Assembly (NCBI GenBank): GCA_963782525.1
Contig: CAWAKC010000011.1
Span: forward strand, 32,001-96,000
Direction: 5' to 3'
From: Candidatus Bathyarchaeota archaeon
Lineage (GTDB): Archaea; Thermoproteota; Bathyarchaeia; Bathyarchaeales; Bathycorpusculaceae
Length of the DNA: 64,000 nucleotides
The notes under the pieces were generated by a model, which was given only the letters and a program-made list of their open reading frames with translations, had not been told where the DNA came from and did no database searches. Made by a program: the position numbers and the translations under genes. Position 1 is the stretch's first letter; the number at the start of each line of letters is the position of its first letter. Of the stretch, positions 1-64,000 are shown piece by piece.

Positions 1-273
1 CAAGCCGTTTCCTCGATAATCTTTATGAACCACAATTTCCCAACTAAAAAAAGTGTCCGGTCTCATCGGTGGTATGTACCCCGAAGAAAATGCAATTACT
101 TTTTTATCGTGTTCGGCGACCAGGCAAGTATCGGAGAAATCTTTAGCCAAAAGAAAGTAGGTGTATCGAGAGTTCAAGCCGACATATGGTCTATTTGCTG
201 CGAGTAGGTTGTAGACTTCTTTCATATCTGGCAGGGTTACTTTGCGAATTTTAAATTTCAAGTCGGGTTCCAT
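1..273 (-). CDS. EctA-like GNAT acetyltransferase (partial, runs off window start)
   Basis: Not in ORF track. Manual translation from ATG at 273: MEPDLKFKIRKVTLPDMKEVYNLLAANRPYVGLNSRYTYFLLAKDFSDTCLVAEHDKKVIAFSSGYIPPMRPDTFFSWEIVVHKDYRGNGL. LNS.Y.Y.L...F.DTC.VAE, SGY.PP..PDT.F.W and RGxG are EctA-type motifs. Starts 1 nt after the kamA stop. Confidence 0.8.
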   Translation of the reverse strand, partial: MEPDLKFKIRKVTLPDMKEVYNLLAANRPYVGLNSRYTYFLLAKDFSDTCLVAEHDKKVIAFSSGYIPPMRPDTFFSWEIVVHKDYRGNGL

Positions 274-274
274 T

Positions 275-1621
275 TTAGCTTTTAAGAGCGGTTTGTACGC
301 TTTTTTTTCTTCGGTCAATTCTCAGATTGCCTTTTGGCACGAGCGAAATCATTTTTTCAGCATCAGTTAGAAGTTTTTCGACGCCCACAGCGGTTTTTTT
401 GTTCTCTTCCAATTCCAGTTGCAACAAACATTTTTTGCAGTTTTTGGTGCATTCAACCGATTTGTAGTCATCCGGTTCAGTGTAGGTGGTAATTACCCCT
501 TCATAGTTTCTCAATACTGTCTTGTGCGTGGACCAAGAGATGATGTAGTTTGGCTGAATAGGAATCTTTCCTCCACCACCAGGGGCATCTACCACAAAAG
601 TCGGCACCGCAAACCCGCTTGTATGTCCCCGAAGGCTTTCTATGATTTCTATGCCTTTTCCGATAGAAGTCCTAAAGTGACTAAGTCCTTCCGAGAGGTC
701 GCATTGGAACAAATAGTATGGGCGAACTCGGTTTTGCACTAGTTTTTGGTTTAATTTCTTCATTATATTAGGACAATCGTTTACACCTGCCAGCAGGACA
801 GATTGGTTTCCTAATGGGATGCCGGCGTCTGCAAGTTTTCTGAGGGCTTCCCTTGCTGGTTGTGTTACCTCTTTTGGATGGTTAAAGTGAGTGTTAAGCC
901 AGAGTGGATGATGTTTTTTGAGCATTTGCACTAGTTTATCAGTTATCCTGTAAGGTAACACGACGGGTATTCGTGAGCCTATGCGTACAACTTCAACGTG
1001 GGGAATGCTGTTTAACTCAGTTAGAATCCAATCAAGATAGTCATCAGGCACCATAAGTGCGTCTCCGCCTGATAGTAATACGTCACGGATTTCGCTGTGA
1101 CTTTTAATGTATTGGATACCATTGATTATTTGTTGCTTTGAAGGAATATATTCTGGGTCACCGACTTTTCGCTTCCGAGTACAATGTCTACAGTACATTG
1201 CACAGCAGTTGCTAATCAAAAATAGAACCCGGTCGGGGTAGCGATGGGTAATTCCTTTGGTTGGGCTGTCCTTGTCTTCGTGTAGAGGATCTTTCATATC
1301 GTACTTTGAAATTTTTAATTCTGCTGGATTGGGGAACGCCTGCTTGAAGATGGGGTCGTTTCGGTAGTTTTCTTTTTCTATAAGAGAAGCATAGTAGGGG
1401 GTGATGCTGAGAGGAAATTTGCTCACGGTTTTCTCAAGTTCTACGTGGTCTTTTTTTGTGAACCTTATGCCTGTAAAGTTCTCGAAGTCAGCCACAGTTT
1501 TTATCGAATTGTCCAGTTGCCATCTATAGTCAGTCCACTCGCTTAAGCTAACGAAGTTTTGAAGGTTTTTCGGTAAGTCCGTTTCATAACTTATTAGGGA
1601 CGGGATTTTCTCAACAATCAT
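275..1621 (-). CDS. kamA: Lysine 2,3-aminomutase (radical SAM, PLP; KamA/AblA)
   Basis: [38 protein letters not shown] and [10 protein letters not shown] (PLP lysine) motifs. Confidence 0.93.
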
Positions 1622-1844
1622 AACTTTGTTTTCTCCTTCAAAAAGCTTCTTTGTTTACTGATTTCACGTAGGTTCGATGACTTTTATTGATTTTTGACAT
1701 TGTCGCTTCACTAAAAAGCGAAATAGGTTTGACTAAGATGGTGGTTTTTGCGCAGAGGACTTTGCAAAAGTTGTGAAGTGAACCATTTTCGTGGATTTTT
1801 ATGAGGTAGATTATTATTTTGCGATGAAGGACTATAGCATCGTT

Positions 1845-2861
1845 ATGACTCATGTTAAAGCGTTAAGTTTGCTTTCTGGGGGTTTAGACAGTATTCTTGC
1901 TACAGAACTCATCCGAAGACAAAGCATTGAAGTCATAACTTTCAACGTTAAAACCCCCTTTGGTATCCCCAAAAAAGACGGGTCAAGCGAAGCCACCCAA
2001 GCTGCAGAACAACTAAAAGTACCGCTCAAAGTCCTCTGCGTTGAACAAGATTATTTGCGAATGCTACGTAACCCAACGCATGGCTACGGCAAAAACCTAA
2101 ATCCCTGCGTGGACTGCAAAATCTTCATCCTAAAAAAAGCAAAGAAATACGCTAAAGAAATCGGCGCAGACTTCCTGTTTACTGGAGAAGTTTTAGGCGA
2201 ACGCCCAATGTCGCAGCATGGCCCAGCTTTGAAGACTATTGCTGAAGAAGCTGGCTTGAAAGGAAAACTTTTGCGCCCTCTTTCGGCCAAATTGCTGGCT
2301 GAAACGGTTGCTGAAAAGAAGGGGTTAGTTGACCGAAACAAACTGCTTAGCATCCAGGGAAGGTCTCGTAAGCCCCAGTTTGAGCTTGCCAAAGAATATG
2401 GCATTACAACTTTTCCATCTCCAGCAGGCGGATGCCTACTTACTTGCGAAGAATACTCAAAGAAGCTACGCGACCTTTTCGACAACAAAAAACGCATCTC
2501 AATGACAGATATTGCCTTATTGCGGGTGGGCAGGCACTTTAGGCTTGGAAAAAACAAGATAATCGTTGGAAGAAACGAAGCCGAAAACAAGTTTTTAACG
2601 GTCAATAAAATGCCTGGCGATTTCTTTTTTGAACTCTCTGATGTAGTTGGGCCAACAACTCTTCTTCAAGGACCCAAAACAAAGCTGGCGATTGAGACCG
2701 CTGCGAAGCTAACGGCCTCCTATTCCGACGCCAAATCAGGAGAAGTCACGTTAAAATATGGCAAGAATGTCTTCAACAAAAACGTGACAGTGCCGCTGCT
2801 CCTGAAATCTGAGGTGGACAAACTCAGAGTAGGCTATTTAACGAAGAAACCAAAAAAATAA
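1845..2861 (+). CDS. PP-loop tRNA thiolation enzyme (ThiI/MnmA-like) with C-terminal DUF814/NFACT-R-like domain
   Basis: SGGLDS PP-loop, NPCVDC, TGEVLGERPMSQ, PAGGCLLT, GRHFR and VGRN motifs. Start moved to in-frame ATG 1845. Confidence 0.75.
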   Translation: MTHVKALSLLSGGLDSILATELIRRQSIEVITFNVKTPFGIPKKDGSSEATQAAEQLKVPLKVLCVEQDYLRMLRNPTHGYGKNLNPCVDCKIFILKKAKKYAKEIGADFLFTGEVLGERPMSQHGPALKTIAEEAGLKGKLLRPLSAKLLAETVAEKKGLVDRNKLLSIQGRSRKPQFELAKEYGITTFPSPAGGCLLTCEEYSKKLRDLFDNKKRISMTDIALLRVGRHFRLGKNKIIVGRNEAENKFLTVNKMPGDFFFELSDVVGPTTLLQGPKTKLAIETAAKLTASYSDAKSGEVTLKYGKNVFNKNVTVPLLLKSEVDKLRVGYLTKKPKK

Positions 2862-2922
2862 TTTCTGCTTTTTTGCTATATAGCCATGCAAAAACTTATC
2901 CCTCAATCCACACATAATAGCT

Positions 2923-3750
2923 GTGGGGTTAAAGTTGACTATCCAAACTAACAGGACATTTGGCGGCGTCGGCGCTGTTTTCTCTGCGCTCGGCGTAGTC
3001 AGCACCGTTTCATCGGTCTTTTTGTATGGATATCCAAATTCAACACTTGTTAACTTGCCACTAGCTCTTGTTACCAGTTTTGTGGGGCTTTTTTCTTTTG
3101 TCGGATTTATCTTGTTTCTTGTTGCCATGTATGGCTTTTCAAGGGATTATAATGAACACCGCATATTCAACTATCTCCTATATGGATTTCTTGGAACCAT
3201 TGTGGCTGCAATCATAGCTGGAGTGATTGTAGTTGTCGTAATTTTATTGAACATCTCGAGTATAATTCCAAACCTTAATCACCCAACCACAACACCCTCA
3301 CAAGTTTCATCATCCATGTTAAATTTTATGTCGCCCTTCTTGGCGGTTTTCTCTTTTGTCGGTGTAATTTGGATTGTTTTCAATGTTCTGGCATTTAGGT
3401 TGCTGGGGAAAAAAGCTGCCGTACCCCTGTTTGGTACTGCTGCATCAATTCTGCTTGCGGGCGCCATAGTTAATGTTGCGGTGGGCATAGTGTTTGCTGT
3501 GCTGTTGTATTGGGGGCCGATTGGTTACAACACTTTCTTGTTGGCAGCAGTTCCGGGTGGACTAGTGCAAAATGCTGCATGGGTTTTGTTGGCTATCGCT
3601 TTCTTTAGGATAAAAGTGCCACCTGAACAAACGATTGCTATTTCCAGCGTTCCTCCATTGGCATTTCAAATGAAATACTGCCCAAACTGCGGAACACCAA
3701 ACCAACCAGACGCCGCTTTCTGCACTCGATGCGGACAAAAACTCAGCTAA
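2923..3750 (+). CDS. DUF996-type membrane protein with C-terminal zinc ribbon
   Basis: Multiple TM segments and terminal YCPNCG...FCTRCG. Confidence 0.7.
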   Translation: MGLKLTIQTNRTFGGVGAVFSALGVVSTVSSVFLYGYPNSTLVNLPLALVTSFVGLFSFVGFILFLVAMYGFSRDYNEHRIFNYLLYGFLGTIVAAIIAGVIVVVVILLNISSIIPNLNHPTTTPSQVSSSMLNFMSPFLAVFSFVGVIWIVFNVLAFRLLGKKAAVPLFGTAASILLAGAIVNVAVGIVFAVLLYWGPIGYNTFLLAAVPGGLVQNAAWVLLAIAFFRIKVPPEQTIAISSVPPLAFQMKYCPNCGTPNQPDAAFCTRCGQKLS

Positions 3751-4457
3751 TCTTTTTTCATTGCCTCAGCTTTGAGCTCTCTTGGCATCAACTCAATAGC
3801 ATACCGCAACGCAGTTCTTGGCATAACCTTGCGGTTCTTAAATACATAATCAAAGACTGCGTTTTGGTGTTTTCGGCTTTCCTCTTTAAGCAGCCACCCA
3901 TAACCCTTCTGCACCATATCATCCCCATCCGTTAAGAGCACGTTGCATATCTCAAAGGTATCCTGCAGAAAAAGACCCTTCTTTGCAGGGACAATGAGTG
4001 ATACAGCTGAAGCCCGCTTGAGCCAGCGGTTTTCGCTTTTAGCCCAGCTCTTCACTTCTCCCAAGACCTCAGGATATTTCTGGATTAAGTCCCCGATGGT
4101 ATGATTGCAGAATCCGTCACATTTTGCCCAGTTGTTAATGTAGCTTTCAATCCACTGCTTGAAAGTAGCCAAATCACTCGGCTCCAAGTTATCTATGTAG
4201 TTGGGCAGCCAAAAAGCAACAATGAATGCTTCTTCAGTGTAGTCGGAGCGGTAGAGTTCCTCGCATAAATTAAAAATCGCTTGTTTATCCAAAGTTTTTA
4301 CTTTTGGCCAATATTTCTTGGCGATTTTGCCAACTGTCTCGGTTTTGACACCATAATATTTTACTTGTTCTTTGAAAAATCGTTGAAAACTCTTCTGTGT
4401 TTTGGCGTCTGTGGTGGCTTTTAGGTCGGCTCTGATTTGTGCTAGGATATTGGGCAT
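3747..4457 (-). CDS. DNA alkylation repair protein (AlkD-like)
   Basis: YGVKT, NNWAKCD, W.KR.S.V, DMVQKGYGWLLKE and MPRTALRYAIE motifs. Start moved to ATG 4457. Confidence 0.85.
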   Translation of the reverse strand: MPNILAQIRADLKATTDAKTQKSFQRFFKEQVKYYGVKTETVGKIAKKYWPKVKTLDKQAIFNLCEELYRSDYTEEAFIVAFWLPNYIDNLEPSDLATFKQWIESYINNWAKCDGFCNHTIGDLIQKYPEVLGEVKSWAKSENRWLKRASAVSLIVPAKKGLFLQDTFEICNVLLTDGDDMVQKGYGWLLKEESRKHQNAVFDYVFKNRKVMPRTALRYAIELMPRELKAEAMKKD

Positions 4458-4537
4458 GACTGAAAGAAACAGAGTTTGATAATAATAGCTTTTCCAAAAA
4501 TACACAAAAATTAAAACAAAATTGGGGAAGATGGAGT

Positions 4538-4825
4538 TTAGTAGTCTTCCATCTGGTAGAGACCCAAATCAATATTCAAAGCTTTTTCGGGTCCACAGGT
4601 GTCTTCGAGGTCGTAGAGGTGACTTGTTGCTTTTTCTAAACGAGTTTTTTTAACGGTCACTTTAGCTTTAACCATCCTGACTTTCATTTTTTCCTTTGGT
4701 TTAGGCAATATGGCTGATGCGCCAAGGACCAGGGTGTTATCGATGATTTTTGGAGTGACCTCAATTTTGGGGTCTTCAAGTGATAGTCCAAGTTTTAGGT
4801 GGTCCTCATGCAGATGTTTAGTCAA
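4538..4825 (-). CDS. 95-aa protein, putative internally deleted FtsZ derivative
   Basis: TTG start overlaps the upstream RHH stop (TTGACTAA). Middle and C-terminus resemble the last strands and tail of archaeal FtsZ (recalled, not searched). No GGGTG(T/S)G tubulin motif. Confidence 0.55.
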   Translation of the reverse strand: MTKHLHEDHLKLGLSLEDPKIEVTPKIIDNTLVLGASAILPKPKEKMKVRMVKAKVTVKKTRLEKATSHLYDLEDTCGPEKALNIDLGLYQMEDY

Positions 4826-4973
4826 CGCCTTTACGCCTCCAAACTTCAGCACTGATTAGGTCTCGGATTGCGACTCGGATGGCTTCGGCACGGTTTGGAT
4901 AGAACCGTTCGTCAACCAGCTGGTCCAAAGCTTTTATATACGTTTCAGGCAGATACAGAGTGATTAGTTTCAT
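4818..4973 (-). CDS. CdrS-like ribbon-helix-helix (CopG-family) regulator
   Basis: Not in ORF track. 51 aa: MKLITLYLPETYIKALDQLVDERFYPNRAEAIRVAIRDLISAEVWRRKGVD, with the RHH beta-strand and YPNRxEAIRxAIRDL motif. Confidence 0.88.
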   Translation of the reverse strand: MKLITLYLPETYIKALDQLVDERFYPNRAEAIRVAIRDLISAEVWRRKGVD

Positions 4974-5015
4974 TAGGATTTCTCTCCCTGTGTAGGTTGA
5001 GTAATTAACTAAAAC

Positions 5016-5033
5016 GTATATTCTTGGTTATAC
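5016..5033. promoter_or_regulatory. Inverted repeat GTATA-N8-TATAC upstream of the RHH gene, candidate operator
   Basis: GTATA 5016-5020 and TATAC 5029-5033, about 45 nt upstream of the RHH start. Confidence 0.35.
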
Positions 5034-5184
5034 TTCTATATATTATGTGGCAAATATGCTTATAACATGTTCATCCAACACTATATAAACCTTGGAACAT
5101 GAAGGCTATAGTTATCTGTCAATTAAGGCACACCAAGGATCACGTTTTTATTCCTTGTTGAAGCAACTAACGAACGAACAAACC

Positions 5185-6471
5185 ATGGACAAGCGGGTTT
5201 TCATCAAAAACTTCGGCTGCTCCTCCAACACAGCAGACGGCGAAGTATTAGCAGGATGCCTAGCGCAAGCAGGATACAAAATAGTCCTATCAGAAACAGA
5301 CGCAGACCTGCTAATCTATAACACCTGTGCAGTCAAAGGACCCACAGAAAACCGCATAATCAACGAAATAAAAAATGCACCAAAAAATAAAAAAATTGTA
5401 ATCACAGGTTGTTTACCCAAGATAAGTTTTGAACGGATGATGCGCGAAGTTCATTTTGACGGTGCTGTTGGTCCGGCAGTTGGGGAAGAAATAGTTGACG
5501 TTGTCTCGCGGGTTTTTGAAGGTGAGGCAGTGGTGAATGTTGGAGCTTTAGAAAAGCCGCTTTTGGGTCTTCCAAGACAAACGTCCAACCCAATCGTAAG
5601 CATTGTTCCAATTAACTTTGGTTGCTTGGGCAGTTGCTCCTATTGTTGCGTGGTACATGCGCGTGGTCACCTTCAAAGCTACAGCATCGAAGAAATCACA
5701 AAACGCATAAAGAAAGATTATTCCGCTGGCGCCAAAGAGTTCTGGGTAACATCTCAGGACACCGCCAGCTACGGAAGAGAATTACACACTGACCTCGCAG
5801 AATTGCTTTTCACAATTGATGCTTTGGAGGGCGATTTTAGGGTTAGAGTGGGCATGATGACGCCAAACTTAGTTACCGACATGCAAAGCAGGCTAATTTG
5901 GGCTTTTGAGGATAAGAAAATCTTCAAGTTCCTCCATCTACCCGTGCAGACCGGAGACGATACTATACTACAGTACATGCGGAGATTCTACACTGCATCT
6001 GAGTTCAGGGGCATCGTTGAGTCATTCAGGGCTAATTACCGAGACTTAACGCTTGCTACCGATGTGATTGTTGGTTTTCCAGGCGAAACAGAAAAGGCTT
6101 TCCAGAATACCTTGAGGCTTTTGGAGGAGGTTAAGCCTGATGTGGTTAATGTTTCAAAGTTCTTTGCCAGACCTAAGACTCCTGCTTGGAATATGAAGGA
6201 TGGCTTGATAGAGAAGGGGGAGATTAAACGTAGAAGCACCGTTGCATCGGAGTTGGCGAAGCGGCTTTCAGCCGAGCGGAATCGGCGTTGGGTTGACTGG
6301 AGTGGAGAAGTGCTCATCGACGAGATAGGTAAGGTTGAGGGTTCATGGGTTGGACGCAACTTCGCCTACAAACCAATCGTACTAAAAAGCAAGGATAATC
6401 TGTTGGGTAGAACCTTGAAAGTTAAAGTCGTTGAGGCTTTGGGAACTTACCTAAAAGGCGAAATACAATAA
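5185..6471 (+). CDS. mtaB: tRNA methylthiotransferase (MtaB/CDKAL1-type; UPF0004, radical SAM and TRAM domains)
   Basis: FGCSSN, NTCAVK, GCL, GCLGSCSYC, HLPVQTG and IVGFPGET motifs. Start moved to ATG 5185. Confidence 0.85.
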   Translation: MDKRVFIKNFGCSSNTADGEVLAGCLAQAGYKIVLSETDADLLIYNTCAVKGPTENRIINEIKNAPKNKKIVITGCLPKISFERMMREVHFDGAVGPAVGEEIVDVVSRVFEGEAVVNVGALEKPLLGLPRQTSNPIVSIVPINFGCLGSCSYCCVVHARGHLQSYSIEEITKRIKKDYSAGAKEFWVTSQDTASYGRELHTDLAELLFTIDALEGDFRVRVGMMTPNLVTDMQSRLIWAFEDKKIFKFLHLPVQTGDDTILQYMRRFYTASEFRGIVESFRANYRDLTLATDVIVGFPGETEKAFQNTLRLLEEVKPDVVNVSKFFARPKTPAWNMKDGLIEKGEIKRRSTVASELAKRLSAERNRRWVDWSGEVLIDEIGKVEGSWVGRNFAYKPIVLKSKDNLLGRTLKVKVVEALGTYLKGEIQ

Positions 6472-6635
6472 GCATACTTGTAATTTTTTTCCATACCCTT
6501 CTGTAAAGGCAAGAGAAAACACCTCTCTCTCAAAGACACTCCTCCTCTCTATTAATAGACTGAATTTATTTGCAAATTGTCACCCATGTGAACGCTTATA
6601 TAATTTCGGCTCTGTATTTTGTTCGAGCTGAGATA

Positions 6636-8060
6636 GTGACATCCACGCAGTCAAAAATTTGTTTTTTTAACACTTTTACACGCCGAAAAGAAGCTTTTAA
6701 GCCGTTGCAAGACAGCGAAGTGAAAATGTACACTTGTGGTCCCACGGTTTATGATTTTGCGCATATTGGCAATTTTCGGGCTTTTTTGTTTGAGGATTTG
6801 TTGAAGCGTTGGCTGGTTCAGCGGGGCTTTAAAGTTACACATGTGATGAATATAACCGACATAGATGATAAGACCATTAAGGGCAGCCAAAATCAAGGTG
6901 TGCCCCTTCAGCAGTTTACGGATTTCTACGTGAAAGCCTTCTTTGAAGATATTAAAGCATTAAACATTGAACCCGCCAATGTTTACCCCAAAGCAACCGA
7001 CCACATCCCCGAAATGGTCGCCATAATCAAAACGCTGATTGCAAAAGGCATCGCTTACAAAGGCGAAGACGGCTCAATCTACTTCTCTGTCTGCAAGTTC
7101 CCAGACTATGGCAAAATGTCCCGAATCAAAGTTGACGAATTGAAGGCTGGGGCAAGAGTAAGCCAAGACGAATACGCCAAAGAAGAAGCGCAGGATTTTG
7201 CACTTTGGAAGGCGTGGAATCCTGAAGACGGTGACGTATTCTGGGAAACTGAATTGGGCAAGGGTAGGCCAGGTTGGCACATCGAATGCAGCGCCATGTC
7301 CATGAAATACTTAGGCGAAACTTTCGACATCCACTGCGGCGGAGTCGACAACATGTTCCCCCACCACGAAAACGAAACCGCCCAATCAGAAGCAGCCACG
7401 GGCAAAAAATTCGTTGATTACTGGATGCACAACGAGCACTTGCAGGTGGAAGGCAAAAAAATGTCCAAGCGATTCGGCAACTTCTACACCCTACGTGACC
7501 TCTTAGCCAAAGGCTATGACCCAATTGCCATCCGTTACCTGCTAATGTCTACGCATTACCGCCAGCAATTCAACTTTACTTTTGAAGGCTTAGACGCTGC
7601 TAAGGGTGCAGTTGATAGACTGAGGAATTTTGTTAGACGATTACATGATACTGATGGCAAGGAAAGCGGCGGAAAAGTCGCCAACTTTATCGCTAAAGCT
7701 GAGATTTGCTTTGGCGGTTCAATGGATGATGACTTAAACATCAGCATAGCGTTAGCATCGCTTTTTGATTTTGTGCGTGAGATCAATAATTTACTCGATG
7801 CCAACATGGTAAGCAAAACCGAAGCCGCTGACATTGGCGGGTTAATGATGAAGTTCGACGCAGTTTTAGGCGTAATCGGCAAGGTGGAAGTTGAAGAAGC
7901 GTTATCTGCAGACATCGATGCATTGGTGCAGAAGCGTGAGGCAGCCCGCAAGACCAAAAACTGGACAGAATCTGATGCCATACGAGCCCAGCTGAAAGCG
8001 ATGGGCATCGTGCTTGAGGATACAGCGCAAGGCGTACGGTGGCATAAAGAGAAAGTTTAG
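6636..8060 (+). CDS. cysS: Cysteine--tRNA ligase
   Basis: YTCGPTVYD.AHIGN, DFALWK, GRPGWHIECS, FPHHENE and KMSK motifs. Confidence 0.96.
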   Translation: MTSTQSKICFFNTFTRRKEAFKPLQDSEVKMYTCGPTVYDFAHIGNFRAFLFEDLLKRWLVQRGFKVTHVMNITDIDDKTIKGSQNQGVPLQQFTDFYVKAFFEDIKALNIEPANVYPKATDHIPEMVAIIKTLIAKGIAYKGEDGSIYFSVCKFPDYGKMSRIKVDELKAGARVSQDEYAKEEAQDFALWKAWNPEDGDVFWETELGKGRPGWHIECSAMSMKYLGETFDIHCGGVDNMFPHHENETAQSEAATGKKFVDYWMHNEHLQVEGKKMSKRFGNFYTLRDLLAKGYDPIAIRYLLMSTHYRQQFNFTFEGLDAAKGAVDRLRNFVRRLHDTDGKESGGKVANFIAKAEICFGGSMDDDLNISIALASLFDFVREINNLLDANMVSKTEAADIGGLMMKFDAVLGVIGKVEVEEALSADIDALVQKREAARKTKNWTESDAIRAQLKAMGIVLEDTAQGVRWHKEKV

Positions 8061-8839
8061 GTTTTGCCGCCTAAATTCCATTCTTTTGTAGAATACTTTT
8101 CTTTATAGAGCTTCTTTGCAGTTTCCAATTCTAAAGGGGTTAATTCGCCCTCTTCGAGCTGAATTTTTAAAATTGCCTTAAAGCCCTGTGCTAACGCGTT
8201 GGCAACTGTCTCTGGGCTGGTTTTGTGACCTAGTTCATCTTGTATGCTGGTGATTTTGCGTTTGGCGATGTCTGCTGCTTGGGTGCAGCTGGCATCTTTG
8301 AATTTCAGGAGCGTGAACATTTTGGACAAATCTACATTTCTTAGCAAAGTGCCATGTTGCAACACTACGCCGCGGGTAATGGTTTGGCTGCTTCCTGAGA
8401 TTTTTTTGCCGTTAACTGTTAAGTTTGGGCAATTCTTTGCATCCCCGCTGCTAAAATCGGCTGTTACCCCCAGAAGCCGGAGTGCGTCGGTTATTGCATG
8501 GTAAATTTTGAAATAGATTTCCGTTATGTCGGTGGTGCCCATGGTTGCTGTTTCGGCGATTACGCTGTAGGTGACTTCGCCTTCATAGTCATGGTAGACT
8601 GTTCCGCCGCCGCTGGTGCGCCTAACCACATCAACGTCCTGCTGTTTGCAGGTGTCAAGGTAAATTTCGTTTTCTGGATTCTGGTTTTTGCCGATGCTGA
8701 CTGTGGATGGTAGCCAACGGTAAAACCGCAGTGTGTTCGGAACCTGTCCAGCGATTCGTGCGTTTAGGATGGCTTCATCGATTGCCATGTTCATGAAAGC
8801 ATTGTTAGTCTGTAGAGGAAGTAAACGCCAAATATCCAT
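8057..8839 (-). CDS. Lipoate-protein ligase A / LipM family
   Basis: NMAIDEA, TLRFY.W, RRTSGGGTVYHD, KKISGSSQ and LQHGT motifs. Confidence 0.9.
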   Translation of the reverse strand: MDIWRLLPLQTNNAFMNMAIDEAILNARIAGQVPNTLRFYRWLPSTVSIGKNQNPENEIYLDTCKQQDVDVVRRTSGGGTVYHDYEGEVTYSVIAETATMGTTDITEIYFKIYHAITDALRLLGVTADFSSGDAKNCPNLTVNGKKISGSSQTITRGVVLQHGTLLRNVDLSKMFTLLKFKDASCTQAADIAKRKITSIQDELGHKTSPETVANALAQGFKAILKIQLEEGELTPLELETAKKLYKEKYSTKEWNLGGKT

Positions 8840-8959
8840 TACACTTCAATCCTTCCGAATGAAAATTAAGTTGTGCTTAAAACTGTTACGCATTGGACTT
8901 GGTTAATGAAATTCTTTTTTGGATATGTTCTTATGCTAAGCAATAAAATAAGGTAAGAT

Positions 8960-9169
8960 GTGGTCGTCATGGTTGCTCGTAAATCTACCGTTCTTCTTGA
9001 ACCTGCAGAGGAAGGTGGTTTCATCGTTAAATCTGTGGAACTGCCAGTTGCAACACAAGGGGAAACCAAAGAGGAAGCTCTAAGCAATATTAAAGAAGCA
9101 ATTGAAGGCTATTTGGAAGTTAAAGCAAAACTTCTTAACAAAAACCTAAGGGCGAAAAGGCTGAAGTGA
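8960..9169 (+). CDS. hicB: HicB-family antitoxin (possibly frameshifted near C-terminus)
   Basis: EEGGF, TQGETKEEAL.NIKEAI..YLE. Confidence 0.85.
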   Translation: MVVMVARKSTVLLEPAEEGGFIVKSVELPVATQGETKEEALSNIKEAIEGYLEVKAKLLNKNLRAKRLK

Positions 9170-9388
9170 TTGTCGAAGCTCCCTCTGCTCTCATGGCGTG
9201 AAATAGTTAAGGCGCTAACAAAAGCAGGCTTTCTAATTGAGCGCCAAAGAGGCAGCCATTTAATTCTTGTTAAGAACGAGCGTATAATTCCTGTTCCTGA
9301 GCATGAACAAATAAAGAAAGGGTTGCCTATGGCGATAATAGAAGAGGCTGGGTTAACAAAGAAAGAATTTCAACGGCTTCTTAAATAG
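9170..9388 (+). CDS. hicA: HicA-family toxin
   Basis: GF...RQRGSH, VP.H..I..G....I...AGL. Confidence 0.87.
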   Translation: MSKLPLLSWREIVKALTKAGFLIERQRGSHLILVKNERIIPVPEHEQIKKGLPMAIIEEAGLTKKEFQRLLK

Positions 9389-9448
9389 AATTTAAGACAA
9401 GCCTTAAAACCTAATCCTGCATTTCTAAGTTGGCAAAGAGGCATTTAC

Positions 9449-10330
9449 GTGAAGGTTATCTCTGGTCCAGCATCCAAAGAGCTTGCTGAAGCGGTTTCAG
9501 CCCAAACAGGCTACACAAACATCCCAGTTGTAGCAAAGATTTTTCCTGACGGCGAATCCTACGTCCGTTTAGACGGTGACGTTAAAGGCGAAGAAGTCGC
9601 TATCGTGCAAACTACTTGTCCGCCCATGCAGGATGGAAGGCTTTTCCAGTTGGCGTTCATGGCTGATTCGGCTAAGCGTGCAGGCGCAAAAAAAGTAACC
9701 GCTGTTGTACCTTACTTGGCGTATGCTAGGCAGGACAAAATGTTCCTCTCAGGCGAGGGCATAAGTGTTGAAACCATTGCGCGGATGCTTAAAGCTGCAG
9801 GAATCGACCAGTTTCTAACTGTAAACATCCATTCCGAACCCACGTTGTCGCAGTTCCCGTTTCCAGCCAAAACCCTCAGCGCCATTCCACTCATCGCAGA
9901 CTACTTCGTCAAGAAAGGCTTCAAAGGAGCGTTTGCGCTCTCACCCGACAAAGGCGCTATGTACATCGCTAAGCAGGCGCAGGCAGTTTTAGGTGGCGAT
10001 GTGGGGCATCTAAGCAAAATCCGCGACCGCTACACTGGGCAAACTGTCCAAACTGCAGAAGGCTTGAATGTTAAGGGTCAAGCAGTCATAATTCTCGACG
10101 ATATCATCAGTACCGGCGGCACCATTGTTGGCGCAGCCAAAATCCTCCGTGAACAGGGCGCTAAGCGTGTGTTCTGCGGTTGTGTCCATGGATTGCTCAT
10201 AGGTGTTGCAGAAAAGCGGATTTTAGATGCGGGTGTGGAGGAAATTGTTGGAACTGATAGTGTCCCGGGTAATGTAAGCAAAGTTTCACTTGCACCGCTC
10301 ATTAGTCAAGAGCTTAAGGCGCAACGGTAG
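9449..10330 (+). CDS. prs: Ribose-phosphate pyrophosphokinase
   Basis: FPDGE, PYLAYARQDK, SPDKGA and DDIISTGGT motifs. Confidence 0.95.
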   Translation: MKVISGPASKELAEAVSAQTGYTNIPVVAKIFPDGESYVRLDGDVKGEEVAIVQTTCPPMQDGRLFQLAFMADSAKRAGAKKVTAVVPYLAYARQDKMFLSGEGISVETIARMLKAAGIDQFLTVNIHSEPTLSQFPFPAKTLSAIPLIADYFVKKGFKGAFALSPDKGAMYIAKQAQAVLGGDVGHLSKIRDRYTGQTVQTAEGLNVKGQAVIILDDIISTGGTIVGAAKILREQGAKRVFCGCVHGLLIGVAEKRILDAGVEEIVGTDSVPGNVSKVSLAPLISQELKAQR

Positions 10331-11403
10331 TGCCCAAACTCTTCTTCCTCTTATCAGGCGAGAACGAAACGCTGCCCACCGCAGAAGTTAAGGCGATTCT
10401 GGAAGCTGAAGGCTACCTCTACTCCGGTGTGTCGGAGTTTGATCAGATTCTGCGGTTGGAAACGGATGTTGTAAGTGTGCAAGCGGTTCAGGTGCGGTCG
10501 GCATATACGCGGTTTTGTGCCTTGGAACTGTTTGTTGCAAATGCTGATTTTGATGACATCGCAAAGGCAGCGGCGGAAACAGATTTCAAAGCCGTCCTCA
10601 AACCCGGTGAAAGCTTCGTTGTGCGAATAAACCGTATTCGTAACTACGCTGACGAAGCAGTAAACACTATGACGCTTGAGGGCAGACTGGGCAAACAAAT
10701 CCTAAAGCTTACCGAAGGCACAAAAGTCAGCCTAAAAAACCCCGATAAAACATTCATCGGCATAATAACAGACGATAGACTCATTTTAGGCTTAAAATTA
10801 ACAGATATAACAAGCAAAACCTTCAGCGAGCGCCGCCCACGCAAAAAACCTTTTTTCCACCCTTCGGCGATGCCGTCGAAGATGGCGCGTTGCATGGTGA
10901 ATCTGGCGCATGCAAAAGCTGAATCGGTCGTGCTTGACCCATTTTGTGGCACAGGCACCTCACTTATCGAAGCCACATACATAGGCTGCCGAGCAGTAGG
11001 CGTTGACGCTCAAAGGCGGATGATTTTGGGCACGAGAAAAAACCTGCGATTCTTCAGCATTGACGCCGAAGGGTTGGTTTTGGCTGATTCACGAAATCCC
11101 CCATTCTTTAAAGTTGACTGTGTTGTAACTGACCCGCCTTATGGTCGCTCCTCAAGCACCCTGAAATCAACTACCAAGCAGCTGGTTGAAGAAGTTTTAG
11201 CCTCCTCGCTTGTGTTGCTCGGGGCGGGGCAACGGATTTGTATAGCCCTTCCTATACAGGTGAACGGATGTGGTGAAGTAGACCACATGGCACAAGATAT
11301 AGCAAGGTTTGTTAAGAATCTCGGATACAAAACAATTGAATCACATTTGGTTTACATTCACAGCTCATTGACACGGGAAATTATGGTTTACGAAAAAACA
11401 TGA
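10330..11403 (+). CDS. trm11: tRNA (guanine-10) methyltransferase, THUMP plus methyltransferase domains (Trm11/TrmG10)
   Basis: LSGE, KPFFHP, LDPFCGTG, TDPPYGR and H.SLTREI motifs. Confidence 0.85.
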   Translation: MPKLFFLLSGENETLPTAEVKAILEAEGYLYSGVSEFDQILRLETDVVSVQAVQVRSAYTRFCALELFVANADFDDIAKAAAETDFKAVLKPGESFVVRINRIRNYADEAVNTMTLEGRLGKQILKLTEGTKVSLKNPDKTFIGIITDDRLILGLKLTDITSKTFSERRPRKKPFFHPSAMPSKMARCMVNLAHAKAESVVLDPFCGTGTSLIEATYIGCRAVGVDAQRRMILGTRKNLRFFSIDAEGLVLADSRNPPFFKVDCVVTDPPYGRSSSTLKSTTKQLVEEVLASSLVLLGAGQRICIALPIQVNGCGEVDHMAQDIARFVKNLGYKTIESHLVYIHSSLTREIMVYEKT

Positions 11404-12889
11404 ACTGCTCACGGATGCGTATCAGCCACTTATTGTATTGATAACATATGAGCCATTTTTATCAAAATGACTCAAACTTACCTGCATATTAGAATAAAAC
11501 GTCTATTAGTTGCGTCCTTTTTTCTTTCTTATAATTAGGAAGGGCCCAAACGTTGTGACAATGTTCGTTAAAATTATCATTGTAACAACTATTACAGGAT
11601 AAATACCTGCATTTGGGATTCCGTACTGTTGGGGAATTACGCTTAATGTCGCATGGGCGAGGCCTTGTCCACACATCAGCGTCATTATAGTCGCATCCTT
11701 TCGCATACCGCTTCTCGTCACAGATAGTCGCACAGCAACATTTCGTAAGCCCAAGTTCAAGAATAGAAAGATTAGTCCTATAGACAAGCCGAAAGTGACT
11801 GAATTATATGATATATCATAAATCAGCCCAAGAAAAACGAAGAAGAATGTTCTAATTAGAAAAGTAAGTTCTGAGTGAAGGTGAGTCAGCTTCTCTTTTT
11901 GTTCTTCAAAGTGTGTGCCAACAATTTTAATTCTAACTAAAGAAGCCACCTTTTTGTAATTGCCCATGACCAAGCCCATGACTAGTGCAGACAACACCCC
12001 ACTCCCTCCAAGGATTTCAACTCCCATAACTGTAAGTATCAGAACGGCTAGCGTTGAAATGTAATTGTACGGTTCATTCCTTATTCTAACGAGAACCCAT
12101 CCCCAAACGATGCCTACCGCTAATCCCAGAAGGATTCCTACTCCAAACTCTGCAAGTATGTTTTCCGTGAAGGTCAATAGGCTAAAGCTACCGCTTAAAT
12201 ACAAGCTCAGCAACGAGAAGAAGAAGACAATGTTAAGGACATCTGTAATTGTTGATTCCAACGACAAAGTCATTGCAGTTTCTTCCGTCATTACTAGTTT
12301 TTTACACAAGGGGATAATGACCATTGAGCTTGTGCCAGCAATCATCGGTCCAAACATTAGAGCCAGGATCCAATCGATGTTTAATAGAAATTTTGCTACT
12401 ACAGAAACAGCAATAGTTACCAAAACAAAATATATTACTGCCAAAAGGGTTGCTCTTCCACTCTGCTTCACCACTTTGGTTATGTTCATATCCATGCCTC
12501 CGTAGAACAAAATCATTATCAAAGACAACTCTATGATGTAAGGAGTTATAGGGGCTAAGTCGTTTTTTGAAAATAAGCCTAAAACAGGACCCAAAATAAT
12601 CCCCAGAATTAACAGAAATAGTATGTCAGGGAATCCTGTTTTTCTGAAAAAAACATCTGCTAGATAGCCAACAACAATCATGAAAGCTACAATTATAAAA
12701 GTTAAGGTCAGATCAATCATTTATGCTTCCAGCCAGATCGTTTCAAAATATCTTGGAAATATAGATATAAAAATCCTTGTAAAGTTAAAGCCAAGCTTTC
12801 GTTCAAATCTTCGGATACTGAAATCTAGAATCCAATAGAGTTCATGTTCATCGGACATTAACGCGGGAAATTGTGGTTTACGAAAAAAC
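11371..12889 (+). repeat. Direct repeat of the trm11 3' end flanking the antiporter (11371-11399 and 12861-12889)
   Basis: ACACGGGAAATTATGGTTTACGAAAAAAC versus ACGCGGGAAATTGTGGTTTACGAAAAAAC (27/29). Weaker similarity extends about 70 nt upstream of each copy. Confidence 0.8.
11506..12720 (-). CDS. Cation:proton antiporter (CPA1/NhaP-like)
   Basis: About 12 TM helices, P..L.L..LG..LGP, LF.GG, LESTITD and FFFVFLG motifs. Confidence 0.88.
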   Translation of the reverse strand: MIDLTLTFIIVAFMIVVGYLADVFFRKTGFPDILFLLILGIILGPVLGLFSKNDLAPITPYIIELSLIMILFYGGMDMNITKVVKQSGRATLLAVIYFVLVTIAVSVVAKFLLNIDWILALMFGPMIAGTSSMVIIPLCKKLVMTEETAMTLSLESTITDVLNIVFFFSLLSLYLSGSFSLLTFTENILAEFGVGILLGLAVGIVWGWVLVRIRNEPYNYISTLAVLILTVMGVEILGGSGVLSALVMGLVMGNYKKVASLVRIKIVGTHFEEQKEKLTHLHSELTFLIRTFFFVFLGLIYDISYNSVTFGLSIGLIFLFLNLGLRNVAVRLSVTRSGMRKDATIMTLMCGQGLAHATLSVIPQQYGIPNAGIYPVIVVTMIILTNIVTTFGPFLIIRKKKGRN

Positions 12890-13100
12890 TTACCTCTCAA
12901 AGTTGTTTAACGCTTTTCTTTGCTGTATTTTTTTCTAAACTTCGAAGGTTCCCCATTTAACATCTGCTCTCTGTCTACGGTTAATGTGTCCTGGTGCGTC
13001 GCGCTTTTTTGTCTTGGTGGCAAGTATAAAGGATTTGAAAACTGTAGAGCTACACTTTGAAAATCTTTTTTTTAACCTACAGAGATAGAGAATCGGAACT

Positions 13101-13241
13101 TCAAAAAGGAAGAAAAATTACATAACTACTAACTGTGTTCCATTCACTCCCATTTTCCGCTATTTTGCTTAAACTGCATCTGAACACACGGCAACCCTCA
13201 CACCAAATTCGCCGTATCTTCGAAACAGGACACATATACAT
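13101..13241 (-). CDS. Possible 46-aa Cys-containing small protein
   Basis: MYMCPVSKIRRIWCEGCRVFRCSLSK..., 4 Cys including CxxC, lying in an otherwise empty intergenic gap. Confidence 0.25.
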   Translation of the reverse strand: MYMCPVSKIRRIWCEGCRVFRCSLSKIAENGSEWNTVSSYVIFLPF

Positions 13242-13412
13242 TTCTTAAGTGCGGTGACGAGTTGTGCACAAACTTATTTGTATTGCTTCCCCCAAAACAT
13301 TAAACATATCATACATAGGCACTGAGCTGGGCTATCGGCATGTGGAATCCCACTTTGCCTGCGTCCACCAGTCGTTGACGAGAGAGATTGCAGTGTTTGA
13401 AAAGGTGACTAA

Positions 13413-14333
13413 ATGAGTCTTCGTGTAGTGTTCTTGGGAACAAGCGGAAGTGTACCAACACTAAAACGCAGCTTGCCTTCTGTTGTGGTTCAGCGTCCAA
13501 GGGATCAGTGGATGTTTGACTGCGGCGAAAATGTCCAGCGCCAAATGATGCAGGCAAAGGTTAGTTTTCACCGTAAAATGAAGGTTTTCATTACTCACCT
13601 GCACGGAGACCACGTGCTCGGGTTGCCGGGGCTATTGCAAACGATGGCGCTGATGGATCGCAAAGAACCAGTACAAATCTATGGACCCGTCGGACTCAAA
13701 GATTTTCTGGTCTGCACCAAAGAAACCCTCAACTTCGGCTTAAACTACCCCGTAGAAATCAACCAAATTCTCAGCGAAGGCGTCGTTTGCGACGAAGAAG
13801 AATACCAAGTAATAGCAACCAAATCTAATCATGCCGTTGAAAGTTACGCTTACGCATTTGTGGAGAAGCCACGCCCCGGCAAGTTCTATCCCAAACAGGC
13901 TTTGGCGCAGGGGGTTGCGGCAGGCGAACTTTGGTCTAAGCTGCAGGGAGGCGAAGAAATCATACTCTCAGACGGCAAAGTGGTTAAGCCAAGCGACGTG
14001 ATGGGTCCGATGCGGGCTGGACGCAAAATCATCTATACGGGCGATACTAAACCCTTCGAAGCCTTCGCAAAATTTGCAGCGGGCGCAGATTTGGTTATTC
14101 ACGACTGTACATTTGACGATTCCTTAACTGAGAAGGCTGGGGTAGATGGGCATTCGACGCCAAGCCAGGCGGCTGAGCAAGCAAAAGCTGCAAACGCAAA
14201 ACAGCTGGTGTTGTCTCATATCAGTGCAAGGTACCCCAACGCTGGGCTGCTACTGGAACAAGCCAAAAAAGTCTTCCCAAACACCTTGCTTGCCGAGGAC
14301 TTTATGGAGCTGGAGCTACCCTTAAGCGAGTAG
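13413..14333 (+). CDS. rnz: Ribonuclease Z
   Basis: FLGTS, FDCGE, THLHGDH, flexible-arm GP segment, YTGDT, HST and HISARY motifs. Confidence 0.95.
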   Translation: MSLRVVFLGTSGSVPTLKRSLPSVVVQRPRDQWMFDCGENVQRQMMQAKVSFHRKMKVFITHLHGDHVLGLPGLLQTMALMDRKEPVQIYGPVGLKDFLVCTKETLNFGLNYPVEINQILSEGVVCDEEEYQVIATKSNHAVESYAYAFVEKPRPGKFYPKQALAQGVAAGELWSKLQGGEEIILSDGKVVKPSDVMGPMRAGRKIIYTGDTKPFEAFAKFAAGADLVIHDCTFDDSLTEKAGVDGHSTPSQAAEQAKAANAKQLVLSHISARYPNAGLLLEQAKKVFPNTLLAEDFMELELPLSE

Positions 14334-15104
14334 CTGCTTTAGCTTCTGAATGCTCTGGGGCACCTTATGCATGGATTCTACAACGACGGTTTTGTCGTAG
14401 CCGATTTTATTTAGTGTTTCTGCAAACCAATTGTAGTCAATGTTGCCGTCTTCAACGCCGTTGTGTTGGTCATCTGAGCCATCGTTGTTGCTGGCATGGA
14501 TATGTACGATTTTGTCAGCGAGTATGTTAAAGAAAGGCTGGATTTGCCCTTCCAAGTTGGCGTGTCCAAGGTCCAAGGTTATGCCGATAGGCAGGCTCGT
14601 TTCCTTGTACATCCGCATGAATTCCTCAGGGGTATTCATCAAAAACCAGTATTTTGCTGGCAGGTTTTCCAAGGCTATGTTTATTCCATATTCCTCAGCG
14701 ATTGAGTAGAGTTTTTGGATGCTTTGGCACATCGTTTTGAAATCAGCGCCTTGATAGAATTGCCCGATGCCTGTGCGTTGCCCCGGATGGAACACCCACA
14801 TTTTAGCGTCGATGGCGTTGGCGTTGGCTAATGATTGGGTCAGGCGCTTTAGAGAAGCGTTCAGTAGGGGTTTAACGGGCGAGGCAATGTTGATGTCGGC
14901 GAAGGGTGCATGTAAGCTGTAGGTGAGGTTGTAGCTTTTGGCGGCTTCTTTTAGGAGTGTGATGCGTTTTTTGTCAAGGTCATGGGTGCCGTCGTCCAAA
15001 ATCTCAATGTATTTTGTATCCATAGTGCCTAAGCGTTTTACCATGCGGTTGAAGGGCTCGCTCAGACAGTAGAGCATTGAAACGCCAACTTTTGCCTTAG
15101 ACAT
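14322..15104 (-). CDS. Sugar phosphate isomerase/epimerase (xylose-isomerase-like TIM barrel)
   Basis: HAPFADINIAS, HPG, LENLP, LDLGH and HIH.S.N.G..D.H motifs. Confidence 0.85.
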   Translation of the reverse strand: MSKAKVGVSMLYCLSEPFNRMVKRLGTMDTKYIEILDDGTHDLDKKRITLLKEAAKSYNLTYSLHAPFADINIASPVKPLLNASLKRLTQSLANANAIDAKMWVFHPGQRTGIGQFYQGADFKTMCQSIQKLYSIAEEYGINIALENLPAKYWFLMNTPEEFMRMYKETSLPIGITLDLGHANLEGQIQPFFNILADKIVHIHASNNDGSDDQHNGVEDGNIDYNWFAETLNKIGYDKTVVVESMHKVPQSIQKLKQLLA

Positions 15105-15335
15105 ATCCGTTCCTCTTGTGAGTTAGAATGTTTCTGGTTAAAAGCCAAGTCAACCTAAATAACTTAATCCCAAGACTATTCACGTCCTATTGGAAAGGAA
15201 TTTTCTTCCAAATTTTTGTATTTTATAGGTTCTGATAATAAAATAAATCGACATCTTCGCTCATTTTACGCAAATTTGGAGCACCTTGTAGCTTTGACAG
15301 CCAAAAAATTATAACCTTCTATCTAACATAATTAT

Positions 15336-15686
15336 ATGGAGATTATTGTCTTGACTTTGAACGCTGAAAGGGCACAGAAAATTCTCAGTCCAGTTTCTTA
15401 TAAGCTGGGCTTTCATTTTTTCATGCTGGATGGTCATTATTCAGGTGAAACCGCTATGTCTCTTTGCGGTTTCCTAAAAGATATGGGAAGCATAGATGTA
15501 CAATCAATCCGGTTCCATTTTGAGCGCGGTGATTTTCAAAAGTGGCTAAGAACCACAATTGATGATGAAGAGCTTGCGCAAAGAATAGATAAAATAGGCA
15601 AAACATTGTCAGATAAACAACTAATTCAACAGTTATCAGAGATAGTGCAAAAAAGAATTTCTGAACTGCAGCTGATAGATACTTAG
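15336..15686 (+). CDS. DUF5752-family protein
   Basis: GFHF, A.SL..F, SI.FH..RGDF.KW....I.D.ELA. Confidence 0.7.
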   Translation: MEIIVLTLNAERAQKILSPVSYKLGFHFFMLDGHYSGETAMSLCGFLKDMGSIDVQSIRFHFERGDFQKWLRTTIDDEELAQRIDKIGKTLSDKQLIQQLSEIVQKRISELQLIDT

Positions 15687-15779
15687 TGCTTTAGTTTTCA
15701 AAATCGATAGCCAAGTGAAAAGTCAAATTAACTCAAAAGCAAGAAGATTAAATTCCTTTCCAGCTGATATGTAGAAAAA

Positions 15780-16256
15780 TTAAGGTTTTGTGTAGAGGTA
15801 AATAGTGTGTGAAGGATATCCCAACGTTGGGTTTTCGCAGAAATTCTCTACTTTCGTGGGTCGCCAGCCGATTATTTCGTAGTCATGTGAGACGACACGT
15901 GCACCTTTTTTGAGGTCGCTTTCGAGTTTGGGTTTGATTTTCTCGTTGGCGCTCGTCGTTAAGTACAAGTAGACGACGTCGGCTGATGTTAGGTTTACGT
16001 TGAACATGTCTGCGTTCATGATGGTTACGCGGTCATCAAGTCCGCTTTCGTGGATATTGCCCATGGCTTTCTTCGCTAAATCTTCTCGTAGCTCGATGCC
16101 GACGCCTCGGGCGCCAAAAGTCTTTGCCGCCATAATGACGGTTCTGCCGTCTCCTGAACCCATGTCGAAGAGGACTTCGCCAGCCTTCAAATCTGCCAAC
16201 TTAAGCATATATTCTACAACGGTTTGTGGACTTGGAACAAAAGGCGCGATAAACAT
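15780..16256 (-). CDS. Class I SAM-dependent methyltransferase
   Basis: APFVPSP, DMGSGDGR, ADVVYLYL and GARVVSHD motifs. Confidence 0.88.
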   Translation of the reverse strand: MFIAPFVPSPQTVVEYMLKLADLKAGEVLFDMGSGDGRTVIMAAKTFGARGVGIELREDLAKKAMGNIHESGLDDRVTIMNADMFNVNLTSADVVYLYLTTSANEKIKPKLESDLKKGARVVSHDYEIIGWRPTKVENFCENPTLGYPSHTIYLYTKP

Positions 16257-16295
16257 TTTCAGTTCCTTCTTCTCAAAATATTGGCTATCATGCTG

Positions 16296-16622
16296 TTATG
16301 CCACGTAAGCGTCTTTTTTAGGTTGGGGTCTTTTAGCTTCCCCGCATTTCACGCAACTCTGTGCGCACAGTTCGAGGTATTTTTCTTCATCAGCTTTGCT
16401 TATGGCGTTTGCGGCTTTGGTGCACATTTCGCTAGGTTCATTGCAGCCTTCTTCTTTGCATAGTTTTGATATGTGCTCGCAGATTTCTTGGACGTCTTTA
16501 GGCTCTAAAACTGCTCGGTTTGTGCGTACAAGTAGGCAGAGTTCACGTGCCATGACGCAGGTTTTGACATATTTTATGCGTTCGAGAACTTCATTGCGTA
16601 GGTTCTTTCGGCTAATTTCCAC
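16296..16622 (-). CDS. Cys-rich helical hypothetical protein
   Basis: 108 aa, 9 Cys, C-terminal CxxxCxxC. Confidence 0.7.
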   Translation of the reverse strand: MEISRKNLRNEVLERIKYVKTCVMARELCLLVRTNRAVLEPKDVQEICEHISKLCKEEGCNEPSEMCTKAANAISKADEEKYLELCAQSCVKCGEAKRPQPKKDAYVA

Positions 16623-16707
16623 TTTCTATTCTCCTATGAGCATGACAAGCAGATAAGCCAACTTATGCCTCTTTAAGCTTAAAAGGTTAATGCAATATCT
16701 AAGAAAA

Positions 16708-17532
16708 CTATCGTTTCAGAGTTTTCAGCATGCTTCCTGACTGGTACCCTTCTAAATCAAACGTCACGTATTTGAAGCCAAGTTTTTTCAATTCCCAAGC
16801 CACCTTATCCTGAACAACTACACTGCAAAACAATGCTCTTTCAGCTTTTGCAACTTCGATGCGTGCCAAACCGTCGTGGTCTCTAACGCGAACTTGCTTA
16901 ACGCCTGCCACAGCTTTTACTGCCTGCTCTGCCCTATGCACTCGGAACAGTTTCTCAACTGTAATTTTCTCATTAAACGGTATCCTTGATGCTAGACACG
17001 CCAAGGCAGGCTTATCATGCACACTAAGTCCCATTTGTTTGGCGACTTGGCGAATCTCCTCTTTTGTAAACTTGTTAGCCATCCAAGGACTGTAAACATC
17101 TTTGGCTTCCTGGACCGCTTTAAATCCCGGTCGGTGATCGTTTAAATCTGTAAAGTTAGTGCCTTCAAAAACCGCTTTAAATCCAAGTGCGCGTGTAAAA
17201 TCAACCAAGTTTTTTAGCAGTTCTTTTTTGCAAAAATAGCAGCGGTTTTCGGGGTTGCTGCAGAAATCGGGGTTCTCAAGCTCGTTTGTCTCTATCACGA
17301 ACATTTTGATGCCGATATCCTTCGCTATTTTTTTGGCGTCCTCCAGTTCCTCAGGTGTGTATGTGGGCGACTTGGCTATAACAGCCACCGCTTTCCCACC
17401 TAAAACCTCGAAGCTAACAGCCGCTAAAGTTGAACTGTCCACACCGCCCGAAAAAGCAATTACCACGCCTTCTTTGCCCTTTTCCACGATGAAATGCCTG
17501 AGTTTTTCAAGCTTCTGGGTTAAGTCTTCCAT
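16708..17532 (-). CDS. larE: ATP-dependent sulfur transferase LarE
   Basis: AFSGGVDS, N..NRCYFCK, D.RPG, ACLASRIP and RVRDH motifs. Confidence 0.92.
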   Translation of the reverse strand: MEDLTQKLEKLRHFIVEKGKEGVVIAFSGGVDSSTLAAVSFEVLGGKAVAVIAKSPTYTPEELEDAKKIAKDIGIKMFVIETNELENPDFCSNPENRCYFCKKELLKNLVDFTRALGFKAVFEGTNFTDLNDHRPGFKAVQEAKDVYSPWMANKFTKEEIRQVAKQMGLSVHDKPALACLASRIPFNEKITVEKLFRVHRAEQAVKAVAGVKQVRVRDHDGLARIEVAKAERALFCSVVVQDKVAWELKKLGFKYVTFDLEGYQSGSMLKTLKR

Positions 17533-18789
17533 TTAAATTACCTCTTTTTTTAGAACTTCACGGGCTTTTGCAACTGCGTTATCTGATAGTTCTCGGAATG
17601 GTTTTTTGGTTTTTTCCGCTAGTTTCTTTAGGTCGTCGTACTCGGGTTTTATTTGGATGATTTCGCCGTTAAGGTTTTTTGTAACCTTAACCCGAACCGA
17701 CTCTTTGCTACCAGATATAGACAAATCCACATTGTGCAACTCGCGGTCTACGATATGTCGCTCGCAGAAGTAAACCCGAACTCCTAATGTGCCTGTTTCT
17801 TCAATCAAAACCTGAGAAAGGTGCTGTACGTCTTTTCGTTCAGTGATAACCTTGACTATATGCCCCGGCCTGTTCTTTTTGGTGTACATGGGAATGATGC
17901 TTACGTCTTTTGCACCTTCGCTAAGCAGCCTATCGAGTGTGTAACCTAAAACTTCTCCTGAGACATCATCGAGGTTGGTTTCTAAAACAGCGATTTCATC
18001 CTTCCCAATGTCATTTCCCAGAATTATACCGGTTGTAACTCGCAACAAGGCAGGCACCTCCCCAAACTCTTTAGTTCCAGCACCATAGCCAACCTTCAAA
18101 GGCACCATAGAAGGGTAAAAGCGGGTGACCTCATCAACTAAATTAACCAGAATTGAAACTCCTGTCGGCGTTGCAAGTTCGGCTTCTATGGGACCGCCCT
18201 GAAAATGAAAATTCTTGGATTGCAGAATAGCTAACGTGGCAGGTGCGGGACTTGAAACTATGCCATGGGAAAACCTGAATGTTCCACCGCCAACCGCCAC
18301 TGGAGTCGAATAAATCTTCGCTTCAAAAAGGCCCAAGTCATCAAGTGCAACCGCTACGCCAAGTATTTCCGCGGCCGTATCAACTAATGATACCTCATGT
18401 AAATGCGCTTCATCAAAAGAGGTTTTATGTAAATCAGCTTCTGCACCAACGAGTGTGCGGATGGTTTTAGAGGCAAACTGCTGAGCCTTCGCTGAAAGCT
18501 CAAGGGTCCCTGCAGCTTTTTCCACTATGTCGATTAGTTCGCTGCCAAGCCTTTTACTTGCGGATTCTGAGGTTACGTCGATTTGAGAGGCTTTGAATTC
18601 GCCCCGCATTACTTGGTTAATCTTGATTTGGATGTTTTTGTAGCCGTACTCTGGGTTTTCCAGCAACTTTATGGCGGAAACAACTTTGTCGGTGTCTGCT
18701 CCAAGATCCAATAAAGCAGCAAGAATCATGTCTCCGGCGACACCTGAAGCTTGACAATCGAATATCAGTATTTTTTTGGAGTCAGTCAT
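17533..18789 (-). CDS. larC: Nickel-pincer cofactor nickel insertase LarC
   Basis: DC..SGVAGDM, HLHEV, HG..S.PAPAT, EL.TPTG, GYGAG, LETNLDD, KK.RPG and ETGTLGVR motifs. Confidence 0.92.
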   Translation of the reverse strand: MTDSKKILIFDCQASGVAGDMILAALLDLGADTDKVVSAIKLLENPEYGYKNIQIKINQVMRGEFKASQIDVTSESASKRLGSELIDIVEKAAGTLELSAKAQQFASKTIRTLVGAEADLHKTSFDEAHLHEVSLVDTAAEILGVAVALDDLGLFEAKIYSTPVAVGGGTFRFSHGIVSSPAPATLAILQSKNFHFQGGPIEAELATPTGVSILVNLVDEVTRFYPSMVPLKVGYGAGTKEFGEVPALLRVTTGIILGNDIGKDEIAVLETNLDDVSGEVLGYTLDRLLSEGAKDVSIIPMYTKKNRPGHIVKVITERKDVQHLSQVLIEETGTLGVRVYFCERHIVDRELHNVDLSISGSKESVRVKVTKNLNGEIIQIKPEYDDLKKLAEKTKKPFRELSDNAVAKAREVLKKEVI

Positions 18790-18869
18790 TCTTTATCACA
18801 AAAATTTAGACATTGGGAATGGGCATAATAGATATATTGCTTAAGGGTTTTTTTAAGTATTGTCCGGTT

Positions 18870-19655
18870 ATGTACACACTTAGAGAAGTTCTTGATAAAG
18901 TTGCCAAAAATGAGCTTTCATCGTCTGAAGCTGAAATCCTTTTAAAGCTTTGTGCCGTCGACGAGGTAGGCTGTTTCGCTAAGCTTGACGGAAACAGAGA
19001 GCTACGCAAGGGCATTCCAGAGATTATTTTGGCTGAAGGCAAAACTGCAGACGATGTCGTTCAAATATCCAACAGCATGCTTGCTAAGAACGGACGCGTA
19101 ATCGTTAGTCGATGTTCAAAGGAACAGGTTCTGGCACTTCAGGACACTTTTTCCAGTGACGTTGACTTAGAAATGAATGACAAAGCCCGAATGGTAGTGA
19201 TAAAAAGGAAAGATTTCGCCGTAAACCCGACTGGCGGAAAAGTTGCGATTTTAACGGCGGGAACCTCCGACATTCCTGTGGCTGAAGAAGCCAAAGTTAT
19301 CGCCCAAGAGATGGGTTGCACGGTTTATTCAACCTACGATGTTGGCGTTGCTGGGATTCACAGGTTGCTTGAGCCGTTAAAAGAGGTCCTGTCAAATGAT
19401 GTTGATGTAATTGTTGTTGTAGCTGGCAGGGAAGGAGCGTTGGCTTCGGTGGTTTCGGGATTAGTTGATGTTCCGGTGGTTGCTGTTCCAACCTCTAACA
19501 GTTACGGTTTTGGCGAAAAAGGTTTGAGTGCGCTTATGGCTATGCTTCAGTCTTGTTCGTTGGGGTTGGCGGTTGTAAACATCGATTCGGGCGTTGGCGC
19601 TGGAGCAGTTGCAACGTTGATTGCGAACCGCGCAGCTAAATTCAGGAATCCTTAG
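18870..19655 (+). CDS. larB: Nickel-pincer cofactor carboxylase/hydrolase LarB
   Basis: R.G.PE.I..EGK, AGTSD.PVAEE, DVGVAGIHR, AG.EGAL.SV and VVNID motifs. Confidence 0.92.
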   Translation: MYTLREVLDKVAKNELSSSEAEILLKLCAVDEVGCFAKLDGNRELRKGIPEIILAEGKTADDVVQISNSMLAKNGRVIVSRCSKEQVLALQDTFSSDVDLEMNDKARMVVIKRKDFAVNPTGGKVAILTAGTSDIPVAEEAKVIAQEMGCTVYSTYDVGVAGIHRLLEPLKEVLSNDVDVIVVVAGREGALASVVSGLVDVPVVAVPTSNSYGFGEKGLSALMAMLQSCSLGLAVVNIDSGVGAGAVATLIANRAAKFRNP

Positions 19656-20186
19656 TTTTAACCAAAAAATTGGTTGCTAGTTGGTGGCTGTAGGTGACAA
19701 CAAATCAATATATTCTATGTAAACTATGATTATTTTGTCGGATGAGGAACACGCTTCACGGTGACACGCAGTATTGGTCGCTAAGTAACTGCTAAAATGC
19801 AGCTGAGATAACGTCAAGGCGGCAAATTGGTAAGTGCTAATGACTAGGCGGTGTTTTCTGTGAGGTTTAGACTCACCCGGCTTTGTTTTTGCTTCAAACA
19901 ATCTACAGCGTGTTGAGAAGACATTTTATTTGAAACCTGATTGATTTGGTTCAATGTATGGGTAAATTGGGTAATTATTTGGGTTTAAATCTGTAAATTC
20001 TTTAAAAGATGGAAATGAACAATGGACTATTGATGGGACGCAGTGTTTGCAGGGTTTTCTGTTTTCATTTTTCTCCTTTACCTGCAAGCACTACTCCCCA
20101 TATGCAAGTTCAAAAACGCGACCTTCTGTCACTGCTTATCCGCAAGCAATAAAAATCTCTAAGACACTTCTATTAGCGGTCTTTTT

Positions 20187-20561
20187 ATGGCAAACCAAAG
20201 AACAATAGATGAAATTTTAGGCAATCTCCAACCAGCCCAGAAAGAAACAATCCAAAACCTGCGTGTCCTCATCAAAAACGCGGTACCAGAAACCATGGAG
20301 TTGGTAAAAAACGAAAAAATCACCTACAAGTTAGATGCCAAAGACTTTGTTTGGATAAGTCATTATCAATCGCATGTTGACTTGGAGTTTTCAATGGGAG
20401 CCAGTCTTGATTCAAATTTGCTTAAGACTCGCGGAGTCGCCGAAAAAAACGATAATATTAGACATATCACGGTAGGCAACTTTGACAAGATAAAGCCTGA
20501 GTTAACTAAACTGCTCAAGCAAGCAGCAGCGATAGGCTTAGAACATTGCCCCACCAAATAA
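20187..20561 (+). CDS. DUF1801 (YdhG-like) protein
   Basis: IDE....L..., LR.LIK...P...E..K, HV.L.F..GA.L and RHI motifs. Confidence 0.7.
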   Translation: MANQRTIDEILGNLQPAQKETIQNLRVLIKNAVPETMELVKNEKITYKLDAKDFVWISHYQSHVDLEFSMGASLDSNLLKTRGVAEKNDNIRHITVGNFDKIKPELTKLLKQAAAIGLEHCPTK

Positions 20562-20573
20562 ATCAAGGAGCAA

Positions 20574-20939
20574 TCAGAGTTTAGACAAGTTTTCTTTAAC
20601 TCTAAACTGAACTATCCTCTTTACCAAATCATAAGGAATTGGCTTATCTAAAAGAAACCTAATTGTCCCTTTAGACAACTCATAACTCGACAACTCGTCT
20701 TTAAACGCCTCGATTGCTGAGACTTTGGGGAAGAACCCAATGTGATTCTTGAATGCTGCAAACCATACCAAAATGCCGTTCTGTTTGAAAGCAGGCATCT
20801 TATAACTGATGGTCTCTTCCGCTTTCGGCGCTGCTTCCTTGACGGCTTGCCTAACCTTCTCCAAAATCACTTGCACATCTTTCGGAAAAGCAGCGATGTA
20901 CTCATCTATAGTTTTGTAGGTTTCCATGGATTTTGGCAT
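20574..20939 (-). CDS. DUF1801 (YdhG-like) protein
   Basis: TIDEYIA.FP, E.ISY.MPAF, FAAFKNHIGF and SKGTIRF..DKPIP motifs. Confidence 0.85.
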   Translation of the reverse strand: MPKSMETYKTIDEYIAAFPKDVQVILEKVRQAVKEAAPKAEETISYKMPAFKQNGILVWFAAFKNHIGFFPKVSAIEAFKDELSSYELSKGTIRFLLDKPIPYDLVKRIVQFRVKENLSKL

Positions 20940-21240
20940 TGGGAATTTCCTATAATTGAATATTGCAAGGTTTCCTATTTCTTTTCTTGCGATCTGATTC
21001 GAAAAGAGTCCTTAGAGGCTATGGGTTAGAGTGTCCTTTGTAGAACAAAAAAACAACGCGAATTCACACAAACTTTGCAATATACTCTCCAAGCGCAGCA
21101 AATCTTTCATGTAAAGCTGTTAAAGTTACTGTTCAAGTGCATATCAGTTGTATTCGTGACAATTCTAGAAGGGTAAGTGTGGGTTTGTAATATAGATTAT
21201 ACACTACTAAAAGATGAGCTTCCCATGATAAAAAAAAAGC

Positions 21241-21555
21241 TTGTTATTTTTCTCTATGCTAGTATTGGTCGGTTTTTTTGATTGGTTAACCACTGTTGTA
21301 GGCGTTGCCTTCTTTGGAGCAAGCGAAACTAATCCACTGCTCTTTGGACTTTTAAGTTCAAACATGGTGCTTTTTAGTGCGGTCAAACTATTTGCTGTTG
21401 TGGCTGGGGGTTTAGCTTTCTACAAAGCAGCTGGACTAAGCACCCTTTTGAATCGGGGTTTAACTAAAAGATTCTTAGACGTCAGTTATTTTTTTACTTT
21501 CTTAGGTCTTATCTTAGTTGTTTTCAATAATTTGAGTGTTGTATTGAAGTTTTAA
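21241..21555 (+). CDS. DUF5658-family membrane protein
   Basis: D.LTT..G....GA.E.NP and terminal NN motif, paralog of 49462-49815. Confidence 0.7.
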   Translation: MLFFSMLVLVGFFDWLTTVVGVAFFGASETNPLLFGLLSSNMVLFSAVKLFAVVAGGLAFYKAAGLSTLLNRGLTKRFLDVSYFFTFLGLILVVFNNLSVVLKF

Positions 21556-21740
21556 CAAAAATCTCTTCATTATTTAAAATACTAATCTTATTCGTAGCGG
21601 GCGTTCTTCATGTTTTGGTTGCTGATTTGTTTTCCAAAACAGAGTCCTTAGGTGAGAGGAGGGTGTCCTAAAGGGAGTTGTACTCGCTACCCGAGGTGTT
21701 TTTGCTGGAAGTTGTACTATTCACGGTAATGCCTACTCGC

Positions 21741-22022
21741 TTACTCTAACCAACAGAAAATTGAGAACTTAGAAACTGTTTTAGTTTCAGAAAGATTTTG
21801 TTCTTTTGATTCACTTTCCCAATTAATTAGCCACCAACCAATACCAAATGCTAAAATACCAAACGAGATTAACAAAACGAAGTTAACCTGATGATTGTAA
21901 AAATAATTTAGCTTGTAGATTAACTCTTCAATGAAAAAGATGGATGCAAGTACAAATGCAAGTACCCATAGAATCAAACCTAACAATCTCAAAAGTCTCA
22001 TGTTACCACTGTTCTTTTTCAA
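21741..22022 (-). CDS. Small 2-TM hypothetical protein
   Basis: Two hydrophobic helices, AT-rich. Confidence 0.45.
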   Translation of the reverse strand: MKKNSGNMRLLRLLGLILWVLAFVLASIFFIEELIYKLNYFYNHQVNFVLLISFGILAFGIGWWLINWESESKEQNLSETKTVSKFSIFCWLE

Positions 22023-22298
22023 ATTGCAATCAACTTAAAACTATTATTTCAGCAATTTATTTATTCGGTTTTTTGTGCCTTTGCGTTCCAAAAACCGCTT
22101 TCTGATTACTCTTGTGCAGGCAGAGAGTAATTCATTTTTGCTTCTTTTTAATAAAGAAGGTTCTTTGTTGTTGAGTTGAGACCGATTATTTTCTCTACAG
22201 CGTGTTCTCGCTTTTGCCTTTGCCTTCTAAATGTATGAGCAGTTTCTCGACTTTTAGAAGAGTATTTATGTCTAAGTGGATGTTTGTGTTGTTTGCGT

Positions 22299-22443
22299 GG
22301 GCGAGTAGCTCAGTACGGATACTCAAGCCGCTTCCACAAGTGTCTCCTTTAGTGGGGGGTACTCGGATTTTCTGGCTTGAGCTGGATAGAGCACCAGCCT
22401 CCTAAGTTGGGGGTCGAGGGTTCAAATCCCTCCTCGCCCGCCA
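22299..22443 (+). tRNA. tRNA-Arg(CCU) with about 67-nt intron in the D-loop (about 22321-22387), CCA encoded
   Basis: Acceptor GGGCGAG/CTCGCCC-G-CCA, D-stem GCTC/GAGC, anticodon arm CCAGC-CT-CCT-AA-GTTGG, T-arm GAGGG-TTCAAAT-CCCTC. Intron closed by a CTCAAGCC/GGCTTGAG helix with ATA bulges on both strands. Confidence 0.92.
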
Positions 22444-22633
22444 TATTTCTTGATTTAGGACTAAGTCTTAACTCTTTTATTCCCATTGATTTATTCCCAT
22501 AATTGGGAGTAACTTTATGCTTGATGTATGTTCTTTTGCCGTTAGAAAAACCTTGATAATGCAGTATTCTTTTGCTATTTCCTCTCTCTTCTAAAATTCC
22601 TTCAGCGTTACAAACTGGGCAAAGAACCTTCAT
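22349..22633 (-). CDS. Integrase N-terminal fragment int(N) with CxxC
   Basis: Reads through the att repeat as AGEEGFEPSTPNLGG, the same frame as AGGEGFEPSTPNLGG in int(C). Confidence 0.8.
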   Translation of the reverse strand: MKVLCPVCNAEGILEERGNSKRILHYQGFSNGKRTYIKHKVTPNYGNKSMGIKELRLSPKSRNMAGEEGFEPSTPNLGGWCSIQLKPENPSTPH

Positions 22634-22764
22634 TCCTTACCTGCCTCCATAAGTTTCACGGCGTTTCTAATTGCATTCTCAGAAATTTTTGTAACATTCA
22701 AACCTAGGTCATGGGCTTTCTTTAGGAGGTCCTCATCAATTCGCATAGTTGTTATTCTCTTCAA
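22630..22764 (-). CDS. CcdA-like ribbon-helix-helix protein (44 aa)
   Basis: Not in ORF track. MKRITTMRIDEDLLKKAHDLGLNVTKISENAIRNAVKLMEAGKE, with ATGA overlap onto int(N). Confidence 0.8.
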   Translation of the reverse strand: MKRITTMRIDEDLLKKAHDLGLNVTKISENAIRNAVKLMEAGKE

Positions 22765-22768
22765 CCCG

Positions 22769-22799
22769 ATTACTCCAGTGTAATGCTTTGTATATACAA
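22769..22799. promoter_or_regulatory. Palindromes upstream of the RHH-int operon (candidate operator)
   Basis: ATTAC-N6-GTAAT (22769-22784) and perfect TTGTATATACAA (22788-22799). Confidence 0.35.
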
Positions 22800-22887
22800 G
22801 TATTTATTTAAGTATTATTCCCCAACCTAATAGTCAATCGTGGTCTTGAGGAACATTGATATGCAAAACCAAGATAACTAAAGCACT

Positions 22888-23382
22888 ATGGAGACAGTAA
22901 GAAGAGCCAACCTAAAGAATAGCAGAAGTATCCTCGGAATGCTTTTAGAATTGGCAACAGTTCAAGCCCTCAAAAACATTCCTCTATACGTTGAACGAAC
23001 TTCTCAGTTTAACGAGTATTACGAGCGAGATATAAGCGAAGGACCAGATATAATTTTCCAATATGGTGACAGAAAAACTGGTGTCATTGAATGCAAAAAT
23101 CTTAATAAAGATTGCATTTTAAGTGAAGACTGGTTTAATAAATCAGTGAAGGATCGTTTCTTCCCAATGTATAAAGACCTTGATGCATATTTTTTGGTAA
23201 TATCCCAGTTCCAAACAAGTCCGATAGAATTGGCAAAGAAAATTGAAACGAGCTATTTTATCGTTGAAGTTGGTTTCCAAATAACCGATCAGTTATCTTA
23301 CGAGGCAGCTATACCGATAATTCAAAAGCAGTTCTTTTTGCTTACAGAATCCCTAAAGGGGAATCCTGAGAGCTCGGAATAA
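22888..23382 (+). CDS. PD-(D/E)xK nuclease-fold protein
   Basis: G.LLE...GPDII...VIECKN. Confidence 0.65.
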   Translation: METVRRANLKNSRSILGMLLELATVQALKNIPLYVERTSQFNEYYERDISEGPDIIFQYGDRKTGVIECKNLNKDCILSEDWFNKSVKDRFFPMYKDLDAYFLVISQFQTSPIELAKKIETSYFIVEVGFQITDQLSYEAAIPIIQKQFFLLTESLKGNPESSE

Positions 23383-23861
23383 GAAAGTCGACCCTATTAA
23401 AATAATATAATAGTAATATAGTCATAGAACAGTCACGGAATTTCACTTGAAGAGTCTTCAGAATCGAGTCAATATTCTTTCCCAATATCCAAAATCAATG
23501 CTGAAATCAACAGTGGGAAATACCCTACTATATAATAAAAAAACTACTATATTATTTAAAATGCTTAATGTTTCACGCTCAAAAAAAACTATTATTACTT
23601 TTACAAATTGAGTGAAAAGATACGTGCTTTATACTACCCTATCGCTCTTCGCTCTCCTTTCTTAGCTCATCGCTCTTCAAGTAAAAATACAGTTGTAATA
23701 AAATTCTTAATCATTTGAATGTTAATAACGAAAGAAATAATCTCAAACTATCCCTATTATTTTCATTCAATAAACGTCTCATCATTAGCAAGTTTGAATC
23801 TTGGCTGCCTATTAGGGCTGATACAAACACTTAAGACTGTTCAAATAGATAAAGAAAATAG

Positions 23862-25097
23862 ATGAGGATATTTAGAGCAAGAACCCCTGTGTCAAAGTCT
23901 TCCTTCAAGATACAATCAAGAATCATAAAAAAATTCCGTCTTTGGAAAAAACTGATTCCCATTATTATCCTATTTCTAATTTCGAGCATATTGCTCGCAC
24001 AAGCAGCATACTGTTATGCTGATCCTCAAAATTATCCAAGTGTGTCGAGTCTTACTCGAAGAAGATATGATCCACGTATTGCACCTCAAGAAGTATACAG
24101 TATTCCATTTTTTGTACAAGCGCATGTAAACGGAAAAGTAAACTGTGAAATCACTTTGACTTCGATGAAATCAGTAGGAGTGACATGGACTCAAACAACA
24201 TATCTAACGTCTAATGGCACAACACTTAGCCTAACAAAGGTGAATATGCTTCCCATTAACGATATGAACGACCTGACTATAACTCTTAATGGTCAGACTG
24301 TTCCAGTTTATTTATCAGACGTTAATGGCGTGCAATCCTACACAACGAACGGATATAATTTGACGAATACTAACCAAGTAGAGACAATTATAATATCGTA
24401 TAATATTGAACGTTCCCCCGATAACGATTTTTATGTTAAAATTCCTTGGCTTTTTAATGAGAACTATGCACAACAAATTCAATTTCCTGTTAGTAATTCT
24501 CCTATAGAAGAAAACAAATCTTCTGATGAGAACACTTTCACAATAAATTTCGGGCTTCCTTTTAGACAGATTGTAACAAGTATGAGTGGGTGGATGGACG
24601 AATTTGATAACCTAAAAGATTATAAAATTTATGCTAATGGAACTGTTTCTACTTATGCACTCTTCGTAGAATTTCCCATAAATCAAACTTTCGAAACTAG
24701 TGGAAATACCTACTACTTTACCACTAATTTTTCTCAACAGAATAATGCAAATTCATTGGCGATTACAATAATTCCAAGCTTAAATGTCATTCTTTTTTTC
24801 CTTCCCTTCATAATATCGCCTTTCTACTTTCTCGCTGTCGAATATCCGATAAAGAAATATAACGAAACGAAGAGAAGAAATTCTCAAGTGAAGAGTAATA
24901 GAGCAAGATTCCTCAGATTAGCATATACTCTAATCATTCCATTTACGCTCTATATAGCTGGAAATTTTAACGAACTACTTTCTTTACTATCCTATATGAT
25001 AAGTGTAATGAGTCCAATTGGCTTTCTTGCTCTTAGTTACCCAATAATTTCTTACATTGTCTTACGTCAGACAGTTTTAAAGACCTGTCATTATTAA
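23862..25097 (+). CDS. Membrane-anchored extracellular hypothetical protein (element cargo)
   Basis: N-terminal signal/TM, N/T-rich beta region, about 3 C-terminal TM helices. Confidence 0.65.
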   Translation: MRIFRARTPVSKSSFKIQSRIIKKFRLWKKLIPIIILFLISSILLAQAAYCYADPQNYPSVSSLTRRRYDPRIAPQEVYSIPFFVQAHVNGKVNCEITLTSMKSVGVTWTQTTYLTSNGTTLSLTKVNMLPINDMNDLTITLNGQTVPVYLSDVNGVQSYTTNGYNLTNTNQVETIIISYNIERSPDNDFYVKIPWLFNENYAQQIQFPVSNSPIEENKSSDENTFTINFGLPFRQIVTSMSGWMDEFDNLKDYKIYANGTVSTYALFVEFPINQTFETSGNTYYFTTNFSQQNNANSLAITIIPSLNVILFFLPFIISPFYFLAVEYPIKKYNETKRRNSQVKSNRARFLRLAYTLIIPFTLYIAGNFNELLSLLSYMISVMSPIGFLALSYPIISYIVLRQTVLKTCHY

Positions 25098-25278
25098 GGA
25101 AAGAAATCTTACAGAGGCAATTATTCTAAATCTCTGTAAACAATACTAATACATTAGCTTTGAAAGCGATTACTTCAAGTACAATAATTGGTTCTACTGC
25201 TTTGGCATAATACATCTAATCGTTCAAAAAAGAGGAAAGTAGATTCTAACAAATAGATTTTATTCTTAAATAAGAAAG

Positions 25279-26175
25279 CTATTGGAATATTGTATGCTCT
25301 AAGTTTTCTTGTATACATAGTACTTGATTACTAAATGCTTTCATTGTTTCTGCTAAGTAGTGCCTACAGAAGACAGTCTTGGGAACCCTACCAGCTAGCA
25401 CATCTACCAGCTCCTTAGAGAACACCATTTTTTCTTAGGTAAGTGTTATTGTAACTCCTTAGCTCCTTCAGTCTTATCTGGAGTTTTTTCCTCATGAACC
25501 TACAGTGAATAGCATTATAGGTTACTGGTTGACTGTTGCATACCTGATTAATAATTTCTTTAGATACAAAGCTAATGTAAGCATTTTTAGTTCCACGCAA
25601 AAAAACCTTGCCATATTTGAAGTGCTCTAAAACCTCTAGTTCTTCATTGTAGTATTCGCCAAGCTTACCTTTAGAGTGAAGGTCTATTATCATGTTGAAA
25701 GAGTTCAAGCCTTCATTTTTTCTTAAACCAGTAATAGCTAAAAATCTTACGAATAATCTTTCATTGTCGCAAAGTACTGATTGAATTTCTTTAATGTATT
25801 TTGGCAAGCTATCATGCTTATGGTTGAAAATAGCTAGGAAGCCATTAAACGCAGTGTCTTCATTAGTCCATTTAATTCCATAGTTTTTGAGTTTCATTTT
25901 GTACTGTTCGTAGCATCCTAGATATTTTGAAAGACAAACGATGGCTTTTAGAACATTAGGTCTTTGTGATTGTGGTAAGGATAGAATCTTGGAAGGATTA
26001 TCTAAACATTCAGAATACTTCATAGCATTATTGAACTGCGCAGTAGCGTACTGCTTACTAGTATACTTGTTTCCTAGGAAAACTTTGTAGTTATTGGCTA
26101 AATAGTCCAAGTTACTCCCATGAAGCATGCCTCCTAAGTTGGGGGTCGAGGGTTCAAATCCCTCCCCGCCCGCCA
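25279..26175 (-). pseudogene. Tyrosine integrase C-terminal fragment int(C), frameshifted near 25416
   Basis: FLAITGLRKNEG, KNAYISF and LKELRS, then TAA at 25415-25417. A shifted frame continues KELVDVLAGRVPKTVFCRHYL...TAG (25279) and contains the catalytic Tyr. Confidence 0.87.
26129..26175 (+). repeat. att copy 2 (3' half of tRNA-Arg)
   Basis: GCCTCCTAAGTTGGGGGTCGAGGGTTCAAATCCCTCCCCGCCCGCCA. Confidence 0.95.
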
Positions 26176-26407
26176 CGGACAATTCCCGCCCGTTTTGGCT
26201 CGGGTGATAGTTACTTGCGTTTCTTGAAAACTTTATTGTCTCCAAAGTCGCACACGAATTCAAAGCCACCTTCTATTAGTTGGCAGGTTTCGTGTTCAGT
26301 GTGTGAAACTCTTGCGACGAACTCTTCTCTTAAATAAACCAGCTGCGTGTACATATGAAAATTTATATAGCAAAATAGTCGAGTAAATAGCTAAGGAGAC
26401 AGACAAG

Positions 26408-28117
26408 TTGGCAAAAACAAAACAAATTCTAGTTTTAACCCTTTTAACTTTAATGATAATAACAGCTCTACCCCCTTTAGTGGGGGCAGCACAACCGGAC
26501 TGGCAAGCACAACCCATGTACAAGGTCAAAGCTACAAATGTTGACCCGAACTCAATAGGAGCAAATAGCCCCTATTATGCGCCCCTTGATATCAGAGAAG
26601 CATATAAAATCCCAATCACGGGCGACTCGGGCACTATAGCTATCATCGAGGCTTATGATAATCCAAAAGTGACAGCTGATCTAGCAACTTTTTGCAGCGT
26701 CTTTACTTGGCCATCAGCAAACCTCGAAGTACACAAAATGTCCCAGACAATCCTACCAAATGCTGGCTGGGCACTTGAATCAGATCTAGATGTTCAATGG
26801 GCTCACGCTGTTGCGCCACACGCAAAACTATTGCTAGTTGAAGCAAAAAGCGCCTCAATTGTTGATCTAATATCAGCAGTTGATTACGCAAACAGCAGAA
26901 CCGATGTGGTTGCAATTTCTATGAGTTGGGGAGCAAACGAAAATACTGGTCAACTCGCCTATGACAGCCACTTCACCACAAACGGAAAAGTCTACTTTGC
27001 ATCCTCAGGCGACGTAGGAGGCGTTGTCAGTTGGCCATCAAGCTCTCCAAACGTAGTCTCCGTTGGAGGAACAAAGCTAACAATGACGACTGATGGCTAC
27101 ACTGAAACCGCCTGGACTGATGGCGGCGGCGGAGTAAGCACAATTGAAAAAGTACCCAATTACCAAATAGGCGTAACAGACATATACTCCCAAGGTAAAC
27201 GAGCAACCCCTGATGTCTCCTACAACGCCGACCCTAACACAGGTTTTCTAGTATACGATAGCTATGGATACAACGGCGGTAGAGGTTGGTTCATCGTTGG
27301 AGGCACCAGCGCAGGCGCACCACAATGGGCAGCCATCTGCACCTTTGATAAGAGTGCAACAAACGCCAACTTTTACACAAACTACAACTACGGCACAACC
27401 TTCTCAGACATAATTAGCGGATCAAACAAATACTCCGCAGTGGTGGGTTATGATTTAGCAACCGGTATAGGTAGCCCCCTTGGGGTAAAATTTGGAGCGT
27501 CCCCAGCACCTGACTTCTCAATAACAGCACCTAGCGCAATACCAATAAGTACGGTCACATCAAGCGGAGCAGCAACAATAACAGTCAATTCCATCCACAG
27601 CTTTGCGAATAATGTTGTACTCACCGCAACAGACGTTAATGCGGTGGGTCTAGGAATTAGTTTTAATCCTACAACAGTAACAGGTGGGAGCGGATCATCT
27701 ACAATGACTATAACCTTACCAACAGGTATAACACCAGGCACCTATCCAATTACAATCCAAGGCAGCGATGGAACAACAACACACACTGCAAGCATAAACG
27801 TGCAAGTAATCAACCCCGACTTCACCTTAACAGCAAACCCAACAAACCTCAACATAAAACGAGGAAACATGGCCACTTCCACCATAACAGTGAATCCAAC
27901 CGGTGACTACAGCGGTACACCACAACTAAGTATAACGAGCAACAACCCAGCGGGAATGACAATCACATTCTCTCCAAATCCCACAGCAGGATCGACAACT
28001 ATGACAGTAAAGGTAGACCGAACAACAGCACCAGTCGCCTATACTCTGACAATAACAGGCAATGATGGCCAATTAAGTCATAGTCTTACATTCCAAGTTA
28101 AAGTGACGGTTAAATAA
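26408..28117 (+). CDS. Secreted S53 (sedolisin/kumamolisin-like) peptidase with two C-terminal Ig-like repeats
   Basis: Signal peptide, ESDLDVQW (Glu/Asp), SSGD, PDVS, GGTSAGAP (Ser) and GYDLATG.GSP motifs. Confidence 0.9.
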   Translation: MAKTKQILVLTLLTLMIITALPPLVGAAQPDWQAQPMYKVKATNVDPNSIGANSPYYAPLDIREAYKIPITGDSGTIAIIEAYDNPKVTADLATFCSVFTWPSANLEVHKMSQTILPNAGWALESDLDVQWAHAVAPHAKLLLVEAKSASIVDLISAVDYANSRTDVVAISMSWGANENTGQLAYDSHFTTNGKVYFASSGDVGGVVSWPSSSPNVVSVGGTKLTMTTDGYTETAWTDGGGGVSTIEKVPNYQIGVTDIYSQGKRATPDVSYNADPNTGFLVYDSYGYNGGRGWFIVGGTSAGAPQWAAICTFDKSATNANFYTNYNYGTTFSDIISGSNKYSAVVGYDLATGIGSPLGVKFGASPAPDFSITAPSAIPISTVTSSGAATITVNSIHSFANNVVLTATDVNAVGLGISFNPTTVTGGSGSSTMTITLPTGITPGTYPITIQGSDGTTTHTASINVQVINPDFTLTANPTNLNIKRGNMATSTITVNPTGDYSGTPQLSITSNNPAGMTITFSPNPTAGSTTMTVKVDRTTAPVAYTLTITGNDGQLSHSLTFQVKVTVK

Positions 28118-28410
28118 CCGCACTCTTTTTCACTTTTAATTTAAGCTGGTTCTTGATTATTTTTATAGCGCTTACACTTAATTTCATTAAGAGGCATCTT
28201 ATGCCACCTAACATTAAAGCGCCGCTATTTGTCTGTGCTTGCAATCTTAGGCTACACAATGCTTACGTCTTTGCTAATCAATGACCTAATCAAAGTGTAC
28301 CTTATTCATAAATAAGTCACATGAAAAAATAAAATGCGCTGTGGAAACTGACGCTTTTCGGAGGATCGATAAAAAAGGAGGGTTGCGGGTGATATCTCCA
28401 CTTACGCGGA

Positions 28411-28435
28411 GGTTCAAATCCCTCCCCGCCCGCCA
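28411..28435 (+). repeat. att copy 3 (tRNA-Arg 3' end, 25 bp)
   Basis: GGTTCAAATCCCTCCCCGCCCGCCA, identical to 26151-26175. Confidence 0.88.
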
Positions 28436-28674
28436 TTGGATCGCTTCAGTCTCCTTAAGCTGTAAGGTCCTTTGACACTTCTAGCAAGTTCCCAGATGCA
28501 ATTTTCACTATCCATAAAAGCGACGCATTCACCTTTTTCCAAATTTATCACAAGCATCTTGTCATTTTCATAGAGTTCCTTCTTTGAGCCTTCTATGCCA
28601 AGCAATGCTTTGAATGCCAAGCCAACTTTACCTTCAAGATCCTTAACTCTAACTGGAGATTTTATGCTAACCAT
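28414..28674 (-). CDS. Hypothetical protein ending inside att copy 3
   Basis: 86-aa ATG ORF, no motif recognised. Confidence 0.45.
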   Translation of the reverse strand: MVSIKSPVRVKDLEGKVGLAFKALLGIEGSKKELYENDKMLVINLEKGECVAFMDSENCIWELARSVKGPYSLRRLKRSNGGRGGI

Positions 28675-28920
28675 TTTCTCTTACACCTAAGTCTTGAGCA
28701 ATAGACTGGTCTATTAATGGTGAGACCACTAGTGTGGGCTCTCTATGTAAGATACCGAAGCATTCTTCATTCATAATTATCAATCCAATGATGTTAAGTT
28801 AGTTTTTCTTTAAGAAGTGAATGTTCGAACTAATAGTGAGGTATGCAGAGGGCTAAGTAAAAGTAAACCAGCAAAAACCTCTTAAGGACAGAATTTCTAA
28901 CCTACCGAGGGGTATAACGG

Positions 28921-30057
28921 TTGAAGAGAATCTCAGTATTTTTTCTTGCCTCTATTGTTATAGCAGTCTTATGCCAAATAAAATTGGATTCATTTGGTTC
29001 ACCAACCATTTCACCGATTGTATTAACAACCTCTTGCCCAGAAAACGTAACTGTTTACTTTTTAGACGTGGGCCAAGGCGATTCAATTCTGATAAAAACG
29101 CCTTCTAAGAACATATTGATTGATGGCGGACCAACTAGCGCAGGCACCACGGTACTAAATGACTTGAATGATTGCCATGTAACAAAAATTGATTTGATGG
29201 TTGCCACTCATCCTCATGAAGACCATATAGGTGGCTTAATCGCCGTTTTGCAGTCAACAATACCCACTCAAGACATCATCTACAATGGCTTTAACTCCAC
29301 AACTCAAACCTATGGTAATTGGAAAACTTTAGCTTTGGCACATAACTTAACTCAAGCCAGCAGAAGCCAGGTTTATGCAATGTCCCCAACAATTAACTTC
29401 ACTGTTTTAAGCCCAACCAATCCCCTTCTGTTTAGTGATGTAAACGCTGAAAGTATTGTTATGAAGCTTCAGGTTGGTAACACAAGTGTTCTTTTGACTG
29501 GAGATGCACAATTTGATACTGAACAAAGTATACTCTCTTCTGGCTATAATTTTCATAGTCAAGTTTTAAAAGTGGGGCATCATGGAAGTAGCACTAGTAC
29601 TTCTCAAGCTTTTCTAAGTGGTGTTACCCCAACTTGCGCCGTTATCAGTGCTGGGATTAATAATCAATATGGGCATCCTACCCAACAGACACTTGACATA
29701 CTAGCAAGTAATAGCATAATCACTTATGGCACTTACAGTTATGGAACAATAGTCTTTTCTTTAAACTCTGCAACTCAAACCACGATTCCTACGCCAACTC
29801 CCAGCCCAACCCCAACTCCCTCACCTAACCCTAGCCCAACACCTTCCCAAACACCTATTCCTACTCCCGCAAACACGCCAACTTCTACCCCTCCCCCTGC
29901 AAGTACACCAACTCAAAACCCAACAGCAAATACAACTTCTCATCCTTCGCCTACACCAACAATACCAGAGTTTCCATCAATGTTGATCATAGTAGCTCTG
30001 ATAATAGCAGGCTCCATCAATGTGTTAATGCTGAAAAAGAAACTCCGTAATTTTTAA
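28921..30057 (+). CDS. ComEC/Rec2-type metallo-beta-lactamase-fold nuclease with Pro/Thr linker and PEF-CTERM-like tail
   Basis: [33 protein letters not shown] and YGHP motifs, then IPEFP, a TM helix and KKK. Confidence 0.87.
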
Positions 30058-30590
30058 AGAATTAAGATTTAAGTTGATGGGGGATTATCGGGGAAATCCC
30101 CATCTTCTCATGAGAAGTTCTCCTTTCTCCTCAAACAAGAAGTTGGTTACAAGCCTTAAAAGGGATATTCCCAGAGTTAGACTATATCAAAAAGCAGTCA
30201 GCTCTATTATCTATCTATATTTTTAAAGAATGCTTCTTTACAATATCTTACTTTAATTGCTCTATCCTATACATTGAGTTAATTTACACCTTATTGTACA
30301 AACAATTTAGAAAAGTGAAATTGGGAATTGGGCATATTAAAACAAAAAATTGGGAAGAAGGGCAGAGCATATTTGAACCCTTTTTGATAGCAGAGTATTC
30401 AATGCTATTCGTTGGAGTCCTTTTTTAAATTGATTTTTAGGAAGATTCTCTTTCCTAATTGCTCTTTCCTTCCAAAATATACTTGACTTGAACCAAATTT
30501 AAGACTTGTGTGTTGTAAGGGTGATAACACAAATAATTGGGTAATAAAAATTCCTTAACCAAATAGAACTTATTTGCTTAGTCAGAAACC

Positions 30591-30721
30591 GAGACTGTGT
30601 AAAAAGTCAGTTTGGATTTTGAAAATTGCTTCATTGTTGTTAAAAGCCGTTTTATCAGCCATTGCTTTTTGCGAGCAAATCAGCAATTTTTTGAAAAGCA
30701 ATTGAGTTATCACACAGTCTC
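30591..30721. mobile_element. 131-bp MITE
   Basis: TIRs GAGACTGTGTAAAAAGTCA and (reverse complement) GAGACTGTGTGATAACTCA, 16/19 identical. AACC direct repeats at 30587-30590 and 30722-30725. Confidence 0.8.
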
Positions 30722-30839
30722 AACCTTCGACTAAAGGCAATAGTGCATTTTTTCCTCATCATCAGATAATTGCTTTTTTGGGTGTTCTCTTATAGGGAAC
30801 ATATTGTTCTCTAGAGAGAGTTTTAGGGATGTTAAGATA

Positions 30840-30977
30840 GACTAAGAGTTTACTTGGATTCTCTAAGCCCTCAAAATGTATTAGGGCATTGTTCAGTTGG
30901 CTTTTGGCATCCTCTTGCAGTAAAGGTCGTTCCGGTAAACTCTGTATTAGTCAACTTCAAAACCATGTGCTTGGTTG
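30840..30977 (-). pseudogene. Decayed second int(C) remnant
   Basis: DAKSQLNNALIHFEGLENPSKLL (30840-30911) aligns with YATAQFNNAMKYSECLDNPSKIL of int(C). Same position relative to its att copy. Confidence 0.65.
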
Positions 30978-31006
30978 CTCCTGAGTTGGGGGTCGAGGAT
31001 TCAAAT
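30978..31006 (+). repeat. att copy 4 (degenerate)
   Basis: CTCCTGAGTTGGGGGTCGAGGATTCAAAT, 27/29 identical to the tRNA anticodon-to-T-arm segment. Confidence 0.82.
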
Positions 31007-31266
31007 AGTCTTATCTGTCACTAAAATTTACCAGCTGTACATAACTGATGCATTACATGTGGGGCAATGTGGATGACCAAAAGAATCAAACTTTATCTTG
31101 GTTCCACTCTTAAGTTCATGACGTGGATTGCCTAAGCAGTGGGCATCATTTTCTAATTTATACTCATGTTCCATTTCAGAACCTTTGACCTTAACCATTC
31201 AGCGTTCGCTAGTATTAAATAAATTTGTTTAAGTAATTTGCGCAATAAATTTGGGGCATAGATTGG

Positions 31267-31731
31267 TTAAATTGTTGAGAAAAGTGAGAATGCAGTGAAT
31301 TTTCTGCTTTGGGGCTCCCACTTATGACATAGTTGGTGCTGGCTTTGACACTTCCTTTTTTTCCCTGAAAATGCGATTTTTCCACCTTTTATGCCCAGTA
31401 TAAAGCCTATTATGAATCCTCCACCCATGATTACGCTGGGTTTCGAGAATACTATTGCCATCATGCCCCATGTTTCTTTGTTCTCGGGTTTAAGGTGTAA
31501 CATTAGGGCTCCAAGTAATACTATAATGCCAAATATCAAGCCAACAGCTGCGAGTTCTATTAGAAACGTCGGATCATTTCCGGTTGACCCGGGTAGCGTA
31601 GGCATGATTCCAATAAACCACTTAGCTACAACTCCAAGGAGTATCCCGTTGATTATTATTAGAATTCCCGCAATTAAAGTCAGATTGAAAGCTTTAGTTG
31701 GTCTCTCAGTTAGAGCGCTCGATTTGTCCAT
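31267..31731 (-). CDS. Small multi-TM membrane protein (possibly degenerate C-terminus)
   Basis: LIAGILI and GGGFIIGFILGI.GG motifs common in archaeal membrane proteins. Confidence 0.6.
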   Translation of the reverse strand: MDKSSALTERPTKAFNLTLIAGILIIINGILLGVVAKWFIGIMPTLPGSTGNDPTFLIELAAVGLIFGIIVLLGALMLHLKPENKETWGMMAIVFSKPSVIMGGGFIIGFILGIKGGKIAFSGKKRKCQSQHQLCHKWEPQSRKFTAFSLFSTI

Positions 31732-31874
31732 TAGTTGTAACCTCTATTAACTCTTTATGTTGGCTTTTTCTTTTTAGATTTTTCGTTGATTTTAAGGGCG
31801 GCCTAATCAATTCCTTCTCTGGTGCCTACCACATCGCGTATAAGTTTTTAAAGACAACTCTATACTGATGGCAC

Positions 31875-32078
31875 ATGCCTGACAAAAAGTTTTACGAAAA
31901 GAGCGTGACGATTGGCACGGAAACCGTCGCTGCTAGAACGTATCGGTGCCCCGTTCATCACGTTGTCTTATTCAGGGTTCCTGCAGACTTACCTGTACCT
32001 AAAGAAACAATAGAGTTCGATTGTCCACAGGGCGACAAAGTTGTGGTTCCTAAGTTTGATGATTCTCAAAAAATCTAA
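31875..32078 (+). CDS. Small putative Zn-binding protein
   Basis: YRCPVH...FDCPQG. Confidence 0.55.
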   Translation: MPDKKFYEKSVTIGTETVAARTYRCPVHHVVLFRVPADLPVPKETIEFDCPQGDKVVVPKFDDSQKI

Positions 32079-32107
32079 GGAACAAATTTGGAGTTGAGGG
32101 TGAAAAA

Positions 32108-32362
32108 ATGGCGGCGAAACCTGCAGATGAGTCAATCGAAACCGTAACACGATCAATAACAACTAACGATGCAGACCGCAAGTTTATTCTTGCAATGGTA
32201 GTTATCGCAGCGTTTATCGTCATGTTATTCGTTCCCATAGTAACCAATAATAGTACGCTTTTCTCGACCGTTGCAACAGCTATGACGGGGCTCGTGGTAA
32301 CCATAATTGGCTATTACTTCGGAAGCGAAAAGAATCAATCAACAACAACGCCTTCACAATGA
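32108..32362 (+). CDS. Small 2-TM protein with GYYFGS motif
   Basis: Two TM helices, TIIGYYFGS, purine-rich RBS-like sequence upstream. Confidence 0.65.
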   Translation: MAAKPADESIETVTRSITTNDADRKFILAMVVIAAFIVMLFVPIVTNNSTLFSTVATAMTGLVVTIIGYYFGSEKNQSTTTPSQ

Positions 32363-32483
32363 TTCTTTAGCGTAAGTTAAGGTTTCAAGTTTGTCCAATC
32401 TTTTTTTCCGGTGTCATTAGCCTTAATATCGATTTCACTTAGTGGAATGTGGCAATTTTAGGAGATGAAAGATTGTTTACTCT

Positions 32484-32656
32484 TCATGGATATCCTTCAA
32501 TTTTACCCCCAACCCATCGGCGGCAGGAAACACAGCAATCATTACGATAACTGTTCCATTATCCACCAGTCGAGGAACATGCACAGACACGCTCACTGGA
32601 ACTGACCCTTCAGGCTTAACACAAAAACAACTATAACGCTTACCGTTACCAGATAA
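32484..32656 (+). pseudogene. Fragment of an Ig-like repeat similar to the S53 C-terminal repeats
   Basis: SWISFNFTPNPSAAGNTAIITITVPLSTSRGTCTDTLTGTDPSGLT, then frameshift to TITLTVTR*. No start codon. Confidence 0.5.
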
Positions 32657-32800
32657 ACTACAATCCATTTTTTATTTATTTTTTTAGAGAATTAAAATTT
32701 GTCCTTACATAATTTGCGCATTAAAATGTTTTAGCATTTAATGAATTAATTTTGTTTAGCAATGCTTCTTAAAGGTTAATAAGGGAATGGAAATAAGCGC

Positions 32801-34579
32801 TTGGATGGAAGAGAGTTTCAAATGCAAAAAACGAAAGGCGTCTGTCTGTTCTCTAAATTAATTGTTAAAAGTAAATCGTTCAAGATTATTACTCCAATCG
32901 TATTAGTGGCATTACTTTTTGTGGGTATGATTACACCTCTTTACGCACTTACACCAGCTAGGGATTTGACTGGAACTTGGAGAAGCGGAGTATCCGGCGT
33001 TTATTATGACATGGATCCTTCAGACGGTAGCACGCGGATGAATGATATAACCGCAACGTACCAGATGGATATAACTCAAACGGGTAGTCAAATTCAAATA
33101 GTGTTCTATACTTATCCGACAAGCTACAAAACTGACACCGCCTACTGGAACGAATACGGCATGGCTGGTGTTCCTCCTGTAAGCGGAGGTGATATTCTGT
33201 TTAAGGGAACTGTTTCAGGGGCAAGCTTTAGCGCAGACGAATACCCTGCAAGCTCATTGACACAGGAACATTTAGCCGGCACGTTCACAACAGACATCAT
33301 CACAGCAACCCTCACTGGGCTTCTATACACAAGCGACACCAACGGAATAATCGTTATCCGTTCAGGCTCATCCGCCACCGTGCCGCCCATTGCAACTGTA
33401 GCCCCCACTGCAACTCCTGCCCCTACACCCGCCTTGCCCACATCAGATAACTTAGGCAGCGTTTCACAAGTTCAAGGTTCTGCGACGTTTGCCGACACAG
33501 GCTCCTCGGTCACAACTCAAAGCTCCATCGGAACCGGGGCTGAAATCAAAACTGGTGCCGACACAATTGTCGCATTCAGCTATCCCGACATTGGAGGAAC
33601 CGTATATTTGGGTGCAAACTCGGATGCGGCATGGGTTTATCCCGAAAAACAAACAGATCCAATGACTGGAACTATAACCTACACAATAGTACCTTCGCCG
33701 ACGACAGGTTCTATCCCGTTTGAAACTGGGGCGGAAGCCGACGAATTCGGTCAAGTCGCCATAACATTACCGATAGAAATCGGAGTTGGCATGTTATTGC
33801 TGGGTGAGACCCTTCCAATAGCTTTGACGGGCGCCGCAGTAGTCGAAGGAACGATGCTCCTTGGAACAGGCATCGCATACATCCATGAACAGTTGTCCCC
33901 GCAAGAAGGTACCCTTGATGTAAGACCTGTTCAGGTGCCTCAGGGAATGGTGATGGGCTCCGGAACCGATTATGTGGTGATGGTTTCCAATGACTCGACT
34001 ACTATCCAAGTTATGGCTGGCTCAGTCATATTCGTCGACCAATATACCAACAACACAATTACTGTGGGCGCAAACCAGATGTTGACGCTTCCATCCGGAA
34101 TAACAACAGGATTTACCACACAAGACCTTCAAGCCAAAGTATCGGCATTCGACGCTTCATCAATTAACCAGTGGTGGATAATTACCCCTATTGCTACACC
34201 GATGACACCCACAACTACTCCTGCAGCTCCGACCAATACTGCTGCCCCCACAAACGCATTAAACAACGGCGGTACAAACTTCCTTTCTGACCCCATGATT
34301 TTAGCGTTTATTTTAGTAATAGTCATTGTTGTAGTCGTTGTTCTCATCGCAGTAACCAAGCAAAAACGTTCAAGTCAGACACGCATATCGAATCGGAAGT
34401 CTCGCAACCAAAAAATCACCCCGTCAACCAAGGAAACAGGAGTCCCAATGCAGCCTGTAGCCACGCAACCCAAAGGTGTTTTCTGCCCCAACTGTGGAAA
34501 CCAACTTCTCAATACCGCAGGTTCATGTCCATTCTGCCACGCAGACCTAAGCCAATGGTATCCAAACGACAAAAAATAG
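32801..34579 (+). CDS. Surface protein with FecR-like segment, TM anchor and cytoplasmic zinc ribbon
   Basis: Signal peptide, GTDYVV.V....T.I.V..GSV, Pro/Thr linkers, TM helix, CPNCG...CPFC. Confidence 0.7.
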   Translation: MDGREFQMQKTKGVCLFSKLIVKSKSFKIITPIVLVALLFVGMITPLYALTPARDLTGTWRSGVSGVYYDMDPSDGSTRMNDITATYQMDITQTGSQIQIVFYTYPTSYKTDTAYWNEYGMAGVPPVSGGDILFKGTVSGASFSADEYPASSLTQEHLAGTFTTDIITATLTGLLYTSDTNGIIVIRSGSSATVPPIATVAPTATPAPTPALPTSDNLGSVSQVQGSATFADTGSSVTTQSSIGTGAEIKTGADTIVAFSYPDIGGTVYLGANSDAAWVYPEKQTDPMTGTITYTIVPSPTTGSIPFETGAEADEFGQVAITLPIEIGVGMLLLGETLPIALTGAAVVEGTMLLGTGIAYIHEQLSPQEGTLDVRPVQVPQGMVMGSGTDYVVMVSNDSTTIQVMAGSVIFVDQYTNNTITVGANQMLTLPSGITTGFTTQDLQAKVSAFDASSINQWWIITPIATPMTPTTTPAAPTNTAAPTNALNNGGTNFLSDPMILAFILVIVIVVVVVLIAVTKQKRSSQTRISNRKSRNQKITPSTKETGVPMQPVATQPKGVFCPNCGNQLLNTAGSCPFCHADLSQWYPNDKK

Positions 34580-34928
34580 CCCTTCTCAAACGGGTTTAAT
34601 TCTTTATTTTTTATGTTTTGCCTGAAAAAATAAATTCCAGCATGCGCCATTATTGTTAAGGTAATTTTATTTGCATGGCAAAATGGTCGTCTGTTGCCCC
34701 AAATGCAAAACACCTCAGCAAGTTACAAGACCTGACAGCAGTCATCCATTTTGGTCCACTGAGAAACCATCGGAGACCATAGAAAAATAAGTTCCCTGTA
34801 ACAGTCAATGCAATGCAAAAACTCAGACCGTAACGAAAAATTCGACGTTTACTGGTATAACAAATAAAATTACTGAAGCCATTTCTCCTGCTCTAATTAG
34901 CCAAGCGTAACGCTCTGAGTTTCGATCG

Positions 34929-35123
34929 CTACATTATTGATTGTACTCTGCCAACTTTACCGTCTGTTAGACGCACTTTGATTCCATGAGGATGCGTTGG
35001 ACTATTGGTAAGAATTTCTTTCACGATTCCCTCGGTTAATGTGCCGCTTTGCTGATGTTGCTTTAACACGATTTTTACTCGGATTCCAGCTTTGATTTGG
35101 CTTCGCTGTTGATTAGGTAGCAT
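34929..35123 (-). CDS. YwbE family protein (DUF2196)
   Basis: LT.G.V..ILT.S..HPHGIKVRL..G.VGRV. Confidence 0.88.
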   Translation of the reverse strand: MLPNQQRSQIKAGIRVKIVLKQHQQSGTLTEGIVKEILTNSPTHPHGIKVRLTDGKVGRVQSIM

Positions 35124-35194
35124 TTCTTCTCATATGACCCACGTAGTTTATAGTGTTTCTCTATTTTTTCAAACAACGCTGACTAGAATTGGCA

Positions 35195-36409
35195 TTAAAC
35201 CGTTTGGTTCCAGAAGTAGATATGCTGGTATCCCTTGCCAGCTATCGGGAACTGAGCGTCGTCGTACACGATGTCTAAGTTTGTGCCGTATTGGTTGATG
35301 AGTTTTTCTTTGATGTTCCAGATTTGGGCAGAATTGCTGTCTGGACGCCAGAGTCCCCAGATGGAGTCGTTTTGGTTTCTCATGCCCCACCCGTAATCAT
35401 GCGGCAAAACCAAAACCGCATCAGGCTCATCGTTTACTTTGAGGGTTTGTATGTTGTTCCAGAATTTCTCTAAAGCTGCAAAATGCTCATCGGTTAAGAT
35501 TCCGTAGGGGTTGTCGTTTATTTGTGGGTAATCGAAGATTACGGCGTATTTTGCGCCTGACCTGTAAGCCGTCATGAGTTGGTTGTACATTTCAGTGCCA
35601 TTTACCAGGTATGGGGGTTGGTCGTATGTCCAGGTTATTATGGTTCCCCACGTCTTGTTCTGCATTCGTGCAGCGCCTCTAGCTAAATCGATGGGTTGGA
35701 TGATACTTTGGTTGGAGCCAAACTCAGCGAAGATGGTGTCGTAGCCGCCTAAATAATCAAACCAATAGAGGGCATAATCCGATGTGAACGAGTGGATTTG
35801 ACGGGTTTCTAATTCGTTGAGTCCCAAGCCCGATTCTACGGCTGTTAGAAAATGGTAGGCTGCCTGATTGTTGTCAATGGGTAGTGAACCGTTGAGTAGA
35901 AGGTCAATTCCCGGCAAATGCTGAAGGTAGATTGAGGTGTCGCGGATTTTTATTTGGTTAAAATAGCCTGTCCAGTTCACATCTAATGTTTGTCCGCCGG
36001 GTTCATCATTGAGGTATATTCCCAAAAAATGGCTACCCCACGTCTGTTTGGCATAGTCTAGCCAAGGTATCTGCCAAGGATAGGCTGGGTTAAAGTAGCC
36101 AAAATAGACGATAACGTCTAAACGTGAATCAACAGCATATTTGACTATTTCATTCAACGATGTTTCGTTCGTGCTGACAGGACCTGATTGCACCACGAAA
36201 AGGTTAGTGAAATCTTTGACTCTATCGATTAGCACTTTTGCTTGCGCGGTTGTGTTTCCGCCGAAAGATACGCCAACGTGAAAACCAGCTGTCTGGGGTT
36301 GCTTCTCTTTGTCTTTCTGGTTAAGGTAGGGCAAAAGCAGTTCAGCGGAGGCAAAAACTAAGATTATAACTATTATGCCCGCCAGAATGACAACTGTTAA
36401 CCGCTTCAA
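35195..36409 (-). CDS. Membrane-anchored glycoside-hydrolase-like hypothetical protein
   Basis: N-terminal TM, FLGIYLNDEPGG, FTSDYALYWFDY..GYD.IFAEFG. Confidence 0.6.
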   Translation of the reverse strand: MKRLTVVILAGIIVIILVFASAELLLPYLNQKDKEKQPQTAGFHVGVSFGGNTTAQAKVLIDRVKDFTNLFVVQSGPVSTNETSLNEIVKYAVDSRLDVIVYFGYFNPAYPWQIPWLDYAKQTWGSHFLGIYLNDEPGGQTLDVNWTGYFNQIKIRDTSIYLQHLPGIDLLLNGSLPIDNNQAAYHFLTAVESGLGLNELETRQIHSFTSDYALYWFDYLGGYDTIFAEFGSNQSIIQPIDLARGAARMQNKTWGTIITWTYDQPPYLVNGTEMYNQLMTAYRSGAKYAVIFDYPQINDNPYGILTDEHFAALEKFWNNIQTLKVNDEPDAVLVLPHDYGWGMRNQNDSIWGLWRPDSNSAQIWNIKEKLINQYGTNLDIVYDDAQFPIAGKGYQHIYFWNQTV

Positions 36410-36512
36410 TAAAAGCCTCCTACTTGAAAAACCGTTTGCTACTAGCTCAAATGTAATTTCCAGTAAAAATAGGTTGCCACTTTGAATCTTGGCTTTCGTA
36501 CATGTAAGTTGG

Positions 36513-37313
36513 TTACTTTTTTTTGTTTTTCACTGCAAAATAAGAGAGAACTGCTAAAGGAACGACAAGTGCATACGAAACTAATGTTCCAAGCCAAACC
36601 CCCAGACTTGGATACAAAAACCGCACAGCAACACAGAAGGGTATTATCGTTAGAATACCCGAAAATACAAGCGGCTTGGTGATGGTGCGTGAAAATTTCA
36701 ATCCTTTGCTGTGATTCAGAATTATCAATGTGGACGTGAAGACCGCTGGAAACGCAGCGGCTATTCCACCGAGAACTGAACCGGCAACTTGACTCAGAAA
36801 CACCGACAGAGCAACCAGTGAACCAGCGCCGATTCCTCGTAGCGCAACTTCTTGGATGGTGTAGATTTTTTTCTCAGCCTTCAAATTTTCCAGTTTCAGT
36901 TTCTTGACGAACGCATAAAAGGTTAACGCAGAAATTACCGCTCCACTGACTAGCGCAAGCGAAAAATCGTTAAAGCCCGAAGCAACGATTAAGCCTGAAA
37001 TCACAAACCAAATCACTATCGAGATGGATATGCCCCATGCGAATCCTTTCTGGCTGAAGAAGGCGAAGAGGAACAGGTATGCGCTTGTTATGGCGAAGGC
37101 TAATGGGAAAACTGTGGTTGCTTGGACTGCGGCTGCTGAAGACTGATTTATGCCGATGAAGAAAAACGAGAACGCTGAGGTTGAGGGAAGACCGCCGAGA
37201 ATTCCGCCAACGATGCTGCCCTTCTTTTCGGCGACAACGGTGATGGAAGTTACCCACAAACTGCCGACTGCGAAAGCTAAAAGAAGATGGGTCAGCATCG
37301 AAGCGTCAATCAT
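36513..37313 (-). CDS. DUF3147-like multi-TM membrane protein
   Basis: Internally duplicated G...GG.L.G.P and GG..AAFPA motifs. Confidence 0.65.
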   Translation of the reverse strand: MIDASMLTHLLLAFAVGSLWVTSITVVAEKKGSIVGGILGGLPSTSAFSFFFIGINQSSAAAVQATTVFPLAFAITSAYLFLFAFFSQKGFAWGISISIVIWFVISGLIVASGFNDFSLALVSGAVISALTFYAFVKKLKLENLKAEKKIYTIQEVALRGIGAGSLVALSVFLSQVAGSVLGGIAAAFPAVFTSTLIILNHSKGLKFSRTITKPLVFSGILTIIPFCVAVRFLYPSLGVWLGTLVSYALVVPLAVLSYFAVKNKKK

Positions 37314-37470
37314 GCGTTCAACTTTGCAGGCTTCTTGGTTAATTAATTTTTAGAATAAGGTAGTTTAGGATTCGATCCTATTTCGAGGGGCATATGTGAA
37401 TCTTAATCGTGATTCAATGCAGAAACCCATAGTGGGTAGGTTGTAAGAGCACTTCTGCGATAAAACTACG

Positions 37471-37932
37471 TTAATCTATGGGTTTTTTCCATCCGCCGTT
37501 GCTAAAGCGTGCGATGCACCCAAACGGAAACGCTAACAGAACGATATCAATAATGGCAACGCTCGTGAAGGACACGTTTAGGACTGTTTGCAGAACAAGG
37601 TTAACTGTGGAGAATGTTAGAAATAGAAAGATGCCGTTTAACCATATACCAACTTGCCACCCTTTAGTTTTGTACAATGTGTTGATTATGAATATGTTCA
37701 AGACGCCTAAGAAAATTGGCTGCACAAAATATGTTATGACTATTAAAAAGGCAAAACCGATCGGCGGCATATACATAGTCAAAGATAGTCGGGAACTATC
37801 CAACTGAGATTGAATGATAACTAACACTATTGTTAAAATCAAGCCTTGAATTAGGAGTTTCTCTACTAAACGTAGATGGCGCAAATGATTGAAGATTCTA
37901 TTTTCAGTTAGCGTTTTTTGCAATCCAGTCAC
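37471..37932 (-). CDS. 4-TM hypothetical protein
   Basis: Hydrophobic, overlaps the upstream GH-like gene. Confidence 0.6.
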   Translation of the reverse strand: MTGLQKTLTENRIFNHLRHLRLVEKLLIQGLILTIVLVIIQSQLDSSRLSLTMYMPPIGFAFLIVITYFVQPIFLGVLNIFIINTLYKTKGWQVGIWLNGIFLFLTFSTVNLVLQTVLNVSFTSVAIIDIVLLAFPFGCIARFSNGGWKKPID

Positions 37933-38833
37933 CTACTGTTTGTTCTGCGGGTCTGTCGCGGATTCCGTAGTCATCCAGTTGGCTGTTCCAGTAAACCAGC
38001 CAGCAGCCTTTAAGCCCCATGCTCTTGAAGAGGTTAAGTCCCTTTATGAGGAAGTCACTTTGAATTTGACTGTTGCTGGTTGACATGCCAAATTCTGTTA
38101 TGACTACGTCTTTGCACGTTATTTGGTGGAGGTATTGGATAAAGTGGGGCGATAACACGAGAAATGAATCCATGAATACGTCTAAACCTACAAAGTCAAG
38201 TTTTTTGCTAAGATCCATTGGCACGTTGCTTCTCAGAATATAGCCGATTCCAAAGTTTGTGTAATATTGGGCTGATAGATGGTGCGCTTGGACTGTTAAA
38301 TAAAGGCGGTCAAAGTTGCTGGTTATTTCGTCATCCGTGAATATAGATCCAACAGACCATGTTGAAGACAGCTCGGGTTCATTCATGACTTGCACATATT
38401 TGAGGTGGCTTCCCCAACGGTTAAGGTAATAATCCACTTTGTCGGTTGATTCTAAATTCTGAATAACCAAAGCCACAGGTAAGCCATAATTGTCGGTTGC
38501 CGCAAAGAAAGCATCTGTTTTTTGGTTTTGTAGGTCATCATAAATCAGTGGGTTGCATTCCAGTGTTATGCGTATGGCTTTAAAACCTAAATCGTGAATA
38601 CGTGTGACTTCCCCGAAAATCTGGCTTAAGTTGTCCTGTTCGTAAACGTAGTGGATTCCAACCTGAAACGGAGAATTCGCATCCCTTTGCGCTGAAGCAT
38701 AATACTGGTAAGGAAAGAAGATTTGGACCAAAATGAACAATATGCAGAAAGTGATGACGATGAGGTTTTTTATCAAACTCTTATTCGTAAACCAAACGAA
38801 GCCATGACCGAGGTTTCCTAAGAGCTTACTCAT
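37904..38833 (-). CDS. Clan GH-A-like glycoside hydrolase, membrane-anchored
   Basis: LGF..IR, NEP (acid/base) and ITEFG (nucleophile) motifs, N-terminal TM. Confidence 0.65.
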   Translation of the reverse strand: MSKLLGNLGHGFVWFTNKSLIKNLIVITFCILFILVQIFFPYQYYASAQRDANSPFQVGIHYVYEQDNLSQIFGEVTRIHDLGFKAIRITLECNPLIYDDLQNQKTDAFFAATDNYGLPVALVIQNLESTDKVDYYLNRWGSHLKYVQVMNEPELSSTWSVGSIFTDDEITSNFDRLYLTVQAHHLSAQYYTNFGIGYILRSNVPMDLSKKLDFVGLDVFMDSFLVLSPHFIQYLHQITCKDVVITEFGMSTSNSQIQSDFLIKGLNLFKSMGLKGCWLVYWNSQLDDYGIRDRPAEQTVGDWIAKNAN

Positions 38834-38919
38834 GTTAACAATAAAGGGCTTGATTTCTTTTTAAGTCTTAATCAATTAACCTAAAAAAATAAAAATAAAA
38901 AACAAAGGGAAACTTTGTT

Positions 38920-40077
38920 TTAGTAGAAGCTTTGGATTGGCGAATCGTTGTTGCGTTCGCTGGTTGCTGGCCTGATTTCTTCGATTTTGGTCTTTGTGAG
39001 CGATTTGATTTGGTTAAAGTTTGACATTTCGCCATAGCTTACTAAGGTTATTGCTGTGCCGTCTTCGCCTTTGCGTGCTGTTCTGCCTATACGGTGGAAG
39101 TATACTGGTGCGTCGTTTGGTACATCGTAGTTGATTATGTGAGTGATGCCTTCGATGTCTAAGCCTCTTGCTGCAACGTCAGTTGCTACGAGCAGGTTTG
39201 TGCGTCCGCAGCGGAATTCGCTGATTGCGCGGTCTCGCTGTGCTTGGGTGAAGCCTGCGTGGAGTGCTTGTACTCGGCAGCCTTTGCGGTAGAGTTGGTC
39301 TGAGAGGCGGCTTGTTTCTCTGCGTGTTCTGCAGAAAATAATCGCTTTGTCAACTCGGTCGTCGTGTAGGATGTCGCAGAGTGCTCCGAATTTGCCGTTT
39401 TGGTTAACGATTGTGTAGAACTGTTTCATCTGGGTTAATGCTATTTCGTCTTTGCTAACGAAGATTTTCTCAGGGTTCTTCATGTATTTGTTGCATACAC
39501 GCATGACTGATTGTTCCATGGTTGCGCTGAAAAGGCTCGTTTGTCTGTCGCGGGGTGTTTTTGAGAGAATGAATTCAACGTCTTCGGTGAAGCCCATGTC
39601 GAGCATGCGGTCAGCTTCATCAAGAACCACTATCTTCACGGTTGAAAGGTTCAATACGCGCCTTTCCATAAGGTCGATTAACCTGCCTGGAGTGCCGACA
39701 ACGATGTGGACTCCGCTGGCTAATGAGTGGATTTGTTTGTTGATGGATTCTCCACCGTAAACAGCTAGAACCTTCAATTTAGCGTATTTCGCGAAAAGCG
39801 CCATTTGTTCTGCTACTTGCACAGCTAATTCGCGGGTTGGAACTAAAATTAGTCCTTGAACGCCGCGGATTTCACGGTTTAAGCGTTGAACCATTGGTAC
39901 GCCGAATGCGGCGGTTTTTCCTGTTCCGGTTTGTGCTTGCCCGAGGACATCTTTGCCTTCGAGGAGGGGAATTATTGCTTGAGCTTGAATTGGAAAAAGA
40001 CTATCAAACCCGAGTTCTGATATACTTTTTAGGACTTCTCCTGATAGCGGTAAGTCCTTAAATGATTGAATTTGCAT
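38920..40077 (-). CDS. DEAD-box RNA helicase
   Basis: Q motif, AQTGTGKT, PTREL, DEAD, SAT, ARGLD and HRIGRTAR motifs. Confidence 0.95.
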   Translation of the reverse strand: MQIQSFKDLPLSGEVLKSISELGFDSLFPIQAQAIIPLLEGKDVLGQAQTGTGKTAAFGVPMVQRLNREIRGVQGLILVPTRELAVQVAEQMALFAKYAKLKVLAVYGGESINKQIHSLASGVHIVVGTPGRLIDLMERRVLNLSTVKIVVLDEADRMLDMGFTEDVEFILSKTPRDRQTSLFSATMEQSVMRVCNKYMKNPEKIFVSKDEIALTQMKQFYTIVNQNGKFGALCDILHDDRVDKAIIFCRTRRETSRLSDQLYRKGCRVQALHAGFTQAQRDRAISEFRCGRTNLLVATDVAARGLDIEGITHIINYDVPNDAPVYFHRIGRTARKGEDGTAITLVSYGEMSNFNQIKSLTKTKIEEIRPATSERNNDSPIQSFY

Positions 40078-40609
40078 ACTTTATTTTTCTTCTGCCACAG
40101 GATTTTTTCATGATGTCTCTAAAAGCTTCAAAGCTTTGGTGATAGCATGATTAATGTGACAGCCCAAAAATGTGGCGTGGCGTATAAAAACGTTTAGCAC
40201 GATTTCAGGCAAAGGACACGTTGAAAAAGGTTGCTTTTACAAAAAAACGATGCTTTGTCCTTAAAAAACCCTTATTTTTTATTTTAATTTGAATTTTTTT
40301 GCAATTAAAAAAATTAAAATATGAAAAAGGCGGTTTTGGTGGATAACGCTAAGACAAAGTAGGGTCGGTCAAAGGTTTGGGTGGTTACCAATGAATAGCG
40401 CTTGTTGTGGGGTCTAACGTATCCAGTTGCAGCAATCGCGCTCCCGTAGTACCATGTTATAGCTTGGTCTGCTGTTATTCTCAAGCGCTCTTTACCATAC
40501 AATCGGTCGAAAAGTTGTTTGTGACTGTCAAAGTTCAATCACATAGTCATAAAAGCAATTACGGGCACAAGTTGATTCAGATGAGCTTAAGCTTGAACGA
40601 TTAAATTGG

Positions 40610-40885
40610 ATGGATAAAGACATGAGTAAACTCAAAAAAAAGCCATTACCCTACCTATACGCTGGAGACCCAAAACCTGACACAGCAGAAGAAACCGAGG
40701 ACATTTACGATTCAAAAGAAAGAGAGGAAATGCTCGATGACGATGAAATCACAGCAGCAGAAAACGGATTCATGGATGGACAAGAACAGGCAGAGATAAA
40801 CAAAAAAGCAACCCGCAAAAACGCAGTTAGCCACGATGACTCAGTCTCAGTTGAGTTAGCAAAAGAAGATGCAGAAGACGACTAA
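40610..40885 (+). CDS. Small highly acidic protein
   Basis: 91 aa, D/E-rich, DIYD...REEMLDDDEITAAE.GFM.G. Confidence 0.7.
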   Translation: MDKDMSKLKKKPLPYLYAGDPKPDTAEETEDIYDSKEREEMLDDDEITAAENGFMDGQEQAEINKKATRKNAVSHDDSVSVELAKEDAEDD

Positions 40886-41016
40886 TAAATCTTCAACTCA
40901 ACTCAATCATTTTTCTGACTTCAAAATGTTCAAGTCTTAATTTGTTGTTGCTACTTGCTTTAATTCAAAAATAATATCTTTTATTGCATCTCCAGAGCCA
41001 ACTTTAATTAAACTGG

Positions 41017-41790
41017 TTAATAATAGTAGGTAATTGTTACGTTTTCGGTTGCAATTCCACTTTGCAGACTGTTTCCAACTGCGAGGGCAATGTTTGACGA
41101 TGGCAAAATCGGGAAGGACGCTACGTTGTTTGAACCAAAGCTTGTTTGGACGTTGTAGTTGACACCATACGCGGTATAAGTAACATTGGCATAAACGCTG
41201 TTGATGGTTGGCGAGGAAACTCGAATCGTAACGTACCCTGCGTAGCTCGCGTTCTCTATCCAAGTCATGGTGTTTCCTGCTATTTGGTTTATCGTTTGGT
41301 TGTTAACCCATATTGTGAAAGCAGAAAGATTAGCGATTGCGTTGAGCGTGTTCACTTGATTCTGTAAACTGGATATTTGACTGTTTGCAGTCGTAAATTG
41401 AACGGATAAATCATGGTTATCGGTGTTGAGCACGTACATTAGTGAGTTGTAGTAATCTTCAAGTTTTTTGACGTTTTCATCAGCGTTTTTTATTTGGGTG
41501 TTTAGGTTGGATATCTGGATGTTTAAGTCCGCTGTCTGGGAGTTGTTGCGTGCAAGTTGTTCCTGCAGTGTTGATAATTGAAGATTTAGGCTTGTAATGT
41601 TGGTGTTTGCCGCAGCTAGTTGTGATGTTAAAGCAGTATATTCTGAATCGGTGTGGCTGTGGATTGATGTATTCTCGTTGGAGGTGCTATTATAGTAAAC
41701 TAAACTCCCGACTGTGGAGATAAGAAGGACTATACATAATAAGCCTAAAACAACCGCTAAATTTCTGTCTACAAGCTTTTTTTCGTTCAT
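41017..41790 (-). CDS. Membrane-anchored coiled-coil protein with C-terminal beta domain
   Basis: N-terminal TM, heptad Q/N/L repeats, AGYV.I.V motif. Confidence 0.7.
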   Translation of the reverse strand: MNEKKLVDRNLAVVLGLLCIVLLISTVGSLVYYNSTSNENTSIHSHTDSEYTALTSQLAAANTNITSLNLQLSTLQEQLARNNSQTADLNIQISNLNTQIKNADENVKKLEDYYNSLMYVLNTDNHDLSVQFTTANSQISSLQNQVNTLNAIANLSAFTIWVNNQTINQIAGNTMTWIENASYAGYVTIRVSSPTINSVYANVTYTAYGVNYNVQTSFGSNNVASFPILPSSNIALAVGNSLQSGIATENVTITYYY

Positions 41791-42015
41791 TAATTGCGCA
41801 CCTGATTGTTCCTTTTAAGCATCATGCAAATATTAATGTGTTGAGACTATGGTCTATTTTCCAAGATTATCAAAATAATCGGTGTTTTTGTTAAAACGCC
41901 AACTTTATTGAAAAAAAAGTTCCCTTTATCGTAACAGGCAACCATTCTTTTGCAAAAGCTTATTAGGATATACCAATATAAAACCTCCCGCAAAAAGACA
42001 AAAGGAAAGAAAGAA

Positions 42016-44796
42016 ATGAAAAAAATAGATAATTTCTCGAAAAATAAAATCTCAGCAATCGCTATCATTCTACTGCTAACTGTATCTATGGCTGGCGCTC
42101 TCGCATTTATGCCAGCTGCAAGTGCCCTCGCTGCCGCTCAAACAATTCAACACCATACCTTCATGTACTCCAGCGTAGGCAGCAGCGTGATTGGTGTGGG
42201 TCAAACCAACCTTCTCGTTTACTGGACCGCAGACATTCCACCAGACATCGGTGAAACAGACGCTATAATCACCGCGACAAACGGCTTAAACCGCGCTTCA
42301 TGGGACGGAATATCCTTCAACATTACTACACCTAGCGGAGTCACAACTAACTATCCAGTTGGAGCAAGTGACCCAGTAGGTGGCGGATACCTTGCATACG
42401 TACCAGAAGAAGTCGGCACATACACAGTTATCGCCATCTTCCCAGACACATGGAAGAACAGTACTCTCATAACACTCCCAGACGGATCTCAAGCTTTGGG
42501 TCCCCATGAAACAGGCTACAACGCTAATCCAGCACTTTCAACTCCCCAAAACCAGCACTATACAGCCGGTAGCAGTGAACCAATAACCTTTGTTGCACAA
42601 GCGGAACCAATCGCATCATGGACCGAATCACCTATTCCATCTGACTATTGGACACGACCAATAAACGATGCTAGCAGACAATGGAGTGCACTTCCAGGTA
42701 ACTGGCTTCTTGGTGCTTGGAACCAACCCTTAGGTCAAGCGGGCGGTACAACTACCCGTTACGTCTACGGTACTGGCACAGAAACTTCCCACGTGCTCTG
42801 GACAAGACCATTGTACGTTGGCGGCTACATGGATGCACGATTTAACGACACGGGCTACGAAACAGGACACTATCAAGGCCTCGACTTCAACGCTATAATT
42901 CTTAACGGCAGAGTCTACTACCCTGACCGCGCAGACGCATACAGATCAATCGGCTTTAACGTCGTAGACCTTTACACAGGCGAATTATTAGGCTACTACA
43001 ATGAAACTATGCCATCATACGGTCAAATCTACAATTATGAATCACCCAACCAACATGGAGGGTACTCATTCTTGTGGAGATCAGCTCCAAGTCTTGGTGC
43101 TGCTAACGGTTCAGTTTTGGAAATGCTTGATGGATACGCACTGCCGCTTCGTCACATATGTTATATAGCTAACGCTTCTGCTTCAGGTACAAACGTCGTC
43201 GGTAACAATGGAGAGCTTTTATGGTACAACATTGTTAACAAAGGGACAGCAACGAATCCTAACTACTACTTAACCTGCTGGAATAACACTAACGTTCTCG
43301 GCGAAACTGCAACCCCACCGAACACCGGAACTACTTACTGGCAATGGAGACCAGAAGGAGGCGGATTCGGAGGAGGACCCGCACTAAACAACGGTATGGT
43401 CTTTGACGGAAGCACTGGATTCTCAATCAACGCTTCAATCCCAACTCCCTACGGACCAAGCAACAGCATCGTCAACCAAACAGGTACACTACTCACAGTC
43501 CGCGTAGGCGACACAGATGGTAAAGGCGGTTTCGTTATCCTCGGAACCTTGGGACAAAACAATGACCTCGGAAACGTACAAGGTCAACTGTGGGCCCTTA
43601 GTCTCGAAAGAGGCAAAGAAGGCACACAACTCTGGACAACATCCTTTACAGCACCATACTTACCATTAGACTTCAATGAAACAGTCGGTTCAATGTTCTC
43701 TACATTCAGCTTAGTTGGTGTATATCCAGAAGACAACGTAATACTCTTCCACTCTTCAAAGCAACTCAAATACTGGGCAATCGACATGACCACTGGACAA
43801 CCACTCTGGGAAACTGCACGTGAACCTGATAATAACTACTACAGCACACAATACAACTACTACAACCATATGCTCCTGACAACAGGGTACGGCGGAGTAT
43901 GTATCGCGTACAGCATGGCAACAGGCGAACAACTCTGGAACTACACTGCAACCAACATCGGCGGCGAATCACCATATGGTAACTACCCACTCAACATCTT
44001 CGCTGTCTGCGACGGTAAACTCTATCTGCTCACGGGTGAGCACTCAGTGACTCAACCAATGTGGCGTGGACCAAACATACGCTGCATCAACGCAACCAAT
44101 GGCGCAGAAATATGGACTTTACTGGGGATGGGTGCTGACAACGGCGCACATCTTACAGGACAGTACATGGAAATGGGCGACGGTAGAGTCGTAGGCCTCA
44201 ACTACTTTGACAACTCAATCTATTGTATCGGACCAGGAACCAGCGCAACAACAGTCTCTGCACCACAAACAATCCCAGCAGTCGGATCAAGCGTAATGAT
44301 CACTGGAACAGTTACAGACCAAACTGCATCAGGTAGACGCAACGATAACTTCCTCTATGATTTCACTTTGCAAGGCACACCTGCAATAGCGGACGATAGC
44401 ATGGGTGCATGGATGGCTTACATGTACGAGAACCAAGCAAAACCAACAAACGCAACCGGTGTTTATGTTACGCTTTCAGCAATTGACCCCAACGGCAACT
44501 TAGTCCCAGTTGGGACAACCACAAGTGACGTAAACGGCAACTACGGCATTGTCTTCGAACCACAAGTTTCAGGAACATACCAAATCCTCGCAAGCTTCGC
44601 AGGCTCTAAAGCATACGGTCCATCACAATCTTCAACCTACTTAGCAGTAGGTGAAGCACCTGGGTCTACACCGGCGCCAACAGCTGCTCCACAATCCGTT
44701 GCAGACATGTACCTGATTCCAGCAACTATCGGCATCATCGTTGCAATTGCGATTGCTACAATCGTAATTGTGTTAGCTCTACGCAAACGACCATAA
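42016..44796 (+). CDS. Large surface protein with PQQ-like beta-propeller repeats and C-terminal TM anchor
   Basis: Signal peptide, YWTRPI, TG..LW repeats, SVMITGTVTDQ, GTPAI.D.SM..WM.Y, TM helix plus RKRP. Confidence 0.85.
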   Translation: MKKIDNFSKNKISAIAIILLLTVSMAGALAFMPAASALAAAQTIQHHTFMYSSVGSSVIGVGQTNLLVYWTADIPPDIGETDAIITATNGLNRASWDGISFNITTPSGVTTNYPVGASDPVGGGYLAYVPEEVGTYTVIAIFPDTWKNSTLITLPDGSQALGPHETGYNANPALSTPQNQHYTAGSSEPITFVAQAEPIASWTESPIPSDYWTRPINDASRQWSALPGNWLLGAWNQPLGQAGGTTTRYVYGTGTETSHVLWTRPLYVGGYMDARFNDTGYETGHYQGLDFNAIILNGRVYYPDRADAYRSIGFNVVDLYTGELLGYYNETMPSYGQIYNYESPNQHGGYSFLWRSAPSLGAANGSVLEMLDGYALPLRHICYIANASASGTNVVGNNGELLWYNIVNKGTATNPNYYLTCWNNTNVLGETATPPNTGTTYWQWRPEGGGFGGGPALNNGMVFDGSTGFSINASIPTPYGPSNSIVNQTGTLLTVRVGDTDGKGGFVILGTLGQNNDLGNVQGQLWALSLERGKEGTQLWTTSFTAPYLPLDFNETVGSMFSTFSLVGVYPEDNVILFHSSKQLKYWAIDMTTGQPLWETAREPDNNYYSTQYNYYNHMLLTTGYGGVCIAYSMATGEQLWNYTATNIGGESPYGNYPLNIFAVCDGKLYLLTGEHSVTQPMWRGPNIRCINATNGAEIWTLLGMGADNGAHLTGQYMEMGDGRVVGLNYFDNSIYCIGPGTSATTVSAPQTIPAVGSSVMITGTVTDQTASGRRNDNFLYDFTLQGTPAIADDSMGAWMAYMYENQAKPTNATGVYVTLSAIDPNGNLVPVGTTTSDVNGNYGIVFEPQVSGTYQILASFAGSKAYGPSQSSTYLAVGEAPGSTPAPTAAPQSVADMYLIPATIGIIVAIAIATIVIVLALRKRP

Positions 44797-44925
44797 ATCA
44801 GAAATAAACCACAAAAACCCTACCCTTTTTTATTTTTTAACCTAAACACAAAATTTTACTTTAAGCCACCACTAACCATAATAGGCAGAAAGTAGAATCT
44901 TGTGGATGAGGGTTACCTACAAGTA

Positions 44926-45072
44926 ATGTCATTTAGAGATCCTGTTTGCGGAATGGTTCTAGACGAGAACACGGCTAAATTCAAGATTTCTTATGACGGC
45001 GAAACATACTATTTTTGCAGTCTCGTCTGTAAGAAACGTTTTAAGCGGCACGCAACAAAGTTCGTAAAATAA
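44926..45072 (+). CDS. YHS/TRASH-domain metal-binding protein (48 aa)
   Basis: Not in ORF track. MSFRDPVCGMVLDENTAKFKISYDGETYYFCSLVCKKRF... Confidence 0.88.
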   Translation: MSFRDPVCGMVLDENTAKFKISYDGETYYFCSLVCKKRFKRHATKFVK

Positions 45073-45108
45073 CCTCTTTTAAAACAAAAAAATTGGTTGT
45101 TTAGAGTT

Positions 45109-45807
45109 TTACTTGAATAGTTTCCATACTAATGCAGCCAAGATTCCGCCGATTATGGGTGCAACGATGAAAACCCAAAGTTGACTTAAGGCTGTGCCGC
45201 CGACGAAGAGTGCTGGTCCTAAGCTTCTTGCAGGGTTTACAGATGTGCCGTCAATGGGTATTGATACAATGTGTATGAGTACAAGAGTCAAGCCGATTGC
45301 GATGCCCGCAAATCCTTTAGGTACTCTTTCATGGGTTGAACCATGGACAACGAGCACGAATATGAAGGTTAAGACTATTTCAGCAATCAAAACAGATGCC
45401 AAAGAATAAGTTGAGTACATGTTTGCGCCTAAACCAGTTGAAGCTAAACTAAACGATGCATTTCCGATCATAATTGCATACAGTATGCCCGCACCAATTA
45501 TTGCACCGACACATTGGAAAACAACGTAGAACGCTGTATCTTTTGCACTAATTCTACCCGCAACTAACATCGAAATCGAAATAGCTGGGTTAATCTGACA
45601 GCCCGATACACTGCCAATCGCGTAAACCATGGCTAACACCGATAGACCAAAAGCAAAAGCTATCCCAAGGTTTCCAACGTAGTAGCTTGCGACAGTTGCG
45701 CTTCCGCAACCCATCAACACGAGCACCATTGTTCCAATTAATTCAGCAATGTAACGTTTCATTGGCGTAATTTTATTTGGCACTGAAGTTTTTTCTGATT
45801 CAGACAT
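45109..45807 (-). CDS. aqpZ: Aquaporin (MIP family)
   Basis: AELIGT, INPA and SVNPARS motifs. Confidence 0.88.
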   Translation of the reverse strand: MSESEKTSVPNKITPMKRYIAELIGTMVLVLMGCGSATVASYYVGNLGIAFAFGLSVLAMVYAIGSVSGCQINPAISISMLVAGRISAKDTAFYVVFQCVGAIIGAGILYAIMIGNASFSLASTGLGANMYSTYSLASVLIAEIVLTFIFVLVVHGSTHERVPKGFAGIAIGLTLVLIHIVSIPIDGTSVNPARSLGPALFVGGTALSQLWVFIVAPIIGGILAALVWKLFK

Positions 45808-45902
45808 TTTTTATTTCCTCGTTTATTATAATTAACATTCAGGTTTCTACCATTTACCTAATAATTGTTTTCATCAAGAAAGCGCTAAAACCGAAAAAAC
45901 AT

Positions 45903-47180
45903 TTAGAGTTTTTCGCTAGCAGAAATATCCATCAACATCAAACCTGAAGCCATCTTTGGATAAAAATCTGTGCTTTTCTCGGGCAAGAGTTCGTGTTGTT
46001 GCGCTATTTCTGCAACTGTTTTCGCGTTAATAGGATTAACCAAAAACGCTATGCTGGCTTCTCCATGGTTAACTTTCTCCACCGCTGCCTTGGTCCAGCG
46101 GACATAGAGAATGCTATCGTCGATGTTTAACTCGCCGGTTTTTAGGATAAACTTGAAAACTATGTCACGCAATATCACTACATCAAAAATTTTGGTTTCT
46201 TTGGAGACATTCGCATTTACGAATTCATAGACAGCTTCATCATGTTTCAATATTAATCCGTAAGCGTTTGAACCGTCATAAATACAAAAAGCATGCTCGT
46301 TAACATGGTCCTTAAGGAAACTTTCTAACCCCTCAACAGTAGGTTCAACATCTTTGACATCAAAGAAAAACTTAAAGACCTGCAGCAAATCATAAGTCAA
46401 CTTATAATTTTTCAGTAGCCTATGAGTAGGCAAAACGACAAGTCCTTCCTCTTCAACAGGCACCATGTAACTCATATGGAAGTTAAATGCAGAATCCTCC
46501 GACCAATTGCCTTTGCTGCGCATTTCATCGCGGTATGTCAAAGCACTCTCATAGCGATGATGTCCATCGGTGATAACCATTGTCTTGGCGTTTAAAATGG
46601 CTTGCAACCGTATGATTTTCTGTGAATCAGAAACTACCCAAACAGTTTGCTTAATCCCTAGTGAATCAGTAACTTGGACAACAGGCTTAGTTTTTACAGT
46701 TTCCTCCAAGAAAGCGATGGTTTTCTTTTCTTGGTCTCGGTAGATCAAAAAGACTGGTTCTAAATCTTTTTGCACCGTGCGAAGCATGTTTAATCTGTCA
46801 GCTTTGGGCGCTTTGTAGGTCGCTTCATGGGGAAACACCATGTTCTCTTTGTAGGGGTAAAGCCGAAGCGCAGCGATTATTCCTGTCCTCGCGTATTTTT
46901 TTCCGTCAAGAGAGAATTCTTGGCGTGAAATAAAAATGGCATGTTGGGTTTCCTTTGCCATTATTCCTTCTTTTAGCCACTGAGTAATTCGTTCGTTTGC
47001 GATTTGGTACTTATTTTCTTCGAGTGGCAAAATTAAACGACAATAATTGTACGGAGACTTCGAATAGTACTCTTTCTGCATTTGGGCATCTATTTTGTCG
47101 TAGGGTTGCGTAATCAAATCCTCGGGGTTGCCTGCTTTACTTGTGTAACGTATGGCTTTGAAAGGTCTAATGTCAACCAA
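45903..47180 (-). CDS. DUF1015 family protein
   Basis: IRPFKA.RY, PYD.I, PHE.T, DR, DGHHRYE, LPTHR and KST.FYPK motifs. Confidence 0.88.
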   Translation of the reverse strand: MVDIRPFKAIRYTSKAGNPEDLITQPYDKIDAQMQKEYYSKSPYNYCRLILPLEENKYQIANERITQWLKEGIMAKETQHAIFISRQEFSLDGKKYARTGIIAALRLYPYKENMVFPHEATYKAPKADRLNMLRTVQKDLEPVFLIYRDQEKKTIAFLEETVKTKPVVQVTDSLGIKQTVWVVSDSQKIIRLQAILNAKTMVITDGHHRYESALTYRDEMRSKGNWSEDSAFNFHMSYMVPVEEEGLVVLPTHRLLKNYKLTYDLLQVFKFFFDVKDVEPTVEGLESFLKDHVNEHAFCIYDGSNAYGLILKHDEAVYEFVNANVSKETKIFDVVILRDIVFKFILKTGELNIDDSILYVRWTKAAVEKVNHGEASIAFLVNPINAKTVAEIAQQHELLPEKSTDFYPKMASGLMLMDISASEKL

Positions 47181-47190
47181 ACATTTCAGC

Positions 47191-48087
47191 TCACATTTTT
47201 TCCAGCGCTTCAATAACGGCTTTAGCTATTTGGGTGCTCGCTTTAAACTGTGCTTCATGGGTTTGTGCACCCATATGAGGCGTTGCAATTACGTTGTTTA
47301 ATGTTAAGAGTTTACTGTTTTTTGGTGGCTCTTCCTCGAAAACATCCAAGGCTGCTCCAGCAACTTTGCCTGAGACGAGGGCTTGGTAGAGCGCTTCCTG
47401 ATCCACCACACCACCGCGGCTGCAGTCGATTAATTTTGCGCCTTTTTTCATAAGTTTGAATTCTTTTGTGGATATCATGTGGTGCGTATGCGGGGTTAGG
47501 GGTACATGGATTGTGATGAAGTCGGCTTGAGGCAGCATTTCACCAAGGGGTACAAAGCGGTCGTAGACGCATTCTTCCACGGGTAATACTTTCATGCCTA
47601 ACGCTAATGCATAGTGTTCAACGGTCTTGCCTATATATCCGCAGCCGATAACGCCTAGTGTTTTGCCTTTGACTTCGTGACCCATCAACTCATCTTTTTC
47701 CCATTTTCCTTCGCGGAGAGTGGTTGTTCCCTGAACGATGTTTCTTGACAGCGCTAAAATGTGACCGATGGTTAATTCTGCAACGCTGATGTATGAAACA
47801 TGTGGAGTATTAACCAACGCGATACCCATTTTTTGGGCCCTTTCGTAATCCACATTGTCTAAACCTTCACCTGCACGACCGATAACACGAAGTTTTTTGG
47901 CCTGGTCTAATAGTTCACCCTTAACTTTCGTGGCTGACCTAACAATCAAAACATCGTAGTCACCGATGATTTTTGGCAACTCAGCTTTGGGCGTATCCCA
48001 AGCACGGGTAACGTGGTAGCCTTTTTCTTCAAGAAGTTTAATGCCCTCATCAAATATTTTGTCGCTAACGAGGATTTTAATGGTCAC
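47191..48087 (-). CDS. serA: D-3-phosphoglycerate dehydrogenase (short form, no ACT domain)
   Basis: VRSATKV, GRAG.GLDNVD, G.G.IG, HVPLT, RGGVVD, DVFEEEP and TPH.GA.T motifs. Confidence 0.85.
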   Translation of the reverse strand: MTIKILVSDKIFDEGIKLLEEKGYHVTRAWDTPKAELPKIIGDYDVLIVRSATKVKGELLDQAKKLRVIGRAGEGLDNVDYERAQKMGIALVNTPHVSYISVAELTIGHILALSRNIVQGTTTLREGKWEKDELMGHEVKGKTLGVIGCGYIGKTVEHYALALGMKVLPVEECVYDRFVPLGEMLPQADFITIHVPLTPHTHHMISTKEFKLMKKGAKLIDCSRGGVVDQEALYQALVSGKVAGAALDVFEEEPPKNSKLLTLNNVIATPHMGAQTHEAQFKASTQIAKAVIEALEKM

Positions 48088-49161
48088 TTAAAGTCCCCAA
48101 ATCTGGTCAATTAACCCGATAACTTCTTTGATGCCGCTGAGGTTCCATTCGCCCATGTGACCTATGCGGAAGGTTTTCTCAGCCATTTTGCCGTAGCCTC
48201 CCGAAATCATAAAGCCTTTTTCTGCGAGTTTTTGGTTTAGTTCTTTGACGTTTTTGCCTTGGGTGTTTTGTATGCAGCTAACGGTTACGGATTCGTAGCC
48301 TCGTTCGGGGAACATGGCGAAATGCTGATTTGCCCATTTTTGCGTGAACTTTGCCATGTCTAAGTGGCGCTGGTAAACTTTGTCGTAAGTTTCTTCAAGC
48401 AAAAGATCCATGCGTCTGTTTAGAGCATACATTAAAGGAATGTTTGGGGTGAATGGTGTTTGATGTTTCTTTTCAAACTCAAAGATGTCTACCAAGTCAG
48501 TATACGCACCTCTGTTTGGAACCTGTTTAGCACGTTCAATGGCTCTGTCGTTTACAAGTGCAACAGCTAAACCTGGAGGAAGAGCAAAACATTTCTGGGT
48601 TGAACCAAAAACGATGTCACAGTTAAATTCTGACGGCAAAGTCTTGTCACCTGCCATGGAGGAAACCGCATCTACAGCGAAGATGATGCTGGGATATTCC
48701 TTGTGAACCATTTTGCCGATTTCACCTATAGGACTCCGAACACCCGTGGAGGTTTCGTTGTGGCAAACGGTTAGAGTGTCGTATTTGCCTCCCGCGAGTT
48801 TTTCCGCAACCATATCTGGTTTAATCGCCTTTCCCATTTCCACTTCTAAAACGTCCGTTTCTTTGCCGCATGCTGCCAAAGTTTGTGCAGCACGTTGGGA
48901 GAAAGCCCCGTTAACGCATGCTAAGGCTTTTTGTTTTACAATGCTTCGTCCGATTATGTCAAACCACAAGGTACCTGACGAAGTAGTTACGGTGGGTTTG
49001 TAATCGGGTGTAAGCTGGAAGAACTTGGCGATTTTATCGGTTATTCCACCGTAGAGATCGGAGAACTCTTTTTCTCTATGACCGATTAAATAGTGCGTTT
49101 GCTCGTTGAGCATCTCTTTGCTTACTTCGGTTGGACCCGGGATCAAGAGTTTTTTGTGCAT
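48088..49161 (-). CDS. Class V aminotransferase (archaeal phosphoserine / serine-pyruvate type)
   Basis: L.IPGPT, GHR, HNETSTG, VDAVSS, QKC.ALPPG and FRIGHMG motifs. Confidence 0.88.
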   Translation of the reverse strand: MHKKLLIPGPTEVSKEMLNEQTHYLIGHREKEFSDLYGGITDKIAKFFQLTPDYKPTVTTSSGTLWFDIIGRSIVKQKALACVNGAFSQRAAQTLAACGKETDVLEVEMGKAIKPDMVAEKLAGGKYDTLTVCHNETSTGVRSPIGEIGKMVHKEYPSIIFAVDAVSSMAGDKTLPSEFNCDIVFGSTQKCFALPPGLAVALVNDRAIERAKQVPNRGAYTDLVDIFEFEKKHQTPFTPNIPLMYALNRRMDLLLEETYDKVYQRHLDMAKFTQKWANQHFAMFPERGYESVTVSCIQNTQGKNVKELNQKLAEKGFMISGGYGKMAEKTFRIGHMGEWNLSGIKEVIGLIDQIWGL

Positions 49162-49461
49162 CGTTAAGCCTTCAGCAAAAGAGGTTAATCTTTTAAATAT
49201 AAGGCTTATGCGCATAAAACAGTAGCTTTTAACCATTAAAAATCATTAGAAGCTGATGCCTGAAAAACCTGTATTCCCGGGTATAAAGAGTGAAAACGTT
49301 TAATTGTGTGTATGCACTATTAATAGTCAGTAATGGCTGCTGTAAAGGAGCTTTTGCAGTTTTTAAATTCGAAATATGTCGAATTCAGCAATCTGATTCT
49401 TAAGTAATGTTTGAAAATTGAGTTTTGAGCAGAAAGGAGACGCAGGGAGAAGGAAAAGGTT

Positions 49462-49815
49462 TTGATGTACACGTTAAAGGCAGAGGTATTTCCGAGTTTT
49501 TTAATAATCCTGCTGGGCTCAATCGACTGCATAACCACCGTTGTCGGCGTTATGTATTTTGGTGCTTCCGAAATTAATCCTCTCATGATTGGTATCGTTA
49601 ACTCAAGCATCGCTGGGTTTTTGGCCCTGAAGATTTCCGCTACTCTTTTGATTGCCTTCACGTACATCTATGCTAAACGAACCTTGAACAAAGCGATGGA
49701 TAAGAGCACCAAAGCCTTCAAAGTCTCAAGTAAAGTGATGAAGGTGGCCTACGTGGGCTTGATGATTTTCCTGTTAATCACAGTCATAAACAACCTCATA
49801 GTCATCCTTGGGTAA
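49462..49815 (+). CDS. DUF5658-family membrane protein
   Basis: D..TT..G..YFGA.E.NP and NN motif. Confidence 0.72.
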   Translation: MMYTLKAEVFPSFLIILLGSIDCITTVVGVMYFGASEINPLMIGIVNSSIAGFLALKISATLLIAFTYIYAKRTLNKAMDKSTKAFKVSSKVMKVAYVGLMIFLLITVINNLIVILG

Positions 49816-49918
49816 ACAATCTTTTTTTGTGGTGTATTCGTGTTGTATTATAGAACTGTTGTAGTCTATCTCAATAAACAATAAAAGACTGTTTGTTCCA
49901 TAACCAGACTGGTTACTC

Positions 49919-51232
49919 TTGAAAATCCAAAAACACGAAAAAATACTCCTACTAACAGGTCTGTTAATAACTAGCCTATTCCTTACCCTTCAAATCACCA
50001 ACGGTTTAACTGCCTCGGGCGATTTAGGCACACAAGTCGGCGGAACATTAGCAAACGATACAACCTGGACGACGGCAAATAGCCCATACATCATAACAAA
50101 CACCATAGTGGTTCCAGAAAACGTTAACTTAACAATCGAGCCAGGCGTAACAGTCACCATCCAATCCTCGGAAGCCTTAATGTTTCAAATAAACGGAGTA
50201 ATCCAGGCAGAAGGCAATACAACCAACAAAATCGTTTTCGACGGCAATGGCCACTCCAACTTTTTCAAAACGAACCACCCCGTCTCCGCAGGATTCTTAG
50301 ATCTTGATTTCTGCGTCATTAGAAACGGATTGAGCGCCTTCTGGTTTGACAACACCGCTTATTTGAACTTGACCAACTCAGACCTCAGCAACCTCTCACA
50401 GTTCTCATACCTCTGGTACCCCTCCCAAGACACCTTCATCGAATACAACACATTCACGAATTGTGCAGGCATCAAAATAGGAACAGACGACTATTACTCA
50501 AATTCATCAGGAATGGTCTACGTAAAATACAACCTTTTCACCAAAAACCAAGGATTCATCATCAACAACTACGCAAGCTATGGGCTAAGCAAAATCTGTG
50601 TTACTTACAATTCCTTCACTGGAACTTCAGGTGTAGTACTGGAGGTAGAACAAACATCAACCACAGCTGACATGGATGCATCCCAAAACTTCTGGGGGAC
50701 ATCCAACACAACAATCATCGATTTCATGCTCTACGACAAAAATGATGACGCTTCCTGTTCCAGCCTCATAAACTACTTACCTATTCTCGACGCCCCTGAC
50801 CCCGAAGTACCAATAGCGCCAACTCCAACTCCTACACCAACATCTGAACCTACATCGTTGCCATCAACCAGCACTGACCCCTCAACGTCTCCTTCCCCTT
50901 CAAATGGACCTACTACTTCACCAACACCTTCGACTAATCCGACTAATTCGCCAACTCCCGAACCAAACTCCAATACAGCAAGCCCTACTTCTAATTCAAC
51001 AGCCGATTCTACTAACAACCCGAACTCAGCTAATTCAAGCCCAACGTCCTCTTCCCAAGAACAACCGACTTCAAGCATATCCCCACAGAACCTACCAGAA
51101 CAACAACCAACACCGACCAATAGCCCGCAGGTCTTTGATACATCTAAAAACTATCTTCAAATCATAATTATGGTTGCCTTAGTAGCGCTTGCAATCGGCT
51201 TGACAGTTGCCTTTGTTAAGCGCAAATGGTAA
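49919..51232 (+). CDS. Surface protein with parallel beta-helix, Ser/Pro/Thr linker and TM anchor
   Basis: DTTWT.ANSPY, LTIEPG and DA..N.WGT motifs, low-complexity linker, TM helix plus KRK. Confidence 0.75.
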   Translation: MKIQKHEKILLLTGLLITSLFLTLQITNGLTASGDLGTQVGGTLANDTTWTTANSPYIITNTIVVPENVNLTIEPGVTVTIQSSEALMFQINGVIQAEGNTTNKIVFDGNGHSNFFKTNHPVSAGFLDLDFCVIRNGLSAFWFDNTAYLNLTNSDLSNLSQFSYLWYPSQDTFIEYNTFTNCAGIKIGTDDYYSNSSGMVYVKYNLFTKNQGFIINNYASYGLSKICVTYNSFTGTSGVVLEVEQTSTTADMDASQNFWGTSNTTIIDFMLYDKNDDASCSSLINYLPILDAPDPEVPIAPTPTPTPTSEPTSLPSTSTDPSTSPSPSNGPTTSPTPSTNPTNSPTPEPNSNTASPTSNSTADSTNNPNSANSSPTSSSQEQPTSSISPQNLPEQQPTPTNSPQVFDTSKNYLQIIIMVALVALAIGLTVAFVKRKW

Positions 51233-51267
51233 CTAAATTCCCAACTTTCTACCTGACTAATTGCTTC

Positions 51268-51699
51268 TTAGACGGGTGACCCTGTCGGGTAACGCCCTAA
51301 AGCATCCAAAATTTCATCACTTGTTGTCTTTTTTCCAACGTTGCGCACAAAATCCGAAGCCACAACAATCCCGACCAACTTGTTGTTCTTCAAAACTGGT
51401 AAACGCCGTATTCCGTTAGTCGACATTACCCTTGCCGCATCCTTGAGCGAAACGTCAGGTTCCACTGTTATGAGAGTTTTAGACATAATCTCTTCTACTT
51501 TAACGTCAGATGAACTTCTTTTTGCCACGATTCTTCGGACAATGTCGCGTTCTGTAATTATTCCAACTGGAAAATCTTTGTTCATAACGATTAAGCAGCC
51601 TAAACCTTCAGTGGACATGAGTTGGGCTGCTTCAAATACAGTTTTGTCAGTGTCGATGGTAGTTACGTCTTTAGTCATGATTTCTTTAACTGTTGGCAT
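51268..51699 (-). CDS. CBS-domain pair protein
   Basis: VKEIMT, GIITERD, V.EIMS, IRRLPV and LVGIV motifs. Start moved to ATG 51699. Confidence 0.88.
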   Translation of the reverse strand: MPTVKEIMTKDVTTIDTDKTVFEAAQLMSTEGLGCLIVMNKDFPVGIITERDIVRRIVAKRSSSDVKVEEIMSKTLITVEPDVSLKDAARVMSTNGIRRLPVLKNNKLVGIVVASDFVRNVGKKTTSDEILDALGRYPTGSPV

Positions 51700-51953
51700 A
51701 AAATCCTCAATTAAAGAAGGAAACCCAATTGAGATAAAAGGGTTGTCATAAGTAGGGTTTTCTTGTTTTGGCTTGGTAATCGCCAATATACCACCCGTAT
51801 AGGTTTTCTGAAAGGGTTGAATATTAGAATCCAAATATATCACCCAGATATTAAGGAAATACAGATGAAATGGGCTTCCAACTATTCGTCGCTTCCTTAA
51901 AATAATAAAAAGATACAATTTTCATTGAAGAAAAATAGTTTTGAGGATTTAAA

Positions 51954-52510
51954 ATGAAGGTTGAACTTGGAGCCAAAAACTGTCTTTATCCATTGCCGAC
52001 AACATTGGTTGGAGCATTGGTTAATGGGAAACCTAATTACGTAACTATAGCGCACGTTGGCATAATGGATCTTGAGTCAGTTTCTTTGGGTATGAACAAA
52101 CGGGCCACTACACCAACGCAGGAATTAAAGCAAACAAAACTTTCAGTATCAATATCCCCTCAACAACGATGATTAAAGAAACCGACCACTGTGGCTTAGT
52201 TTCAGGAAAAGACAAGAACAAAGCAGACATGTTCAAAACATTTTATGGAACACTCAAAACCGCTCCAATGATTGAACAATGCAGCATCAACATGGAATGC
52301 GAACTCATAAAAACCGTCGATTTCCCAAACCACGACGTATTTATTGGCAAAATTGCCAACACATTCTGTGACGAAACAATCCTCGAAGACGGCGAGGTAA
52401 ATATCGAAAAAGTCCAGCCAATATTGTTCGTGATGAATGACCGAAGCTACTATGGCTTAGGCAAAAAATTGGCTAAAGCTTGGAACATTGGAAAAGAACT
52501 CAACAAATAA
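51954..52510 (+). pseudogene. Flavin reductase (flavoredoxin) family gene split by a frameshift near 52101
   Basis: N-half LYPLP..LVG...GKPN. Alternative frame HYTNAGIKANKTFSINIP joins the C-half CGLVSG, APMIE.C and H.VFIG.I. Confidence 0.8.
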
Positions 52511-52546
52511 AACTCAATCGTATTAAAAGTCAATGGTGAACAATAA

Positions 52547-53119
52547 TTGACTACCGCGCTGAAAAGATGCTGGAACGTTGACAAACCTCTTTACATAAGA
52601 TACCACGATGAAGAATGGGGCGTCCCCATTCACGACGATCTGAAGTTGTTTGAGTTTTTGGTTTTGGATAGCTTTCAGGCAGGGTTGTCGTGGTGGATGA
52701 TTTTAGAGAGGCGAGAAGCGTTTAGGGCAGCGTTTGACAGTTTCGATCCCATTAAGATTGCAAAATACACAGCCAAAGACGTTGAACGTTTAATGCAGTC
52801 TCCTGGAGTAGTTAAGAATCGAGCCAAAATCTTAGCAACCATAACAAACTCTCAACAAGTTCTCAAAGTTCAAAAAGAATTCAGCTCCTTTGACACATTC
52901 ATCTGGCAGTTCGTACAAAGCAAAACAATACAGAATGCTTTCAAGGATTTTTCGGAAATGCCCGCTGAGACAGAGCAGTCCAGAGCGATGAGTCGGGAAC
53001 TCAAAACGAGGGGTTTTAAGTTTGTTGGTCCCACAATCTGCTATGCCTTCATGCAGGCTGCAGGACTGGTAAACGACCATTTAGTTGACTGCTTTCGATA
53101 CGCCCAACTTCAACGTTAA
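52547..53119 (+). CDS. tag: DNA-3-methyladenine glycosylase I
   Basis: RCW, YHDEEWG, FQAGLSW, GFKFVGPT and NDHL..C motifs. Confidence 0.93.
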   Translation: MTTALKRCWNVDKPLYIRYHDEEWGVPIHDDLKLFEFLVLDSFQAGLSWWMILERREAFRAAFDSFDPIKIAKYTAKDVERLMQSPGVVKNRAKILATITNSQQVLKVQKEFSSFDTFIWQFVQSKTIQNAFKDFSEMPAETEQSRAMSRELKTRGFKFVGPTICYAFMQAAGLVNDHLVDCFRYAQLQR

Positions 53120-53694
53120 ACTTGAGTTTTGTTTTTCTCATTGATTTGTATAAAGAGGTCTAATTCGGCGTTTGTTATGCCTGCTTGGCGTAGTTTAGCA
53201 ATGCAGGTTTGGTATCGTTTTTCGGTAAGCTTAACGGACTTAATGGGTTCTCCTTTTGTGCTTGTAAAGTGATTGGTTTCTTTGGAGGCTCTGTCTTTTT
53301 TTAGAACTATGCGTTGCTCTTTAAATCGATTGAGCGCTTCGCAGTCCTTAGTTAACATGCCAAACATAGTGTTTGGAAATTGTCTACAGCCCTCAGGCCG
53401 GATTTCGTAAATTGAACAGGACTTGTCAACGAGAAAAGGGCATGGGTTGTGCATGATGTAATGGTCGTATTCTGCTTCGCCAGTTTCAAATATTTCTCCC
53501 AACGATTCAAAGAGCGCTTTTAATTTAGCTTGGACCTCGGAGTTTTCTTGAGGTTTGACTTTGACTTCTCCTGCCGTCAAAAAATCATCAAGAGTACAAC
53601 AAACGCCACATCGACTGCACAAGAACGGCAGGTTAACAGACCAATCGCCCTTTTTGCTTTTAAATTCTAAATGCAGATAAAACGTGTCAACCAT
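53116..53694 (-). CDS. YkgJ-family CxxCxxCC cysteine-cluster protein
   Basis: CSRCGVCC, CPFL...CSIYE.RP..CR.FP. Confidence 0.85.
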   Translation of the reverse strand: MVDTFYLHLEFKSKKGDWSVNLPFLCSRCGVCCTLDDFLTAGEVKVKPQENSEVQAKLKALFESLGEIFETGEAEYDHYIMHNPCPFLVDKSCSIYEIRPEGCRQFPNTMFGMLTKDCEALNRFKEQRIVLKKDRASKETNHFTSTKGEPIKSVKLTEKRYQTCIAKLRQAGITNAELDLFIQINEKNKTQV

Positions 53695-53702
53695 CTAAGT
53701 GT

Positions 53703-55136
53703 TCATTCGTCCTTAGGCTTTTTGTTCTCTTTTCTGATGAAATCCCTTTCCACATAGAATAGTATTACGATTAGCCAAACTATGCCGAGTGCCATGAGGA
53801 CTAATTCGGCTAATGCTGTAATGTCAAATTGCGATATTGCTTCAGCAAAGGAGGTGCCTCCCAAAGAAAGCGGTGACCCAGGCATTATTTTTGGTGTTGG
53901 GCTCGGGGTCGGTGGAGGTGTTTGTGTAGGTATCGGTGTAGTTGTTGGTTCTGGTGTCGGAGTTGGAGAGGAAATTGGAGTATAAATGGCGGTTGGTCTG
54001 GGGGGTGGTGTTATCGTTGGCACAGGAATTGGCGTGGGATAAGGTGTCGGTGTTGGGGCGGGGACTAAGTTAATGTTTTGTATTGGTGGTGCTTGCGGGT
54101 TTGACTCATTTAAGTAAGGAGAAAAATTGACGGTTCCTAAGGTCGTGGAATTTTTATAGTCATAGATCGTTTGATTGATAGCTGTGGCATCTGCGGTTCC
54201 CCACCAGTTATATGGTGCATCAATTGAAGTCGTTAATGTCAGTTGAAAATTATATTTGGTGTTCCCAAAAAAGTTGTTTTGGGTTATGTTACTGTTAATA
54301 TTTGAATCCATTAATCCAACTTGGTTGTTTCCAAAGGTGTTGTTTCTTATTGTTCCCCCTCCATTGATTCCAATGGTATTATTTGCAAACGTGTTTCCTT
54401 CGATAGTTGCAGTGCTGATTGGCGTCGACAATCCAAATGTGTTGGATGTTACCAGATTTCTTGTTATCGTCGCATTGCCTGTTACGTAAATCCCAACATA
54501 GCAACCAGTTATGTTGTTGTCAGAAAAGAAAACGTTGTTTCCACAGCTAATCCCATAGTTGCCAGCACCGCTGGATTTGATAAAATTCCCTGAAATAACG
54601 GGGAAACCAGAATAGCCATTGCTAGTAGTGAGGCATGTAGCCCGTGTATCGAGGGCATTGTTTACAATTAAGGGAGAACCACCAGATACACTTATGGAAG
54701 TTAATTGGTTGTTGGTGAAGTAGTTGTTGCTTATTTTAGGGGAACTGTTACTAACGGTTATGCTTACTGAATTGAATATTGCGTTGTCAACGATGCAACC
54801 AGTGTTCGAGGTAGGGCTCCAACTTTTGCTTGTAGATAGGAATTGGACTCGGATATTGTAAAAGAAGTATGATGTTTGAAAGATAATTTTGTTATCCCTT
54901 GTTCCGGCAGCGTTTAATGTTCCACCTATCATCAACGAAAAGGATGCAAGATCGACGGTTGTGCCGGGTTCTATAGTTAAAGTGACGCCAGCATTTACGG
55001 TAACGCTTCCCATGAGAATGTATGGGGTGTTGGCTTGGGTCCAAGTGGTGTCCTGAGTGATTGTTCCACTTACTGGAGTAGAAGCATGCACGTTAGCGAC
55101 TAGAAACAGGCTGATTACCAAAGTCGCGATAACCAA
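53703..55136 (-). CDS. Surface protein with parallel beta-helix (NosD/CASH-like), Pro/Thr linker and TM anchor
   Basis: DTTWT.ANTPY, N-rich repeats, DA.YNWWGT, paralog of 49919-51232. Confidence 0.75.
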   Translation of the reverse strand: MVIATLVISLFLVANVHASTPVSGTITQDTTWTQANTPYILMGSVTVNAGVTLTIEPGTTVDLASFSLMIGGTLNAAGTRDNKIIFQTSYFFYNIRVQFLSTSKSWSPTSNTGCIVDNAIFNSVSITVSNSSPKISNNYFTNNQLTSISVSGGSPLIVNNALDTRATCLTTSNGYSGFPVISGNFIKSSGAGNYGISCGNNVFFSDNNITGCYVGIYVTGNATITRNLVTSNTFGLSTPISTATIEGNTFANNTIGINGGGTIRNNTFGNNQVGLMDSNINSNITQNNFFGNTKYNFQLTLTTSIDAPYNWWGTADATAINQTIYDYKNSTTLGTVNFSPYLNESNPQAPPIQNINLVPAPTPTPYPTPIPVPTITPPPRPTAIYTPISSPTPTPEPTTTPIPTQTPPPTPSPTPKIMPGSPLSLGGTSFAEAISQFDITALAELVLMALGIVWLIVILFYVERDFIRKENKKPKDE

Positions 55137-55234
55137 CGTCAGCCAGATGAGCTTTCTCGTTCTTCCACCACACTAAGGTGGCTGGCTGAAAATTTAAAAC
55201 TATGCAGAAACACTAAACATAAAAAAAAGATGTT

Positions 55235-56677
55235 TTACCTGATTTTACGGTCTAATATTGTTCCGTTGGCATCGATGAGTTTTATTTCAAGGGGCATCTG
55301 TCCGACGGCGTGTGTTGCGCAGCTGAGGCATGGGTCGAAGGCTCGAATGACGGCTTCTACGCGGTTTAGCATGCCTTCTTGGAGCTCGCGGGCTTTGACG
55401 TATTTTTTGGCTACTTGCGTTACCGCCTTGTTGTAGGCGATGTTGTTGTGTTCGGTTGCGATGATCATGTTGTTCCATGTTATCATGCCTTGGGTGTCCA
55501 CTTTGTAGTGGTGGATGAGTGTGCCTCTTGGCGCTTCTGCGACGCCGACACCTTCGTAGTTGTTGACTAGGGCTTTGGATGTGACGTGTTCAGATAGAAT
55601 TTCTGGGTCATGTAGCAAGTCTTTGGCGTTTTCGATGCAGAACAACATTTCGATTAAGCGTGCGTAGTGGTAGTGGAAGGTGCTTTGGACGACGCCGTTC
55701 TTGCCTAACTTCTTAAATTGCTTTAGTTCCTCGTCTGCTAAGGGGGTGCCGCAATGGGTTGCCACGTTTAGTCTTGCTAGTGGTCCGACCCGGTAGGCGC
55801 CGTCTGGGTAACCGATGGCTTTGAAGTAGGGGAACTTCATGAAAGAATATGGTTCAACTGCTTCTCCAATGAAGTCTCTGTAAGTTGTTGGGTCAACGCA
55901 TTCTGCAGCCACTTTGCCGTTTGGATCCATGATTCGGAGAGTGCCGTCGTAGTGTTCTAAGCCGCCGTCTGGAGCCACCAAGCCCATGTAGTAGGATGGG
56001 AAGTTGCCGAAGTTCTCAACCTCTTCCCCAAAGTCACCGAGCATTTTCTTATACAACTCAAGCGTCTTCTGAGTGCCGTCCAATGCTTCGGGCAGGTTGG
56101 CGCATAGGTAATCAGCTCTTTCCTGAGTAAGCGGCCATTTGGCCCCGCCTGGCAGTATCCAATCGCTGGAATGGATTTTTTTGCCAGCGACTCTTTCAAT
56201 TATTTCTTGTCCAAACTTGCGTAGTTTGATCCCGCGCATTGCTAATTCAGGGTTCTTTTCAATCAAGCCAAACACATTTCGCTGGGCAGGGTCAGAATCA
56301 AAACCCAACAGTAAATCGGGTGAGGATAGATGGAAAAAGTTGAGGGCATGGGATTGAATTAGTTGTCCCATGTGCATAAGGCGACGCAGCATTATAGCGG
56401 TTTTTGGTGGGTTCACTCCGACGATGGCGTCGCAGGCTTTGGCAGAGGCTAAGAGGTGGCTGACAGGGCAAATGCCACAGGCTCGGCTTGTTATGCTGGG
56501 CATTTCGTAGAAGGGTCTGCCTTCGGTGAATTTTTCGAAACCGCGGAAGTCCACTACTTTGAAGAGGGCTTCATTTACGGTGTCATCTTGGTTTAGCAAA
56601 ATCGTTACTTGTGCGTGTCCTTCAATGCGTGTGATGGGGCTTATTGTGATTTTCTTTTTGTTTTCTAGTTTAGCCAT
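55235..56677 (-). CDS. hoxH: [NiFe]-hydrogenase large subunit (group 3d-like)
   Basis: [27 protein letters not shown] and DPCLSCATH motifs plus C-terminal extension. Confidence 0.9.
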
Positions 56678-57212
56678 ATTTTGATCTTCCCTCCATTACG
56701 GGTGCCCTGCCAGCCAACAGCTCTGTTAAGACGTAGTTTATGAGGTCGGCGTGGGGTGGGCACCCAGGAATGAAAAAGTCAACTTTAACGATTTCATGCA
56801 GTGGACGGGCGTGAATCAACAATTTGGGCACGGAGGTTGGGATGGCGGCGTTGAGGTCAGTGGGGTCCTTGTAAGCACGTTCCAACACGGCTTGGTCGCT
56901 GTGACGCCAAGAATTCCGCAACGCAGTGACGTTGCCCGTGACGGCGCAGTCGCCCAATGAAATCAGGATTTTTGTTCTTGAGCGGACTTTCTTTAGCATA
57001 GCAAGTTGCTCTTCATTTGCTACGGCGCCTTCGATGAGTGTGGCGTCGACGTTTTCCGGGAACTCCTTCACATCGGCAATTGGGCTGTAAACCAAAGTTA
57101 TCTTCTTCGCCAAATCCACTAGTCGCTCGTCCTGGTCAAGGAAGCTCATGTGGCAACCTGAGCAACCGCTAAGCCAAACCGTCGCTACACGGACTTTTGT
57201 GTTTGCGCTCAT
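56670..57212 (-). CDS. hoxY: [NiFe]-hydrogenase small subunit (single-cluster HoxY type)
   Basis: WLSGCSGCHMSFLD, EGAV, GDCAVTGNV and PGCPP motifs, 180 aa. Confidence 0.9.
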   Translation of the reverse strand: MSANTKVRVATVWLSGCSGCHMSFLDQDERLVDLAKKITLVYSPIADVKEFPENVDATLIEGAVANEEQLAMLKKVRSRTKILISLGDCAVTGNVTALRNSWRHSDQAVLERAYKDPTDLNAAIPTSVPKLLIHARPLHEIVKVDFFIPGCPPHADLINYVLTELLAGRAPVMEGRSKYG

Positions 57213-57916
57213 TTGCGGTTCCTTCTATCAAGAATGAACTCTGCTATATCCCGTTTCTTGGTATGTTCGATTGGTTCGCCTTCGATGTAGATGGCTCCGA
57301 CTGGGCACACTTTGGCACATTTGCGGCAAGAAGTACAGGAGCAAGCTTTAGCCCAGTTCTCGTCTAGATCCATGATGACCTGTGAGTCTTTGCCTCGGAG
57401 CTTTAAGTCAAGGGTGTGGACGCCTTCGATTTGGTCGCAGACGCGAATGCATCTTGTACAAAGGATGCAACGGTTGCGATCGATTACGAGGAAGTCATGG
57501 GTTGAGTCAATTTCGTCGTGGCTCCAGTTCCGCTCAAACATGACGTGGTCGACTCCAAGTTGGTTAGCCAATGCTTGAAGTTCACAGTGATCGTCAGCGA
57601 CACATACTGAGCAGATGTGCGTGCGTTCTGCAAGGAGCAATTGAACTGCCATTTTTCGGTATTCTTTTAGTTTGTCAGATTGGGTAGTTACTTCCATGCT
57701 TGGTCCTACAGGTGTGATGCAGGCAGGGAAAAGTTTAGGTGTTCCACTGACTTCAACGAGGCAAAGTCGGCATCCGCCGTACGCTGTTAAGCCTTCAAGG
57801 TTGCAGAGTGTTGGGATGATTATGCCGTTTTCCGTTGCAGCCTTAAGGATGGTAATGCCCTCGGGGACAGTGACTTCGACGCCGTCGATTTTTAGTTTAA
57901 CAAGGTTAACGCTCAT
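57209..57916 (-). CDS. hoxU: Diaphorase Fe-S subunit HoxU
   Basis: IPTLC, GGCRLC, H.C.VC....CELQ, RCILCTRC.R.C and CTSC.KC..VCP motifs. Confidence 0.9.
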   Translation of the reverse strand: MSVNLVKLKIDGVEVTVPEGITILKAATENGIIIPTLCNLEGLTAYGGCRLCLVEVSGTPKLFPACITPVGPSMEVTTQSDKLKEYRKMAVQLLLAERTHICSVCVADDHCELQALANQLGVDHVMFERNWSHDEIDSTHDFLVIDRNRCILCTRCIRVCDQIEGVHTLDLKLRGKDSQVIMDLDENWAKACSCTSCRKCAKVCPVGAIYIEGEPIEHTKKRDIAEFILDRRNRK

Positions 57917-59564
57917 TCAATTCCTCCTCATCGCGGGTTTTGAAGCATTTATCCGCCTCACACTGCTTATCCACAATATGCTTAACATACTCGTCTTTGA
58001 AGTAACGCAGAGTCGTGATGATTGGGTTAGGCGCTGTCTGCCCCAATCCGCAGAGGCTGGCATCGCGGATATAAACACTAGATTTTTCTAAAGTGGCGAT
58101 GTCGCTCATTTCTCCTTGTCCATGAGTGATTTTCTCGAAGATTTCTTTCATTCGAGCTAAGCCTGCTCGGCAAGGTGTGCATTTGCCGCAGGATTCGTCG
58201 ATGCAGAATTCAGTAAAGAACCGGGCAGTGTCAACCATGCAGGAGTCTTCATCGATTACGACTATTCCACCTGAGCCCATGATTGCACCAACCTTGGTTA
58301 AGGAGTCATAGTCGATGGGGATTTCCAGAAGGGTGTCTGGCAGACAACCCCCTGAGGGTCCCCCGACGAGAACAGCTTTGAATTTTTTGCTGTCAGGAAC
58401 TCCGCCACCAATGTCAAACACGACTTCCCTGAGAGAGATGCCCATGGGCACTTCAATTAAGCCAGGGTTGTTAATTTTGCCAGTCAACGAGAAGCATTTG
58501 GTTCCAGAACATTTTGGTGTGCCTGTCTTTGAGAACCAGTATCCTCCGTTCTGGACGATAAGCGGTATATTAGCTAACGTTTCCACGTTCTGAATAAGCG
58601 TAGGTTTCTGCCAAAGTCCAGAGTTAGCTGGGTATGGAGGGCGTGGGCGAGGCATCGCTCTTCGACCTTCAACTGAAGCCAGAATAGCCGTTTCTTCCCC
58701 AGCCACGAATGCGCCTGCGCCGAAACGAAGTTCCAGGTCAAATTTGAATGTTGTTTCCAATATTTTTTCTCCCAGCAGCGACATCGCTTTTGCTTGAGCG
58801 ATGGCTTTCTGCAGGGTTTGAATGGCGAGTGGATATTCGGAGCGGATGTAGATGTATCCTTTCTCGGCTCCTATTGCATATGCGGCTATGAGCATGCCTT
58901 CGATTATGGCGTGGGGGTCAGCTTCGGCTAAAGTTCTGTTGGCGAAGACACCTGGGTCGCCTTCATCGAGGTTTGCCACTATGTATTTTGGTGTATTATG
59001 TGATCTAGACACTAAACTCCATTTTTGTCCCGTTGGAAACCCCGCGCCGCCTCTTCCTCTAAGACCGCTTGTGACGACTTCATAGATTACGCCTTGCGGT
59101 GTCATGGTGGCTAGACATTTAGCTAAAGCGGAGTAGCCGCCAGCTGAAATATAATCTTGAATTCTTGACGGATCAATTTTTCCAGCGTTCCGCAGAACGA
59201 GTCTGTGCTGTTTTTGGAAGTACGCTTCGTTTTTGTAGAGCATTTCTTTGACGGGTAACCCTAAAACTATGTGGTCGCGGACGATTTCTCTTACTTTTTC
59301 GGGGGTTACGCTTTGGTAGAGGTAGTCGCCTGGTTCAACAAGCACCGCTGGACCAACTGAGCATGTACCTATGCAGCCTGTTCGGGCAACTTTGCATTCT
59401 TTTTCCACTCCGAATTCTTTAACTGCTTCTTCGAAGGCCTTGAGTACTTTCAAGGCGCCAAATGGCACACAACCGCTTGAGCAGCATACGTTGATGCGGT
59501 ACTTGTAGGCTCTTTGAAAATCAAGTTCTTGCTCAGCTATCTTCTGTAAATCATCAAGTTTCAA
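57906..59564 (-). CDS. hoxF: Diaphorase NADH/FMN-binding subunit HoxF (NuoF-like, N-terminal thioredoxin-like 2Fe-2S)
   Basis: SGLRGRGGAGFPTG, DEGDPG, GEETA, GGPSGG, ESCGKC.PCR and SLCGLGQ motifs. Confidence 0.9.
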   Translation of the reverse strand: MKLDDLQKIAEQELDFQRAYKYRINVCCSSGCVPFGALKVLKAFEEAVKEFGVEKECKVARTGCIGTCSVGPAVLVEPGDYLYQSVTPEKVREIVRDHIVLGLPVKEMLYKNEAYFQKQHRLVLRNAGKIDPSRIQDYISAGGYSALAKCLATMTPQGVIYEVVTSGLRGRGGAGFPTGQKWSLVSRSHNTPKYIVANLDEGDPGVFANRTLAEADPHAIIEGMLIAAYAIGAEKGYIYIRSEYPLAIQTLQKAIAQAKAMSLLGEKILETTFKFDLELRFGAGAFVAGEETAILASVEGRRAMPRPRPPYPANSGLWQKPTLIQNVETLANIPLIVQNGGYWFSKTGTPKCSGTKCFSLTGKINNPGLIEVPMGISLREVVFDIGGGVPDSKKFKAVLVGGPSGGCLPDTLLEIPIDYDSLTKVGAIMGSGGIVVIDEDSCMVDTARFFTEFCIDESCGKCTPCRAGLARMKEIFEKITHGQGEMSDIATLEKSSVYIRDASLCGLGQTAPNPIITTLRYFKDEYVKHIVDKQCEADKCFKTRDEEELNER

Positions 59565-60042
59565 CTTTAACCCCTCCCAGTGCTTCCTTTATTTTTTGAA
59601 TTACAACCTCTTTGGTTGCTTTTCCGATAACTTGGTCGTCTACAACAATGTTTGGCGCCATGGCGCATGCGCCGATGCAGCGGGTTAAAAGCAGGGAGAG
59701 CTTGCCGTCTGCTGTGGAGCCTCCTCGTTTGAGGTCAAATTTTTCTTCAATGGCCTCAATGATTTGCTCCACACCCTTCACGTAGCAAGCAGTGCCTAAG
59801 CAACCTGTAACGACGTGTTCACCTGATTTTTTAAGTTTAAAGAAGCTGTAAAATGTAACTACGCCAAAAACGTGGCTTGGAGGAAGATTCAATGAGCCAG
59901 AAATATCCATAAGTAAATCTTTGTCTAAATAACCGTAAATTTCCTGAGCTTGATGTAGGATTTCCAGTAGAGCGCTTTCTTGGTAATTATTGTCTTTCAA
60001 GACTTTTTCCAGCAACGCACGCCTTTTATCGTCTCTTATCAA
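59554..60042 (-). CDS. hoxE: HoxE (NuoE-like 2Fe-2S subunit)
   Basis: V.GV.TFY..F, CLGTACYVKG and RCIGAC..AP motifs. Confidence 0.9.
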   Translation of the reverse strand: MIRDDKRRALLEKVLKDNNYQESALLEILHQAQEIYGYLDKDLLMDISGSLNLPPSHVFGVVTFYSFFKLKKSGEHVVTGCLGTACYVKGVEQIIEAIEEKFDLKRGGSTADGKLSLLLTRCIGACAMAPNIVVDDQVIGKATKEVVIQKIKEALGGVKVET

Positions 60043-60251
60043 GAACTATTTTCCTCCGTAACGTTGTTTTTCGTTAATACGATCTAAAGGCTTACAGAAG
60101 TGGAAATATAAAAGGGTACAGGAAACATTTCGCCAGGCTTTGCCATGAAAAAATCAGCTTGAAATTGAATAATTTTCTATGACGAGTGATTTGATTTAGT
60201 TTGAATAAAAATTAAAAATGAAAAATAGCCCTTTGAGAAAGGGAAAAAAAA

Positions 60252-63071
60252 TTACGCGGGGGTTGCTTCTTTTGTTTCTTTGATTGTTTTTTTGCTGTTG
60301 GAAACGGCTATTGCTTGCAGTTGTTCTTCCTGAGTTGCTTTTGGGGGTTCGGGTAGGTTTATGCATCGGAAATCGATGTCTTCGTCTTTGAGGTTGAGGG
60401 TGGCTTTAACGGTGCCGTCGGTTAAGTATTCAATGTTGAAGCCCATCTTCTTTGTCAGGCTTAAAGCTCGGTAATTATCTTGTAGTATTATTGCGTCGAT
60501 TTTTTCGATGCCTTTTTCCTTCGCAATATCAAGTGTGTAATCAACCATTTTGGTGCCTAAGCCTAAGCCCTGCCAGTAATCACTCACAAGAAACGCCATT
60601 TCACCGCTTTTTTCATCGGATTCAAGGGTGAGGCGGCTGACACCGAGGATTTTGCGTTTGCCGTTTTCAACCATTTCAGCAACTAAAGCGATTTCGCGGT
60701 CGTAGTCAATGTTGCAGTAGCGTACGCGGACTTCGTGGGGGGTGTCCTTCAGCATTTGGAAGAACCTGTAACGTATGGATTCTTCTGATAGGCTCTGGAA
60801 CATTTCCAGCCACATCGGTTCATCTTCGGGTTTTATTGGGCGCAACAGGACTTCTTGGCCGTTTTTGAGTAACCACAGCACCTCGTATTTCTTAGGGTAT
60901 GGGCTGATAACCATGTGTTCATGGGGTTCAAATTTCTTGCAGACCTTGTCTTTGTCGACGACTATACGAGCATCGAGGACGGTTGCGTCTTTTTGGTTGA
61001 TTAGCAAGGGGTTTATGTCGATTTCTTTTATCTGTGGAAAATCAACCAGTAGCTGAGAGAACATTAGCACGGTTTCGTCGAGTTTTTTGAGGTCTACTGG
61101 TGGTGCATTTCGCCAGCCTTTGAGTAAACGGTAGACTTTGGTTTCTTCCATCATGCGGTGGATAAGGGTTGTGTTTAATGGTGGGAGCCCAATGGAGTAG
61201 TCTTTGAAGAGTTCGACGCCTACGCCGCCCATGCCGAAGAGAATTACTGGACCGAAAACTGGGTCGGTTTTTCCGCCTATAATGATTTCGTGGCCTTTCT
61301 TCTCAATCATTGGTTGAACTGTGACGCCGATGATTTGGGCGTTGGGGTTGTATGCGGTTGCTCTTTGAATTAGAAGTTCGAATGCTTCACGGACTTCACG
61401 CGGTGAATTAACATTTAAGATTACTCCGCCGGCGTCACTCTTGTGGACGATTTGGGGTGAGAGAATCTTGAGGACAACGGGGAAACCCATTTCCTGTGAA
61501 AACGCAACAGCTTCATCAACGTTGTTGGCGACTGCGGTTTTTACGACTGGGAAATTGTAGTATTTGAGGATTTTTTTTGCTTCATCTTCAGTTAAGATTT
61601 CGCGGCCTTCGAATGCAGCGTTTCTCAAAATTGCCATGATGGGGCGTTTTGGTGGAGCTGAATCGACTGGCAGTTCTTCGGGGGTTTCATAGAGGAGGTC
61701 GATGTTGCGTTGGTAATTGTACATGTACATGTACGTTCGGGTTGCTTGTTCGGGTGTGTTGTAGGTTGGGATGTTGTTTGCATTGAGAATGTTGTTTGCT
61801 TCTTGCACTGCGCCAAAACCCATGAATGATGTTAAGATAGTTTTGTTCTGGAAGGTTTTGCTGCGAACAAGCTCCACTATGCTTTTAGCTATTTCAACGG
61901 ATTCTGAAACTGCCTGTTGAGTGAAGATAATCAGAATTCCATCGATGTTTTCATCGTTTAAGCATCCTTCGACAGCAGCTTTGTACCGCTCGGACTTTGC
62001 GTCTCCTAAAACGTCGATTGGGTTGCCATGGCTCCAGAAAGGAGGTAAGACAGCGTTAAGAGAATCCAAGGTTTTCTGGCTAAGTTTTGCTATTTTGCCG
62101 CCTTGGGCGATGAGTGCGTCGGTTGCCATGACTCCAGGTCCGCCAGCGTTGGTGATTATGGCGAGTCTGGGTCCCTGAGGCAAGGGTTGTGTTCCTAAAA
62201 CCTCGGCGGCGTTGAATAGGTCTGCTATTTCGTTTACTCGGACTATACCTGCTCGTTTGAAGGCTGCGTCATAGATGCTGTCTTCGCCTGAGAGTGAGCC
62301 TGTGTGGGAGGCTGCGGCTTTTGCGCTTTCTGAGAATTTGCCTGATTTAACAACTATGATTGGTTTGGTTCTTGCGAAGTGTCTTGCAGCGCTCATGAAT
62401 TTGCGGGCTTCAGTTATGCCTTCAACGTACATGAGGATGCTTTTGGTTTTTGGGTCGGAACCAAAATAATCGATTAAATCGCCGAAGTCTACATCAATCA
62501 TGGATCCGACTGAGACGAAGTTGCTGAAGCCTATGTTTTCATGGATTGCCCAGTCAAGGATTGCAGAGCCCAACGCACCGCTTTGTGACAGAAACGCTAT
62601 GTTGCCGGATTTTGGCATTTTATCGAGGAAAGTGGCGTTGAGGTTGTTTCTGGGGCGGATGATGCCGATGCAGTTTGGACCGATAACTCTGATGCCATAT
62701 TTTTTGGCGACTTCAGTTATTTTTTCTTCTAGGGCTTTTCCTGGTGCACCCGTTTCTTTGAAGCCTGCGGAGACGATGATTACGCCTTTTACATGTGCTT
62801 TGCCGCATTCCTCCATAACATCTGGGACGGTTTTTGCTGGAGTTGCAATTATGGCTAAGTCGACGGGTTCAGGAATCTGATCGACAGTTGGGTAAGTTTT
62901 TACTCCTAAAATCTCAGGTTTTCTGAAGTTAACGAAGAAAACTTTACCGGTATAACCCATCTGAGTAAAATTTTTAACTATAGCGTAACCAACTGAGCCT
63001 TCAACGTCGCTGGCTCCGACGATGGCTACATTTTGAGGGTTGAAAATCTTGTCAAGGTTTAGGGTACCCAT
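60252..63071 (-). CDS. ADP-forming acyl-CoA synthetase alpha/beta plus GNAT fusion (Pat/PatZ-like architecture)
   Basis: GPNC.G, SQSGA, ASHTGSL, TNAGG.G, HKSD.GGV and DINPL motifs, C-terminal LRPI.PED...WQGLGLG. Confidence 0.88.
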   Translation of the reverse strand: MGTLNLDKIFNPQNVAIVGASDVEGSVGYAIVKNFTQMGYTGKVFFVNFRKPEILGVKTYPTVDQIPEPVDLAIIATPAKTVPDVMEECGKAHVKGVIIVSAGFKETGAPGKALEEKITEVAKKYGIRVIGPNCIGIIRPRNNLNATFLDKMPKSGNIAFLSQSGALGSAILDWAIHENIGFSNFVSVGSMIDVDFGDLIDYFGSDPKTKSILMYVEGITEARKFMSAARHFARTKPIIVVKSGKFSESAKAAASHTGSLSGEDSIYDAAFKRAGIVRVNEIADLFNAAEVLGTQPLPQGPRLAIITNAGGPGVMATDALIAQGGKIAKLSQKTLDSLNAVLPPFWSHGNPIDVLGDAKSERYKAAVEGCLNDENIDGILIIFTQQAVSESVEIAKSIVELVRSKTFQNKTILTSFMGFGAVQEANNILNANNIPTYNTPEQATRTYMYMYNYQRNIDLLYETPEELPVDSAPPKRPIMAILRNAAFEGREILTEDEAKKILKYYNFPVVKTAVANNVDEAVAFSQEMGFPVVLKILSPQIVHKSDAGGVILNVNSPREVREAFELLIQRATAYNPNAQIIGVTVQPMIEKKGHEIIIGGKTDPVFGPVILFGMGGVGVELFKDYSIGLPPLNTTLIHRMMEETKVYRLLKGWRNAPPVDLKKLDETVLMFSQLLVDFPQIKEIDINPLLINQKDATVLDARIVVDKDKVCKKFEPHEHMVISPYPKKYEVLWLLKNGQEVLLRPIKPEDEPMWLEMFQSLSEESIRYRFFQMLKDTPHEVRVRYCNIDYDREIALVAEMVENGKRKILGVSRLTLESDEKSGEMAFLVSDYWQGLGLGTKMVDYTLDIAKEKGIEKIDAIILQDNYRALSLTKKMGFNIEYLTDGTVKATLNLKDEDIDFRCINLPEPPKATQEEQLQAIAVSNSKKTIKETKEATPA

Positions 63072-63236
63072 GAATGTTACCTTCTGCTTAGGGTCGTGCA
63101 AACGGGGAAATTAAAGCTTACCGTTCAAGAATCAATATTCTTGAATATAAAACGCATTCTAAGATTAAAAACTAATGTTTATCGAATGATCAGCAAGGAA
63201 CTGTGAAATAGGAAAAAATTGAGTTAAAAAATTGAG

Positions 63237-63692
63237 TTACTGAAAATATTTTTTGATTTCCGCAAGGGAAAGAACTGCAATGCCATTAGCCGTCAACATT
63301 TTTTCAGCGCTCTCGATATCACTGGGGCGCAGAATCAATGCAATTTTGCCGCCGACGTGAACCGCTGACGAGTAAGCGTATTCTATGTTTATGCCGCCGT
63401 CACCAAGAATCTTGGTTATCTTTGAGAGGGTGTTTTCTTCGGAGATGAAAGTAGCCGTAACTTCAGTGTTCTTCTTTGATTTTGCCAAATTAAAATCTGC
63501 GTCTTCCAAAAGTTTCGCGGCTTTTTCAGGTTCCTCAGTAATCAAGCGGACCAAACCGAACTCGCCTTTGTCAGCAATCGAAAGCGCGAAGACTTTGATT
63601 TTGTTCTTGTCCAACTGTGACATTGTCTCAAACAGAGAACCTGGATGGTTATCAAGAAACACGCTGACTTGCGTTATAGGCAAACAGTACAC
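63237..63692 (-). CDS. ACT-domain pair protein
   Basis: QVSVFLDN.PG.L, ALSIAD..EFG..R and INIEY.Y motifs. Confidence 0.85.
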   Translation of the reverse strand: MYCLPITQVSVFLDNHPGSLFETMSQLDKNKIKVFALSIADKGEFGLVRLITEEPEKAAKLLEDADFNLAKSKKNTEVTATFISEENTLSKITKILGDGGINIEYAYSSAVHVGGKIALILRPSDIESAEKMLTANGIAVLSLAEIKKYFQ

Positions 63693-63804
63693 CTACACCT
63701 CAATAGTTTGGGTTGATATTTAACTTTAACCAAAATTTTAGGTAAAATGTCATTTTTGACCAACCTTTATATTTCCACATGAATAATTCCTTGCTAATTG
63801 GAGA

Positions 63805-64000
63805 ATGCAGAGTTTGCTTAAGTGCATCGGGGTCTCCAAGCAGTTTGGAGGACTCCAAGCCCTAAAAAACGTGGATTTCACTGTAGGCGACGGTGAGATA
63901 GCGGGGCTTGTGGGACCCAACGGTTCAGGCAAATCAACACTCCTTAACCTTATAAGCGGTGTCTACAAACCCGACACGGGACAAATACTCTTCAACAACG
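63805..64000 (+). CDS. ABC transporter ATP-binding protein (LivG-like, partial)
   Basis: Not in ORF track. MQSLLKCIGVSKQFGGLQALKNVDF...GLVGPNGSGKSTLLNLISG (Walker A). Confidence 0.85.
   Translation, partial: MQSLLKCIGVSKQFGGLQALKNVDFTVGDGEIAGLVGPNGSGKSTLLNLISGVYKPDTGQILFNN

Follow-up and report, generated by a model that had tools for sequence, protein, structure and literature searches.

In the window, by which we mean the whole 64,000-nucleotide stretch of bathyarchaeal DNA that was analysed, a small gene for a ribbon-helix-helix (RHH) regulator is followed directly by a short open reading frame, here called mini-ftsZ, and both are read from the reverse strand (Table 1). The 51-aa RHH protein, which an earlier note had picked out by eye, lies above the cut-off of Pfam RHH_1 (1.5e-7, 31.6 bits; cut-off 20.5), and its top NCBIfam match is CdrS, NF058555 (4.1e-11, 42.7 bits), at a score below the cut-off of 100 set for what is a haloarchaeal model. 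Its sequence varies hardly, if at all, among the genus loci read. The cdrS-like gene lies directly upstream of, and co-oriented with, full-length ftsZ in relatives and the remnant in this genome.

Table 1. Genes, motifs and neighbours at the cdrS/mini-ftsZ locus (window coordinates).
Feature	Position	Strand	Remarks
mini-ftsZ, 95-aa ORF plus stop	4538..4825	-	remnant of CdrS-linked FtsZ (FtsZ2-type by synteny)
cdrS-like RHH regulator gene, 51 aa	4818..4973	-	Pfam RHH_1, NCBIfam CdrS
TTGACTAA, mini-ftsZ start codon overlapping cdrS stop	4818..4825	-	likely translational coupling
GGAGG, Shine-Dalgarno-like	4836..4840	-	10 nt before TTG, within cdrS Trp-Arg codons; putative function
Drifted FtsZ helix H10 and strands S9-S10, now Lys-rich	4652..4786	-	residues 14 to ~58
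C-terminal tail, residues 63-95	4541..4639	-	two LYxxE motifs (4604-4618, 4547-4561) and N-I-D
Three CAT(G/A)(T/A)T hexamers	5042..5069	-	candidate RHH operator overlapping promoter
GTATA-N8-TATAC palindrome	5016..5033	+	present in window
mtaB-type methylthiotransferase gene	5185..6471	+	divergent neighbour, synteny anchor; TIGR01578 1.6e-117
DNA alkylation repair gene	3747..4505	-	3' of mini-ftsZ; PF08713 2.5e-62

The junction of the two genes is as the earlier note had read it: since the TTG that opens an intact 95-aa ORF and the TAA that closes cdrS both lie in TTGACTAA, the genes overlap by 8 nt. The ORF listing allows two frames, 4538-4852 (104 aa from a GTG) and 4538-4825 (95 aa from the TTG). 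Among the 25 genus loci where a pattern located cdrS, the start is TTG in 24 and ATG in one; the sister genera have TTG in three cases and ATG in one, and most of the matching representatives of 50% identity clusters begin at the TTG position too. The start codon occupies a fourfold-degenerate site of cdrS, and it is in two loci of the genus and sister genera together that ATG replaces TTG there. Because the TTG is conserved and the upstream GTG shows no conservation across genus loci, the 95-aa form is likely the product. The start codon of a full-length FtsZ locus (L049) overlaps the cdrS stop identically. Public gene callers also call the ORF, with the label 'hypothetical protein'.

Upstream of cdrS, CATRWT hexamers at 5064-5069, 5053-5058 and 5042-5047 lie 96, 85 and 74 nt before the ATG, with a spacing of 11 bp, and in each of the 13 loci examined, order-wide, the hexamer recurs two or three times at intervals of ~11 bp. 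These phased hexamers would make a candidate RHH operator that overlaps the promoter. The 34-nt upstream element is unique in the genome (PWM score 54.7, next best 13.0); no second site for this PWM was found in the genome, and therefore no regulon is derivable. The palindrome GTATA-N8-TATAC of the earlier note is real, with two matches in the window where shuffles predict 0.02, yet it is no conserved element, because just 4 of 25 genus loci have it and none of 13 loci from other genera or families does.

Contigs from RNA libraries (four runs, four studies) cover 4536-4976, which takes in both genes and bridges their junction; they derive from relatives at 85-99% identity, may include DNA carry-over, and show cover rather than strand or transcript ends. 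The stretch 4980-5183 has no cover in the same four runs.

Retained and lost parts of FtsZ

An alignment by hhalign of 21 short ORFs with 11 full-length FtsZ sequences gave 98.1% (E 7.8e-14) and placed residues 33-105 of the 105-aa frame, or 23-95 of the 95-aa protein, on FtsZ columns 309-383 of 388. This block, the last ~75 FtsZ columns, covers helix H10, strands S9-S10, the linker and the C-terminal tail; BLASTP of the short ORF with FtsZ gave E values of 2e-10 and 2e-7, and a joint MAFFT alignment carries the retained block out to helix H10. By these alignments ~275 residues have been lost, including the entire GTPase domain and the greater part of the C-terminal domain, close to the ~270 that the earlier note had proposed. 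The GTPase-domain columns, with the glycine-rich tubulin signature and the nucleotide-binding loops, are missing from the short ORFs in the joint alignment, and of the FtsZ C-terminal domain (PF12327) H10, S9 and S10 alone align in the profile comparison. The 104-aa frame matches no family in Pfam or NCBIfam, PF00091, PF12327 and TIGR00065 included. An orthologous locus and an alignable C-terminus together point to descent of the 95-aa ORF from an FtsZ gene.

The N-terminus is a different matter. BLASTP with the L049 FtsZ aligns the N-terminal 19 residues alone (E 0.049), is uninformative for the C-terminus, and finds no similarity of the leader to FtsZ past the stretch that overlaps cdrS. Of the three-part anatomy drawn in the earlier note, then, the C-domain elements and the tail stand, while the FtsZ-like leader holds by position and not by sequence. 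AlphaFold2 models the short protein alone at low confidence (pLDDT 61, pTM 0.16), with no more than a hairpin, also of low confidence, over the H10-S9-S10 piece. In the tail, the residues L, Y, Q, M and E are invariant, and the pair of LYxxE motifs is found once in a six-frame translation of the genome. Its N-I-D, in a conserved L-x-I-D-L context, resembles by eye the archaeal 'GID' tail motif; the archaeal FtsZ tail consensus is reported to centre on G-I-D (PMC8178401), from which the central motif here differs in its first residue.

Mini-ftsZ is a genuine gene that occupies the ftsZ slot, is conserved and is subject to purifying selection; conserved short orthologs, in whose absence the earlier note would have reduced it to a simple pseudogene, do exist. 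Orthologs occur in 35 of 36 same-genus genomes and a short-frame match in 93 of 101, at 48-97% identity within the genus; the frame is intact in nearly all of ~100 genus species as well as in five sister genera. Clustering at 50% identity gives 131 matching representatives, 127 of which are shorter than 180 aa. Outside the cdrS overlap the pooled dN/dS is 0.18, at synonymous sites that are close to saturated; for pairs with dS <1 the ratio mostly lies between 0.12 and 0.35, and it rises to 0.57 in the most divergent species. By part, the tail is the most conserved (0.095) and the H10-S9-S10 piece less so (0.31). The leader and hairpin part is constrained too, with pN of 0.29 against pS of 0.6-0.75.

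Division genes and the ftsZ slot in the order

In this genome (95.8% complete, 12 contigs, not closed) profiles and tblastn found no full-length FtsZ. TIGR00065 has 0 matches and PF00091 has matches of 25 and 23 bits only, to a Tubulin_2-type protein and a neighbouring tubulin-like protein; in tblastn the second FtsZ paralog reaches a best E of 0.46 and the CdrS-linked paralog finds only the remnant. A SepF gene is present, as is a CdvABC-like cluster of CdvA, two ESCRT-III-like genes and a Vps4-like gene, so that the count of ftsZ, sepF and cdv genes suggested in the earlier note comes to no intact ftsZ beside SepF and Cdv. The same state, remnant and SepF without full-length FtsZ, is seen in G014, G193 and G194, three members of the genus whose genomes are each a single contig. 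Across the genus, a full-length second paralog is found in 22 of 101 genomes, and 79 of 101 lack any full-length FtsZ. This second paralog has a short tail, different from that of the remnant, and adjoins ribosomal-protein genes in two of the three genus loci read. As ftsZ2 is reported beside an RHH (parD/cdrS) gene and ftsZ1 beside translation genes (PMC8178401), the remnant would be the FtsZ2-type paralog, an assignment made by synteny and not by tree.

Elsewhere in the order, cdrS is followed by a frame of 360-399 aa in eight loci of five other families and in one other genus of the same family, which places the 95-aa ORF in the ftsZ slot, as the earlier note had it. A Pfam scan of four such frames gave Tubulin and FtsZ_C in two, a weak Tubulin and FtsZ_C in one, and FtsZ_C only in one. 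The pattern located cdrS in six of the nine full-length loci, and the divergent mtaB neighbour is there in all six; 3' of ftsZ, other families have PHP-domain and MetRS genes in place of the DNA alkylation repair gene found here. Families f7 and f9 have tail-only ORFs 3' of cdrS, and in family f6 the gene that follows cdrS is an eroded copy of 315-360 aa whose tail is intact. Short FtsZ-like frames in G143, G118, G168 and G102, considered as intermediates, lie at contig ends and were dropped as fragments.

An mtaB tree of 36 loci, built to count deletion events, is unresolved: its well-supported branches force no more than one origin, and its placement of the f7 genus g16 among rows of f1 is weakly supported. 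Our estimate of at least three deletion or erosion events is consequently based on family labels and different break points, and not on a tree. Two genomes, G286 and G041, have SepF and no FtsZ found with the queries used. An mtaB query at E 1e-30 located no locus in either, and thus the orthologous cdrS-ftsZ locus was not found there; in G286, no tail ORF was found after the sole CdrS-like gene detected. Two other genomes that were negative with the same profile turned out to have eroded copies.

By cross-tabulation, 70 of the 79 genus genomes that have no full-length FtsZ carry SepF; in the order 184 of 201 genomes do so, whatever their FtsZ state, and no lineage was found that had lost both. 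Because SepF is near-universal in the order, its co-occurrence with the remnant does not discriminate. A co-fold of two SepF cores with ORF residues 60-105 scored 0.86, against 0.01 for the best of three controls; 58 of 80 solved complexes attain this mark, as do 2 of 110 mismatched pairs. Runs agree in at least 91% of contacts, with partner pLDDT of at least 70. In this model LYQME sits on SepF copy 1 and LYDLE on copy 2, the two motifs lying in the FtsZ-binding pockets of the dimer. At 23-25 of its 27 contact positions SepF has the same residue as the SepF consensus of genomes that do have a full-length FtsZ, compared with 32-38 of 51 other core positions. The tail is thus predicted to dock on the SepF dimer, which agrees with the SepF adaptor imagined in the earlier note; as complexes of SepF with FtsZ tails have already been solved, the high score may reflect likeness to these rather than binding by this copy.

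Proposed function of the remnant

With a probability of roughly 60%, we read the 95-aa ORF as a 'headless' FtsZ, a CdrS-coupled ligand of SepF that has outlived the FtsZ polymer and whose SepF binding is predicted. A CdrS-linked FtsZ would have lost ~275 codons, those of the GTPase domain and of the larger share of the C-terminal domain, and kept its original start codon, which overlaps the cdrS stop, along with ~12 leader residues, H10-S9-S10 in drifted form, the linker and the entire tail. The gene would be co-transcribed and translationally coupled with cdrS. Its product, probably disordered for the most part, would fill both FtsZ-binding pockets of the SepF dimer with its two LYxxE motifs and so act on SepF at the membrane as a ligand, be it switch or adaptor, that is timed by CdrS and needs no FtsZ polymer, constriction being left to the Cdv/ESCRT-III machinery.

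The remnant might instead work without SepF, tail and leader binding another partner, such as a Cdv/ESCRT component or a PRC-barrel division protein, or binding CdrS itself as a co-factor or antagonist held at a fixed ratio by translational coupling. We hold this to be unlikely, if well above negligible: conservation and selection show a function and not a partner, the constraint on leader and hairpin would be needless for a pure SepF-binding tail, the coupling to cdrS is tight, and SepF persists order-wide regardless of FtsZ. Nevertheless, conservation is highest in precisely the tail, the part by which FtsZ binds SepF in solved archaeal complexes (PMC8178401), the predicted contact surface of SepF stays conserved, and the co-fold with SepF, the one partner for which a co-fold was run, passes its controls. 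It seems improbable that the remnant regulates an FtsZ1-type paralog, its hairpin or tail capping or competing with FtsZ1 filaments where these are kept and being a leftover elsewhere. Small FtsZ-capping peptides are known in bacteria and a fifth or so of the genus does keep a full-length second paralog, but the remnant is equally intact in the 79 genomes that have none, the source genome included, and because the second paralog ends in a different, short tail, the remnant faces no competitor at SepF.

Still less credit is due to a decaying, functionless fragment that is open by chance or through the cdrS overlap. The lack of a Pfam or NCBIfam family, the low-confidence fold and the 8 nt shared with cdrS at the start would suit it, whereas a frame open at 48-97% identity throughout the genus and in five sister genera, a low dN/dS outside the overlap at near-saturated synonymous sites, 131 matching clusters, and a start codon either conserved or changed to ATG argue against it. 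An assembly collapse, which the earlier note had itself raised, or a split gene with its GTPase part encoded elsewhere, has hardly any claim left: the genome is incomplete and not closed, but the same short gene recurs in more than 90 separate genomes, single-contig ones among them, RNA contigs from four studies bridge the junction and span the ORF with no joint that adds a long insert, and neither three profiles nor tblastn detected an FtsZ-type GTPase domain in the genome.

Truncated FtsZ proteins of Hyphomicrobiales and Agrobacterium reportedly keep the GTPase core and lack linker and tail. The 95-aa protein is their mirror image, having kept the tail and lost the core, and in most species it is without a full-length partner; the likeness lies in shortened copies kept by selection, which in those bacteria are thought to tune division (PMC13732431, bioRxiv 10.1101/412759). 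The closest archaeal parallel to the locus is the cdrS-ftsZ2 operon of Halobacterium salinarum and Haloferax volcanii (PMC7439475, PMC8406309), where a small RHH gene likewise directly precedes a co-oriented ftsZ paralog and where co-transcription is reported for Halobacterium (PMC7439475). In the present order the two genes even overlap; and, unlike in that operon, ftsZ here is stripped of the GTPase domain and of all but the last elements of the C-terminal domain, and CdrS falls below the haloarchaeal cut-off.

In the structures described for Methanobrevibacter smithii, a short C-terminal peptide of FtsZ sits on a dimer of SepF, a protein in which a linker joins the core to a membrane helix at the N-terminus (PMC8178401). 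The co-fold predicts the same kind of interface, with the differences that the ligand is free of polymerising FtsZ and that two LYxxE motifs reach both SepF copies. Archaeal SepF is reported to co-occur with FtsZ and to be absent where FtsZ is absent (Pende et al. 2021, PMC8178401), whereas this genus keeps SepF without full-length FtsZ. In an account of TACK archaea in which Cdv/ESCRT-III division goes with relegated FtsZ-like proteins, Bathyarchaeia are described as carrying CdvABC, FtsZ homologs and non-canonical FtsZ-like proteins (PMC9723716); the Cdv cluster of this genome brings CdvA, ESCRT-III-like and Vps4-like genes together. Darnell et al. sought FtsZ2 in Bathyarchaeota at a cut-off of >200 bits (PMC7439475), at which the 95-aa remnant is invisible. 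A search of the full text of articles turned up no description of a tail-only archaeal FtsZ, or of SepF without FtsZ, though such genomes may be listed in Supplementary Data 1 of Pende et al. or Table S1 of Darnell et al.

A large and environmentally widespread archaeal genus thus keeps SepF together with an FtsZ tail that is under selection, coupled to CdrS, a regulator of the cell cycle, and predicted to grip SepF, and related lineages have come to a similar end state by other routes. Survey score cut-offs hide such remnants, and calls of 'FtsZ absent' in other archaea may therefore deserve a second look. The genus offers a natural experiment on the roles of the FtsZ tail and SepF without the polymer, on the shift from FtsZ- to ESCRT-based division, and on whether SepF is active in its own right. 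We put forward more tentatively, as possible rather than probable, that across the order the lasting role of the CdrS-linked FtsZ has been that of a SepF ligand and not of a GTPase polymer: the core would have been deleted or eroded several times and the tail always kept, SepF and a free bivalent tail forming a polymer-independent, CdrS-timed membrane module beside ESCRT-III division. If this is true, these archaea would represent a living intermediate between two archaeal division systems.

A reduced ftsZ gene behind cdrS

The 51-aa protein encoded by the first gene in the table is a ribbon-helix-helix protein (Pfam RHH_1, 1.5e-7), in agreement with the earlier note, which placed a small protein of this type directly before an ORF in the ftsZ slot. 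Its top NCBIfam match is the CdrS model (4.1e-11), where the 42.7 bits fall below the cut-off of 100 of this haloarchaeal model. The frame that is open downstream matched no family in the Pfam or NCBIfam scan.

Features of the cdrS locus and other elements of the window
Feature	Position	Strand	Basis or remark
cdrS-like gene, 51 aa	4818-4973	-	ORF reading and RHH_1 match
Frame open downstream of cdrS	4538-4852	-	ORF reading
Short ORF, 95 aa	4538-4825	-	directly 3' of cdrS
Probable start codon TTG of short ORF	4825-4823	-	within TTGACTAA; the TAA there is the cdrS stop
GTATA-N8-TATAC palindrome	5016-5033		upstream of cdrS
Three CAT(G/A)(T/A)T hexamers, 11-bp spacing	5042-5069		upstream of cdrS; recurrence across loci
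GTATA-N8-TATAC	11240-11257		sole other exact match in the window
Multi-pass membrane protein, 275 aa	2923-3750	+	C-terminal CxxC...CxxC zinc-ribbon-like motif

Of the 25 genus loci with cdrS located, 24 have the TTG and one has ATG, and sister genera contribute three TTG and one ATG; a GTG nine codons further upstream is not conserved, and GGAGG lies 10 nt before the TTG. The product is therefore probably 95 aa long, as had been claimed. The TTG has been kept although its first T is also the third base of a cdrS valine codon, which indicates selection on the start codon itself. In locus L049 the full-length FtsZ likewise starts from this TTG, which overlaps the stop of cdrS, and thus the short ORF uses the ancestral start.

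When the 104-aa frame was searched as protein over 61 related genomes, a frame of 99–132 aa was found in 35 of 36 same-genus genomes (identity 48–97%), and in other families of the order residues ~31–104 matched the extreme end of 360–399-aa frames. We read nine loci, of which eight belong to other families and the ninth to another genus of this family; in every one a CdrS-like gene is followed by a long frame that ends in the tail. The six loci in which cdrS was located by pattern share their surroundings, with the methylthiotransferase gene mtaB divergent on the upstream side and genes for a PHP-domain protein and MetRS on the downstream side. Pfam scanning of four of the long frames gave Tubulin and FtsZ_C in two, weak Tubulin (86.7 bits) with FtsZ_C in one and FtsZ_C only in another, so that the slot is occupied in relatives by FtsZ and not by an unrelated gene.

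When 21 short ORFs and 11 full-length FtsZ sequences were compared profile to profile, the probability was 98.1% (E 7.8e-14), with short-ORF positions 33–105, numbered on the 105-aa stop-to-stop frame, paired with FtsZ columns 309–383 of 388; pairwise BLASTP over the same parts gave E 2e-10 and 2e-7. In a joint MAFFT alignment the short ORFs cover FtsZ from helix H10 to its C-terminal end, and every GTPase-domain column is empty. The retained block defined by these alignments comprises ~85 residues (H10, S9, S10, linker and tail) behind a leader of ~12 residues; ~275 FtsZ residues are missing. The drifted C-domain strands, the tail and the in-frame loss of about 270 aa including the tubulin signature, all proposed from the sequence alone, are thus borne out. 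The FtsZ-like leader is so only in part: its start is ancestral, but BLASTP comparison demonstrated no resemblance to FtsZ N-termini outside the overlap with cdrS. It is close to certain that the short ORF is a conserved FtsZ remnant; the original observation is confirmed and its interpretation supported. The locus is a derived form of the cdrS-ftsZ2 operon (PMC7439475).

Of the upstream elements, the palindrome is present as the earlier note had it but is not conserved (4 of 25 genus loci, none of 13 others). The hexamers occur in two to three copies in all 13 loci examined, mostly with the same 11-bp spacing, whether a full or a reduced ftsZ gene follows, and the 34-nt upstream element occurs once in the genome. 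Such phased direct repeats would suit cooperative binding of an RHH protein, for example CdrS, making them a candidate operator.

Selection on the remnant and its presence in RNA libraries

An open frame of this kind could be a simple pseudogene or a product of assembly collapse. Nei-Gojobori dN/dS for 25 genus sequences is 0.18 outside the cdrS overlap, 0.31 in the H10–S10 part and 0.095 in the tail, where the invariant residues cluster; most pairs with dS below 1 lie at 0.12–0.35, rising to 0.57 for the most divergent species. An FtsZ-profile search found a short-frame match in 93 of 101 genus genomes, and two of the eight misses have the short ORF by protein search. Orthologs of 103–116 aa occur in five sister genera of the family, located behind cdrS or, in the case of one short locus, at the orthologous place. 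Among 1.84 billion representatives, a profile search retrieved 131 proteins at E ≤ 0.001, 127 of them below 180 aa and most starting at the TTG/ATG position; where public names are given, they read 'hypothetical protein'. Conservation in 35 of 36 genomes at this dN/dS argues for selection and against a simple pseudogene.

In each of twenty metatranscriptome runs from 19 studies, 10–18% of the words sampled from 4300–5300 were found. Four of these runs were aligned to the locus, and their contigs cover 4536–4976: one of 425 nt spans 4537–4961 with 16 differences, one of 175 nt (4779–4927, one difference) bridges the junction of cdrS and the short ORF, and none of the contigs of the four runs contains a joint adding a long insert. 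As contigs that derive partly from relatives, with DNA carry-over possible, they document presence in RNA libraries and speak against assembly collapse, and no more.

A possibly repeated loss of the FtsZ core

The assembly (2.87 Mb, 12 contigs, 95.8% complete) has no match to TIGR00065, and tblastn with both FtsZ paralogs of relatives returned the remnant only. PF00091 gave only 25- and 23-bit matches, to two neighbouring large proteins, one of Tubulin_2 type. These adjacent divergent genes (L001 and L002, contig C1 of the same genome, G000, outside the window) encode an 891-aa frame with Tubulin_2 (47 bits) and a glycine-rich signature and a 477-aa frame with a weak Tubulin match; the products are non-canonical FtsZ-like proteins. 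The gene count suggested by the earlier note thus yields no intact ftsZ, a SepF gene and a CdvABC-like cluster. The SepF gene shares a contig with the remnant, at a distance of ~21 kb and outside the window. Its product begins with an amphipathic N-terminus, continues with a long linker rich in Pro, Glu and Thr, and has a core that matches PF04472. The compact cluster (on another contig, C4, L004 1–3501, outside the window) comprises an ESCRT-III-like protein (194 aa), CdvA (239 aa; PF18822, 30.1 bits against a cut-off of 30), a second ESCRT-III-like protein (253 aa) and a Vps4-like MIT-AAA ATPase, and is the probable constriction machinery of this genome without FtsZ. Bathyarchaeia have been reported with CdvABC together with FtsZ homologs (PMC9723716).

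Full-length FtsZ is encoded elsewhere in the genome in 22 of the 101 genus genomes. In the genus loci read, this second paralog adjoins ribosomal-protein genes (two of three) and has a short and different tail (three of three). By the neighbourhood rule of Pende et al. (PMC8178401), with ftsZ1 beside translation genes and ftsZ2 beside parD, it would be of FtsZ1 type and the CdrS-linked gene of FtsZ2 type. Two of the 22 copies are interrupted by an internal TAA and a third is divided between two frames (genomes G235 and G007, and G239), which points to continuing loss of the only full-length FtsZ that the genus still has. The remnant-bearing genera sit among FtsZ-bearing ones, as TIGR00065 matches occur in 84 of 121 genomes and 54 of 70 genera of the family (f1).

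Reduced genes are also found further afield. Family f9 has a 94-aa frame behind cdrS, the last 33 residues of which align with the FtsZ tail (97.4%, E 1.5e-11), and three genera of family f7 have frames of ~70–98 aa there, aligning over the last 26–31 residues only (95.3% and 35%). In f7 genus g16 (L069–L072), each of four genomes has a second CdrS-like RHH paralog elsewhere, with 48% identity to the CdrS of the window. Family f6 has 315–360-aa proteins behind cdrS (loci L033 in G051, L090 in G304, L091 in G251 and L026 in G059) with the tail intact and the GTP-binding motifs lost; one matches FtsZ_C only, and two without a Pfam match score 89% by hhalign against the C-terminal half of FtsZ. 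This erosion is a second route to a polymer-less FtsZ. Since a deletion cannot revert and full-length orthologs also occur within f1 and f7, the core has been lost at least three times (f1, f7, f9), f6 apart, if the family labels correspond to monophyletic groups; the mtaB tree brought no confirmation of three losses.

A putative SepF ligand

SepF is present in 89 of the 101 genus genomes. By a cross-tabulation made by hand, 70 of these belong to the 79 genomes that lack any full-length FtsZ, and 19 to the 22 that have a full-length copy. The single-contig genomes G014, G193 and G194 have the remnant and SepF and no FtsZ. Across the order 184 of 201 genomes have SepF, and keeping it is therefore not specific to remnant carriers. 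Genomes G286 and G041 have SepF with no FtsZ found, the orthologous locus being located in neither; the one CdrS-like gene found in G286 is not followed by a tail ORF. Eroded copies did turn up in two further genomes that were negative with the profile. SepF frames in the genus are mostly 165–260 aa, owing to a long Pro/Glu/Thr/Gln-rich linker, against mostly ~108–160 aa in other families of the order, and the linker thus seems expanded in the remnant-carrying genus.

In isolation the 95-aa protein is predicted to be disordered over most of its length, apart from a single hairpin and a short helix (pLDDT 61, pTM 0.16); it is lysine-rich in the middle and acidic in the tail, and the two-motif tail occurs once in the six-frame translation of the genome. 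The tail-SepF interaction suggested by the earlier note was modelled by co-folding two copies of the SepF core with frame residues 60–105, using a separate alignment for every chain. The complex scored 0.86, whereas none of three controls exceeded 0.01; of the reference cases, 58 of 80 solved complexes but only 2 of 110 mismatched pairs attain that mark. Contact agreement between runs was at least 91% and partner pLDDT at least 70. As SepF-FtsZ tail complexes have already been solved, this result is a likeness to them and not proof. The model places the final motif, LYQME, at residues 161–165 and 178 of one SepF copy, and the preceding motif, LYDLE, at residue 162 of the second copy, so that one tail would occupy both pockets of the dimer. 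Compared with a consensus of seven SepF sequences from full-length-FtsZ genomes, six from remnant-only lineages agree at 23–25 of 27 predicted contact residues and 32–38 of 51 other core positions; the predicted contacts are thus more strongly conserved than other core positions. Binding of SepF is the most likely function of the remnant, with a probability of roughly 60%.

Truncated FtsZ paralogs of bacteria reportedly keep the core and lose the tail, the opposite of what is seen here. The literature, supplementary tables apart, yielded no case like a tail-only FtsZ with SepF. Pende et al. (PMC8178401) report that archaeal SepF is missing wherever FtsZ is, and the genus runs counter to this. 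What is new is therefore a selected, widespread FtsZ descendant without the GTPase core but with the full putative partner-binding tail, in genomes where SepF persists and FtsZ does not.
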